Shown here: positions 1 to 64,000 of the stretch, one piece after another | Numbering within the stretch: position 1 is the stretch's first letter | Layout: every line of letters starts with the position of its first letter | Assembly: GCF_006345805.1 (NCBI RefSeq) | Contig: NC_043004.1 | Coordinates: 100,936,001 to 101,000,000, forward strand | DNA: 64,000 bases | Direction of reading: 5' to 3' | Origin: Octopus sinensis | Taxonomy: Eukaryota | The notes under the pieces: generated by a model | Seen by the model: only the letters and a program-made list of their open reading frames with translations | The model's database searches: none | What the model was told of the DNA's origin: nothing | Position numbers and translations under genes: made by a program

Positions 1-1924
1 GTGTTTACATTTTTGGAGGCATGGTTAGAGAGAGGAAAAGAGAAAAAGAAGAAAAGGAAGAAAGAAAGCAAGAAAGAAAGATAGAAAAGTGTTTTCTGGG
101 ATGATTGAAACTGATGATCGGTCAAAAAGGTCAATTTTTCTTCATCAATTGCAATAAATTTCTTTCCGTCATTGTATGACTGACAGTATTTTCGGTCAGT
201 TGTCATGTTACCCAGCTGTAGAGAATAGAATCGGTCTAATTGTTTTGAAGGGTCTTTAAGTGCATGTGTGCGTGCACGCGTGTGTATGTGTGTGTGTGTG
301 TGTGTGTGTGTTTAAGTGTATATGTGTTGGAGTGCGTGGTGTGTGTTGGTTGCTTAAGTGAATTTTTCCAGTTATTTTAGTAACATTAATAAAAACATTA
401 TTAATAATATAAAGTATACTAGCCATCACTTAGGTTTGCGTATCACTTGGGTTTGCGAGAGGGGTGACCTCCCTTTGCAAATATCATAAGGTCACAGAAA
501 TTGTGTCTAAAGCCAGCTGGAGACGATGATCTCCTGGGGCTAAAAAGCTACAGTAACACCCACCCTTAGTGGTTAGCCATATTGAGATGGCTAGTATACT
601 TTACGTTGTCGAGCGCTTACTGTTTACATCTCGCTCAGAGATTTATTATTGCTTATTAATAATAATACCCAGTAATCTGGTTTGATTCATCTAGGAACTA
701 ATGTTTAATAAGAATTTCTCAAGTTAGTGAATATTTGTAGATCGCTTGATTTTTCCTACAACATATGGTATTTATCGAAGGAGGGTTTCCACTTTCCAAT
801 GAAACTTTGGTCTTGAAACTTTTGTCTACTTTCTTGGATATTTTAACTTCTAAAAAACCAACCACCAGGTTAGTATATGAGGTTTAAATGTCGTCCCTAT
901 AGCTGTGACCTGCCTTTGTCGATATTTTACCATCAAAGTTAAAGGTGTTTTCTTCTTGTACAAGGCGTGTGGCTTCAGTAACGAAAAAAAGCCTTTTGAA
1001 ACGTTCGCTTATCTTCTGTTTTTCTACTCAGTGTTTGATTGCTTCCAGGCCCAAAGTGTGAAATATGTTAGAATAAAGATTACTAATATCAGAACTTGTA
1101 AGGATAATATCAGAACTTCTGGGATAATGGGCGGAATATATTTGAGAAATACATATCGTCTCGTACTCGCATATAGCTGGGTATTACTTGGTATAATAGT
1201 TTAACTAGCATATCTAAAAGATGACTACGTCGTTGTGTTGGAGATTGTGGCCAGCAACTATTGATCTCAATCTGAGATCAGTGGGCCTTTCTAATTTTAT
1301 GAACTGCTTCTTCTGTTCACTTATGGTTCTCTATATTTCTGACCTTTTATGAATCTTGAATAATCCGTAGAAATCGCTCTCTTTAATTTCAGAGTTACAT
1401 AAGTAATCTATCTTCTTTTTATATGTGAAGAAGTTTGGGTTTTGGTTAAAATATGTTCTGATTTTATTCATTTTTGTTTTTTCTAGATTTCTTGTTTCTT
1501 CCTTATAGTAATTTTTGTCTGTTAAACGTTCCAATATTTTGTCTTTACAATTGTCATGGTCCATAACCACGATCGCTTCCACCCTTGTACGATTATCTTG
1601 GGATGATTTAGTCGTCTTTTTTTTAGTACTAGTAAAGCCCCCTTTTTCTTCTTTATATTTACGGGAACTAAGAGGGGGTTCGGAAATTGTATCTTTATAT
1701 GTATCTAAATGCTTGTCATTCCCCTTGTAGGGGGCTGAAGTAGGATTTATTTCTGACAATTGACTCGTCATTTATATTCTTATTGCCGAGGAATTCCATG
1801 AAGCGTAAACAGCGACTAAAATATTCACTGTCTGCGACTTTTAGTTCTTTGAGGTTAGAATTAGGTATAGGGATAAATCTGAAACCTTTCAGTGAAAAAT
1901 CTATTTCATTTTTGTTATTCTTTT

Positions 1925-2333
1925 ATTCTTTCTTTTACTTATTTCAGTCATTTGACTGTGGCCATGCTGGAGCACCGCCTTTAGTAGAGCAAATCGACCC
2001 CTGGAGTTATTCTTTGTAAGCCAAGCACTTATTCTATGGGTCTCTTTTGCCGAAACGCTAAGTTACGGGGACATAAACACAGCAGCATCGGTTGTCAAGC
2101 GATGTTGGAGGCACAAACACAGACACACAAACATATACACATATATACATATATATATATACATATATAAGCCGCGCTTCTTTCAGTTTCCGTCTACCAA
2201 ATCCACTCACAAGGCTTTGGTTGTCCCGAGACTATAGTAGAAGACACTTGCCCAAGGTGCCACACAGTGGGACTGAACTCGGAACCATGTGGTTGGTAAG
2301 CAAGCTAGTTACCAGACAGCCACTCCTGCGCCT
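1925..2333 (-). mobile_element. tRNA-derived SINE, family A (CORE-like CCTTGGGCAAGTGTCTT; tail CAGCATGGCC...GAAACAAGTAAAAG)
   Basis: Closely matches copies at 10890, 25390 and 49215; splits the PLE reading frame. Confidence 0.85.
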
Positions 2334-3547
2334 TGAGGACTTTTTTTTTTTTTTGATAAATGTATAATTTTAGAATTTTAGATTCTACCTATCGTATGGG
2401 TTTATTAAAATCTCTGTGTCATCGAATCTGGGTCCCGGTTGTAGTAGGTTTTCCCTAGAAATGGAGTTGTAATATTGTGTCCCCGTTTTCAACTTCAGAG
2501 GTTCTTGTTTCTTCGTAGGTGAGACAATATTCTGTGCTATCTATTTGTATCACGTCACATATAATATCTGTCTCCTTCCTATCTCTTTGTATGCTTGTTT
2601 GGCCATTCTGGATGTTTGGGATTGCTGGTCGTTAACCGCAGATTTTTTTATCTTCCATGATTATTTATTTGTATTATTACTTATTTTGTCTGTTTTTCCT
2701 TTGTCTTTCGTTCCATGTGTTTGTACATCTAGGGCATTTGGTATAATGGGATGGTGGTTGTCTTCTTATATCTTGCGTGTTTGTTTGTGGTAGTAACTTG
2801 TTTTGGAATCGTAGTTTGCATTTGGGATTAACTTGAGGCCATCTCGCATATGTCTTTGGATGACTGGAAATCTGTATTTTCGTCTGACTCCTCTGGGGCC
2901 GATTTTCATCTTTTTCTGTGATTTGTCTGTATTTTTTCGTTGTGCTTTTGTTTTCATAATAGGTTTTTCTCCAAAGTTATTTTCGTAATTAATGAACCAC
3001 TCTTGTTGTTTCCCACATTTTTACAGTTTTTTCCCTCACCTCGTTTGGTGTCTTCTTTCCATAGTTTTTTGTAGTTTTTCACTTTGACTATCACTTCGTT
3101 CTGAGATTTAAGCAAACATGGCTGCATCAGTTGTTTTGCGCTTTTCTTCAAACCAAACTTTTCTTTATTGGCGGTTTATTTCTGTTTCCAGACGGCATAA
3201 TGCGAAGTTTGCATGTATCGCTTTCTCTTCTACCTTTCACTCTTTCCAACTCTAATGAAGAATTTTCTGGTGAAGGATTGGGTTTTCTTTGTTTCGACAA
3301 ATTTGGTAGCTATTGGTTATTTTATCACATCAAATGCGTTTCCAATATGCTTGTTTGCGTTGATCCCAACATTTTTTTTCAGAGTTATGGTTTCATTTAA
3401 TTTTGTTTGTGCATATCAACTGATGTTTCTTTCTTGTAAATTTTTCTTCGAGACAGGCAGAATTTGTGATCCCTAGAGTATCTTTAGGAAAAGTACTTTG
3501 TGTATTAATGTCATTTACAATTTCATCTATTGGGGTGAAAATAGTGT

Positions 3548-3585
<38 letters not shown>

Positions 3586-3797
3586 AAATATTAGGGAATA
3601 AATCCAAACTTACAGGGAAAAATCAGATTTAGGATTGAATCCAATTTTATAGTAGAATATTATATTATATTAAATTAGAGATAAAACCACTATTAGGCAA
3701 ATCATACAATGAAAAACTTAAGCCAATACATAAGATTAATTAATTTATATTATTTTAAATATATATATCAAAATTATTAAAAAAGGATAATGAGTAT

Positions 3798-3864
3798 AAC
3801 ACTACGATCGTTTCATGGCTGTCCAATTCGTAAAAATTCGAGTTACAGTCAATCTTCAGGTGAT
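3798..3864 (-). ncRNA. Minimal type I hammerhead ribozyme motif
   Basis: Reverse complement reads ATCAC-CTGAAGA-TTGACTGT..ACAGCCAT-GAAAC-GATC-GTA-GTGTT: helix I, consensus core, helix II with 2 mismatches, palindromic helix III loop, GUA triplet. Confidence 0.75.
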
Positions 3865-4409
3865 TGAAATATATATGTGTGTGTGTGTGTGTGTGTGCGT
3901 GTGCGTGTGTGTGTGCACGCGTGTGTGTGTGTGCATATATAAAAGTCTGCACGTGTCTTTGTACAGTTTTTGTATACCAAATTCCACTGGCAAAATATTG
4001 GATGGCCTGGAGCTTTGAAAGTGTTTTAGAGTAGAATGTATCTCGGAATCATATGGCTGGGAAGCGAATTGGTCAACCACATATCCAGGCTTTTCTCCCT
4101 CCTCTTTTCCTATCCTTAATGTAAACTGCAACTGTCCTTGTTATGTCTTCCCCCATTTGATGATCTTGAGACAACAAAAATTACTACCACTACTGCTACT
4201 ACTAATACTAATACTACTACTGCTGCTGCAAGAACTGCTGGCAGATACGTTAGAGCATTAGAGAAATGTTTTTCGGTATTACTTACAATTCCTTACATTG
4301 GTTCCAAATTCCGTCGGCTTTGTCTTCCGTCTTTTCGAGATCGATAAAATATAGTTGAGCACTGGGATGCTTGTAATCGAATTACCTCCTCCCCTGAGGG
4401 AATCATCAT

Positions 4410-4414
4410 AATGG

Positions 4415-4462
<48 letters not shown>

Positions 4463-4476
4463 CCATCATCATCACC

Positions 4477-4507
<31 letters not shown>

Positions 4508-4535
4508 CCATCATCATCACCAACATCATCACCAA

Positions 4536-4576
<41 letters not shown>

Positions 4577-4649
4577 CCAACATCACCATCATCATCACCA
4601 TCATCATCACCATCATCATCATCATCATCATCATCATAGTCATCATTCA

Positions 4650-4680
<31 letters not shown>

Positions 4681-4715
4681 TTCATCTTCATCATCATCAC
4701 CATCACCATCATCAC

Positions 4716-4747
<32 letters not shown>

Positions 4748-4875
4748 CTATCATCATCACCATCATCATCACCATCATCATCATCACCATCATCATCATC
4801 ATAGTCATCATCCACATCATCATCACCATCATCATCATCATAGTCATCATCCACATCATCACCATCATCATCAAC
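4410..4875 (+). repeat. (CAT)n/(CAC)n microsatellite
   Basis: Direct reading; source of the poly-D, poly-M and poly-I ORFs. Confidence 0.97.
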
Positions 4876-5238
4876 TGCAGCATATTTATCATTATTTCAA
4901 TGTTTTCTTCTTACAGCTTTTTTTTTCTTTTTTTGTTGTTTTCCTTTTTCCATTCTTGCCTTCCATCCATCCATCGTTTCTTTCCTCCTTGCCAAAACTC
5001 ATCTGTCGTCTCCCTATAATTATAAATCCACATACCTTTTTTCTATTTCCCTGCCAATTCCGAAAAACACTCGAATACTTTCTCAAGACAAAAATTGTAC
5101 AATGGGAACAGATTACTTTATTGCAAAACAGAGACCAAAATCACCGCACGAGCTTTTGTCTCAGACCTCGGGAATACATTAACAAACAACAGAAAATGAG
5201 GAAACCAGAAATAGAAAACTTCTCTCTCTCACTCAATC

Positions 5239-5288
<50 letters not shown>

Positions 5289-5849
5289 ACTCTCTCTATC
5301 TATCTCTTTCCCTTTCATTCTTTTTCCAACATCCATGTGCAATACAATCAGCATTAAACCACTCAAGAGATAATCAACCCCCCACCCCCGACCTGCTTCG
5401 CAATGGATTGCCGTTAATGTTGCGACTGTTTCTCCCCCAGGTCAATCCTGAATTAAGAGACCTAGGCTCAAAGACATTCCTACCATGACAATTGCAACAT
5501 TTTTCACACATAATCTGTCTGGAACTACGTTTCCCTGCATTTTCCAATGTGGAAACTTGATATAAATTTAATTGCTATTTCTTGCATGATTTCAGCTATT
5601 GGACTACGGTCATGCTGGAGCATCACTTTTACACTTCATCTTTCGAACGGAACCACCGTTTTTGGAAATGATGGACTTTTAATGGAGTTAACATTAGATT
5701 TCTCTTCGTGGCCGTTATCTTTTAGAAATAATCTATCGATTATTTCAATATCATTTCTATTGTTGGTTCATTTGGTGAACCGACTGACTAGAGTACAATG
5801 GCTTTGTCCACCTTGCATTTATTTCGTTGGTTGGAAGAGAGTGGGAAAC

Positions 5850-6357
5850 AGTATTAAGAGAAAAGAGAAGAGCGAAAGAAACGAATGTTGTAAGTGAAGA
5901 GACGTCGAGGCAGGAAAAGAAAGAGAAAAAATTTAGAGTTTAGAAAAGTTAAAGTGAGCGTGTGAATATATAAGAGAGAGGCAGGCAGACAGAGACAGAC
6001 ACAGAGAGACAGAGACAGAGAAGAGAGAGACAGAGAGAGACAGAGAGACAAAGAGAAATAGCGAGGAGATTACGAGTAAGAGACAGAGAGAAAAGGAGTC
6101 GGAGAGAGAAAAGAATGATGTTAAAGAAAAGATGTTGGTATAGGAGAAGGGTCACAGAGTCAGAGAATGTCTGAATGTAAAACTCACAGAGAGGCAAAGG
6201 GACAGGGGCCGAGAGAGAGTGAGATCGACAGTGAAAAAAAAGAGAAGGAGAGTTAGAGAGAGAGAAAGAAGAGTAATATAAATGAAAATATGAGGAGAGT
6301 AGGTAGAGAAGAAGCAAAAAGTCAGAGATTGAGCTAGTGTGTTAAAGTAAGATTCAC

Positions 6358-6395
<38 letters not shown>

Positions 6396-6400
6396 TAATG

Positions 6401-6431
<31 letters not shown>

Positions 6432-6460
6432 TAATAGTCAGAGAGAGAGGGGGAGTAAAA
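5850..6460 (+). repeat. Degenerate (GA)n/(GACA)n purine-rich tract
   Basis: Direct reading. Confidence 0.9.
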
Positions 6461-6905
6461 GAGTCACAGAGAAAAACAATAGGAATGACCGTGTAAAACA
6501 GAGAAAACGTGTGTCCATGAACGACAAATACTGACAACATATACATGTCACAAACACACATGCCCATAAGCATATAACCACACACAAACTTCAAACTACA
6601 CACACATGCACAAACAATCTACAATCTTACAAAAATAAAATCATACACAAATGCTCTTACGTTGACACCAACAAAAGGCAAACCGAAGCAAATGAAAAAC
6701 TGGAACAGACACAATGAAACAAATCGGTAACGTAACTCCCTAGTCACACGGCTGACAACAAACATATGGTTGCCAACGTAACACACACAAGGAAATTAGA
6801 GAATTTGAAGTAAATGAGAATGGAACAAGAAACTTTGTGTGTGAGTGTGTGCGTGCGTGTGTGTGTGTGTACAAAAAATAGAAATAATAACCCTCAGAGC
6901 GTCGG

Positions 6906-7175
6906 CTGCGGGGTCACTCCGAAAAGCTCTATCTGCTACGATTTCATCTCAATCGAAGGAGAGGGGCTTTCTCCGTCCGGGTTGCGGATCCGTAGAATAA
7001 GCTGCCGGACGAGATAGTGAAGATGCCGACGACCGCGCGGTTCAAAGTCTCCCTTGACTTCAAGTGGCCTGAACTCTTTACATAAACACCACCCTGTACA
7101 TAACTGCATGTCCCCCTACATGGCTTTGCTTTTTGCTTTTTGAGCCAAAAAATTAACTAACTAACTAACTAACTA
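6906..7175 (+). mobile_element. CR1-type LINE 3' end
   Basis: Translates LRGHSEKLYLLRFHLNRRRGAFSVRVADP*NKLPDEIVKMPTTARFKVSLD, the typical CR1 ORF2 C-terminus (RGH..KL...WN.LP...F K..LD). Stop at 7083-7085, short 3' UTR, (TAAC)n tail at ~7152-7175. Confidence 0.85.
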
Positions 7176-7369
7176 CAAGCATGTATGACAAGGTACGAGT
7201 ATCACGTGTCGTGCTTTCACTGGTTGTTTTGGGTATCTGTGTAGTCGCGAACAGACATAGAAATCCCATCGGCCCTCTCCTTCTTTGCCCAGCAGCAGAA
7301 CATCCTGGATGTAACAACCTAAAGGACAGGGGATTCACCAGCACTTGGCTAGTACTCGTTTGCAGTATC

Positions 7370-7490
7370 AGAGTAGCATCAAATGAGGTGATTTGTACAA
7401 GGAGACAACGCGGCACCCGGCATAGAAATTGAACGTACGACCTAATGAGTGAGAGGTCGAAACCATAATTATTAATCCACACGCCTTGAA
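7370..7490 (-). mobile_element. Degenerate tRNA-derived SINE 5' part
   Basis: Similar to the head of the family C' copies at 21680-22006 and 30865-31175. Confidence 0.45.
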
Positions 7491-7579
7491 AATGTAAGTG
7501 TCTAGGCTAGGAATCGAAACCAAGCCTCCCGTGTAACGAGCGAGTATTCTATTATCAAACCAGATTCTGACACATATAC

Positions 7580-8075
7580 GTGTATGTATGTATGTATGTA
7601 TGTATGTATGTATGTATGTATGTATGTATGTATGTATGTATGTATGTATGTATTTATTTATGTATGTATGTATGTATGTATGTATGTATGTATGTATGTA
7701 TGTATGTATGTATGTATTTATGTATGTATGTATGCATGTATGTATGTATGTATGTATGTATGTATGTATTTGTGTATGTATGTATGTATGTATGTATGTA
7801 TGCATGTATGTATGTATGAATGTATGTATGTATGTATTTATGTATGTATGTATGTATGTATGTATGTATTCATGTATGTATGTATGTATGTATGTATGTA
7901 TGTATGTATGTATTTATGTATGTATGTGTGTATGTATGTATGTATGTATGTATTCATGTATGCATGTATGTATGTATGTACGTATGTATGTATTTATGTA
8001 TGTATGTATGTATGTATGTATGTATGTATGTATGTATGTATGCATGCATGTATGTATGTATGTATGTATGTATGT
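7580..8075 (+). repeat. (TATG)n microsatellite
   Basis: Direct reading; source of the MYVC ORFs. Confidence 0.97.
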
Positions 8076-8544
8076 ATTATCTGCCTATGTACGGATGCGT
8101 TTGTATATGTATGCCATTATTCAGTTTTATTTCAAGATTTCTTGCCAATAGAGAAAGAACCAGTTTCTAACCTAGATCCAATGCTCCTTCACTGGAATTT
8201 CAACATCAACAACAGGATATTTTTCTATGTATGTATGTATGTATGTACGTATGTATGTATGCATGTATGTATGCAGATTTGTGTTTTGTTTTATGTATAT
8301 CTTCTCATGCATATACTTGCATAACTAGACATGGTTATACATACTTAAATGTTAAACTTCTGGAAGGTTTTACAGATTTTTACGGTTCCAGTGATGAATT
8401 GGATCTGTAGTCTTTGAATCAACTTTTTCCTTTTTGATTTTGAGAAGCCTAATTTCTCAAGATTGATATTTAGGCAGTGTGTTTATACGTTTCTAGAGAC
8501 AGACAAGAAGTTTAGCGTTCTAATCCTCTTACTCAAGCAGCAGT

Positions 8545-10217
8545 AAGAACTTCATCTTGCAATATTGTGCGCCAAGAATGTGGACCATCCCGGACCGCTA
8601 AAAGGTTTTGCGGTACGATTGAAACATGTTTTGCTATCTTTATGCGCTAGAATCTTCTTGAAGTAATTCGTAAATGGACAAACGTTGAAGGTGAGGTTGT
8701 TTACAAAGATAAATGGAAGGAAATTGGTCACTCTGAACTAAAGAAATTTATTGGACTGATTATTTTTATAGATGTTTATAAATCTAAACATGAAAATGTC
8801 ACACAGTTATGGAGTCAAGAAGATGGCCGCCAAATATTCAACAAAATTATGAGCCAAGGAAAATTTCAACAGATTTTACAAATGTTGTGTCTTGATGCTA
8901 CTGCAAGAAGAAAAAAGAGAAGTGATGATAAATTGGAGTCTATAAGAGAAGTATTAGAAATATGGAATCCGAATTTGCAAGATGGATATGTTCCAAGTTC
9001 ATGAATGATAGTTCATGAACAATTAGTTTCATTCAGAGGGCGCTGCCCATTCCGAGTATATATTCGTTCAAAACCAGGGAAATATGGAAATAGAATTTGG
9101 GCAATATGCAACAGAGAAACATCTTATGCCTGGAAAATGCAAATCTGCACTGGAAAAGACCCAGTAAAATGGAGATAGACAAATCAAGTTGCAAGAGTTG
9201 TTAAAGACCTTGTAAAAGAACTTGAAAATACTGGTCGCAGTATAACTTGTGATAATTTTTTACAAATCTAGGATTGGCTCGAAAGCTGCTTAGCGAGAAA
9301 ACTACTTTAGTTGGAACAATTAGAAAGAACAGAGTCGAACTTCCAAGTGCTTTCACAAATGGAAAAGCAAGATAAATCAACAGCACAATATTTGGATTTC
9401 AAAGGTGTCTATGATCCTATTTTATTGTCCCAAGAAAGATTATGTAGTCACACTTATGAGTACAATGTACTCTCAGCCTTCAATTGATTCAAAAAGTGCT
9501 GGAATTAAACCTGAAGTTGTTACATGTTACAACAAAACAAAAGGAGTAGATACCTTAAATAAGAAGGTAAGGACATACACTTGCAAAAGAATGACTCGAA
9601 GATGGCCTGTAGTTTTATTCTACAACATGATTGATATAAGTGCAATGAATGCCTTCATTGTTGCTAAACAGTTTCACTTGCAAATTTTCAAGGATAAATG
9701 AAGACAGTAGCTAATTCAATTAGGAAAGGAACTTGCTGGAGTTAATGCTAAACAGGAACATGACAAACAATCTTCTAGTTCTGCTAACATTTCTCAACTA
9801 AACAAGAAAAGAAAACGATCATCAACCTCATTTGAGCTGCCTCATTCAAAGAAAAATGGAAAATGTTTTTGTATTTGCATGCACCCCCCTCCCCAAGACA
9901 GGAAAGCTCGTGTTACATGTAAGAATTGTAATACCCACGTTTGCCAAGAACATTCCAATCCCGTCGGCATTCACCGCCATGAAAAGACGTAATTCTGTAT
10001 TTTTGTAACTTTTTAAATTTATAATATATTCTGTAAGTAGTATTTTCTTTTTTTTAATTTGTGAGAAACAGTAATTCTTCATTCACCTGACAGTATATAT
10101 AATATAACTAAGAAATAGCGGTAGTCTTAATAAAATTTAATTAAAAGAAAAATATTGGGTCCATTGAACCCAGTTGGTATTTGTGGCATGCATTTTCCCT
10201 GGTAGACCAAGCGTTAA
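8545..10217 (+). pseudogene. piggyBac-family transposase relic with probable right terminus
   Basis: Translates W.EI...ELKKFIGLII, IVHEQLVSFRGRCPFRVYIRSKPGKYG, GRSITCDNFF, YNKTKGVDTLNKKVRTYTCKRMTRRWP and a C-terminal Cys-rich RVTCKNCNTHVCQEH. Ends ...GACCAAGCG|TTAA (TTAA at 10214-10217). Stops and frameshifts; left end not found. Confidence 0.92.
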
Positions 10218-10374
10218 TATAGACACTAGAAAATTGCAATGCAATAACACAGGTTATTCATTTATTCAATGCTTTGACCTCGAATAATTAAAAACTTTAT
10301 CATGTGTGGGTACATGTACCACTCGTTTGCACATACATTCATGTATATGTATGTGTATATGTGCGCGCGTTTGG

Positions 10375-10660
10375 TGAAGGTGGGTGGTTTCCTGGTTAGG
10401 GCATCCTGCTCTCGATCGTAATGTTGTGAGCCCGATTCCCAGCGGCACGCTGTGTCGTTGAGCAAGACACTTTATTTCCCGTTGCTCCAGTCCACACAAG
10501 CCTTAGTCACATTATATATCACGTTTGAACCTGCCTACAAAACTACGTTACTAGTATGCGCGTCTGTGGAGTACTAAGCCACTTGCACGATATTTTCACC
10601 TGCAGGTTGTTCAGTTGATCGGATCAACTGGAATCCTTGTCGTTGTAACCGACAGGGAGT
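10375..10660 (+). mobile_element. SINE family C' (tRNA head, GAGCAAGACACTTTATTTC core, family C tail), degenerate
   Basis: Shares the 3' block GTCTGTGGAG..AGCCACTT..GTTGATCGGATCAAC with family C. Confidence 0.7.
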
Positions 10661-10833
10661 CAATTGTGAGTATGTTTGTGTGTATGCACGTTTGTGAGTA
10701 AGGGGAACAGAGACAGACAGACAGTCAGAAAGATATATATATAACATTAGCTGATATTGAAGTCATGGACAGTCCCAAACAAAGGTCGCTCAGCGTAGAC
10801 TGTTAAATTTGACATAATTAGCAGTATACATTC

Positions 10834-10885
<52 letters not shown>

Positions 10886-10889
10886 CTCT

Positions 10890-11270
10890 ATTACTTTTTA
10901 CTTGTTTCAGTCATTTGAATGCGGCCATACTGTAGCACCACCTTTAGTCGAACAAATAGACTCCAGCGCTTATTAGTTGTAAGCCTAGTGCTTATTCTAT
11001 CGGTGTCTTTTGCCGAACTGCTAAGTTACGGAGTCGTAAACACACCAACATTGATTGTCAAGCGATGGTGGGGGAACAAACAGAACACACACAAATATAT
11101 ATATACGACGGATTTCTCTCAGTTTCTGTCTACCAAATCCACTTACAAGGCCTTGATTGACCCGAGGCTATAGTAGAAGACACTTGCCCAGGGTGCCACG
11201 CAGTGGGACTGAACCCGGAACCATGTCATTGGGAAGCAAGCTTCTTACCACACAGTCACACCTGTACCTT
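10890..11270 (-). mobile_element. SINE family A
   Basis: Matches 1925-2333. Confidence 0.85.
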
Positions 11271-11271
11271 T

Positions 11272-11317
<46 letters not shown>

Positions 11318-11943
11318 TATATAAATATATATATATATATAATTTAAACGACAGACTATGCTGATGATCTTGCAGATGTTTGCGTATCCATTTACGTAAA
11401 TATTAACAAGTGAAACTAATTAGCACGTAGGTAATTTTTTTTATTTCGTATATTTTCATTTGTCTTGCTTATTTTTACAGTTTGGTTTTTTGCTGATTTT
11501 TTTCTTGAGAACACATTGTTCGTGGAAAATGGCGATTTTGACGTCTACATCTAGGATATAGGATGTCCATTGTTTTTAGTGGTCGGTCCTCTAAATTTTG
11601 TATAAATATATATATATATATATTGGCCTGCTCGCTTAGCCAGCGAAGTGGCGTCCTTTGAAGGCTAAACAATGCGAAGCGCATTGTGACCAGCGATGTG
11701 TAGCAACATCTGATAACCTGGTTGGTCACGGTGATATACGGTGATAATTGGTAATATATATATATATATATATCAGCGACAAAGGAATCCAGTACTCATT
11801 ATGTAATGAAAGATGTTGTTCATATATTTATATACACTTGAGACGTTGCTCACTCCGAAGGTAAGAGTGAGCGGGAGGTATGAACTGGAATCGACTCGAT
11901 ATCAAAAAGAATAGTAAATTACGTAAAGGTAAGGGAGGAAGAT

Positions 11944-12146
11944 ATGTCAAAAGTAAAGAAGGGCACTAAAATATGTGACGTAAGCGTGACGTCACCGTGA
12001 TGCTGTCGTTACGACACCACAGCTGCGCATGACGCGGCATTTTATTTCTAAGAAAGCAGACGACAGTTTCAAGAATTTTTGAAAGACGAAGGTGGACAAA
12101 TAATTGTGGAAATTACATTTTTGTAAGGAAGTTTATTGATAGCTAT
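11944..12146 (+). repeat. Copy 1 of a ~200 bp direct repeat containing CRE motifs (possible promoter or 5' UTR exon)
   Basis: Highly similar to 14981-15169. TGACGTAA at 11976 and TGACGTCA at 11987; CpG-rich compared with flanks. Confidence 0.8.
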
Positions 12147-14980
12147 GGTATAATTTTTCTTTCTCTCTGTGAGTCATAAATTAGATTTCAACTGTTTATT
12201 TTTCTGTTTTTCTAATTATTCTAGTGCTGAGGTAATATGCTGAAGTTTCAACGGTAAAAAGAATTTGTTTGTTCCTAATCTGTTGTTACTCTCGCTGCAT
12301 CAGGTATTCTTGGAGTGAGGTATTATTGACAAAGAATCAAATATGTAAATAAAGGTACGGCAATTTAAATATTGCAGTGAAAAATATTGTTTAAAATTAT
12401 TTCTTTTATTCATTGAAATACCTCAATATGATGTTTACGTGCTGATATCTATGTAGTTGAATTGATATAGCATTCTAACAGAGCTATGCCGCCAAGAATG
12501 GTGGTTATTTTTTCCTTCTGTTCTTCCGATAAATTTTCTTTGTTGTTATAAAATATTGAGTTTTTTATTTTTATTTTTTTATTTTTATCCAATATATTTG
12601 AAAGAAATGTTTATGAAATGTTAATTATATGAAAGTTTAATTTACAAAACTTTGCTATAAAATATAAATTATACAAATATACAAAATTAGTTCACAAAAT
12701 TTCAATCTATGAAAACGCTTTCATTACTAATTAGATATAATTTAATTAATTTGCTATATAACAGACTAAAATTCATCTGTTGGGATTTTATTAAATTAAT
12801 AGACATTTTTATTTACACATTTTAATTTAGAACATTGTCAAGTATTTTGTAAATATTTGGAATGTAATCAGAGCACGTTAGCTTTTGTATCTTCAATTAA
12901 TTCTTTAAATTGACCACTACTCCCATTTACATAATTGTTTTCTTCGAGTTGGGGGTTTTTGTATGTGTCACACACACTGTACGGTTAATATTATAAGATT
13001 CCTATTTTGTAGTTTTAAGCCAAATTTAGAAATTATTAGTAGACTCTTTTCTTTTTATTGTTTTCTTATTCGTATATTGTTATTTTCTTTTTGGTTTCAA
13101 ACATCTTTAATATCCATAGATATAGGGAGCTACTAATGAGCAAGCTAAAACAAGAAAAAATTCAACATTAGAATCACATACTTATTAACACACAGTGAAA
13201 ATTCTAGATTTTCAATTGAAATTTCACTCGTGTATATTTTGTTTTGCTTCCATCCGTGACAAATATGAACGGTATGAATAATGTCTCCTGTTAACTGTAC
13301 GTTTGTGCATGCACACGTTTTGTAACTAGCGCACAAAGGAAAAGAAATGGCGCACACAATGTTTCCAAGAGGAATTTCAATGTTTTTAATTGAAAGCAGT
13401 TACTTTTATGGATGCGCACATACTTTGTAAAGAAAGATAAAATTTGCACACAAGCAAACTTCTGCAGAAACTCACAGCGATAAAAAAAGATATCGGGAAA
13501 ATGCAATAATAGAATATACAATAATCGGTTTAAATCTACAGCTACAATTCCAGTCAGATCTAGATTGATTTACTGTAAATAATAAATCAACCTCAGTATT
13601 TAAGTGGTAATCTATTTAAAAGAACCCAAAAGAATGGAGATTTATTGTAACAGGATTTGAGTACAGATCGAAAAGGAGATGGGCAAAGTGTGGTATTCCA
13701 CGGACACCGCCTTAGAAGAGTTTGGGTATTTATTTCATGTGGAAATGAAGGAAATTATAATGACCATTGTAGTCAAGTGTTACATTAACATGAATTTTAA
13801 ATGGCTTTTTTTTTATATGGTTAAATCTCGGTTTGAACAAAGAAGTCCTGTTTATGATTGTGAATTGATACTTTATCTTTAAAATATAAAACTGTATTAT
13901 AAATTTCTAGGAAGCCTCTGTACTGAGCCGCTAAAAATAGCAACCAATGGTCAGCCAAACTACTCCCTACCATCTTAATAACAGAAGGACGTATCGGTTG
14001 ATGTAGTCTTTTCTTAGAAATAATATATCTGAGAATTTCTTTGATGATAAGTCTACTTGATCAGAGCTGCATTGGTGCCAGCCAGCCATCGTCATGAATA
14101 GTGACATGTAACATGTGTAAATATGAATTGCCAGTAACAAAAATTATACTTTCTTTTATAAAGTGTTTATATTTTAAACAAATGTTGGTTAGTTGTAACT
14201 ATTTCCTATTATTATATAACAGAAGAACAACCAAAACTGATACAGGTGAACAATTACAGTAAAACTGTAGAAAGAACAATAGAAAACTTTACGATTCAAA
14301 AGTCGCATGAGAAAGACAGACAGACAGAGACAGACAGAAAATAATTGAAGTGTGTGAAGAGATATTTAGAAAATTCCTTGGCTCACTCATTCTGTTTATT
14401 ATTCTTATATAACATTTGGCACTAAGAGACAAGTCTGGAAGTGGTTGAGTGGATATGCATAAGTCATTAATTCAGTGTTGCACTTTTATATTTCTTATTT
14501 GATCATCGTGAATCATATACGTAACAAACATGGTGTATTATTCTGCTTGTAACGTGTTCGAACGTTACAGCTTAAATCACTTTAATTTTGGGACGCATAA
14601 AATATTTCTAACGCGTTATAAAGAGCTACAAATTTACGCATCAAAATCAAAACTAGAACGAGGAATTTCCTTGGGTCCTGCTAATCTGATATAACATCAG
14701 AAATGGCAGTTACGCACTACATTCCGCACCACTACTGCTGCAATCATCAAAGTCATTTCCATCTCCCAATACCTGTCTCAACGATGTCATAGATATTACC
14801 TCAATACTACTATTGCTATTATAGTCAAAATCCTAATGCTTATATTTATCGCACTTCAGGTTTATAGTTGCTGCCACAGCTATTATCCAACTTTAGCCGT
14901 CGTCATTTTGCATTACTTCCGTCTCAACAATCATCGCAATACATAATTAATGCATAATATTAAACAGTCATTACAGAAAA

Positions 14981-15169
14981 ATGTCAAAACTAAAGAAGGG
15001 CACTTAAATATGTGACGTAAGCGTGATGTCACCGTGATGCTGTCGTTACGACACCACATCTGCGCACGACGCGACATTTTATTCCTAAGAAAGCAGACGA
15101 CAGTTTCAAGAATTTTTGACAAATAATTGTGGAAATTACATTTTTGTAAGGAAGTTTATTGATAGCTAT
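14981..15169 (+). repeat. Copy 2 of the ~200 bp direct repeat
   Basis: As copy 1, but with a 14 bp deletion (AAGACGAAGGTGGA) and TGACGTCA changed to TGATGTCA. Confidence 0.8.
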
Positions 15170-15199
15170 AATAAGATAGTACATGTTTTTATTTTAAGA

Positions 15200-15630
15200 T
15201 ATATTGTTGAATTTTGTTCGGTTTTTTATTGTAAAATTACGTATTTTTATATATATATTTATATTTTCTTATAAGATGATATACGTACATTTATTTAATT
15301 ATTTTATTGTTTTTATCTCAGACCTGATGAGTGACTATATTGAAATTGAATTGATTTTATTGTTATCAAATTGAAAATATAACCACGAAACACGTGTAGT
15401 CTATTTACTAATTATGTACTATTTATTTATTATTTCGTACTTTATTTAGTTCGAGGTAAATGTTTTATCGTATCTTTAATTTTTTTCTATATGGTATGAT
15501 TTAAGTATATCATTGTTGAATTGCTACATGGCGGTTCTTCTAATTAATATACATGTATTATATATTGTGAAATTTGATTTAGTATTACTCAATTGAATTT
15601 TTCCCTGTAAGTTTGGAATCATATTCCCTA
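15200..15630 (+). mobile_element. Solo PLE pseudo-LTR
   Basis: Contains an HHR (15320-15402) and ends in TTTTTTCCCTGTAAGTTTGG..ATTCCC, the same terminal motif found (reverse complement) at ~3593-3620 downstream of the 3798 HHR; followed by (ATT)n. The 5' boundary is uncertain. Confidence 0.6.
15320..15402 (+). ncRNA. Minimal type I hammerhead ribozyme motif with extended AU-rich helix II
   Basis: AGAC-CTGATGA-GTG..CAC-GAAAC-ACGT-GTA-GTCT: perfect core, helix I AGAC/GTCT, palindromic helix III loop. Confidence 0.85.
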
Positions 15631-15653
15631 TTATTATTATTATTATTATTATG

Positions 15654-15693
<40 letters not shown>

Positions 15694-15731
15694 TATTATA
15701 TGCTTTATTAAAAAGCAGCAAAAATATCACA

Positions 15732-15778
15732 AAAATCTGTTACTCAGAGTTTCACGTTTCCGTTCGTCGGACACTTTT
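15732..15778 (-). ncRNA. HHR motif in the inverted pseudo-LTR (CCGACGA core variant)
   Basis: Reverse complement reads GTGT-CCGACGA-ACG GAAA CGT-GAAA-CTCTGA-GTA-ACAG. Confidence 0.7.
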
Positions 15779-17622
15779 GTTTAGAATGGAGCAAAAATAA
15801 GGTTATATGCATAAATATACAATTAGATTGTTAGATACACATTCGAAAATGGTCTTGTTTCATTGGTTCCCCCCACGCCAACCCTTTATTACCCTAAAAG
15901 ACCACAAAGCTAATTTCAATAGAATCCCTAAATGTAGACTAATTAACCCAGCTAAAACTGAAATAGGCATTATTAGCAAATATATTTTAGATCATATTTT
16001 AAGAAAGTTAAATAGTGAATTAAATTTACGGATTTGGAAAAATAACAAGTCAGTGATAGATTGATTCAAAGTGATTAGCCATAAGCATGACTGCAAATTT
16101 ACGCAGTTTGATATTGTCGATTTTTATCCGTCAATATCTAGGCCTTTGCTTCTAAAAGCATGAGACTTCGCCATGTAGTGTGTCACCATCGATAGCACGG
16201 AAACAGATATTATCCTGCATGCAAGGAAATCCCTTCCTTTTTACTATGGTTTCCACCTGGGTAAAAAAAAGTGAGGATTCTCTTTTCAATGTACCGATGG
16301 GGGCATATGATGGGACGGAGCTGTGTATGCTTATAGGAACTTATATTTTGCATAATCTGCATCTAGAATTCTCTTTTATAGATGCAGGAGTTTACAGGAA
16401 TGACGGTCTTATAGTCACCCATAATTTAAACGGCCAAGAGTTAGATAAACTTGGGAAGAATCTGATTACTTTCTTCTAAAGAATGGGCTTACGGATTACG
16501 ATAGAAATAACCTTAATAACGTAGATATTTTTTAGATATCAATTTAGATTTACAATTGGATAAATTTAAACCCTACCGTAAGCCCAATGAAAAGCTATTT
16601 TATATTAGCAAAGAATCTAATCATCCACCCGTAATTCTTAAGAACCTAATTAAGAATGTAGGAAGGCGAATATCATCAATTCCTTCAGATGAGACAGCAT
16701 TCCAAAACGCTCCGCTGTAATACAATAATGCATTAAGAAAAAGTGGATTCTCAGAGAAGGTCCAGTATAATCAAGTTAATTCTAACAATAATAGACCACG
16801 TAGAATTAGAACTAGGAAGGTTTTGTGATTTAACCTCGCATTTAAAATTGCCATAAAGACTAATATAGGTAGAGAATTCTTAAAATTAGTTTCTAAACAT
16901 TTTCAATCAAGCCATAAGTTCTACAGAATATTTAATAGGAGAACACTGAAGGTTAGCTATTCTTGTTGCAAAAACTTCGCCTCTTTTATTAACCAGCATA
17001 ACATGAAAATTATTGCAAACAACTACAATGCCAAATGTAATCTGAGGAACTGCAACTTCAAAGATAAGACTTGCTGTCCATTGGAAGGTAAATGCCTTGA
17101 AAAAGGAAATGTTTATAGAGCCAAAGTGCAAGTGGATGGCTCACAAGAATATAAAACATACACAATGGCTTCAGAAAATTCATTAAAGACTCAGGTCTAT
17201 TCCCACCGAAATTCTTTCCGATACCCCAAGAATAGGACAGCAACTAGTCTTGCAAAGCATGTCTGGGAATTGAAAAAGAACGGCACTCGACCTTGCAAAG
17301 TAACCTGGGAAATTCTAGAAAAAGCATCATCATACAGACATTGAGCCTATAAAAGACCAATGAAATGTAATCTTTGCCACTCAGAAAAGTTCTTCATCCT
17401 GTTCCAGAATAAACATGCTTTGATCTAGAGACACGAGCTCTTAAATTCCTACTGGCACACCACGATGTTTAAAATGTTAACCGATAAAATACCGTATGGG
17501 TAAAATGTTTTGACTTCCGGAATAGTTGAAAGGACCAATGAAACAAAACCATTTTCAGATGTATATCTATCAAACTGATTGTATATTTATGCATATAACC
17601 TTATTTTTGCACCATTCTGAAC

Positions 17623-17666
17623 AAACTGTCCGACGAATGAGAACGTGAAACTCTGAGTAACAGTTT
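17623..17666 (+). ncRNA. HHR motif in the 3' pseudo-LTR (CCGACGA core variant)
   Basis: AAACTGT-CCGACGA-ATG AGAA CGT-GAAA-CTCTGA-GTA-ACAGTTT; perfect 7 bp helix I. Confidence 0.75.
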
Positions 17667-17761
17667 TTGTGATATTTTTGCCGCATATTACTCTACCTCT
17701 GGTATTCGAGTACTATTTTTTCCGCCTTGTTTCGCATTTATGTGCTTACTCTGGTATAGAT

Positions 17762-17765
17762 AAAT

Positions 17766-17796
<31 letters not shown>

Positions 17797-17857
17797 CAGA
17801 GACAGTGACAGACAGACAGACAGACAGACAGGCATACAGACAGACTGACAGACAAAC

Positions 17858-17945
<88 letters not shown>
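17762..17945 (+). repeat. Compound (GA)n/(GACA)n/(GATA)n microsatellite
   Basis: Direct reading. Confidence 0.95.
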
Positions 17946-18080
17946 TATTCTTTTCTACTCAAGGCACAAAGCCCGAAATTTTGAGGGAGGGGGCCAGTCG
18001 ATTAGATCGACCCCAGTACGCAACTGTTACTTAATTTATCAATCACGAAAGGATGAAAGGCAAAGACGACCTCGGCGGGT
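17945..18080 (-). mobile_element. SINE family B fragment
   Basis: Contains GATCGACCCCAGTAC..GAAAGGATGAAAGGCAAAG..GACCTCGGCGG. Confidence 0.7.
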
Positions 18081-18084
18081 ATAT

Positions 18085-18634
18085 GTATATTTTATTGTGT
18101 CTGGGAAGAGTCATTCTCTTTTAGTGCCTTATTAATTTAACACACTCACTGGTCTGATTTCCATTCATTTACTTATATTTACTAAAATTTTTGCTGCGTC
18201 TTGCAACCTTTTCAATATTCATTTGTGTGTGTGTGTGTGCGTGTGCGTGTGTGTGCATGCGTGTGCGTCAGTATGCGTGCGCACACACATATGTATGTAT
18301 GTGTGTGTATGTATGTATATAAGTATGTGTATGCATATATATATATATATATATATGCATGTGTGCACGTTTGTTTGCATGCATTATTGTGCATGTATGT
18401 GTATGTGTGCTTACATACATACATACATACATAGACTGATGCACACGCATGCGCACGAAAAAAGACGGAACGCAGTTCCGATAACGGATAGATCCAACGA
18501 CTACTGAAAAGGTTGCAAGACGCAACCAACATTTTAGTAAAAATAAGTAAATGAGTAGAAATCAGACCGGTGAGTGTGTTAAATTAATAAGGTACTAAAA
18601 GACAATGAATCTCCCCAGACACAATAAAATATAC
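18085..18634. repeat. 130 bp inverted repeat arms (18085-18214 and 18505-18634) around a microsatellite spacer; probable PLE terminal foldback
   Basis: The arms are near-exact reverse complements; an HHR-like remnant lies at 18472-18506. Confidence 0.8.
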
Positions 18635-18699
18635 TTCAACACACTAATTTACATAATCTTGCAAACCAAATACAAAAACGAAATATATATATATATATA

Positions 18700-18910
18700 T
18701 ATATATACTGTGTGGTGGGTGTCTTTAGGCCTATGGTAGTCCCCAATCACCGCTTGACAACCGGTGTTGGTGTGGTTACTTTCCCGTAACCTAGCGGGTC
18801 GATAGAATAAGTCCTAGGCTTTTTAAAAATTACTAAATACTATGGTCGATTCGTTGGACTAAAACTCTTCAAAACACTGCCCCAGCATGGCAGCAATCTG
18901 AGTAAAATAG
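18700..18910 (+). mobile_element. SINE family A 3' fragment, degenerate
   Basis: CGCTTGACAACCGGTG..CCCGTAAC..CCCAGCATGG. Confidence 0.6.
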
Positions 18911-19805
18911 ATAAAATGTAAAAATTTAAAAGTTTACTCAGAGCTGGTCTGACAGTAAACAACTGTTATAACAACCACAACAACAACAAAAATTAAATGA
19001 AGAATGATTAAAAGCAATGTAAACAACTGCCTCTTAAACGTATTATCATGTACCATCAAGAATTCCAACCGTCAGGTGATTTAGCAACATTTCATTTCTA
19101 TTTCCAACGCCAACGGGTGACGTGCGTATCTAGAATGTATTGCTGACAGAAGGGTATCTAAATTGGAGTCTTGTACTGCATGTGTCACAGTATTACGTAT
19201 AGTAATGCCAACACGATTTGTTTCAAGGTGACTGGTTGGGTAGGTGAGATGGCGTTGGAAATCTCTGAGTGTGGAGTTAATTAAATACATTAAAACCACT
19301 GAACTAAGCAATTAGACTTCATTATCCATGTATTAATTAGTGGTAACGTTTCGGAAATTTTTCATTGTATTGGAAACTGGTGTTAATGCTTAAAGTTACA
19401 GCGGCATATATTTATTGCCAGTCACGTCATCAGAATCTGAGTGTGTTGCTACGGAGACAGTTTGTATGGTGCGGTAAGTTGGAGTTTAAAGTTTTCATAT
19501 GAAGACAGCGCCCACGCAATCGCTTGATTTCGCTAGAAATAGAAGACAAACCTCTCTCAAGTTCCAACCTACTTTTCAAAGTAAGGTCGGTCACACAGGA
19601 TTTTCTTGGCCGTAACAACAATATTAACAAACAACTACTTCTACTACGTCTACTGCTAAAAACAACAGCAACAACAACTACTACTACTACTACTACTACT
19701 ACAACTACTACTACTACTACTACTACTTGTATTACTAACACTACTACAACTAATGTAAACTGTAAACTGTCCTTGTAATGTTCTCCCCGTCTCCAGTATA
19801 AACAA

Positions 19806-20230
19806 CTATTTCCTATTTCTTTACTACCCACAAGGGGCTAAACACAGAGGGGACAAACAAGGACAGACAAACGGATTAAGTCGATTATATCGACCCCAGT
19901 GCGTAACTGTTACTTATTTAATGGATCCCGAAAGGATGAAAGGCAAAGTTGACCTCAGCGGAATTTGAACTCAGAACGTAGCGGCATACGAAATACCTAT
20001 TTCTTTACTACTCACAAGGGGCTAAACACAGAGAGGACAAACAAGGACAGACAAATGGATTAAGTCGATTATATCGACCCCAGTGCGTAACTGGTACTTA
20101 TTTAATCGACTCCGAAAGGATGAAAGGCAAAGTCGACCTCGGCGGAATTTGAACTCAGAACGTAAAGACAGACGAAATACGGCTACGCATTTCGCCCGGC
20201 ATGTTAACGTTTCTGTCAGCTCGCCACTCC
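19806..20230 (-). mobile_element. SINE family B head-to-tail dimer
   Basis: Two consecutive units joined at GAAATACCTATTTCTTTACTAC. Confidence 0.88.
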
Positions 20231-20263
20231 TGAAGTAAACTGAAGTCATGCGCGGTAGTATAT

Positions 20264-20524
20264 CTTTTCGGCCGATGTCACTTCGTCAAGCATATTTTCG
20301 TCCATGTCTTTTTGTCCAATGATTGTTTTTTTGTCCAACGACAAATCCTATCAATAAAATTCTCAATGATTATTCGATTTTGATGTTCACCTTGTTTTCT
20401 AAAGAGTTTATTTAAAATTGAATTAAAAAATTGCCAGACAAAAAAAGAAAATATGGGACAAAAAGACGTCGTACCAAAAGACGTAGACGAAGCGATGTTG
20501 GACAAAGAGACATCGGACGAAAAG
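20264..20524. mobile_element. Foldback MITE-like element with ~10-11 bp internal subrepeats
   Basis: Left end CTTTTCGGCCGATGTC; right end GACATCGGACGAAAAG; repeated TTTGTCC/GGACAAA units. Confidence 0.65.
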
Positions 20525-21129
20525 TCGGGTCGTGATCTTGCACAGCTCTTTAAGGTAATAGCTGTGGTAAGAATCAAATTTATATTCAGTAGATCATCAG
20601 CATAAACACTGCTCGAAGCAATTCACTGGCAAAGTAATGCATTCCGATTTCAAAATATCTCTAACATAACCATTAACTTACAATCAATTTTATTTTGTAT
20701 GTCTAGTGTGTGTATATGTGTGTGGTACCCGAGTGCATATGTGTGAAAAATAATGGTGATGTACACATTCGTTTCTTATACGTTCCGGCATATTAGAGCG
20801 AGAATATGTTAATGTATTTCGTCTTCAGAGAACACCCCCTCTGAAACAAGGTTCTCCGAAGAAGGTACTGGATTCATAAACGTAAAAGGGTGTTTTGTCA
20901 CCACTGTTTCGGACCGGTTGTGTCTCTTCAGTCAAAGCTGCTCTCGAATTAATATAACGGTGGCTCTTCCTCATAGAATTTAGCAAACAAATTACTTTCT
21001 GAAGTGCGCTGATGTCTGACAAATCGTTAATAAATTATCATGTGCACGTACTTCAGCGAGAAACAAAACACTGACGTGCATATTCATTCTTAATATGCTC
21101 CGGCAGATTTGAACATGAATGTTCTGTTT

Positions 21130-21320
21130 GTTTTTTTTACTTGGTTCGGTCTTTGAGCTGCTGCCGTACTAGGGCACCACCTCGAAGGGTTTTAGTCGAT
21201 TGAATCGACCCCAGTACTTATTTTCTTTTAAACCCGGTACTTATTCTATCTGTTTCTTTTGCCGAACCGCTAAGTTACAGGGACGTAAACAAACCGACTC
21301 CAATTGTCAGGTTGCAGTGG
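21130..21320 (-). mobile_element. SINE family A 3' fragment
   Basis: Similar to 1925-2110. Confidence 0.65.
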
Positions 21321-21679
21321 AATATTATATTAATCATTGTATTTTGCCTTCAGAGAACAAACACTTTCTCCTTTCAGACGATCTGTTGATAACATGCTCG
21401 AGTCATTTAGTTAAAGGAACTTTGAAACCCCGGTCTTTCGACCTAATGCTTTCTCTTTGATCGATTAATTTCTAATATTAACACATAGCCATAATTTCTT
21501 GGGGAGGTGTATATATTTCATTAGTATTTGACTTTAACTAACTTTAACAACTAAGAGAATACGAGAGGTAAGATTGATGCATGTAGAAATTTAATTCTGA
21601 TTGTGAAAGAACATAGATAAATCTTTGAAGGTATTGTCTGCTGCTCAACCAATCAGTTATTCCATCTACTGTCTTTTAT

Positions 21680-22006
21680 AACTGGCACCCCGACGGTTAC
21701 GACGACAAGGGTTCCGGTTGATCCGATCAGCAGAACAGCCTGCTCGTGAAATTAACGTGCACGTGGCTGAGAACCCCACAGACACGTGTACCCTTAACAT
21801 AGTTCTCAAAGAGATTCAGTGCAAGAAAGTATGTGACAAGGTTGGCTCTTCGAAATACAGGTACCACTCATTTTTGCCAGGCTTATGGGCTGGAGCAACG
21901 TGAAATAAAGTGTCATGCTCAAGGACACAACGCGTCGCCGGGAATTGAACTCACGACCTTACGATATTGAGCCGAATACCCTAACCACTAAGCCACGCGC
22001 CTTCAC
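21680..22006 (-). mobile_element. SINE family C'
   Basis: tRNA head at 21950-22006; 3' block shared with family C. Confidence 0.8.
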
Positions 22007-22399
22007 AGTGTCTTATAATGCGTCTCTAATAGAAATTTCTATCCACCGAAAATTTAATCCACGTTTATAAGCATGAAAACAGAAACAGCAGATAGTTAGT
22101 TGCACAGGATATACACAGGACCTATTTTCCTGGCGTCCATTCATCATATAAGGCACCATTGCAATTTCTTTTTAACCACCAGAGTAACTTCAGACTTAGG
22201 AAAAGAAAGCTTCATATAACTCAGGACGTATGAAACAGGGGCAGATGAAATATTTTAAAAGAAACATGGACGTTTAAAAGAAACCTATGAAAGTGCTTTT
22301 GATGGGCAAAGGGTCGTTTTTTCAAGCATTGTCTCATATAGCAGCTTTTTTAAACTTTCAAATATCTTGCTATCTTTCTTTGGTTCTTTGTCTTTGAAT

Positions 22400-22771
22400 G
22401 GAGGCGCAATGGCCAAGTGGTTAGGGCAGCGGACTCGCGGTCATAGGATCGCGGTTTCGATTTCCAGACCGGGCGTTGTGAGTGTTTATTGAGCGAAAAC
22501 ACCTAAAGCTCCACGAGGGGATGGTGGTGATCTCTGCTGTACTCTTTCACCACAACTTTCTCTCACTCTTACTTCCTGTTTCTGTTGTACCTGTACTTCA
22601 AAGGGCCGGCCTTGTCACTCTCTGTGTCACGCTGAATATCCCCGAGAACTACGTTAAGGGTACACGTGTCTGTGGAGTGCTCAGCCACTTACACGTTAAT
22701 TTCACGAGCAGGCTGTTCCGTTGATTCGGATCAACCGGAACCCTCGTCGTCGTAACCGACGGAGTGCTTCC
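22400..22771 (+). mobile_element. SINE family C (tRNA-Arg-like head)
   Basis: A-box TGGCCAAGTGG, GACTCGCGGTC anticodon-like arm, B-box GTTTCGATT; near-identical to 32886-33268 and 42051-42430. Confidence 0.9.
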
Positions 22772-23367
22772 TCCCCCTCTTTGTCTTTAAAATTCTAGTC
22801 GTTGATGAAATACGTCTCCACCACAAATCATGTCTCTTAATTTTGGATGTATCTTAACCATAGTTTTCAACAGTTTTACAAAGCTAATTTCATCAACCAG
22901 CGTAAAAATTTATTTTTGTTCTTCAACATCACTATTATCTATCTTAAATGCAGCTGCTATATGTGCAACTTGACGTTCTTATCAATAATCATTAAACAGA
23001 CTACAGAATTGGAATTTTGTTGAATGTAACATTGGTCAATACATATTGTGTGTATTTGCACATGTTTGTACTAGGGAGTGCACACATATATATATATATA
23101 TACATATATGTGTAATGTGAATATAAGCACTTCTTTCACCCTCTTTTCCTACATATACATACACACGAGCGTGCATACATATATACAAACATATATATGC
23201 ATGTACATATATAAATGTATATATATATGTAAATATTATATATATACATATATATATAAACATTATATATATAAATATATATATATGTACAAGCATACAT
23301 ATATATATATTTATACATATATATTGTATATCTGTACATATAGGTATATATATATATATGTATGGAC

Positions 23368-23398
<31 letters not shown>

Positions 23399-23580
23399 CG
23401 TGTGTGTATGCTTGCATGAAAGTATGTGTGTATGTATTTTACATGTAAGTGTATGTACAATTAAATTCCAATTTTTCGTTTTTATTTCTGAAAACTAATG
23501 CATAAACATTATTCCTACACACACATCCATCGATCCATACACAAACTCACACATGTACATATAACACACACACACACACA

Positions 23581-23667
<87 letters not shown>

Positions 23668-25389
23668 ACACACAAACATGCACGCATGCATACATAGATA
23701 CGTGTAAGCCTTCTCACACACAGACTTACGTATGTGCATTTAAAGGGAGAGATAAGTAGATATAAATAGAGAAAAGTAGAATGATTATTAAGAAAGCAAA
23801 GAAAGGGCTAAATACATACATATATGGAAATAGACAGTCGCACATAATTGAGCCACACATGTATACTGTGCAAACACGTGCGTGTATATGAGTGTTTATA
23901 TATGTAAATACATGCATATATATGTTCTTTCATCAATGTATATCCCTATATGTGTATGTATGTAAACGTATGTATTCTTATGGCTGTGTGTGGAGGGGTA
24001 TTTATATGTCTATATCGAGAGGAGGGTAATGGAAAGAGAGTAAAATGGTTGTGATTATGAAGAATGTTCATTCTCTTGAGAAAAAGCTACTCTTCCATAT
24101 TAAGGTGTCAGTGACAACAACCTGAAGATACTTAAAGAATTATTCCTGTGCCAAAATTGACAGTCAGCCAAATTCTTAATTGGCAACATCTTGAAATATT
24201 TTTTAAAAAATTATATCTAATTTTATTCGAATTTTATTTTATTCTTTACTTTCAAAAAAAATACTTTTTTGTAATGGTACATATGTAGTTTTTGTTTTTT
24301 TTCTTTTAATTTTTTCCATGGAATAAATTTCTGTTGTTTGTAAATTTGTCTATTTCCAATGCAGTGCAATTTAATTCAATTCAATTCGTGGTAATTTTTC
24401 AAAAATATATAAATATACAATAGAAAATTCTTCTCGAATAGTTGCTGCAAAATCTAAATTGCAATACTATTGCAGGCATGGAGAAAAGACCTACTCTAAT
24501 GACACTCCGTTCACTAACATTTTATAAATAACAGGACTGTTCAGGTCTCTTCAGGTCTCTACCTCCACCCATGGGACCACTAATGAATTATTCATATACT
24601 CATAAGTTATGATAAAATATTAAATTTAATTATATCTCTTCCTATCCCTTTTATGAGTAACCTTTGAAAATGAATTCATTTTGAAGCCCATACCTTTAAA
24701 CCACAATCAATACTTAGCTCTTTCTGTATTTAAGAAAACTTCGTGAGCTAGATTTTCCCAAATCACAAAAGCTCCATAGAGCTAGGTTCCATAGTTTTAA
24801 ATAGATTAGTTAAATAGATTAGAAACAAATTTCCTACTTCTATAGGATGCTGATTTATCACGGGTAGATTTTCTACAAGGAGACTTGAAACCAACATCTT
24901 GCATTGGTATACTATTCATCAGTTATATCTGGATGAGTGCGTGCGTGCGTATGGGCCTGCAAGTTCAATGTATTTAACACAAATCAGACAAAATTTTCAG
25001 CATATTCACGAGACTGTATCGATAGAAACAGGATGGTTCTCAATAAAAATGACTTTATAGACCCTATCAGTCGGTGCTAATAATTTAGACACGGCCTTGG
25101 CAAATCTTTGGCTGAAATACATCTAAGTTATCTATGTTCAACTACCCTAATAGTTGTTACTGTAGAAAGATAATATCACCATTAGTAGCTACTTAAGGCT
25201 AGGTCGTTGCCGTTTTTATTATTGAAATCCCTTGGCCTCGAACATAATGCTGATGCTGGTGACAGTCTACAAACCACAAGCTGCTCAATCGCTTGAATAG
25301 CATCATATCCACGTATGAAGTTAATTTTCTCTAGTCCTCTAAAAAAATATGTCTTACTCTAAGTTAAGGATACTTAACATCTTTTGTGT

Positions 25390-25755
25390 ATTCTTTTACT
25401 TGTTTCAGTCATTTGAATGCGGCTATACTGGAGCACCGCCTTTAGTCGAGCAAATCGACCCTAGGACTTATTCTTTGTAAGCCTAGTACTTATTCTATCG
25501 GTCACTTTTACCGTACCGCTAATTGACGGGGACGTAAACACACCAGCATCGGTTGTCAAGCAATGCTAGGGGGACAAAGACACACACATACATATATACG
25601 ACAGGCTTCTTTCAGTTTCCGTCTACCAAATCCACTCACAAAGCATTGGTCGACCCAGGACTATAGCAGAAGACACTTGCCGAAGATGCCACGCAGTGGG
25701 ACTGAACCCGGAACCATGTGGTTGGTTAGCAAGCTACTTACCACACAGCCACTCG
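25390..25755 (-). mobile_element. SINE family A
   Basis: Matches the other family A copies. Confidence 0.85.
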
Positions 25756-26174
25756 TATATATCATGTATATTTTTGAGAGTTCGTTGAAAGAGAACTGAT
25801 TCTATAATTTTTTAAATATAGTGTAAAAATATATGTGCCTTTATTAGTTTAGAAACCATTTATTCCTTTGCTACCAACATTTATTGAAAGAAAATGTAAC
25901 TTCTGTCGCATTTACGAAAATAAAGTTGTAATCGTTTTCTCATCCAAGTTCACAGACCCACTAAAATCAATACTCGTTCTAAATTCTCCCCAATAATCAT
26001 GTTTGAGTCATTTTGAGATTTTCAGCTTTGGGTGGAATTAGACTGAGATTTCGGGCAGAAACGCTATTATATAATATTATGTCGTTATAAAGCTCACTTA
26101 GCCAAAACGTAGCTTTGGGTTTAGTTTCATTGCGTGACTTCTTGGACGAAGTGTTTTCTAGCTTAGCCTTAGAC

Positions 26175-26432
26175 CAATGGTTCTCAGCTAGGGTCTATGG
26201 CCCTTGGGGTCCACATAAGATGTTATTGTTAAAATTTATCTGCAATAAATTGGTTATACTGATACAATACACAAAATATTCTAACAATTCTTTTATACAA
26301 TTCGCAATAATATTGGATCCGAAAAATATTAGAGGATTTTTTAAAATATAGAATAGCTAGTGGGGGACATCCGACTAAAATAAGAATCAAATGGGTCCAT
26401 AGGTAAAAAACAGAAATGGTTGAGAAATTTAG
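26175..26432. mobile_element. Possible hAT-type MITE
   Basis: Left end CAATGGTTCTCAGC and right end GGTTGAGAAATT resemble hAT/Charlie TIRs (CAGTGGTTCTCAAC); degraded. Confidence 0.45.
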
Positions 26433-26589
26433 GCGAACCAATGTCTTGTAAGTGAAGCTAATAAATGGAAAATAATTGGAGGCCTTTCATGTATTTGTAT
26501 ATTTGTATAATTGTATGCTTTTATGTGTGTGAGGGTGAATTAGAAGCAGTCAATTTCTTCATGTCTTTATGAATACTGTCTGAGCAGAT

Positions 26590-26937
26590 AATAATACTAC
26601 TACTACTAATATTAATAATAATGATAATAATGATAATAATAATGAGGATAATAATAATAATAACAACAACAACAATAATAATAATAATAATGAGGATAAT
26701 AATGATAATAATGAGGATAATAATAATAATAATGATAATAATAATGATAATAATAATAATAATAATAATAATATATAATAATAATAATAATTATGATAAT
26801 AATAATAATGATAATAATGATGATAATAATAATAAGGATAATAATAATAAGGATAATAATAAATAATAATGATAATAATAATAAGGATAATAATAATAAT
26901 GATAATAATGATAATAATAATAATAGTAAGAATAATG

Positions 26938-26978
<41 letters not shown>

Positions 26979-27036
26979 TATAATAATGATAATAATGATA
27001 ATAATAATAATAGTAAGAATAATGATAATAATGAGG

Positions 27037-27074
<38 letters not shown>

Positions 27075-27093
27075 GATAATAATAATAATGAGG

Positions 27094-27154
<61 letters not shown>

Positions 27155-27212
27155 AATAATAAGGATAATAATAATAATGATAATAATAATAAGGATAATA
27201 ATAATAATAATG

Positions 27213-27250
<38 letters not shown>

Positions 27251-27353
27251 GATAATAATGATAATAATAATAATAGTAAGAATAATAATAATAATAATAA
27301 TAATGATAATAATAATAAGGATAATAATAATAATGATAATAATAATAAGGATA

Positions 27354-27386
<33 letters not shown>

Positions 27387-27415
27387 TAATAATGATAATA
27401 ATGATAATAATAATA

Positions 27416-27470
<55 letters not shown>

Positions 27471-27548
27471 TAATATGATAATAATGATAATAATAATAAT
27501 AGTAATAATAATAATAATAATAATAATATAATAATAATAATAATAATG

Positions 27549-27603
<55 letters not shown>

Positions 27604-27645
27604 TAATAATAATAATAATAATAATTGTAATAATAATAATAATGG
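26590..27645 (+). repeat. ~1 kb (AAT)n/(GAT) microsatellite
   Basis: Direct reading; source of the poly-I, poly-N and poly-Y ORFs. Confidence 0.97.
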
Positions 27646-27858
27646 TGACATTAATTACATATTTACCTGTAAACAAATGGTCTGTAGTTCAGCAGATGAG
27701 TGGGGAAGATTAGAAGAATAGCCGTTTTACTAGAAAACTAAGTTGGGTTGGGTTGGTGACGGGAAGAGCATCCGGTCATAAATTATTTGATTTACCAAGT
27801 GTCGTCTAACCCTTACCAGCAAGGAAAAACAGACATGAAAATGATGATGATGATGATT

Positions 27859-27889
<31 letters not shown>

Positions 27890-28140
27890 CGGTCGTTGTT
27901 GCCATCATCATCTTGAAGGCGACGATGATGACGTCAATGTCGACGATAATGTAGGTGGAGGAGGAGGAGGAAGAAGAGTGGGGATCAGCATCAGGAGGAG
28001 GACTTCAGGCTGTGTAAGTAATTGTTAGTTCTTATTCTGAAATATTAAGTTTCTTAAGAATTTTCTGCATGAACAGTTTATCACAAATGAGGAAATCGTT
28101 ACCACTGACGGCAAGCAAGGAGTAACAACTCTTTCTCTCT

Positions 28141-28183
<43 letters not shown>

Positions 28184-28319
28184 AGTGCATGAAACCTAAG
28201 TATGAAGGATAACGCTTCATGGTTGATGAAGATATGTGGATGTCAGATTGAAATGGGCTGAAATTCCTCTGTTTCACGGACATTATCAACGAGATTTTAA
28301 CAAATTTATTTTCTAGCAT

Positions 28320-29700
28320 TGTCGGACTGGTAATTTTTCCGGTTTACTTCATAATCATACTTTTTTTTCTTCAAGTACCAATCAGATGTAAGCACACTTT
28401 ATCCTGATGCTATTATAGTCTTTCTGTGCAAGCATTTTACAATTACTTACAATATGAGTCATAGTTTCCATTTTCGGACTACATAACATTAAACATCTTA
28501 TGTAGCTTCTTATATTCTTTTCACAGACTCTGTGTTAAGGAATTTCTTTTGAGCTGCAAATGTTGCATTTCCAGTTTCATGCTTCGGGTCTTCTTTTCTT
28601 AACCAATCCCCTAACTTCAATTTTGTGGGATCCCCATACCCTTTGAAATCTATCATGTAGGGGCATAATTTTATTTTCCTTCTTCCTTATGTTTTCATTA
28701 CACTACTCCTGAAGTAGATTACTGATATTTTTCTAGTATACTGCAAGGGCAATTCTTTACTCATTAACAAATACCTACTGAAGTCTATGTATTCAATGGA
28801 AACACATTCTTCCTCCCAGGAAAAAATTTCGACCTCTAATCTCCCGAAGTATGTACAAATAGACCAAACCTACTTGTTACTCACTACCAAACTTTTGAGT
28901 TTTTCTGTCAAGATTTTCAACCACTGCCTTAATCCAATAAAGGCAGTATTGCAGCGTATCATTGCTACAGCTTGGCCATTGATGGTTGGAATCAAGCTTC
29001 TGTATTACAGCTTCGGTGGCTTTTGTAACATCTTCATTTGCTCTTGTTATACCTTTTCTATCATATTTGTATTTATTGATGGCTAATTCAAGATTTCTAT
29101 CACTCTCTCCAGATGGTAACTAAAAACCATTGCATGTCTCTTTTATATTGTTCCTTAAGCTAATTCCAGTGCACTCTGAAATGCTAAACTCCGTTCTTGT
29201 ATGCTATCAACAATAGAATACAATCTTGCATATTAGTTTAATTTTCTGATTTTGTAAACAACTATAAATAGAAAGTGATTAATCTTTGGGAGCTTCCTTC
29301 CCAAATTTGTATCCAAACAGTTTCATATAATTTTATTGACAGTTATCAGTGATAAAACAAAAGCAAGGAACAAAAGGAATCTCCATGGAAAATGCAACAT
29401 TGAATATGGACAAATCCTAGATACAGCTTTGTGTTCCAAATATGGAATGTCGGATATCATGATGTTGATAATATTTTCAGCAATTCCAAATATTGTCATA
29501 TTCTTCAATTCAAGCATTTATTCTACCCAAGTCCTTCTTCATATAACCTATTGATTTCGACATGTAACCTTTTTGACAATAGTTCATCCGATTTTGTCTT
29601 CTTTTCCTCGCCAAAACTTCATTCCCAGCCTTTTCCATTACAACGTGCAAGTTACATAGCTACACATTTCAATTTTTGGGTATCTGATATAAAAGATAAT
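28320..29700 (-). mobile_element. R4/Dong-like (RLE-type) non-LTR retrotransposon relic
   Basis: Minus-strand fragments in order: TIFGIAENII, IFHGDS, KINHFLFI, WLRK...ETG.A.FAAQ, and zinc-knuckle ETMTHIVSNCKMLAQKDY (~28415-28468). Heavily decayed. Confidence 0.65.
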
Positions 29701-29959
29701 GTATTAGTACAATACGGACTTTAGTACTTTAGTAGTTCAGTACAATGCGGACCTTAGTGTTTGCACTGGTTCCCTCAGCTTACTTAGGAGTGTTTCCAGT
29801 AATATGTGATCTATTACAACCTTTGACATAGTCAGGTTGCTGACTTGGTAAGGAAAACTTTAGGCGTTCAGCAGGGCAGAAACAAGACCTGTCAAAAGGA
29901 GGGATGAAGCCAAGATAGAGCCATGACTATCTAGTTATACTCTTCAGATGTAAAATATC

Positions 29960-30193
29960 TATTTCTTTACTACCCACAAGGGGCTAAACATAGAGGAGAC
30001 AAACAAGGACAGACAAACGGATTAAGTCGATTACATCGACCCCAGTGCGTAACTGGTACTTAATTTATCGACCCCGGAAGGATGAAAGGCAAAGTCGACC
30101 TCGGCGGAATTTGAACTCGGAACGTAACGGCAGACGAAATACGGCAACGCATTTCGCCCGGCGTGCTAACGTTTCTGCCGGCTCGCCGCCTTC
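29960..30193 (-). mobile_element. SINE family B, full length
   Basis: Flanked by the direct repeat AAAATATC (29952-29959 and 30194-30201). Confidence 0.9.
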
Positions 30194-30589
30194 AAAATAT
30201 CAAGGATTGCCTGATACAGTATAACTCACTCCATGAGTGGATTGCAACTTGTAAACTTTGACCGGTAATCTATCTAGGAACGTAATCCCGAAAAACAAAA
30301 CACTGACGCATTAGCATTTGGTGTTTTCTAATTGTAAAGTGATTGTGAAAAAAATTTTTGTGCCTTTTCAATCTCCAGATGTCAACTACGGGGGATTAAT
30401 GGTGTTAGTTGGAAGCATACTGTTGAAAAAATCTCCTCTAAATTCATGGAAAAACCATCCTAATTCTAAATTGTATTCTTAAATGCCTGACACAAATGCT
30501 TTAATTAAGAGCTGACAAACTGAACAGTCTAGAAATTATAAACGGGCATTACTTATGGTACTGAAGTATCAAAGTCACCTAAACCAAAA

Positions 30590-30591
<2 letters not shown>

Positions 30592-30665
<74 letters not shown>

Positions 30666-30666
30666 C

Positions 30667-30721
<55 letters not shown>

Positions 30722-30770
30722 TAGTAGTAGTTGTAGTAGTAGTAGTAGCAGCAGCAGCAGTAGCAGCAGT
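30592..30770 (+). repeat. (AGT)n microsatellite
   Basis: Direct reading. Confidence 0.97.
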
Positions 30771-30864
30771 TTTCTTCAATTTCGTTTCCATTTCTTGCCG
30801 AATCTTCCCGACACCCAGGGCAAAGAAACTCACACTGATTGGCCACTGAAATAACCACCCCCCA

Positions 30865-31175
30865 GATTATTCATTTGGTCCACGGTCGTAAGGCCATGAG
30901 TTTGAGTCCCGGCTGCGCGTTGCATCCTTCAGCAAGATACTTTATCTCACGTTGCCCCAGTCCACTCAGCTGAGAAAAAAGAACTGTACCTGTAATTCAA
31001 AAGGGGACAGTCATGTCCCATTCACTGTTATGCTGAATCTCCTTGAGAACTATGTTAAGAGTACGTGTGTCTGTGGAGTGCACAGCAGCTTGCGCCTTAA
31101 CTTCACGAGCAGGATGGCTGTTCCGTTGATCGGGTCAACTGAAATGCTCACTATTGTAACCGACGGAGTACCAGG
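30865..31175 (+). mobile_element. SINE family C', degenerate
   Basis: CAGCAAGATACTTTATCTCACGTTGC core followed by the family C 3' block. Confidence 0.7.
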
Positions 31176-31782
31176 CAGAGAAAAAAACCCACATTGATAT
31201 CACTTCTGGAAGTTTTCTATCCTTTTGACTGTTTCTTTAATTAAGTTGTGTTGACTATTTTGAGGAGAAACTTCCCAGATGTTTCTGACTGGAATTGTTT
31301 AAGTAACAACACAACAAAGTGGGCGTCGGATGCTTTAAGCTTTTTAAAAACAATGAAATCTAGATCTTTCTCCAGTAAAATCTAGATACATTCAAATAAA
31401 TTCATAATGATAGTCGATGGAAAAACGCAAGAGACCGAGAGGGGGAAAAGGATTGAGGCTGAGAGGGGTTCAGAGAGGAAATAAATCCGCTAGCATTCTG
31501 AAAATTGTTGCACATAACATTGATGGCGATATCGTTGTCATGGTGACAAATACACGTAGGAACATCAAGAGCTGCGAAGAACCAACAAAAAATGGAATCA
31601 AGAGAAAAAAAGAGTAGTACCACCATCTTCAATAACTACCACAACAACCCGGATGACAAGAAAAAACAATTAAGAAAACAACATCAACAAGAGCAACGGT
31701 AAACAATAGTGAGGATTTACTCTCAAAGCTGCCAATCCCGAGGGATGTAAGCTACATCAACAAAAAGAACAACTAAAATATT

Positions 31783-32214
31783 CTTTTCTGCTCTAGGCAC
31801 AAGGCTTGAAATTTGGTGGTGGGGGGGGGGGAATAGATTAGATCGACTGCAGTACATAAATGGTACTTGATTTATCGACCCTGAAAGGATGAAAGGCAAA
31901 GTCGACCTCGGCGTAATTTGAACTCAGAACGTAAAGATAGACGAAATACCGCTAAGCATTTCGACCGGCTAACGTTTCTGCCAGCTCGCCACCTTAGAAC
32001 AACTAAAATATTTATTTCTTTATTGCCCACAAGGTGCTAAACATAGAGGGGGAAAACAGGGACAGACAAACGAATTAAATGGATTACATCGACTCCAGTA
32101 CGTAACTGGTACTTATTTAATCGACCCCGAAAGGATGAAAAGCAAAGTCGAAAGGATGAAAAACGTAGCGGCATTTCGCCCGGCATGCTAACGATTCTGC
32201 CAGCTCGCCGCCCT
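31783..32214 (-). mobile_element. Two family B SINEs in tandem, separated and flanked by the same 17 bp sequence
   Basis: AGAACAACTAAAATATT occurs at 31766-31782, 31996-32012 and 32215-32231. Confidence 0.88.
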
Positions 32215-32336
32215 AGAACAACTAAAATATTGCCATTAAAATCAGTTTCCTCTCACTCTTATTCAATTACAACCAACCCCATCACTACTAGATTCTGTGT
32301 CTTCAAGAATCATCGCTACCATCAACATCAACAAGT

Positions 32337-32530
32337 GGAGACGCAATGGCCCAGTAGTTAGGGCAGCGGACTCGCGGTCGTAAGAACGCGGTTTCGATTC
32401 CCAGACCGAGCATTGTGAGTGTTTATTGAGCAAAAATACCTAAGCTCCTCGAGGCTCCGGCGGGGGTGGGGCGGGGGTGAACCCTGCTGTACTCTTTCAC
32501 CACAACTTTCTATCACCCTTTCTTCCTACT
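32337..32530 (+). mobile_element. SINE family C, 5' half
   Basis: tRNA-like head as at 22400. Confidence 0.8.
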
Positions 32531-32885
32531 TCTGCTACAAAGCAGAGGGGCCATGGTGTTACCCAAAATGGTGTGGTAAACTTTCAGACCCTTGTCTAGA
32601 TTGCGAATCCTCTGTAATCCAGGATGGTTCAGCTCTCCACCCGTTGACAGCCACCGTTTACGGAATGAGGATAACAACGTAGCTTTCGCGCCCGTGCAAC
32701 CGCCAGTCTATCGCGTGTGGTGGATGGATCTTCAAGTTGCCACACGCATTCTTAGTAGCTTAGAGTAGGCTCGAATTAGAGATTATTCTTTGTGGCTAAT
32801 GGCGTGAGTCCTGATTGGAAGAAGACAACAGCAATAACAATACAAACATTTCCACCAAGACGGCTAAACATATATATATATATAT

Positions 32886-33266
32886 GGAAGCATTCCGTCG
32901 GTTACGACGGCGAGGGTTCCGGTTGATCCGAATCAACGGAACAGCCTGCTCGTGAAATTAACGTGTAAGTGGCTGAGCACTCCACAGACACGTGTACCCT
33001 TAACGTAGTTCTCGGGGATATTCAGCTTGACACAGAGAGTGACAAGGCCGGCCCTTTGAAATACAGGTACAACAGAAACAGGAAGTAAGAGTGAGAGAAA
33101 GTTGTGGTGAAAGAGTACAGCAGGGATCGCCACCATCCCCTGCCGGAGCTTCGTGGAACTTTTAGGTGTTTTCGCTCAATAAACACTCACAACGCCCGGT
33201 CTGGGAATCGAAACCGCGATCCTATGACCGCGAGTCTGCTGCCCTAACCACTGGGCCATTGCGCCT

Positions 33267-33268
<2 letters not shown>
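32886..33268 (-). mobile_element. SINE family C, full length
   Basis: Reverse complement of 22400-22771. Confidence 0.9.
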
Positions 33269-33354
<86 letters not shown>

Positions 33355-34254
33355 CAACAATTATGCCCACTTAAATGTGTGTGTGTACGTACATACAGAC
33401 AGACAGAAACATGGTTGGATAAACTCATATATCTACATATGTAACAACTATGCAAATTATCGACTCCTTTCGGCAATAAAATTACGATCCACTTCCCTCC
33501 CAAAGCAACAACAATAGATGACATCACATAACACAAACAACCAAGAATTCACTTCTTTATTATGCTTTATATGATCCAAAACAATATAAAAAAACATCTT
33601 TAAAATCCTTCGCAATTTTGAATCATCAGTTTTCTACGCTATTTTTTGAAGATGTAAATATTTTTATTTAAATTTATTATTTCGCTTTCATAATACTGTT
33701 ACATATATACATATAACCTATATTAACCTTATCTACATTACTTCAAACATAAATATGTATACATGCTTGTATGTATGTATATATTTATGTAGGTGTTTGT
33801 TTATGTCAGTTTGCTTGGAACTGTTTACCTCTGCCTTTCCGTTTTTATTTATAATTCTATGAAGCTAAACATGCAACCCTCTCTCTCCATCTCTATCTCT
33901 CCATCTCTATCACTCTCACTCTCTCACTCTCACTCTCTCTTTCTCTCACCCTCTCTCTCTCTGTCTTTCTTTCTTTCTTTCTGTCTCCATCTATCCATCA
34001 GTCTATCTATCCCTTTTTATCTCTTTATTTAGCTGCATATTTGTCTATCAATCTATCAACTTATCTCGTCCATTTTGCTCAATTTCTATAAATCTCGAGC
34101 AATCATGCATTTGTGAAAAATCATCACCGCCATCATCGCCACCACCAACGCCACCACCACCACTACCATCATCACCGCCATCATCATCATCATCATCATA
34201 GCCATCATCATCATCATAGCCATCATCATCATCATCGTCTGCAACCATATAATT

Positions 34255-34328
34255 ATTACTCGTATTATAATAATAATATAATAATATATTAATTATTATT
34301 TATTATTATTATTATTATTATATTATTA

Positions 34329-34360
<32 letters not shown>

Positions 34361-34398
34361 TATTATTATTATATTATTATTTATTATATTATTATTAC

Positions 34399-34435
<37 letters not shown>

Positions 34436-34500
34436 ATTATCATTATTATTATTATTATTATTATCATTATTATTATTATTATTATCATCATTATTGTTAT
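34255..34500 (+). repeat. (ATT)n microsatellite
   Basis: Direct reading. Confidence 0.95.
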
Positions 34501-35122
34501 ACCACTAGCTTCTTTTTATTCTTCATTCACGTTCTTATCGTCTAATTATGATCATTTTACCTATCTATAATTAAGGTCAGTTGAACCTGCTAATTAAATC
34601 TTAGTCAGGTGATTCGACAGACATTCCCATCATGGTGCTTCTAAATAACTTTGCTTCCTTTCATATAAAACTCATTCTTTTACCTTCCCACTTTTACACA
34701 AATTTCCATTTCATTTCTACCATTCTTTTTATATTTAGTTCTTCCTGTATTCCTGTTCCATTTTTTTTTTTTTTGGTACTTGTTCGTTTGTGTGTTTCGT
34801 TCTCTATTTTTCTCTTCCTGCTAGAATTTTATTTTGTTTACATCCCATTTGACTATTTTGGAAGAACTGCAGTTGTTTTATTGATGTTGATGTTGGTATG
34901 TCACTCGTTGTTGTTGTTGTTGTTGTTGTGTGTGTGTGTTTGTGTATGTTGTTGTGTGTGTTGTCGGCTTTCCTTTGCAACCGATTTTCTAAATTTAGTT
35001 CTAGTTTCCATCGTCGTCGCCGTCGTCATCGTCACCATTTTTATCACTATCATTGTTATTGTCATCGCCACCACCGTCATCACCATTAACATCAAAATTA
35101 TCATCACCACCACTTTGTTCCC

Positions 35123-35159
<37 letters not shown>

Positions 35160-35679
35160 TATCATCATTATCAAGAACGTCATCATCCTCATCAGCAGCA
35201 GCATCCGTTCAAGAATTCTAACCTGAAGATCTCCATTTCCAGCGACTTCGAGGGCCACCTCCCAGTGGTGTCGGGCGTCAACGAAGAGCCCTCAACAACA
35301 GCAAGACGACCGAAGTTTTATTTTTCCAAGGTCTGGGGTCTCCCACCCCTAAGCCCTAGACCATCACCTAATCACCCTTACCCATCTTGTTGCTTAACAG
35401 CAACAACAACAACAACAGCAGCAGCAGCAGCAACATCTGTTGCAGTATCGTAGCCAACATCCTTATCACCACACCCGGGCAACATCGGAATCATCATCAA
35501 CCACTTTTCGGTCCCTTCTCTTACGTAAAATAATTTTCCCATCCTATGAAACTGACCATTGTGTATCGCATTATGATGATTCACTCTGTTCACATATATT
35601 TATAGGAGGGTTGCTAAAAACTGAGCAGAAACAAATATAATACAATACCTATCAGAAGACGGATGAACCTGACTTTAAC

Positions 35680-36440
35680 TGGCACTCCGACGGTTACGAC
35701 GACGAGGGTTCCAGTTGATCTGATCGATGGAACAGTCTACTCGTGAAATTAACATACAGGAAACTGAACACTCCACAGAAACGTGTACCCTTAAAAGGCG
35801 TTGAACTGGCAGAAACGTTAGCACGCCGGGCGAAATGCGTAGCAGTATTTCGTCTGCCGCTACGTTCTGAGTTCAAATTCCGCCCAGGTCGATTTGCCTT
35901 TCATCCTTTCGGGGTCATTAAATTAAGTACCATTTACGCACTGGGGTCGATGTAATCGACTTAATCCGTTTGTCTATCCTTGTTTGTCCCCTCTGTGTTT
36001 AGCCCCTTGTGGGTAGTAAAGAAGTAGGTATTTCGTCTGCCGTTACGTTCTGAGTTCAAATTCTGACGAGGTCGAGTTTGCCTTTCATCCTTTCGGGGTT
36101 GATAAATTAAGTACCAGTTACGCACTTGGGTCAATGTAATCGACTTAATCCGTTTGTCTGTCCTTGTTTCTCTCCTCTATGTTTAGCCCCTTGTGGGCAA
36201 TAAAGAAATAAGAAACGTGTACCCTTAACGTAGTTCACAGAGAGATTCGGCGTGACACAGATTGTGACAAGGCTGGACCTTTTGAAATACAGGTGCATTT
36301 CTTTCTTGACAGCTGAATTGACCGGAGCAACGTAAAAAATAGTGTCTTGCCGAAGGACACAAAGCATTGCCGGGAATTGAACTCATGATCTTGCGATCGT
36401 TAGCCGAATACCCTAACCACTAAGTCAAGCACCTTCACAG
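35680..36440 (-). mobile_element. SINE family C' split by a nested family B multimer
   Basis: The host halves (35680-35794 and 36211-36440) rejoin across an 18 bp TSD. Confidence 0.8.
35795..36210 (+). mobile_element. SINE family B multimer (full unit plus a repeated 3' unit)
   Basis: TSD AGAAACGTGTACCCTTAA at 35777-35794 and 36211-36228. Confidence 0.9.
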
Positions 36441-37049
36441 GATGAACCTACCAAGTAAGACTAAACGGGACTATGTAACGATTGCCCATGGACATAGAGA
36501 TACGCGTGGAGGTGAATGAGCGAGCTGCAAGGACACCTGATAGTAAATGGACCCTACTTCATGTTAAAGTATTTTACAAGAAGGGCTCATTGATAAAAAA
36601 ATCTGCGGTGAGTTCAGCTTTTGATCATCTCATGCTATGCTGAGCCACCGGGTGGAAAGCTGGTCTAGCTAAAATGTATGTGCGGGTTCATTAATTTATA
36701 CACGGGAACTTCTTGGAATATATACTATGGAGCTCTCACGAGAAATGGGATCTCTCGCAAGGGGCGGCGATGAAGAGCAATAGAATGTGTTGACTTGGTT
36801 GGCTGGAAGTGTGTAATTTCAATTTTGTACATCGAAAACTTGGGATATTGGTCATTTGTCTTTCTTCCCTAACTATAGTGATGAAGATATTTGCCAGCAG
36901 CTTATCTTACTCAACAGTGCGAGATAAGCACCTATGTCCTGGAGGTAGTCGTACGCGAATACAAGTTGACGTCTACCATTTAGGCATGGAGGAATATATG
37001 TTTGTATACGTGTTTATATTTCATGTAGATAGGAAGATAATACCTATTT

Positions 37050-37200
37050 AAGAGATGAGGAATTATGTACATTAATGATAATAATAATATCGAACGATAC
37101 CTTGGGAATGAGAACGCAGGTTCGAAATTTCTCCAAGACATCTCATGAAGACTGGAGAGTATATCAGCCGATACGTTATGTAAATAATGTACAGATAGAT
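37050..37200 (+). mobile_element. PLE pseudo-LTR-like fragment with an inactivated HHR
   Basis: GACAT-CTCATGA-AGACTGG..TCAGCC-GATAC-GTT: one substitution in each half of the core. Confidence 0.45.
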
Positions 37201-37737
37201 AATGTATGTATATATGTGTGTGTATGACTGTATATACATATATGTATATATATGGAAATATACGCGTACATGTGAAAAGATATATGTATATACGTGTGTA
37301 TATGAATTCCCGTATTAGCATATATGAAAATGTATATATGCATATATATATATATATATATATGTCATATGTCATATAAATGTGTGTATGTATAACGGTT
37401 TCATGTATGTATGTATGTATGCATGCATGTCTCTATTTATATGTGTGTACATACATAATTAACATCGTATTTCCAACGAGTTAGAGAAGAGTCATAAAAA
37501 GGAAAAAAATTGCAAAGATGCACAAGCACGTGCACTCACACCGATATTCAACACATACATTTTAATATATACATACACACATATATATACATGTTTTATA
37601 TACACATATACTTACATGTGTGTGATATATATATATATATATGCATATATATATGTATATATATATATATATTATATATTATAGAACATATATATATATT
37701 TACATAATATACATATATTATATATATATATTATATC

Positions 37738-37775
<38 letters not shown>

Positions 37776-38190
37776 ATATATATATGTATATATATATGGT
37801 GACACACATTATCCCCTCTTAAGAGAGGCTTTAAATCCTAAATCCCCGATATCTAGACTGAAAGTACTTTAGAGAAAGAATCATTAACCACAACAAATAT
37901 TGTTCCCAGTTTCTGCCTCGGGTCTTTTCCTCTAATTATCTCATCAAAACTCTCCCTCATTTTGCCAAAGGCTCAACATTGAACAAGTGGTTGGCATTCA
38001 CTTAAGCCATTTTAGAGAGTTTGCTCAATTATGAGCGATGCTTGTTGTATAGCACCGTGTAATTAGCGTGAGGTGTGAGGTGGTTGATAAACGGAGAGAA
38101 ATTGATCAATTTAGTATTTAGCCATTTTTGCCCTCACTTCCTCACTCCTCTCTCTCATTTCTCTATCTATCTATCTACCTATCTATCTAC

Positions 38191-38240
<50 letters not shown>

Positions 38241-38633
38241 GCCTGTCTATCTATCTCCCTGTCATATTTCACTGTTTGTTTCTCTTTTCCGTATGTATTT
38301 CTATCATTCATTATTTTCTCTTTCTGACTCCGTTCCTCCGTGACATTATCTATGTCTCTAGCTCCTCCATCTGATTTTCTGTGTTGTTATCGTTCATTTC
38401 ATGTTTTCTCTATTTCTCTCCCATCTCTCCCCCCCTCTCCCCCCCCCCCCTCTCCCCCCCCCTCTCTCTCTCTCTCTCTGTCACTTACAATCTCCCCATA
38501 TATTATATTCTCTATTTTATTTCTCCTGTTCGTCTCTATTCCTGTCTTTTATTTCATTATATTCTTATCTTTCTCTTGTTTTCTTATATTTCTCTCTTCT
38601 CTCTCTCTCCCTCTTCCACACTTTTTACGCTTT

Positions 38634-38672
<39 letters not shown>

Positions 38673-39324
38673 TCTTCCCACTTTTTACGCTTTCCTCTTC
38701 TCTATCTCTTTGCACCTCTATTCTCTCTAGTCTTTATAAGTATACATATACATATAATGCATGCATATACATACATAATAACATTTTCCTCTTCATCCTT
38801 CCTTGTGTCCACTTCTCTCCGTTACTATCTTCATTCAGTCACTTGTGTTTCCTCACCCTCTTATCTCTCTCTATTACTTCATCTTTTACACACACACACA
38901 CATACACACACCCACCAACCACCATCTCCACACCGCATACACATACTCCTTATTGGCTCCTTCCATGCCATACACTGTTGTAACTCTGATGCATTCCATA
39001 CTGCCACTGTTACCGTCTCCCGTGCACCAAATATCCACTTTCTTACCTGCCATGCAAGAAACTAAAATTCAAATAATATATATATAGTAGAAATTTTATT
39101 GCAGCCATAACTAATGGATATAATTAACTTATATGGTCATGCTATTATACTTTGAATGCAGCCATAACAAATAGATATAATTAATATATATGGCGAAATT
39201 ATTAAACAGTAAATTCATCCATAGCTAATGGTTGTAATTAATTCTCTTATATGATAAAATTATTTCGTAAACTATGAATGCAGCAATAGCATAATATATA
39301 CATAAATAATATAATAGTATAACA

Positions 39325-39379
<55 letters not shown>

Positions 39380-39421
39380 TAATAATAATAATAATAATAA
39401 TAATGATAATAATAATGATAA

Positions 39422-39480
<59 letters not shown>

Positions 39481-39506
39481 TAATAATAATGATAATAATA
39501 ATAATG

Positions 39507-39541
<35 letters not shown>

Positions 39542-39815
39542 TATAAAAATAATAATAATAATAATAACTAAATAATAATAATAATAATAACTATAATAAT
39601 AATAATAATAACTATAATAATAATAATAATAATAATTATAATAATAACTGTAATAATAATAATAATAATAATAATAACTATAATAATAATAATAATATAA
39701 TAATAATAATGATAATAATAATAATAATAATAATGATAATATAATAATAACTATATAATAATAATAATGATAATAACTATAATAATAAGATAATAATAAT
39801 AATAATAATAATAAC

Positions 39816-39856
<41 letters not shown>

Positions 39857-39865
39857 TGATGATGA
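39325..39865 (+). repeat. (AAT)n microsatellite
   Basis: Direct reading. Confidence 0.97.
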
Positions 39866-39970
39866 TATAGATATAGCTACTGGATATTAAAAACCATCAC
39901 TGCGGTTTTAAGAGAGAGAAACATGATCTGCCGCTTTTCTTCATATCCCACCAACATGATGAATATTATA

Positions 39971-41830
39971 CAATATACCTCGACTTAACGATCTAATTGG
40001 TTCTAAATGTCAAGTCGTTAAGTCGCGATTGTTAATTGAGAGAATAATTCACATTGAAGTAATTTTACGTTCTTGCTGATAGGATTTGGTATCAGTATGT
40101 ATAACCAAGTATTTAATACCTCATTTATATGAAATAACTCTTTTATTATAATAATAAACAATCAATTGGCACTAGGGGTACTTTTTTCTGCTACTTGGTG
40201 TTGCTTTGCCGCTAGTTTTGAGTTGATCTCTCGGTGCTAGTTTGTAACTAATATTTGGTTCGTGAAAGCTGGCGAGCTGGCAATCGTTAGCACACTGGAC
40301 GAAATGTTTCGCAGCATTTCGTTTGTCCTTATGTTCTGAGCTCAAATGTTGCCGAGGCCGACTTTGCTTTTAATCCTTTCGGGGTTCGATAAAATAAGTA
40401 CCAGTTGAGCAATGGGATCGATGTAAACGGCTTACCCACTCACTCGAAATTGCTGACCATGTGCCAAAATTTGAAACCAGTATTTGATTCGAGTGAAGTA
40501 GGAATCACTTTGTGTCAAGAGTTCCTTGCTCCAGTGACCGTTATTTCTAGTCTCCATAATTCCCAATAGCAATCGTGACATTTATTCAGACCTGTAATTT
40601 GTCTACTTTGCTCAAAATTTTAATCTGAGAATTCGAAAATATAAAAAAGCTATTTGAATATGCGAAAACTTCGTCAAAGAATTAACATGGTTTAGATCTC
40701 TTTAGCTTTTTTTTTTCCATTAATTTCTTTCATTCCAATAAGGCCTCCGTTTGTGAGCTGTAGTTTCTATGACTGAAACAGATAATTTGTCATTCGTAGA
40801 AACCTCAAAAACGTAATCGATTAGCAATATCAATGATTGCTTCTGTTTCGTTTTTTACAAAATCTATTGGTTCTTCCAATCCTTCAAAATTATCGATGAA
40901 TTGAATGAAGAATTTGTTCCAACCGTCTTCCATATTTTTCTCTGTAATTTGTTCCCGGGTCCTTTAATATTGCTGCAGTACTGAGAACATTGATGATTTC
41001 CTGAACTCTTTTCATTTTGGGTTTCCTTCCTAATCAATAGTATTTATTAACTGATCAAATATGAGCCGAAGATAATATACTTTAAATACTGGAAACACAC
41101 ATTCGTCCAAAGGTTGTAAAAGTTATGTTGCATTTTACAGCATAAACTGTAATCTAACATTTGTGTATGAGCAGCACAAGAAATGGGATTAGATACAAAG
41201 TGATGTGAAGACTTATCTTCATTCAGGAAGTGGTAGCTCAAGCATTTTTATTTACTTTCTAAGGAGAAGTGTAGCTTGTTATGGAGCTTGAAAGTGTCTT
41301 TTCATTTTCGATAAGAAGTACAAGCACGGGTATTAACTCTTCAAATGAAGTTTTAAATTGCAATGCAATCAAACAATGTTAGCTGATCTTTAAAACCTGG
41401 CTTCAATGATGCTTTTTTGGGGGGTTTTTTATTTGTTTGTTTGTTTGTTTTTTCTTTTACAATAGGGCTTCCTGCTTGCATGCGCTACACAAAAAAAGTT
41501 TTATTTCTTCAGCGTTAACAATTCGTGAGCGTATGTTAAGCACTCCCGTTTTCTTCTTCCACTTTTGCATTATACCTACCAGCTTCCTTTTATATCTACA
41601 AAATCAGAAAAACTTGCAGTCGATGTTTCTTCACAGCTGCCTTCTTCTATTTCTATCTCATTAGATAAGGATTTAACTCAAATAACAGCTTACATAATAA
41701 GTATGTTGCATTTAATCAGTTCTAAATGTTGATAACGCAAAGAATAAGCCTAACCAGTCCTTTATTACATATTCCCGTAGATTACAAGGACTTAGCTCTA
41801 TCAGTTTCATTCAAATATTTTTCTTTATCA
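39971..41830 (-). mobile_element. pogo/Tigger-like DNA transposon relic
   Basis: TA|CAATATACCTCGACTTAACGA terminus at 39969-39991. Minus-strand PGFK-DQLTLF (41360-41400) and LQPLDECVFPVFKVYYLR (41066-41119) match pogo DDE_1 motifs. The other end was not found. Confidence 0.7.
40270..40480 (+). mobile_element. SINE family B variant inserted in the pogo relic
   Basis: GGCGAGCTGGCA..GAGGCCGACTTTGCTTTTAATCCTTTCGGGG. Confidence 0.8.
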
Positions 41831-42050
41831 ATAAAGAAAACTTTGGAGCTAAATCTTTAAGAGCCCTTTTTTTTTTTAGTTGTTTTGTTTATTTATGAAC
41901 ACGTATTTCCTTTCCAAATATATATTGTATTTTATTTCTTTACACCATCCTGTCATTTTGGCACATAGGAAAGATGGTAACCAAAAATGCACGAACGACA
42001 ACTCGTAATCTAGCTGAATGACTGAATAAACGGATAAACATTCATAAACA

Positions 42051-42430
42051 GGCGCAATGTCCCAGTGGTTAGGACAGCGGACTCGCGGTCATAGGATCGC
42101 GGTTTCGATTCCCAGACCGGGCGTTGTGAGTGTTTATTGAGCGAAAACACCTAAAGCTCCACGTGGCTCCGGCAGGGAATGGTGGTGATCCCTGCTGTAC
42201 TCTTTCACCACAACTTTCTCTCACTCTTACTTCCTATTTCTGTTGTACCTGTATTTCAAAGGGCTGGCCTTGTCACTCTCTGTGTCACGCTGAATATCCC
42301 CGAGAACTACGTTAAGGGTGCACGTGTCTGTGGAGTGCTCAGCCACTTACACGTTAATTTCACGAGCAGGCTGTTCCGTTGATTCGGATCAACCGGAACC
42401 TTCGTCGTCGTAACCGACGGAGTGCTTCCA
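42051..42430 (+). mobile_element. SINE family C, full length
   Basis: As 22400. Confidence 0.9.
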
Positions 42431-42629
42431 GTAAACATTCACTGCAAATATTACTGATTTAGATTGCAGTAAAAGAACTTTTGAAGCGATCTCTACGAAT
42501 GTTCAGCGTTTATTTTTACCTAATTTACATTTATATTCTTTTTGCTTTTAAATTTAAAGCAATATCGCTAAAGCAAAGGGTCATTTAATTCGCTATCTAT
42601 AAGTGGAATATTATTTTATGGGTAAAGGG

Positions 42630-42920
42630 TAAATACTCCCTTTGGTCATGAATGGTCATGGGGTTTGCTCTAGAAAGTTCCCCTACCAAGAACAAGTCCG
42701 GACAAGGTTGTATATGGGCGACGAGCAGTGGCCAATCCATACCAGCTCCCACACTCTCCCCGCCGCCAATTTTATCGAAGGGAAAGGCAAAGGCCTGTAC
42801 AGCTTGACACCAATGACGTCGCGATTCATTTCCACAGCTGAGTGAATTGGAGCAACGGGAAATAAATTCGGGAGTCGAACTCACTACCTCATGGCTGTGA
42901 GCCCAACGCCCTAACCACCG
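42630..42920 (-). mobile_element. tRNA-derived SINE family D (C'-like head, different 3' tail)
   Basis: Head reverse complement CCCTAACCAC/GAACTCACTACC and CAGCTGAGTGAA..GGAGCAAC shared with C'; the tail is unlike any other family here. Confidence 0.6.
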
Positions 42921-43604
42921 AGGCGAGAGCAGTCTAAGGTATCTGTAAGGACTACTGTTTAATGTGTACATTTAAAATGATCCAATACTGTCCAAAATAC
43001 AAAGGATTGAAGTTTTATTATAGTCACCGTTTTGTGCATTCTTGAAACAGCTGTTGATAGTCAGAACACGCATTTTCTATACATATTTCATTCTTCTAAC
43101 ACAGAAAGATAGATGGCTAATGAAAAAACCCCGATTTTATGTAGGGTGATGGATAACCAGTATTAGTAACCCTGCTCATAACGATAACAGGATAACCTTT
43201 TTCTGAAGACTAACTCATTAAATTACAATATATTTTCAACAGCATTTAATTATATTATATTATTAACGACTAGAGTAACAATGATATTGATTTAAAACTT
43301 TGACAGACGGACACAGATTTCCTGTCAATTGAAATGACCTCTGTGTGTTACAAACAATTGTTTTATCGACTCCAATAATATGAATATAAAGTTAACCTTG
43401 ACTAGGTTAATCAGGACTTATAGGCACGTAATTTAAAAATTGCATGTCATTTAATTATACACGCTGTATACAAAAACAATAACAATGATATTACATGAAC
43501 AACGTTTTAAAACTATTGCCACACGAATAACGATATTACACAACACACTTATTTAGAAACTACTAGCTTCGTGCATACAAGCGCATCCACACATATAGGT
43601 ACAT

Positions 43605-43638
<34 letters not shown>

Positions 43639-43884
43639 CATAAACATCAAACACTTTATAATAGCAATGCAGTGCACATCAACAAAGTCTTAGACAAGAT
43701 ATATAAAATACAGCAGCCCTAAACAAAAACCTAAAATGAGAGGCATCACACGACAATTACCGCAATAAGTGTTGCTGCAACTACAACTACTACTACTGCT
43801 ACTACTACCACTACTACTACTACTACCACCACCACCACTACTGTCGCTGCTACTGATGCTGATAATAATAATAATAATAATAAT

Positions 43885-44197
43885 GGTTTCAAATGTTGGC
43901 ACAAGGCCAGCAATTTCGGGAGCCAGTGTAAGTCGATAACATGAACCCCAGTGCACAACTAGTACTTATTTCATTGAATAATGATGATAATGATAATAAT
44001 AATAGTAACAGTAATAATAATAATAATAATAATAATAATATAATAATAATAATAATAATGGTTTCAAATTTTGGCACAAGGCCAGCAATTTCGGTAGCCG
44101 GTGTAAGTCGATAACATGAACCCCAGTGCACAACTAGTACTTATTTCATTGAATAATGATGATAATGATAATAATAATAATAGTAACAGTAATAATG

Positions 44198-44240
<43 letters not shown>
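43885..44240. repeat. 175 bp tandem duplication of a truncated SINE B variant plus (AAT)n
   Basis: GGTTTCAAA..GGCACAAGGCCAGC starts at 43885 and 44060. Confidence 0.9.
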
Positions 44241-44265
<25 letters not shown>

Positions 44266-44780
44266 TTTGCCACTACTACTGCAAGCCATTAATGATAACG
44301 GCAATCGCAATCACTTATTGACAATATGACTTGTGGAATTTCATCCTGCAGAAAGAAAATAAACGGAGCGAAATTCTAGTCTCAGAACAAACCCGCTGTG
44401 CTTCACGATGCATCAGAGAAATCTCATTCCTGAAGTGAAACAAACAACGTTTCATTTCTTCAATTGCTGTTAATGTAGCAATTCCTCAAGAACCGTCTTT
44501 TTATCTTTTATATTTCGCAGGAAACCTTAGGCAAGGTCAACCAATCCGGTAGCATTCACTTAAACAATAAAATCTATATAAAACTTGCTTGCTAGTATAC
44601 TTCCACAAGCAATTTTTCATTGGAGTGTGCAAGTCAGTTCTAGAAGAATATAGAAAAACATGTTTCCCCCTCATCTCGTTGCCGATCAGACAAGAATTGT
44701 TGTTCAATTTGTTTTAAAGTATATGTATGCAATCTTTGTGTGTGTCTCTAAGTATATACATATATATTGGTACATATATA

Positions 44781-44826
<46 letters not shown>

Positions 44827-44993
44827 ATACACACATGAAAATGTACGTGTATATATATATATGTATGTATATTTGTATATATGTGTGTGTATACATTTGG
44901 ATGTGCGTATACATATATTTTATTATATGCATACATATATATATACATATATGTGTGTGTATATATGTACATATATATATATATATGTGTGTG

Positions 44994-45032
<39 letters not shown>

Positions 45033-45087
45033 CGCACATATATTTATATTTGCATATAGTATGCGCGAATGTGTGAGTGTAAGTATG

Positions 45088-45132
<45 letters not shown>

Positions 45133-45325
45133 ACATATATATATTTATATATACACATACATAGATAGATGCATATATGTCCACATACATGTGTTATATG
45201 CGCATGTGTGAATATATAAATATATATGGATATATACACATAATTATAAGTGCATACATATATGTATGTATATATGCATGTATATATGTGTGTATAGATA
45301 CACACACACACACACACACACACAC

Positions 45326-45363
<38 letters not shown>

Positions 45364-46086
45364 TAGACGAGATGTAAAAAAACCAATCATGAAATGTTTT
45401 TGAGACTATTTGTGTGTAAGTACGAGTATGTGGTTATTTTTGTAATTTTCTTTCAATGTTTTTATATCAATCTTCTAGAGATATTTTATATCAATTTGTC
45501 TTGAAAGTTTTGCAACTTGAACTAGCGTTGCTTTGCTTACATCGAAGAAGAATCGAAAAAATATTTTCAATATTTTCTGTTTCTTTTTTTTTTTTGTTTT
45601 TTTTTTTGCTCTTTGCTTTTGATTTCTAACAAAAGTTTGTTCCAAGATCTTTGATCCAAAATATATGGCATTAAATCATTCATGCGTGACATTTTCTTTT
45701 CACAATGTTAAACATAAGTTCAAAAATATGTGACATATGTTCAAAGACGTGTCATGCTACAGAGACAATAATACGTGGCCTGTAGTACCATAATTTATTT
45801 GTCTGATGATCTCCAAGCACGCATAACAGATTAGAACTAATCATGGCTGAATAAGATTAACATTGGTGCCTTTAACAGACCATGTACGACTAGGTCACAG
45901 CTGCCATATTTCATTATAAGATTATATTCCTAAGATTTCTGATACTTTTACGAGAATGGCTTGCAGTGATCAATTTATTTCGCCTCATCTTCAATGTATA
46001 CATCTGCCTTTGTTTTGATGTGGATATATTTCTCGATTATCTTCATCTAGCTGTATCGTGAATATATATATATATATATATATATA

Positions 46087-46117
<31 letters not shown>

Positions 46118-46417
46118 ACAGATAGATACATAATTAATATAGATATATATACATAAATTAATATAGGTATATATATATATATACATATATAGGTATATAT
46201 ACAGACAGATAGATACATAAATTCATATACGTATATATATATATGTATTGTATGTGTGTGTGTGTGTTAAATTAACATAGACAGCCGTGTGCTACGTGAT
46301 ACCAAACAAGAAAACTATAATTGTCACTGATTATGACTAGGGTGTTAGGAGACCTACAATACATATGTATACATTGGAGCTTTTTAGCTCTTATTCCTAA
46401 TTATATATAATGACAAT

Positions 46418-46499
<82 letters not shown>

Positions 46500-46501
<2 letters not shown>

Positions 46502-47265
46502 AACAAAAATGCAATAGAGTGCAATAAAACATTCGGACAGATAGACGATACAAGGCGGACAAGAGAAACAACAAATTAGAAGGACAGGCAAAAGAAAAAT
46601 AAGACGGGTCATTCGTGGCATTCTTTCCTTACTCAAGTCCCAGAAGTCACACGACCGTTTCGGGCAGCTACACTTGAGACGGTTCGATCTGGTTGCCCCC
46701 AAAAAAGTGTAAGCTAAGAGCATTAGAGCCCTTTGTAGGAAAGCTAGCGAATGTGTACGGCAACAAAGACAAAAAAAAAACGGGGAACATGGTACACAAA
46801 AAGACGAAAAATGGAGAACATGGTACACAATTACGAATTATAAACAAGAAAGTAACACCAGGTGTCTTTCGACTGAGAACGAATCAAATTGATCTGGGGT
46901 GTATGAAGAGAAAGCGTAAAGGCAGGAACATAGGAGATGGACATAAGAGGTGCTGACGGTCAGCAGTCAGGCCAAAAAGGAAAGATCATTGCTGGCCGGA
47001 CACCAGTCACATGGAAGGAGGAGAAATGGGTAGGAGACAGCAGGATTGACGGATTAGAAAAAAAAATTAGAGACAAAAGAAAGGTACAAGGGAGATAAAC
47101 GAGTGGGAAATAGTGGGAGCTAAAAAAGAGAGGGTCAAGAAAGAGAGGGGAGCGAGAAAAAGAAAAAGGGAAGAAAGTAAGGGGGAAATAAAAGAGAGAG
47201 TAAGAGTCGTACAAAATATAGATACATACCTACTATAAGGTGAGCACAAGTGTGTACGTACGCCG

Positions 47266-47313
<48 letters not shown>

Positions 47314-47480
47314 GGAACAAAAATGCAATAGGGTACAATAAAACATTCGGACAGTTCGACGATACAAGGCGGACAAGAGAAACAACATGTAGAAGGATAA
47401 GCAAAAGAAAAAAAAGTCGGGTCATTCGTGGCCATCTTCCCTCAGTCAAGTCCCAGAAGTTACGACCGTTTCGGGCAGAT
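46500..47480 (-). mobile_element. Partial tandem of a pseudo-LTR-like element, each copy ending in (TA)n
   Basis: 46500-46670 is repeated at 47313-47478; HHR-like scaffold at 46647-46712. Confidence 0.6.
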
Positions 47481-47920
47481 GCAAGTATGTATTTGGTTGT
47501 TGGCGAATTGGTGCCAACACCATTTGCAACGGGGAAATAATTTCGAGAATAAAGTATTCTTCAAAACTGAATTATTAATTAAATGAAAGTTTTACAAGAG
47601 GACAGCTGCGAAAACGAGTTACTGCTTCTTTTTACAATATATCTATTTTCGTATTTGTTATCAAATAGATGCCACTGAACACTTTGGCAAGAAACTCACG
47701 AGTGAAAAGTGATCAGTGACAGTAGAGCTCTTGTGAATTGCTTCCAGTTTGCAGTTGTTGGTGGTGGTTGTTTGAAAAGTTTCTTATACCAAAGAACTCG
47801 AACGTTCTATGTAGACAATATTATTATAGATTTAATTTGAAAATAACTTTTTGATTTAGTTTGTAGCTGCTCTAAGAAAATTAAAACTTCTTTGCGACAT
47901 TCACATTTTACCCTTCCGCA

Positions 47921-48046
47921 ATGAACCAGCAAAAGATTCAGAAAATTCTAAACAGTATGAAGAAGAATATGGACTATCCAATTTGTTTGGATTTAATGAC
48001 TAACCCAGTTTCTACAACATGTAATCACCACTTCTGCAAGGAGTGA
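47921..48046 (+). pseudogene. BRCA1: BRCA1-like N-terminal RING finger exon (disrupted or possibly edited)
   Basis: MNQQKIQKILNSMKKNMDYPICLDLMTNPVSTTCNHHFCKE* aligns by eye to BRCA1 [37 protein letters not shown]. Acceptor-like TTTGTAG at ~47859 and donor CG|GTAAGG at 48051/48052. First Cys is TAT; a later Cys position is TGA. Confidence 0.72.
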
Positions 48047-48299
48047 AACCGGTAAGGTGAATGAACATCTTTTAGAATTGCATTTTCAAGCCTGCTTTCG
48101 TATATAATTCCACTCGTGCGGTACCCTACAACTCCACTTTGTTATATATATATATATATATAATCATATGAGTATACGCATGGTAATAAATATGTACATG
48201 TACAAATATGCATGTGTGGGTGCGTGTGTGAGTGAATTTGGGGAAGTGATAATCCCCTCGAAATCAGTTTTGTCTTTCATACATTCCAAATCGATTCTT

Positions 48300-48960
48300 C
48301 ATGTCGAAACTTCATGTCTCTCTTGCAGATATCTTTGAAGCGAAGATGGGTAGTCCTTACCTTGAGTGTGTCCAATTCACCATGCAGCAGATCCTCCTGT
48401 TTGACGTGCGGTGTACATGACCCAAACAACGATAGAGTTACTGTTGTAGTAGGGGAGGAGGCTAAATATTTGTGCGTGAGCCAGGACCTAATTGCTGTGT
48501 TGATTATTCGGTCAGTCTACTTGTGTCTCAGACTGTGTAGGTGAAGGGCATTTAGACACTGCACACTATTATCTGGAGTAAATACTCCATGTCTCACTGC
48601 TGTATAGTTGGGTGTTGAGGATGCAAATCCTGTAGAGTAAAATCTTGGTCCTTGCCGTTAGCTTACGGTTTTCCCAATCCTAATTGGTTTTGAAGCTGCT
48701 CCTCCGATGTCTTTTGATTTCAGACTCTGGAGTGAGGTTACCTTTGACAGTGGAGCTCGCGTTAATCGCTCCCAGTTTGGATTTACTGGTGGTGATGACA
48801 ATAGAATTCTCAATACCTTGGCCTATTACTTTTATATTCGTCAGACTGACATTCAAGGCGCATCATCTGTAAATGGCACGTTCTGGATGGCTACGTTGCG
48901 TACTTTGGTTTCGCCCTCAATTTATACGGACTAGGCAGTTTCCCGTCTGATTTTGTACGA
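48300..48960 (-). mobile_element. RTE (BovB-like) LINE RT C-terminal relic
   Basis: Minus-strand TDDA, SETWSIY, LNALHLHSLRH, LLHGELDTLKVRTTHLRFKDICKRDMK. Confidence 0.8.
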
Positions 48961-49214
48961 AGGTAAATACTGTCAGTTGATGTTCCTAAGGCGTGTTTCA
49001 GCTTGGCATAAAACATAGGTAACCAATAGGTTGATGGCGAGTACATACTTCAGATTCACTCCTCTGTGGACACTGAATGGGAGTAAATTCATAATGCTGT
49101 ATATATAGTGTATACACGTGCACACACACGAACATGTGTGTATGTATGTATGTATGTATGTATGTATGTATGTATGTATGTATGTATGTATGCATGTATG
49201 TATGTATGTATCTA

Positions 49215-49665
49215 GGCGTAGGAGTGGCTATATGGTAAGTAGCTTGCTAACGAACCACATGGTTCCGGGTTCAGTCCCACTGCATGGTACCTTGGGTAAG
49301 TGTCTACTACTATAGCCTCGGACCGACCAAAGCCTTGTGAGTGGATTTTGTTGACAGAAACTGAAAGAATACTGTCGTATATATGTATGTATATATATAT
49401 ATATTATATATATATATATTTATATATATGCATGTGTGTGTATGTGTTTGTGTGTCTGTGTTTGTTCCCCCAACATCGCTTGACAACCGATGCTGGTGTG
49501 TTCATGTCCCCGTAAACTTAGCGGTTCGGCAAGAGAGACCGATGGAATCAGTACTAGGCTTACAAAGAGTAAGTCCTGGGGTCCTGGGGTCGATTTTCTC
49601 GACTAAAGGTGGTGCTCCAGCATGGCCACAGCCAAATGACTGAAACAAGTAAAAGAGTAAAAGAG
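49215..49665 (+). mobile_element. SINE family A, full length
   Basis: Head GGCGTAGGAGTGGCT; tail CAGCATGGCCACAGCCAAATGACTGAAACAAGTAAAAGAG. Confidence 0.9.
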
Positions 49666-50233
49666 TATGTATATATGTATGTATGCATGTATGTATTGTT
49701 GTTTGGAATATAATAACTTAAATGTTGTCAAAGATAGTTTAACTTTCTGTGTACTACATATATGGTTTTATTTTGAGTATTTTATTGAATTTTTTTTTTT
49801 TTTGAAGTTTCTGTAGATATTTTATATCTTCAGTCTTCAACGAATTGGAATTTAAATATTAGTTTGTTTACACCAAAGAAGAATTGAAAGCGTAAAAAAA
49901 AGGAAAAAATCATTTCTTCAATGTTATATTTATTCTTTTGATCTATATTTCCGAAGTTAGTAATTTCAAGAATAGGTAGTATTGATCAAACTGTTATCCT
50001 AATTTTCTGTTAATTACACCTGCTACACACATCTAAAATAATAACTTTTGTTCTTTGAGACACGACTAACATCTGACCAATCGCATCGTTCTATCGCCGT
50101 GCCACACTCACTCCTAACACATTTCAGTGGTTTGTGCTCCTTTGATCGTAGTCAACTCGTCTGTGTTTAACACCTCAAAACTCATAGTAGACTCTTCATT
50201 GAACCGCTTTCACTCAGAAAGTGCGACGCAATT

Positions 50234-50255
50234 GAATTTTTCTTAGATAAATAAT

Positions 50256-50343
<88 letters not shown>

Positions 50344-50598
50344 TGTTTCTTTATTAGCCACACAGGGCTGCACACAGACAGGACAAAATTACAAGGTAGA
50401 GCTTTTCTTTTGGGGGTAAAAAAAGGGGGTTTGGTTTTCGATCAAAAGGGATCGTAAAGGGAAAGAAAGAGGACAATAAAAGGGGGAATAATTTTTTTTT
50501 TTTAAAAGTGGGGTGAGAATGATAGATAGATAGATAGATAGACAGATAGATAGGTAGGTAGGTAGGTAGGTAGGTAGGTAGGTAGGTAGGTAGGTAGG

Positions 50599-50672
<74 letters not shown>

Positions 50673-50714
50673 TGTAGGTAGGTAGGTACGTACGTACATA
50701 CGTACATACATACA

Positions 50715-50745
<31 letters not shown>
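50234..50745 (+). repeat. Compound (GATA)n/(GGTA)n/(CATA)n microsatellites
   Basis: Direct reading; two blocks separated by ~180 bp of other sequence. Confidence 0.9.
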
Positions 50746-50746
<1 letters not shown>

Positions 50747-51939
50747 CGGAAATATACACACACTCATGTGTGGGGGCGTGTGTGTAGGTTTGGTCATGCA
50801 AACAGAAAGATAGAACTTAAGACATGAGTATATATGGGTATATTCTATTAATAATCGACAAACGTTACACACACACACACATACGTGTATGTATGTATAT
50901 ATATACATGTATGTGTGTGTATGTGTCTGTGTGTATATATGTATGTATGTATGTATGCGAGTATGCATTCATTCATGTATGTATGTATGGATGGATGGAT
51001 GGATGGATGTATTAATGTATGTATGCTCGAATCACACAGAAAGAGTTTCCAAAACTGTGTATCTATATAATAAATGTGTATCTATATAATAAACGTGTAG
51101 TTAATCGTGCGTATTTACTATGACGAGTAACTTTGTGTAAAGCCTGCTAAATTTCAGGGTAATTTAGTCTCCATTTTAAAGTTAGACTACTTTTGAAAAG
51201 CCTCAGTTCAAGTCGAACGTATTTTCCTTCCTTCATTGTATATTTCGTTCTTTCGGACTTGAACCAGAGTAAAGTTTACCCAACATACAGAATATTGTAC
51301 AAGCGCAGGTCTGAAATTCATAACTTCCTTCTACTAATCCCTTGTATTCCCCTGGGATGGGGGAAGCTTTATTTCAGGACAGTTAGTCATTTATTTATTC
51401 TCTTCTCTCCAAGATTAATTGCTATGGCAGAGATTAATCTGGGTTCCATGTTCTTGTTTTTAACATTATCTACAGTCATGTGAACATATGATATTATATT
51501 TGAACGCGTATGGCTCATCAATAATTCGGATTTAGCTTCGGCTAAAAAAGGGGGTTCATAGATGAAATGGGAATAGAGAGGGGACATAAAATAATTGGGG
51601 GAAGAGATGGTGGCTGCCATTTGAATTCTTTGAGACCCTAGAAAGTCTGCGAGAAGAAGAAAAATGGCTTCTGTCAGTTGACTTTAGGTGACAATAAATA
51701 GACGGAGTAGTGTACTGATTTATGGGATATAGCGAAACCGTTACGCTGTACACAAATAATTCCATTTTGGATGGATGGATGGATGGATGGATGGATGGAT
51801 GGATGGATGGATGGATGGATGGATGGTGAACAAAAGAACAAGGAAATAACACAAAATGAGAGGGAAATAGAAGTTAAAACCAACAAATACACACATATGT
51901 ATACGTGTGCGTGTATTTGTTTGTACTGAACATAGTCAT

Positions 51940-52150
51940 TCTTGTGTGTGTGTGTGTGTGTAAGTGTGTGTGTGTGTGTAAGTGTATGTGTGTGTGTACG
52001 TGTGTGTGTGTGTGTGTGTGTAAGTGTGTGTGTGTGTGTGCGTGTGTGTGTGTGTGTACGTGTGTGTGTCTGTACGTGTGTGTGTGTGTATGTGTGTGTG
52101 TGTAAGTGTGTGTGTGTGTGTAAGTGTGTGTGTGTGTGTGTGTGTGTTGT
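51940..52150 (+). repeat. (GT)n microsatellite
   Basis: Direct reading. Confidence 0.95.
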
Positions 52151-53049
52151 GTGTGCTGAAATATATGCATGTTTACTGAGTATATTTAAAATTTATCTAT
52201 TTTAGAATTTTATATTAACTTTAACATATTTTTCGCGTCGTCTTTTTTAAAATTTAATTGCCAGTTCCTCAGAGGGATCGTTCTTTTATTTTACAAGCAA
52301 CAGCTGTGTTATTTCCAGTTATGATAAACACCCGACGCATAGCAGTTACTATAAAATAGCATCAGAGCATTAGCTACTTCTACACAACTAATCAACTATA
52401 AATATACAATAGACTAACACGCTACACTAATGTTCACAGCAATGAAATATTTATGTATATATATATACTAATAATGTTTTAGTCTGCCTGCACTTAACTG
52501 TTGCATATAATTGATGATAGCATCATAAGAATCTGTAATACAGACATCCTACACAATAAAGACCAGTGCTTTAAAAGCTAGAAAGCAGTACTCTGTAGAC
52601 ATAACCATTATCCCAGATGTAATAACTTATGCTACAATCAGATAAATTCAGTTATGCATAATTCTCACCAATTGTAACTGATAGAAAGCAATTACTAAGA
52701 GATTGTACGTGCGTAATCTGTGCATTTATCCTTGTGTGTATGTATGGGTACATACGCACACGCGTGTATAAACGCCAGGGGCAAACATCGGATGAGGTGA
52801 ATATCTTTAATAGTTTCGATTCTCAGTCGGAGCAATCTTGCTTCGGTAATCTCTAAGGGATATATTTGGGGAATAACATAGAAAAGGCGAAGAAAATGAT
52901 ATCGGTTTTCTCTCAAAATTTGTGCCGCCAATAAACAACCGCAACTAATCGCCTAATAGTATCATAAATTTGGGACTCGTTCTTCTGAGTTGCAATGGAT
53001 TGATTGTATCAACAATAATATCTTATATATTTCGTGTTAAATTTAGAAA

Positions 53050-53205
53050 ATGCCCAGCGGTATTTCGTCTGCTGTCACGTTCTGAGTTCAAATTCCGCCG
53101 AGGTCGACTTTGCCTTTAGCCTTTCGGGGTCGATTAAATAAGTACCAGTGATGCACTGGGGTCGATGTAATCGACTTAATCCCTTTGCCTGTCCTTGTTT
53201 GTCCC
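53050..53205 (+). mobile_element. SINE family B, 5'-truncated
   Basis: Family B core and tail. Confidence 0.85.
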
Positions 53206-53659
53206 CTCTATGTTTATCCCACTCTGGGCAATAAAGAAATGAAATATAGAAAATAACTGTGATAACAGATTTGGAATTCCTTCCTTTACAATGAAGTGAT
53301 GAGAGTTCGGTTCGATGCTTAAGTTTAATTTGTCGTTGAATATATAGTCTTGAATATATAGGCAGAGGCAAGGGAAAAATTAAGGTCAGATAAAGTATAT
53401 GTCCATCTTAATAGCGAAATGGCTTCTACCAGGCTACCAGAATTTAATGGTCCCCATAAGTTCCAGAAGATTTACAATCTGCAATATCGGTAAAATATGA
53501 GATTTGTGTACAATTGGCAATTCTATCAGATTCAGTTATGCTTAGCACTGTTTAACACTGAAAAATTAACGTCAGAATTCTCAGGCTGGCGGGATACGAA
53601 ACAACTAAGCAGTAGGCAGTTTGCACTCTTCCTCATACTCGAGACCAAGATAAACGGCC

Positions 53660-53885
53660 GAAGGCGGCAAGCTGGCAGAATCGTTAGCACGCCGAGAGAA
53701 AATGCTAAGCGGCATTTCTTCCAAAATATGATCTGAGGTCAAATTCCGCTGAGGCTGACTTTACCTTTACTAGTTTCAGAGTTGATAAAATAAGTACCAG
53801 TTGACTACTAGAGTCGGTGTGATCGAGTTAACTTAACATCTCTCCTAAAATTGCTGGTCTTGTGCCAAAAGAATTGAAACCAATA
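53660..53885 (+). mobile_element. SINE family B variant
   Basis: GGCGGCAAGCTGGCAGAATCGTTAGC head; GGTCTTGTGCCAAAA tail. Confidence 0.75.
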
Positions 53886-54049
53886 TATAAACGGTCGACT
53901 ACACCCGGGGGCTCGGAATGTAATGTAAATAAGAGGGAAAAAACGGTAGAACCTTATACTTTCAAATTCATCATTTACTCATCCGAAAAGGCTCTCATAA
54001 AAGGAAACATTTTCGAAAAGATTTTACTTTAAAAAATAAGCCCTTGATG

Positions 54050-54680
54050 CAGACGTAGCTGTGTAGTTGAAACGCTTGTTCCCCACCATGGGATCACCAT
54101 GTGATTTTGAGAGACCACTGCGTGACACCTGGAGCATGAGTCTTCTACTATAGCCTCATGTCGTCCAAGGCCTCTACAGTGTATTTTGTAGGCGGAAACA
54201 AAAAGAAACGCAGCGTATGAGTGTATGCGTGTGTGTGTGTGTGATTGCATATCACCATACCGGATAACAACCGGTGATGGCTTGCTTACGTTCTCGTAAC
54301 TCAACGGTTCGGCAAAGAAGCCGATAGAAATAAGGCGGCGATCTGGCTAAGGCGGCAATCTGGCAGAAGCGTTAGTACCCCGGGCGAAATACTTAGTGGT
54401 ATTTCGTCTGTAGGTACGTTCTGAGTTCAAATTCCGCCGAGGTCGACTTCGCTTTTCATCCTTTCGAGGTCGATAAATTAAGTACCAGTTACGCAATGTA
54501 ATCGACTTAATCCCTTTGTCTGTCCTTGTTTGTCTCCTCTGTGTTTAGACCCTTGTGGGCAATAAGGAAATAAGAAATAAGTCCCGGAACATTAAAAAAA
54601 TAGGTCAATTTCTTCGGCAAAACCTTTCAAGGCAGTGTTCCAGTATGGCCGCAATCCAGTGACTCACACATGTAAAAAAT
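54050..54680 (+). mobile_element. Degenerate SINE A with a nested SINE B (~54335-54574)
   Basis: AGAAATAAG flanks the B copy on both sides; family A sequence resumes afterwards. Confidence 0.75.
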
Positions 54681-55059
54681 AATACATTAAAAAAAAAGCC
54701 TATTAGGTCTGAAAACATGTCAACAAAATCTTGGAATATGATTCCTTGTGGGCTGCGTTATTCTCGAAACACTAGCCATTTGGCTCTGTTTTCTTGCTAG
54801 TCAACAGAAAAAAGATATAAGGGCCCTGCTTTTTAATATAAATTCTTAGTCTCAAATGTGTAAATATTTAATGTAATCAATATAACACAGTCTTCATTGA
54901 CGCTCTTGAGTTATCCTGGGGGTATGAGTATTCGTGTATGTCAATATATACAACGATCTTTGTAACATAAGGTGTGTTCAAATAAACAAATGCAAATGTA
55001 AACATTGATTGAAATGAAATTGGTAGCATAAATTTGCTCAGAGATTTCAGCTAATACTT

Positions 55060-55088
55060 ATATATACATACATACATACATACATACA

Positions 55089-55122
<34 letters not shown>

Positions 55123-55305
55123 GATATATATACATACATACGTACATATATATATATATACATACATACATACGTATATATATATATAAATACATACATA
55201 CGTACATATATATAATATATATATATATATACATACATACATACATACATACATACGTACATACACACATACATACATACATACGTACGTACATACATAC
55301 ATACA

Positions 55306-55330
<25 letters not shown>
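55060..55330 (+). repeat. (CATA)n/(TA)n microsatellite
   Basis: Direct reading. Confidence 0.95.
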
Positions 55331-55337
<7 letters not shown>

Positions 55338-55500
55338 CATGTATGTGCATACACACGTATATGTATATATATATCTATGTATATATATGTATGTATATAT
55401 GTACAGACACAGACATACACACGCATCTACAAACACACACACACACAGACTCACATATGTGTGTGTGTGTACATACAAAGTGAGTGGGAGAGAAAGAATT

Positions 55501-55534
<34 letters not shown>

Positions 55535-55810
55535 TATATCTATATATATATTATATATATATATATAGCTATATATATATATGATCTAAAAAAGAGTATA
55601 TGAAACTATTTACATATGCAATAAAATACCTATTGTACATACATACTTATATATAAAATGCAATATATAAGTTTAATAAAAAGTCAATTATACAGTTGTA
55701 AAAAATACATATAAATGTTGTATATGTGTGTGTGTGTGTGTGTGTGCGTGTGTGTGTACACTAATTCATTGATATATTTGTAACTCTATAATTTATGGTA
55801 TTTTTTATCA

Positions 55811-56800
55811 CTTTCAGCTCAAAGTTGTGGCCATGCTGGGGAACCGACGTTTTGCTACACTGTCAGTATTGAGAAGCCTCCCATGATATGTGACATTTGG
55901 TGAATAAGGGGAGTTTGATGTCGCTACCCTCATTTGCGCCTCCTGCCGCGATGTAGGTTCATCTGGGTCTCTCGACAAGAAGAGATCCAGTCTTGATTTG
56001 AAAACACCTACATCTACTTTGTTACGTCCCTTGGACTCTTTGGGAGGATATTAAAATGATGTGAGCCCCTGAAACCCAGGCTGAGAACTTTGGCACTGTG
56101 CACTGGCGACACATTCTGGCATTTGTGTAGCTTCAATGACAAAATTTGGTACAATCCCTTCCAGGATCTGCCAGATGTATATTACTGCATATTTCTCCCG
56201 CCTTCATTCCAAGGAGTAGAGTCTTAGCAGCTTCAGCCTTTCCCAGTTGCTGAGCTGTAGCCATGAGACGATCTTCTTTGTGAAGCTTCGCTGAATTGCT
56301 TCAAGGTCCGCTGTTAATTTTACACTGTGGGGTGACCATAGCTGGGAGGAGTAGTCCAGGCGGCTGAGGACGGAAATCCTTCAGTGGACCATCATAGTTT
56401 CCATCTCTCTGGTTTTGGAGGTTCTCAGGATCCGTTCAGCCAGCCGTCTGCACTTTGTCGCCATGTTGGTAATGTGCAAGTGGAAAGAGGTATCATCACT
56501 CGTGTCGATAACCAGGTCCCCCACTTATTTAGGTTCTGGGATTGTAATCCTCTGTGGACCAGTATACCCTGTGAGTTTTACGTTCAGTTTTGGTCGCTGG
56601 TAGCGCAAGGCTTGGAATTCTCCAGCATTAAACTGCATATTATTGTCTTCAGCCCATTTGTAAATTGAGTCCAACTCCTGCTGCAGGTGTGCAACATCGC
56701 TAGGGTTTTGTATTTTCTGCGAGACTTTCGTATCGTGGCATGCCATACCAAGCTTCACCTTATCAAAAGCTTTTGCAACGTCAAAGTATATTACGTCCAC
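55811..56800 (-). mobile_element. CR1/L2-type LINE 3' relic with an internal deletion
   Basis: DVIYFDVAKAFDKV fused to DTKVSQKI..LQQELDSIYKWAEDNNMQFN, then SRLDY.SQLWSP and WERLKLLRLYSLE*RREKYAVIYIWQILEG; 3' end CCCAGCATGGCCACAACTTTGAGCTGAAA. Confidence 0.88.
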
Positions 56801-57849
56801 ATTAATCCCTTTGTCTGTCCTTGTTGTCCCCCTCTATGTTTAGCCCCTTGTGGGGAGTAAAGAAATACATATAAGCAATATGTTCGGAGGTGATAGGGTG
56901 ATGATGAGGGCCAAAACCCCTCGAAATACGGCGCATTCACTCGTTACCCATTTTTGTCTTCGATCTCATTGTTTGCTTACATCTGATGTCTCGATTCAAA
57001 ACGTTGAAGCAAAAGTCAGTGCTGGTTGTAATTTGTCTAGAATATCTGAAGAAACAACTTGAATCAAATTCAAACACTGAGAAATTCTTCTCCGATATAA
57101 ATTTCGACCGTCGTAATCTTTCTCTCTCGTTAAAATAATGAAATTGCTGGCATTTCCTGGTGAAACTATGCAATTTGGATTCAAATACTTACATATCCAT
57201 ACTCACATCTACACTTGTAATTTCAGGCAGAATTGTGAATACACAAATACACGCTAACGCAGAACTGAATATACATAGAACCATGTGTGTGTGTGTTTGT
57301 GTATACATGCGTATATATACATACATTCACGCACACACACACACATATATATATGTATACGGTATATACACGTATATATACATACGTGTGTGTATGTGTG
57401 TCATATGTGTATTATTATATGTATGTAATATATGTATATATACAACACATACACACACACGTGCAAACAAGCACAGATATACGAAACCTCCTTTGCGAAA
57501 GAACATTCTACGAGCTCCATTAGTGCAAAGGTTTCCACCCTCTTTATATAACATCGCGATATATAATTCCAGAGCTTAGGAAAACGTTATGTACCAGTAG
57601 GGGTTGCGGTGTTGGTGGTGGCGCTGAGACTGCATGTACTGGTTATTCTAGTTGTGATGATATAGATAATGGTGAAAGCATTGGTGGTGTTGGTAATGGG
57701 AATGTTTCCACTCATATTGCTGGATGGTATTTGGTGGAGATTACAGAATAGTGAAATACAAACTAATCGTCGGTAATAGAAAAAAAAAGACACGTAAGAA
57801 ATATGAAGTCAAAATATATTGAAAGAAACAAGAGGTTAACGTGAAAATA

Positions 57850-58093
57850 TATGTATATACATATATACACACACACACAGATATTATAACATACATATAT
57901 ATATATATACATATATATACATATATATACATATATATACATATATATATATAACATAATATATATACATATACATATATATAATATAATATATAATATA
58001 TATATATAAAATATACTATATATATTATATATATATATATAATACATATATATACATATACATATTATATATATATATAATATATATATATAT

Positions 58094-58162
<69 letters not shown>

Positions 58163-58199
58163 TATATATATACATAAATATATATACATATATACATAA

Positions 58200-58275
<76 letters not shown>
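57850..58275 (+). repeat. (TA)n/(TATAC) microsatellite
   Basis: Direct reading. Confidence 0.95.
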
Positions 58276-58278
<3 letters not shown>

Positions 58279-58333
58279 ATATTATATGGAAAAATAAAGA
58301 CGGAAGACGGAATATACAAGAATTCATTTTTAA

Positions 58334-58436
58334 TCACGACAATTGTTTCGACACATCCAGCATCGATCCCTCACGGGTGGAACACTCAACAACTGGCTTG
58401 AAGCATCGGGCGCTGCAGGCGTATCTCATCGGGTGA
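58334..58436 (-). ncRNA. Minimal type I hammerhead ribozyme with a long helix II insert, in a pseudo-LTR-like segment abutting (TA)n
   Basis: Reverse complement reads TCAC-CCGATGA-GATAC..(~66 nt)..GTGTC-GAAAC-AATT-GTC-GTGA. Confidence 0.82.
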
Positions 58437-58633
58437 TAAATAGACACAACTCGTTAAAATAACAGTTCCGCAGCGTAACTTCTCGTTTTGTAGAAAGAAA
58501 AGCAGCCAGACGAAGGAAATATCTTCATTTACATAAGAAGATAAAATAAAATCATAGACGCAAAAAAGAGAAACGAACACGCAATCCAGCGAGAAAGGTA
58601 TTTAAAATAACCGTTAACAGGTATGGATGTATA

Positions 58634-58866
58634 TAAGGCGGTGAGCTGGCAGAATCGTTAGCACGCTGGGCGAAATGCTCAGTGGTATTTCGTCTGCCGC
58701 TACGTTCTGGGTTCAAATTCCGCCGAGGTCGACTTTGCCTTTCATCCTTTCTGGGTCGATTAAATAAGTACCACTTACGCACTGGGGTCGATATAATCGA
58801 CTTAATCCGTTTGTCAGTCCTTGTTTGTCCCTTCTGTGTTTAGCCCCTTGTGGGTAGTAAAGAAAT
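58634..58866 (+). mobile_element. SINE family B, full length
   Basis: 15 bp TSD AGGTATGGATGTATA at 58619-58633 and 58867-58881. Confidence 0.92.
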
Positions 58867-59369
58867 AGGTATGGATGTATAAACGCCTTTGGGCAAGCGG
58901 CATGGCGTGAGTGCACTCCTTCATAGAAGCATCCGCGAAAACATGAGCATACTGAGCATAGGCACACGTAAGCTTTAATGCACTCATGAAAACACAGCGG
59001 GTTAACTATCTACTTATTGTTTGTAAGAATGGGGAGTTTAAAAGCAAACTTAAATCATCCATACCTTAAAGTAAATTATATTAACAGTTACTCAAAATTC
59101 ACTCCACTGCATTGTGTAAAAGTACGTTTATATGCGTGTAGGTATTTCGTGAGTCTTTCAGAAATTCTATTAAGGATCTTCTCATTAGTCTCGGAGCAGA
59201 GACAGCATCTCCTGAAAATTATATTTCATGGTTTCTCGTGCCTTACTATGGACCAAGTTATGCTGTACTTCATTTTATTCTCCGTCAGTCGTCATACAAA
59301 ATCGGCCAAAGATGTTGAATATCTCTTCTTAATTGTCTTAAAGCTGGCCAATGTAAAGATATATATATA

Positions 59370-59445
59370 GATGAGTACTCAGCATCTTAAATCTGTTGTA
59401 ATACTTACAACATTTAATAAAATGAGGTAGTACGAAACGATCGTA
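59370..59445 (+). ncRNA. 5'-truncated HHR remnant
   Basis: (TA)n-GATGA-GTAC..GTAC-GAAAC-GATC-GTA; the helix I 5' strand and the CU of the core are missing. Confidence 0.6.
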
Positions 59446-59480
59446 CCAAATTACCGGAGTCATTCTTGTTGCTTATTTTG

Positions 59481-59522
<42 letters not shown>

Positions 59523-59849
59523 TAACATTTATATCAACATTAAATAAATGCAGAATGGAAATTAAACCACTCCACTGGAGCTATCCAAGCAAAATATATA
59601 AATTGTGTGATCGCATTTAATGTACATACTTGTGGTTGACCAGACAGAAATTGAAGATGGAGCGTTCGTGTTTTCTGACTAAAGACAATATAATGCGTTC
59701 ATACACAAATATATTATCTTCACACCCACCTTGTAGATGTTACATCTGCTGTATTTGGCAAATTTAAATGAAACAGTTAAGTGGGTTTCTGATTGATCCA
59801 TAATATAGGCCAGGAGTCTCCAAAGTGTTCGATGAGACTATTCAAGGGG

Positions 59850-60240
59850 TTGATCATCATCATTGTTCGACCGTGGTCGAGACAATGGAATTTACTATGT
59901 TACGCCAGACTTCACGGTCCATCATAGCATTAGGGAGGTCCTGTTGCTGGATGCCTGTATCCCTGGAGATTACATCAGGGTAGGAGAGTGTGCGCCCTCT
60001 GGTATCGCGAGCAGATGGCTTCCAGAGGAGAAGAGTAGAAATTACCTCGTTTTAAGCTCTACAACAATGTCCAGCAAACTGGACTCTTCTACCTTTCACA
60101 AGAGGTGGTAGTTTCCCATATATTTGTACTTTGGTTGGATGACGCTTCCACGAGAGATTTTGAGCTCTCATAGGGAGGCGAGTGTAAGTTCCATCCAACC
60201 GCCTCTCAAGCTTCTTTGATAACGTCCAGGTTTCTGAGCC
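59850..60240 (-). mobile_element. RTE LINE 3' end
   Basis: Reverse complement gives WKPSARDTRGRTLSYPDVISRDTG..DLPNAMMDREVWRNIV followed by an (ATG)n tail. Confidence 0.75.
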
Positions 60241-60559
60241 ATATAGTAGAACTGGTTCAATAAATGCACATCTACTTAATACTTTTTATTATTTATCTAT
60301 ATATTTTCTTGTACATGCCGGGGGGGGGCAATGATGTGTCAAGGATCCCATGAAGGGGTCGATAGTCTAAAAAGTTTGGGGACCCTGACATAGACGAAGA
60401 CAATTGTACAGTTGGATACCTTTAGACTTATGGGAAGAAGACCACTGAATATAACAGAGGTACAAACCAGAGGAAGTTGCAAAAAAGAAGACACACCAGT
60501 ACTGTGAAGCATCGCACTGACATGACAACCGATCTGATATGAAACAAAACAGTAACCAT

Positions 60560-60780
60560 AACTTACTCTTGTTTCAGTCGTTTGACTGCTGCCATACTGG
60601 AGCACCACATTGAAGGGCTTTACTTGAACAAATCGGCAGCAGGTATTATATATTTGGTACGTATTTCATCAGGTACATCTGGTACGTCTGGTACGTATTT
60701 CATCGGCTTTCCATTGCCAAACACCGCTAAATTACGAAGACGTAAACAAACCAACACCAGTAGTCAAATGGTGAACATTG
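60560..60780 (-). mobile_element. SINE family A 3' fragment
   Basis: CTCTTGTTTCAGTC..GCCATACTGGAGCACC. Confidence 0.7.
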
Positions 60781-60799
60781 ACAAGCAGAGACACAACGA

Positions 60800-60984
60800 C
60801 AGGCACATAGGCAAGGCTGCGTGGTACGAAGATTACTTACCAGCCTCATAGTTCTGGGTTCAGTCCCACTGCGTGGGATCTTGGGCAAGTGTCTTCTACT
60901 ATAACCTCCGGCTGACTGAAGCCTTGTGAGTGGATATGTTAGACGGAAACTGAAAGAAGCCTGTCATATATATATATATATATA

Positions 60985-61045
<61 letters not shown>

Positions 61046-61132
61046 ATATATATCATATATATATATATATATATAAAGATATATATCATATATATAATAT
61101 ATATATATATATATAAAGATATATATCATATA

Positions 61133-61171
<39 letters not shown>

Positions 61172-61458
61172 TATCATTCATATATATATATATATATATA
61201 AATGTATTTGTATATATATAAAGTTATATACATATTTGTATATATATTTATGTGTGTGTTTGCCCACCACCATCATCATCGTTTGACACCTGGTATTCGC
61301 GTGGTTACGTCCCTGTAACTGAGCGGTTCAGCAATAGAAACCGACAGAATAAGCACTAGGCTGACAAAGAATAAGTGGTGTGCTCGATTTCTTCTGGAAA
61401 AACCCATTTAAGGCTGTGCTTCAGCGTTGTCGCAGACAAATGAGTGAAACGTAAAAGA

Positions 61459-61460
<2 letters not shown>
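60800..61460 (+). mobile_element. SINE family A with an expanded internal (TA)n (~60965-61220)
   Basis: 5' half GGGTTCAGTCCCACTGCGTGG..CTGAAAGAAGCC; 3' half resumes at ~61250. Confidence 0.8.
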
Positions 61461-61503
<43 letters not shown>

Positions 61504-61877
61504 CTTGTTTGTCTCCTGGCCTTGTTTGTCCCCCTTGTGGGAAATAAAGAAATAAGAAGAAGTAAATATCTCAAAAGGAGCAGATTTAATGCTAAAATAT
61601 TCAGGTTTGAAACACTAAGGATGTGGGTTCTAGACAAAATACTAAATCCCACCCGTAAACACACACAACTAAAAATACATGAGGTTATGTATCACTAAAC
61701 TTCTATAAACGAACGTTACCAAAACATTCATGACAAAAACCTTAAAAGAACAATTAGATATTTTAGGGGTCATCTACATCCTTATCAAGATAGTAAAATA
61801 TCCCGACAAAATTCTACCTGCCACACTTCCGCTTTTTTAGTTTGCCCACGACCTTACGTAGCTTTTTCGCCCTATTT

Positions 61878-62185
61878 CCGGTAAGTTCACCATCATCAGC
61901 TCGCTGCTGGGAAAGTTCACCGTCATCAATTCACCGAAGGGAAAGTTCGCCGGCGTCAGTTCACTGCAGGGAAAGTTCACTGTCATCAATTCACCGTTTT
62001 GGGGGGATTTTGCTGGGGTTTTTTTCCCTTTTTGTTCTGAATAAGTTTGCTTTTTTTTTACTATTAATGGTGAGAAACTATGGATATATTTTCTCGGTAA
62101 ACTTTCCTTGCGATGAACTTTCCTCGCGATGAATTGATGGCGGTGAGCTTACCCTGTGGTAAATTGATGGCGGTGAACTTAGCTG
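61878..62185. mobile_element. Foldback MITE-like element with GGGAAAGTTCACC..CATCAATTCACC subrepeats
   Basis: Left arm units are mirrored on the right by GGTGAACTT/GAATTGATGGCGGTGA. Confidence 0.7.
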
Positions 62186-62203
62186 TTATCCTCTTACTTG
62201 TAG

Positions 62204-62630
62204 TGCCTCCTTTCTATTTCTCTCCCCGCTTTCCCGAATCTGTTCATTGGTCCTGTTTCCACTTCAACATTAGCATTTTCCTCTCAAATACCAACACACA
62301 AATCTGACGCTTCCAACCCACTTTCATCATTAGGATTACTTCCCATTATGTCTTTACCAAATTCTAGAATATACTCCAGTATTTTCTTTCTGATACAATT
62401 TCCGTCAGGTATACAGATCGCCCTCTCTCCGATAGCTCCGAAATCTTCGAGCTGCTTCTCAAATACATCTAACGTAACAATGAGTCGCTTATCTCTCGAT
62501 ATTTCGACCTCTACACTCAACACTCCTTGATCTTCGGCTTCGCCTTCAATAGTCAGTGTTTCACTTCCCGTTTCCAGAGGAAACAAATGTTCATCTTCTA
62601 ACTCAAAATTTATAGGACGAATGATTTTAA
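62204..62630. other. Unassigned candidate coding exon (open on both strands)
   Basis: Plus frame is open 62204-62530 directly after acceptor-like CTCTTACTTGTAG; minus frame is open ~62630-62284 with many GNN codons. No recognisable homologue. Confidence 0.3.
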
Positions 62631-62879
62631 TATGTTATCTCAACTCCACTCCCCTGCCTACTCCAGAATTACTCACTTGTATCTCTCTGCTCTCCTCTCT
62701 TGCACTCACCCACGTAGTCCGACCCTCGTCCCTATCCACCATACCACACGCTATTCCTCACCTTTATTACCATACCTTCTACTACTCCCACATCTACACA
62801 CACACTTCACGTACACTCATCTTCTGCATTCACAACTCCATTCTACTATTCCTATCCTCCACATTTTGACACATCCTTT

Positions 62880-63328
62880 CACTCTTATATGTAAATATAC
62901 ACACTCTTTCGCACACACATACACCACACATTCACACAAGTACACACCTACACACACACGCTCAAACACATATACACATATACCCATACACACTCACACA
63001 CACACACACACTAACACACACTCACTCACACAAACTCACTCACACACACTCACTCACACACGCACCACACATTCACACACATACACACTTACACACACAC
63101 TCACGCTCACACACACATACACACATACCCACACACACTCACACACACTCACTCACACACACACACTCACACACATACACACTTTGGCAGTACTTGCTTT
63201 CTTTCGCATCTTCGAATTACCCATATTTCTCTCTTTAAAACCAAGCCTTTCTCACGTTTCCTCTTATTCTCCTTCTCTATATGTGTAGATAGATAGATAG
63301 ACAGATAGACAGACATACAGACAGACAG

Positions 63329-63386
<58 letters not shown>

Positions 63387-63387
63387 C

Positions 63388-63455
<68 letters not shown>
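62880..63455 (+). repeat. (CA)n-rich tract followed by (GATA)n/(GACA)n
   Basis: Direct reading. Confidence 0.9.
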
Positions 63456-63671
63456 CATGCATACATACACACTCATACATACATATATATAAATATTCAT
63501 GTGTAATATATATATATATGTATATATATATGTGTGTTATATATAATATATATATGCATGTGTGTATTATGTATATATACATATGTATATATATATATCT
63601 ATAATATATATATAATATATATATATATATATCTGTGTGGATGAATGTGTACATGCACATGCTTATATACA

Positions 63672-63702
<31 letters not shown>

Positions 63703-64000
63703 GTATATATATACATATACATATGTATGTATATATATACACTTATTTGTGACAGATATAAGATATATATGAAGACGAGTTCTTTTCATGTAACTCATTC
63801 ACTGAGTTGTATTTTTTTTATTTCATAGTTATCTTAAATTTTCACATATGGTTTCAGCTTTACAGCTAAGATTTTTGGGACCTTGACCTCTAGAAATCAA
63901 ATGAGAGTGTTCTTGGAGTTATTAAGAAAACAGATCTTGTCTGTGTACATCTGTGATTGGATTGTCTTATTGAACTTGGCATCGTCTCAGTAGAAAAACC

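What the first reader, a model, noticed from the sequence alone, without database searches (positions are those of the whole stretch)
47860..48060. Isolated BRCA1-like RING exon whose first Cys is genomically Tyr (TAT): pseudogene or A-to-I restorative editing?
Seen: ATG 47921 opens MNQQKIQKILNSMKKNMD-Y-PICLDLMTNPVSTTCNHHFCKE-TGA, bounded by an acceptor-like TTTGTAG (~47859) and a strong donor CG|GTAAGG (48052). Established: the BRCA1 RING starts ...[31 protein letters not shown], and coleoid cephalopods recode mRNA extensively by A-to-I editing. Inference: TAT (47975-47977) is one A-to-G change from TGT (Cys), and TGA (48044-48046) is one A-to-G change from TGG (Trp), so editing could reopen the frame, although it would not restore that second Cys. 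In human BRCA1 an intron falls after TGC AA, and the G-GAGTG here could be a broken donor. A decayed duplicate exon is the simpler explanation; I found no further BRCA1 exons in the window.
Basis: partly seen in the sequence, partly recalled or inferred. Interest (0 to 1): 0.7.

Follow-up and report, generated by a model that had tools for sequence, protein, structure and literature searches.

The report
Broken first coding exon of BRCA1
This is a real first coding exon of a BRCA1-type DNA-repair gene, but it has two disabling defects and no other BRCA1 exon nearby, so it is most likely a decaying gene remnant, not a case of RNA editing repairing a gene.

Summary
ORF 47921-48046 (+) reads MNQQKIQKILNSMKKNMDYPICLDLMTNPVSTTCNHHFCKE*. 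TAT is at 47975-47977, TGA at 48044-48046 and a strong GTAAGG donor at 48052.

The BRCA1 call holds. The best solved-structure hits are BRCA1 RINGs.

New points:
- The exon is ancestral coding exons A and B fused. Oyster, abalone and chiton all have an intron inside the second RING Cys codon, and it is absent here.
- Homology ends where those genes have a phase-2 intron (TGC AG|GTAAG). The window reads TGC [AAG GAG TGA AAC] CG|GTAAGG. I read this as a 12-nt in-frame insertion, carrying the stop, in front of the old donor.
- Tyr replaces a Cys present in all 22 unconditioned orthologues, and the neighbouring LE has become MD.
- No second RING half or later BRCA1 exon was detected anywhere in the 64 kb.

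Editing rescue is not supported. No dsRNA partner was found. The stop's A follows a G. TGA to TGG would give C-x6-C, which is not a RING.

Verdict: an ordinary pseudo-exon or null allele. I could not test whether an intact BRCA1 exists elsewhere in the genome.

The parts
47860..47866 (+). Acceptor-like TTTGTAG. It would make 47867-47920 a 54-nt 5' untranslated part of the exon.
   Evidence: Pyrimidine fraction is 0.63, and several other AGs nearby look just as good. Use as an acceptor is inferred, not shown.
47921..48037 (+). BRCA1-homologous coding sequence, Met1 to Cys39. It covers the N-terminal helix plus the first half of the C3HC4 RING, equivalent to human residues about 6-44. It corresponds to ancestral coding exons A and B fused, with no intron at CCA ATT TGT|TTG (about 47985/47986).
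   Evidence: Searches give the similarity; abalone aligns Met1 to Met1. Searches show that oyster, abalone and chiton all have an intron ..ATT TG|GT.. here.
47969..47977 (+). ATG GAC TAT = Met-Asp-Tyr, where orthologues have Leu-Glu-Cys. TAT 47975-47977 replaces the first zinc ligand (human C24, zinc site I).
   Evidence: Leu in 42/47 and Glu in 43/47 orthologues. The Cys count in that call was fixed by the selection pattern. Searches give the unconditioned evidence: all 22 aligned orthologues have Cys.
48038..48049 (+). AAG GAG TGA AAC: 12 nt between Cys39 and the CG|GT donor, containing the in-frame TGA (48044-48046). I read it as an in-frame insertion. The alternative is former intron sequence read through after loss of a donor at 48040.
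   Evidence: One search shows orthologues TGC AG|GTAAG against window TGC [12 nt] CG|GTAAGG, in the same phase 2. One search gives the phases. This is inference from the alignment.
48050..48057 (+). CG|GTAAGG: the Arg codon fragment plus a strong 5' splice site (9.1 bits, phase 2). This is probably the ancestral exon B donor.
   Evidence: One search gives the score and phase. One search shows that donors this strong occur once per about 3.4 kb. One search shows the same G|GTAAG in three molluscs.
48057..48062 (+). A second strong donor-like site, AAG|GTGAAT (8.6 bits, phase 1).
48043..48048 (+). Weak donor-like GGA|GTGAAA (0.4 bits, phase 2). It would remove the TGA from the mRNA but would give FCKE+FC, a C-x3-C spacing.
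   Evidence: I considered it and judged it unlikely to be used.

Best explanation
This is the first coding exon of a BRCA1 homologue. It runs from the start codon through the N-terminal helix and the first half of the RING finger, and in this DNA it is no longer able to encode a working RING.

Two independent lesions hit it:
1. The first zinc-binding Cys is Tyr (TGT to TAT), and the two residues before it have also changed.
2. Twelve extra in-frame bases (AAG GAG TGA AAC), containing a stop codon, sit between the last exon-encoded Cys and the conserved phase-2 splice donor.

If the locus is transcribed and spliced at the strong donor, the mRNA ends the reading frame after 41 codons and would be a target for nonsense-mediated decay.

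It is therefore a pseudo-exon. It could be the remnant of a BRCA1 gene decaying in place or a partial genomic duplicate of one. Which of the two it is cannot be decided from this window.

Shown: the homology, the lesions, the intron positions in relatives, and the absence of detectable further BRCA1 exons in the window. Inferred: the 12-nt insertion model, the use of the donor, and the non-function.
For: - Family identity: BRCA1 RING structures are the best PDB matches. They include sequences named BRCA1 from Saccostrea, Mya, Haliotis, Batillaria, Saccoglossus and Hydra.
- Lesion 1: Tyr where all 22 aligned orthologues have Cys. LEC has become MDY, a cluster of three changes in the most conserved motif. 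Substitutions of human C24 and C47 are recombination-deficient or partly deficient (PMC9973406).
- Lesion 2: orthologues end exon B with TGC AG|GTAAG in phase 2. The window has TGC + 12 nt containing TGA + CG|GTAAGG in phase 2. A donor this strong next to the end of homology has a chance probability of about 0.01.
- Isolation: tblastn with human BRCA1 and 27 invertebrate BRCA1-like proteins finds only this exon. A profile of the second RING half plus the following helix finds nothing in any frame (best E=1.1, wrong strand). No C..C...C..C motif lies downstream.
- Surroundings: transposon remnants and microsatellites.
- Two lesions of different kinds, a substitution and a 12-nt insertion, within 70 nt argue against a simple sequencing error.
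Against: - Apart from the lesions the exon is well preserved. The ATG, K15, I21, C22, L23, P29, C34, H36, F38 and C39 are all kept, and there is no frameshift. Decay is therefore recent, or the exon is still under some constraint.
- Only 16 kb lie downstream, and large invertebrate genomes can have longer introns. The rest of a gene may lie outside the window.
- No genome, reads or RNA of the source organism were available. An intact copy elsewhere, transcription and splice-site use are all untested.
- No closer relative than 59-63% identity was found among 1.84 billion representative proteins. The expected 'intact paralogue' has therefore not been seen either.
Confidence: 0.6

Rival explanations
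1. A live BRCA1 locus with a naturally degenerate or bypassed RING. The rest of the gene lies beyond the window. Translation starts downstream to give a RING-less protein, or an alternative donor is used. This exon then acts only as a 5' leader or short upstream ORF.
For: The exon is otherwise well preserved, and the start codon position matches abalone exactly. The strong phase-2 donor is retained. No intact close paralogue was seen in the protein universe searched. Mollusc BRCA1 genes span 11-53 kb even in smaller genomes.
Against: No downstream exon was detected within 16 kb. The only donor that avoids the stop is very weak (0.4 bits, against 9.1 and 8.6 for its neighbours) and would give C-x3-C. 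Every BRCA1 orthologue retrieved keeps a complete RING.
Confidence: 0.15
2. An assembly or sequencing artefact, or a null allele on the assembled haplotype. The organism's real or other allele has TGT and lacks the 12 nt.
For: The lesions are few and the exon looks 'young'. The region is flanked by microsatellites that complicate assembly.
Against: The exon and its flanks (47479-48142) are unique, non-repetitive sequence within the window. A G-to-A substitution plus a 12-nt non-homopolymer insertion are not typical read errors, and there are two of them within 70 nt. The adjacent L-to-M and E-to-D changes also point to real divergence.
Confidence: 0.12
3. Restorative A-to-I editing. ADAR converts TAT to TGT (Tyr to Cys) and TGA to TGG in the mRNA, reopening a functional BRCA1 frame.
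For: TAT is one A-to-G change from the ancestral Cys codon, and the A at 47976 has a favourable 5' U. Restorative editing after G-to-A substitution is a described phenomenon in coleoids (PMC6881472).
Against: - The region folds no better than shuffles (z=+0.56 for 245 nt, -1.42 for 801 nt).
- The longest complementary stretch within 6 kb is 11-13 nt, and A47976 sits only in a 6-bp hairpin.
- A48046 follows a G, which ADARs disfavour (established knowledge).
- TGG would give FCKEWNR, so C44 and C47 would be six residues apart, not two, and zinc site I could not form.
- High editing is reported only in neural tissue, with a median restorative level below 2.5%. BRCA1 acts in dividing and germ cells.
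- BRCA1 is not in the supplementary text files held for those two editing papers.
- The coleoid origin of the window is itself unverified.
Confidence: 0.03
4. A fragment of a processed (retro-copied) BRCA1 mRNA.
For: The intron that splits the second RING Cys codon in human, oyster, abalone and chiton is missing.
Against: Homology stops exactly at the next ancestral intron position and is followed by a strong donor, not by exon C sequence. No poly(A) tail or target-site duplication was seen. Lineage-specific loss of these introns occurs in real genes: L001 has the whole RING in one ORF.
Confidence: 0.05
5. An exon of a different RING family (TRIM-like or other), not BRCA1.
For: Pfam sees only generic RING models. 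Multi-RING TRIM-like proteins top the summed-score list.
Against: Those top scores come from 3-5 repeated RINGs matching only residues 13-40. By single segment, all of the best 45 are BRCA1 orthologues, and their matches include the N-terminal helix and the start codon. PDB BRCA1 hits are about 4000-fold better in E-value than TRIM hits.
Confidence: 0.03

Closest known systems
BRCA1 orthologues of molluscs and other invertebrates (e.g. Haliotis asinina/rufescens, Saccostrea cucullata XP_062578620.1, Mya arenaria, Branchiostoma floridae)
   Same: 50-59% identity from the start codon to FC(K/R). The same N-terminal helix plus C-x2-C-x11-C-x-H-x2-C layout. The same phase-2 intron after the FC+Arg/Lys codon, with a G|GTAAG donor.
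   Different: Tyr in place of the first Cys. A 12-nt stop-containing segment before the donor. The intron inside the second Cys codon is absent. No second RING half, helix or BRCT exons were detected within the window.
Human BRCA1 exons 2-3 (RING; structures 1JM7, 7LYB, 8GRQ)
   Same: 48% identity over 42 residues, and the best PDB match.
   Different: Human exons 2 and 3 are separate; here they are fused. The window carries the equivalent of a C24Y change plus a premature stop before C47. Changes at these two residues are recombination-deficient or partly deficient in human assays (PMC9973406).
Restorative ('harm-permitting') A-to-I recoding in coleoid cephalopods (Jiang & Zhang 2019, PMC6881472)
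   Same: A genomic A where the ancestral state is G, at a nonsynonymous, conserved site (47976).
   Different: No RNA evidence. No dsRNA substrate is predicted. The second lesion cannot be repaired by A-to-G. BRCA1 is not a neural-specific gene.
Unitary or duplicated unprocessed pseudogenes (pseudo-exons)
   Same: An isolated exon with retained splice signals, a few disabling lesions and a transposon-rich neighbourhood.
   Different: Only one exon is visible. The parent or remaining gene has not been located.

Membership tests
BRCA1 (orthologue or derived copy) | N-terminal helix followed by a C3HC4 RING whose best matches are BRCA1 orthologues | tested here: met
   All of the best 45 single-segment hits are BRCA1 orthologues, and PDB BRCA1 scores E=1.4e-10.
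BRCA1 (orthologue or derived copy) | All zinc ligands of the first RING half present (C24, C27, C39, H41, C44 in human numbering) | tested here: not met
   Four of five are present; the C24 equivalent is Tyr.
BRCA1 (orthologue or derived copy) | Second RING half (C47, C61, C64) and the C-terminal helix of the BARD1-binding bundle encoded downstream | tested here: not met
   Not found anywhere in the 64 kb. It may lie beyond the window.
BRCA1 (orthologue or derived copy) | Tandem BRCT domains at the C-terminus | tested here: not met
   tblastn with full-length orthologues finds no BRCT-like segment in the window. It cannot be tested outside the window.
BRCA1 (orthologue or derived copy) | Conserved phase-2 intron after the FC+(Arg/Lys) codon | tested here: met
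   The donor CG|GTAAGG is in phase 2, displaced by 12 nt.
Restorative A-to-I editing site | Genomic A where the ancestral or orthologous state is G, and editing restores the ancestral residue | tested here: inconclusive
   Met for 47976 (Tyr to Cys). Not met for 48046 (stop to Trp, and the position is not homologous to a Trp).
Restorative A-to-I editing site | Double-stranded RNA substrate around the site | tested here: not met
   Folding z-scores are +0.56 and -1.42. No complement longer than 13 nt lies within 6 kb, and there is only a 6-bp local hairpin.
Restorative A-to-I editing site | A/G mismatches between RNA and DNA | not testable with these tools
   No reads of the source organism are available.
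Processed pseudogene | All introns absent, exons contiguous, poly(A) tail and target-site duplications | tested here: not met
   One intron is absent. However, homology stops at the next intron position with a donor, and exon C does not follow.

The most novel reading that the evidence does not exclude
This is the only BRCA1 locus of the source lineage (possibly a coleoid cephalopod), and its RING is disabled in the germline DNA. Either the lineage has lost BRCA1 RING/BARD1-dependent function, as some animal lineages have lost BRCA1 altogether, or expression depends on RNA-level rescue (Tyr-to-Cys editing at 47976 plus splicing that avoids the TGA).
Probability: 0.1. Interest if true: 0.65.

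Novelty: new member of a known kind. Interest (0 to 1): 0.2.

Why it matters
As it stands this is an ordinary decayed exon. Its main use is for annotation: it marks where a BRCA1 gene is or was, and it warns gene predictors not to build a RING-bearing model from it.

It would matter more if genome-wide search showed no intact BRCA1. That would document lineage-specific loss of the BRCA1 RING in a large-genome invertebrate. It would then raise the question of how homologous recombination and BARD1 function are maintained there.

The comparison also adds a small evolutionary point. The two RING introns (inside the Cys27 codon and after FC-Arg/Lys, both phase 2) are shared by human, bivalve, gastropod and chiton. 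The first of them has been lost in this lineage.

Tried and rejected
- Word-indexed homologue search with the 41-aa peptide found no candidate.
- A profile of N-termini returned only proteins of 146 aa or less and nothing closer than 65%.
- A profile of five full-length mollusc BRCA1 proteins was swamped by low-complexity words and returned six molluscs only. All three searches are now spent without finding a cephalopod BRCA1.
- Exact look-ups of the 41-aa ORF and of two transposon ORFs in public assemblies found nothing on record, so the source organism stays unidentified.
- The metagenome scan returned one unrelated eukaryotic locus, L001. It was useful only in showing an intron-free RING.
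- Literature searches for BRCA1 in cephalopods or among editing sites found nothing.
- Rfam and tRNA scans of the window found nothing.
- TGA as a mutated Cys47 codon: rejected. In the orthologues examined that codon is in the next exon, and the following Asn-Arg does not fit the always hydrophobic position 48.
- TGA as selenocysteine: rejected. There is no basis for it, and the codon lies outside the homologous region.
- The weak donor GGA|GTGAAA as the real exon end: rejected, because it scores 0.4 bits and would give C-x3-C.
- Capture by a transposon: no terminal repeats or second copy were found.

Full report
**1. The observation**

- An ATG at 47921 opens a 41-codon frame, MNQQKIQKILNSMKKNMDYPICLDLMTNPVSTTCNHHFCKE, closed by TGA at 48044-48046.
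- TAT lies at 47975-47977.
- TTTGTAG lies at 47860-47866.
- CG|GTAAGG has its first intron base at 48052.
- An in-frame TAA at 47882 excludes a longer N-terminus.

**2. Family assignment**

Pfam recognises only generic RING models. The finer comparisons all point to BRCA1.
- Against all PDB sequences, the four best matches are BRCA1 RING chains (E=1.4e-10 to 3e-9, query residues 4-40). The best TRIM is about 4000 times weaker in E-value.
- An exhaustive phmmer search of 1.84 billion representative proteins gave 95 hits at E<=1e-3.
- The few hits with higher summed scores are proteins with 3-5 repeated RINGs that match only residues 13-40.
The top 45 are all BRCA1 orthologues whose matches begin at residue 1-5.
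- Source names confirm BRCA1 in Saccostrea, Mya, Haliotis, Batillaria, Saccoglossus and Hydra. The amphioxus and Argopecten models carry other automatic names.
- Abalone BRCA1 aligns Met1 to Met1, so 47921 is the orthologous start codon.
- Identity to the best relatives is 50-59%, and to human 48%. No closer relative exists in the libraries searched.

**3. Exon-intron comparison**

I fetched genomic loci for oyster, abalone and chiton BRCA1 and placed their N-terminal exons. All three share the human layout:
- exon A runs from the ATG to ..E-C-x-I-TG|GT (phase 2, inside the second RING Cys codon);
- exon B is 54 nt and ends ..TTY TGC AG|GTAAG (phase 2, inside the Arg codon);
- exon C begins G-TTC-TGC.

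The window differs in two ways.
- The A/B intron is absent (CCA ATT TGT TTG is continuous), so the exon is A and B fused. Such loss is not exceptional: an unrelated eukaryotic contig (L001) encodes the whole RING in one frame.
- At the 3' end the window reads TTC TGC AAG GAG TGA AAC CG|GTAAGG.

The strong donor at 48052 scores 9.1 bits on a generic metazoan matrix and is in phase 2. It follows a CG fragment that would complete an Arg codon, and it has the same G|GTAAG as the molluscs. Donors of at least 8.5 bits occur once per about 1.5 kb on this strand, so finding one within 20 nt of the end of homology has a chance probability of about 0.01.

The most economical reading is that this is the ancestral exon B donor. 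Twelve bases (48038-48049, AAG GAG TGA AAC) would then have been inserted in frame between Cys39 (human C44) and Arg, bringing a stop codon with them. This is my inference.

It needs a second coincidence: a strong same-phase donor 12 nt further on.

Either way, an mRNA spliced at 48052 or 48057 terminates after 41 codons. The only donor that would exclude the TGA (GGA|GTGAAA at 48043) scores 0.4 bits and would produce C-x3-C.

**4. The Tyr**

In the 22 aligned orthologues, and in all N-termini inspected, this position is Cys. It is the equivalent of human C24, a zinc site I ligand.

The two preceding residues are also unusual: Met for Leu (Leu in 42/47) and Asp for Glu (Glu in 43/47). Thr33 replaces Lys/Arg, which 39/47 orthologues have. 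The Cys count was fixed by my selection pattern, so searches are the unconditioned evidence.

All other invariant or near-invariant positions are intact (K15, I21, C22, L23, P29, C34, H36, F38, C39).

In human BRCA1, C24R and C47G are recombination-deficient in one assay and partly deficient in another (PMC9973406).

**5. Is the rest of the gene here?**

No further BRCA1 exon was detected.
- A profile of the second RING half plus the following helix, built from 49 orthologues, was searched against every stop-to-stop piece of at least 12 aa in six frames. The best hit was E=1.1, on the wrong strand.
- Motif scans were also empty.

The exon and its flanks (47479-48142) are single-copy within the window. 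They lie among microsatellites, SINE-like repeats and transposon remnants.

Only 16 kb follow the exon. The corresponding B/C intron is 0.2-4 kb in the three molluscs but could be much longer in a large genome, so absence from the window is suggestive only.

**6. The editing hypothesis**

TAT to TGT would restore the ancestral Cys, and A47976 has a 5' U. The rest of the evidence is against rescue.
- The 245-nt and 801-nt contexts fold no better than dinucleotide shuffles (z=+0.56 and -1.42).
- The longest reverse-complementary stretch to the exon within 6 kb on either side is 11-13 nt.
- A47976 is paired only in a 6-bp hairpin.
- A48046 follows a G, the neighbour ADARs disfavour (established knowledge).
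- TGA to TGG would yield FCKEWNR. The fourth and fifth ligands would then be six residues apart, where every RING needs two, so zinc site I still could not form.
- Jiang & Zhang (PMC6881472) report that high editing activity is seen only in neural tissue and that median restorative editing levels are below 2.5%. A ligand of an essential repair protein in dividing cells would need near-complete editing.
- BRCA1 does not appear in the supplementary text files held for the two coleoid editing papers checked.
- I could not confirm that the window is from a cephalopod at all.

**7. Verdict**

The feature is real and correctly named as BRCA1-like, but it is ordinary. It is a first coding exon carrying two independent disabling lesions of different kinds, with no partner exons in view.

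I put about 0.6 on a pseudo-exon, meaning either a relic of a decaying gene or a partial duplicate. The rivals are:
- about 0.15 on a live locus whose RING is bypassed;
- about 0.12 on an artefact or null allele;
- about 0.05 on a retro-copy fragment;
- about 0.03 on editing rescue;
- about 0.03 on another RING family.

The decisive data are outside these tools: whole-genome tblastn, raw reads, RNA-seq and sister-species exons.

Noticed in passing
window 8651-9698 (+): Remnants of a piggyBac-type transposase in two separate frames. Pfam DDE_Tnp_1_7 matches at E=1.2e-19 and 2.3e-10, covering profile positions 18-125 and 260-349. The copy is broken by stops or frameshifts.
   Followed up: partly
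window 842-1771 (-): A decayed reverse-transcriptase-like region with in-frame stops. It includes a 146-aa ORF ending in a ..FYGLFKIHK.. motif. It matched a transposon-like insert in one fish BRCA1 model by tblastn (E=0.002). Pfam found nothing.
   Followed up: partly
window 15801-17344 (+): A string of ORF pieces that look like one decayed retroelement. From memory they resemble Penelope-like elements with a Cys-rich, GIY-YIG-like tail (NYNAKCNLRNCNFKDKTCCPLEGKC...). There is no Pfam hit, so this is unconfirmed.
   Followed up: partly
window 56528-56833 (-) and 59863-60285 (-): LINE reverse-transcriptase-like fragments (..DVIYFDVAKAFDKV....LLYGSETWTLSKKLERRLDG..), seen only by eye in the six-frame pieces. 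There is no Pfam hit.
   Followed up: no
window 46464-46650 and 47278-47463; also e.g. 20026-20235, 29994-30221, 36176-35964, 58839-58555: Several families of short interspersed repeats recur across the window in both orientations. The two copies just upstream of the exon are 86-95% identical. They suggest a SINE-rich genome. ARAGORN finds no tRNA.
   Followed up: partly
window 4279-5019, 26791-27676, 7368-8324, 50244-51025: Very long microsatellite and low-complexity tracts, including trinucleotide runs that give poly-Asp, poly-Ile or poly-Ser ORFs and (TGTA)n/(GATA)n arrays. They create many spurious long ORFs.
   Followed up: no
L001 5437-5770 (contig MKWU01010205.1): An unidentified eukaryote in a metagenome collection encodes a BRCA1-like RING ([40 protein letters not shown]) in one uninterrupted frame. 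It lacks both ancestral RING introns.
   Followed up: partly
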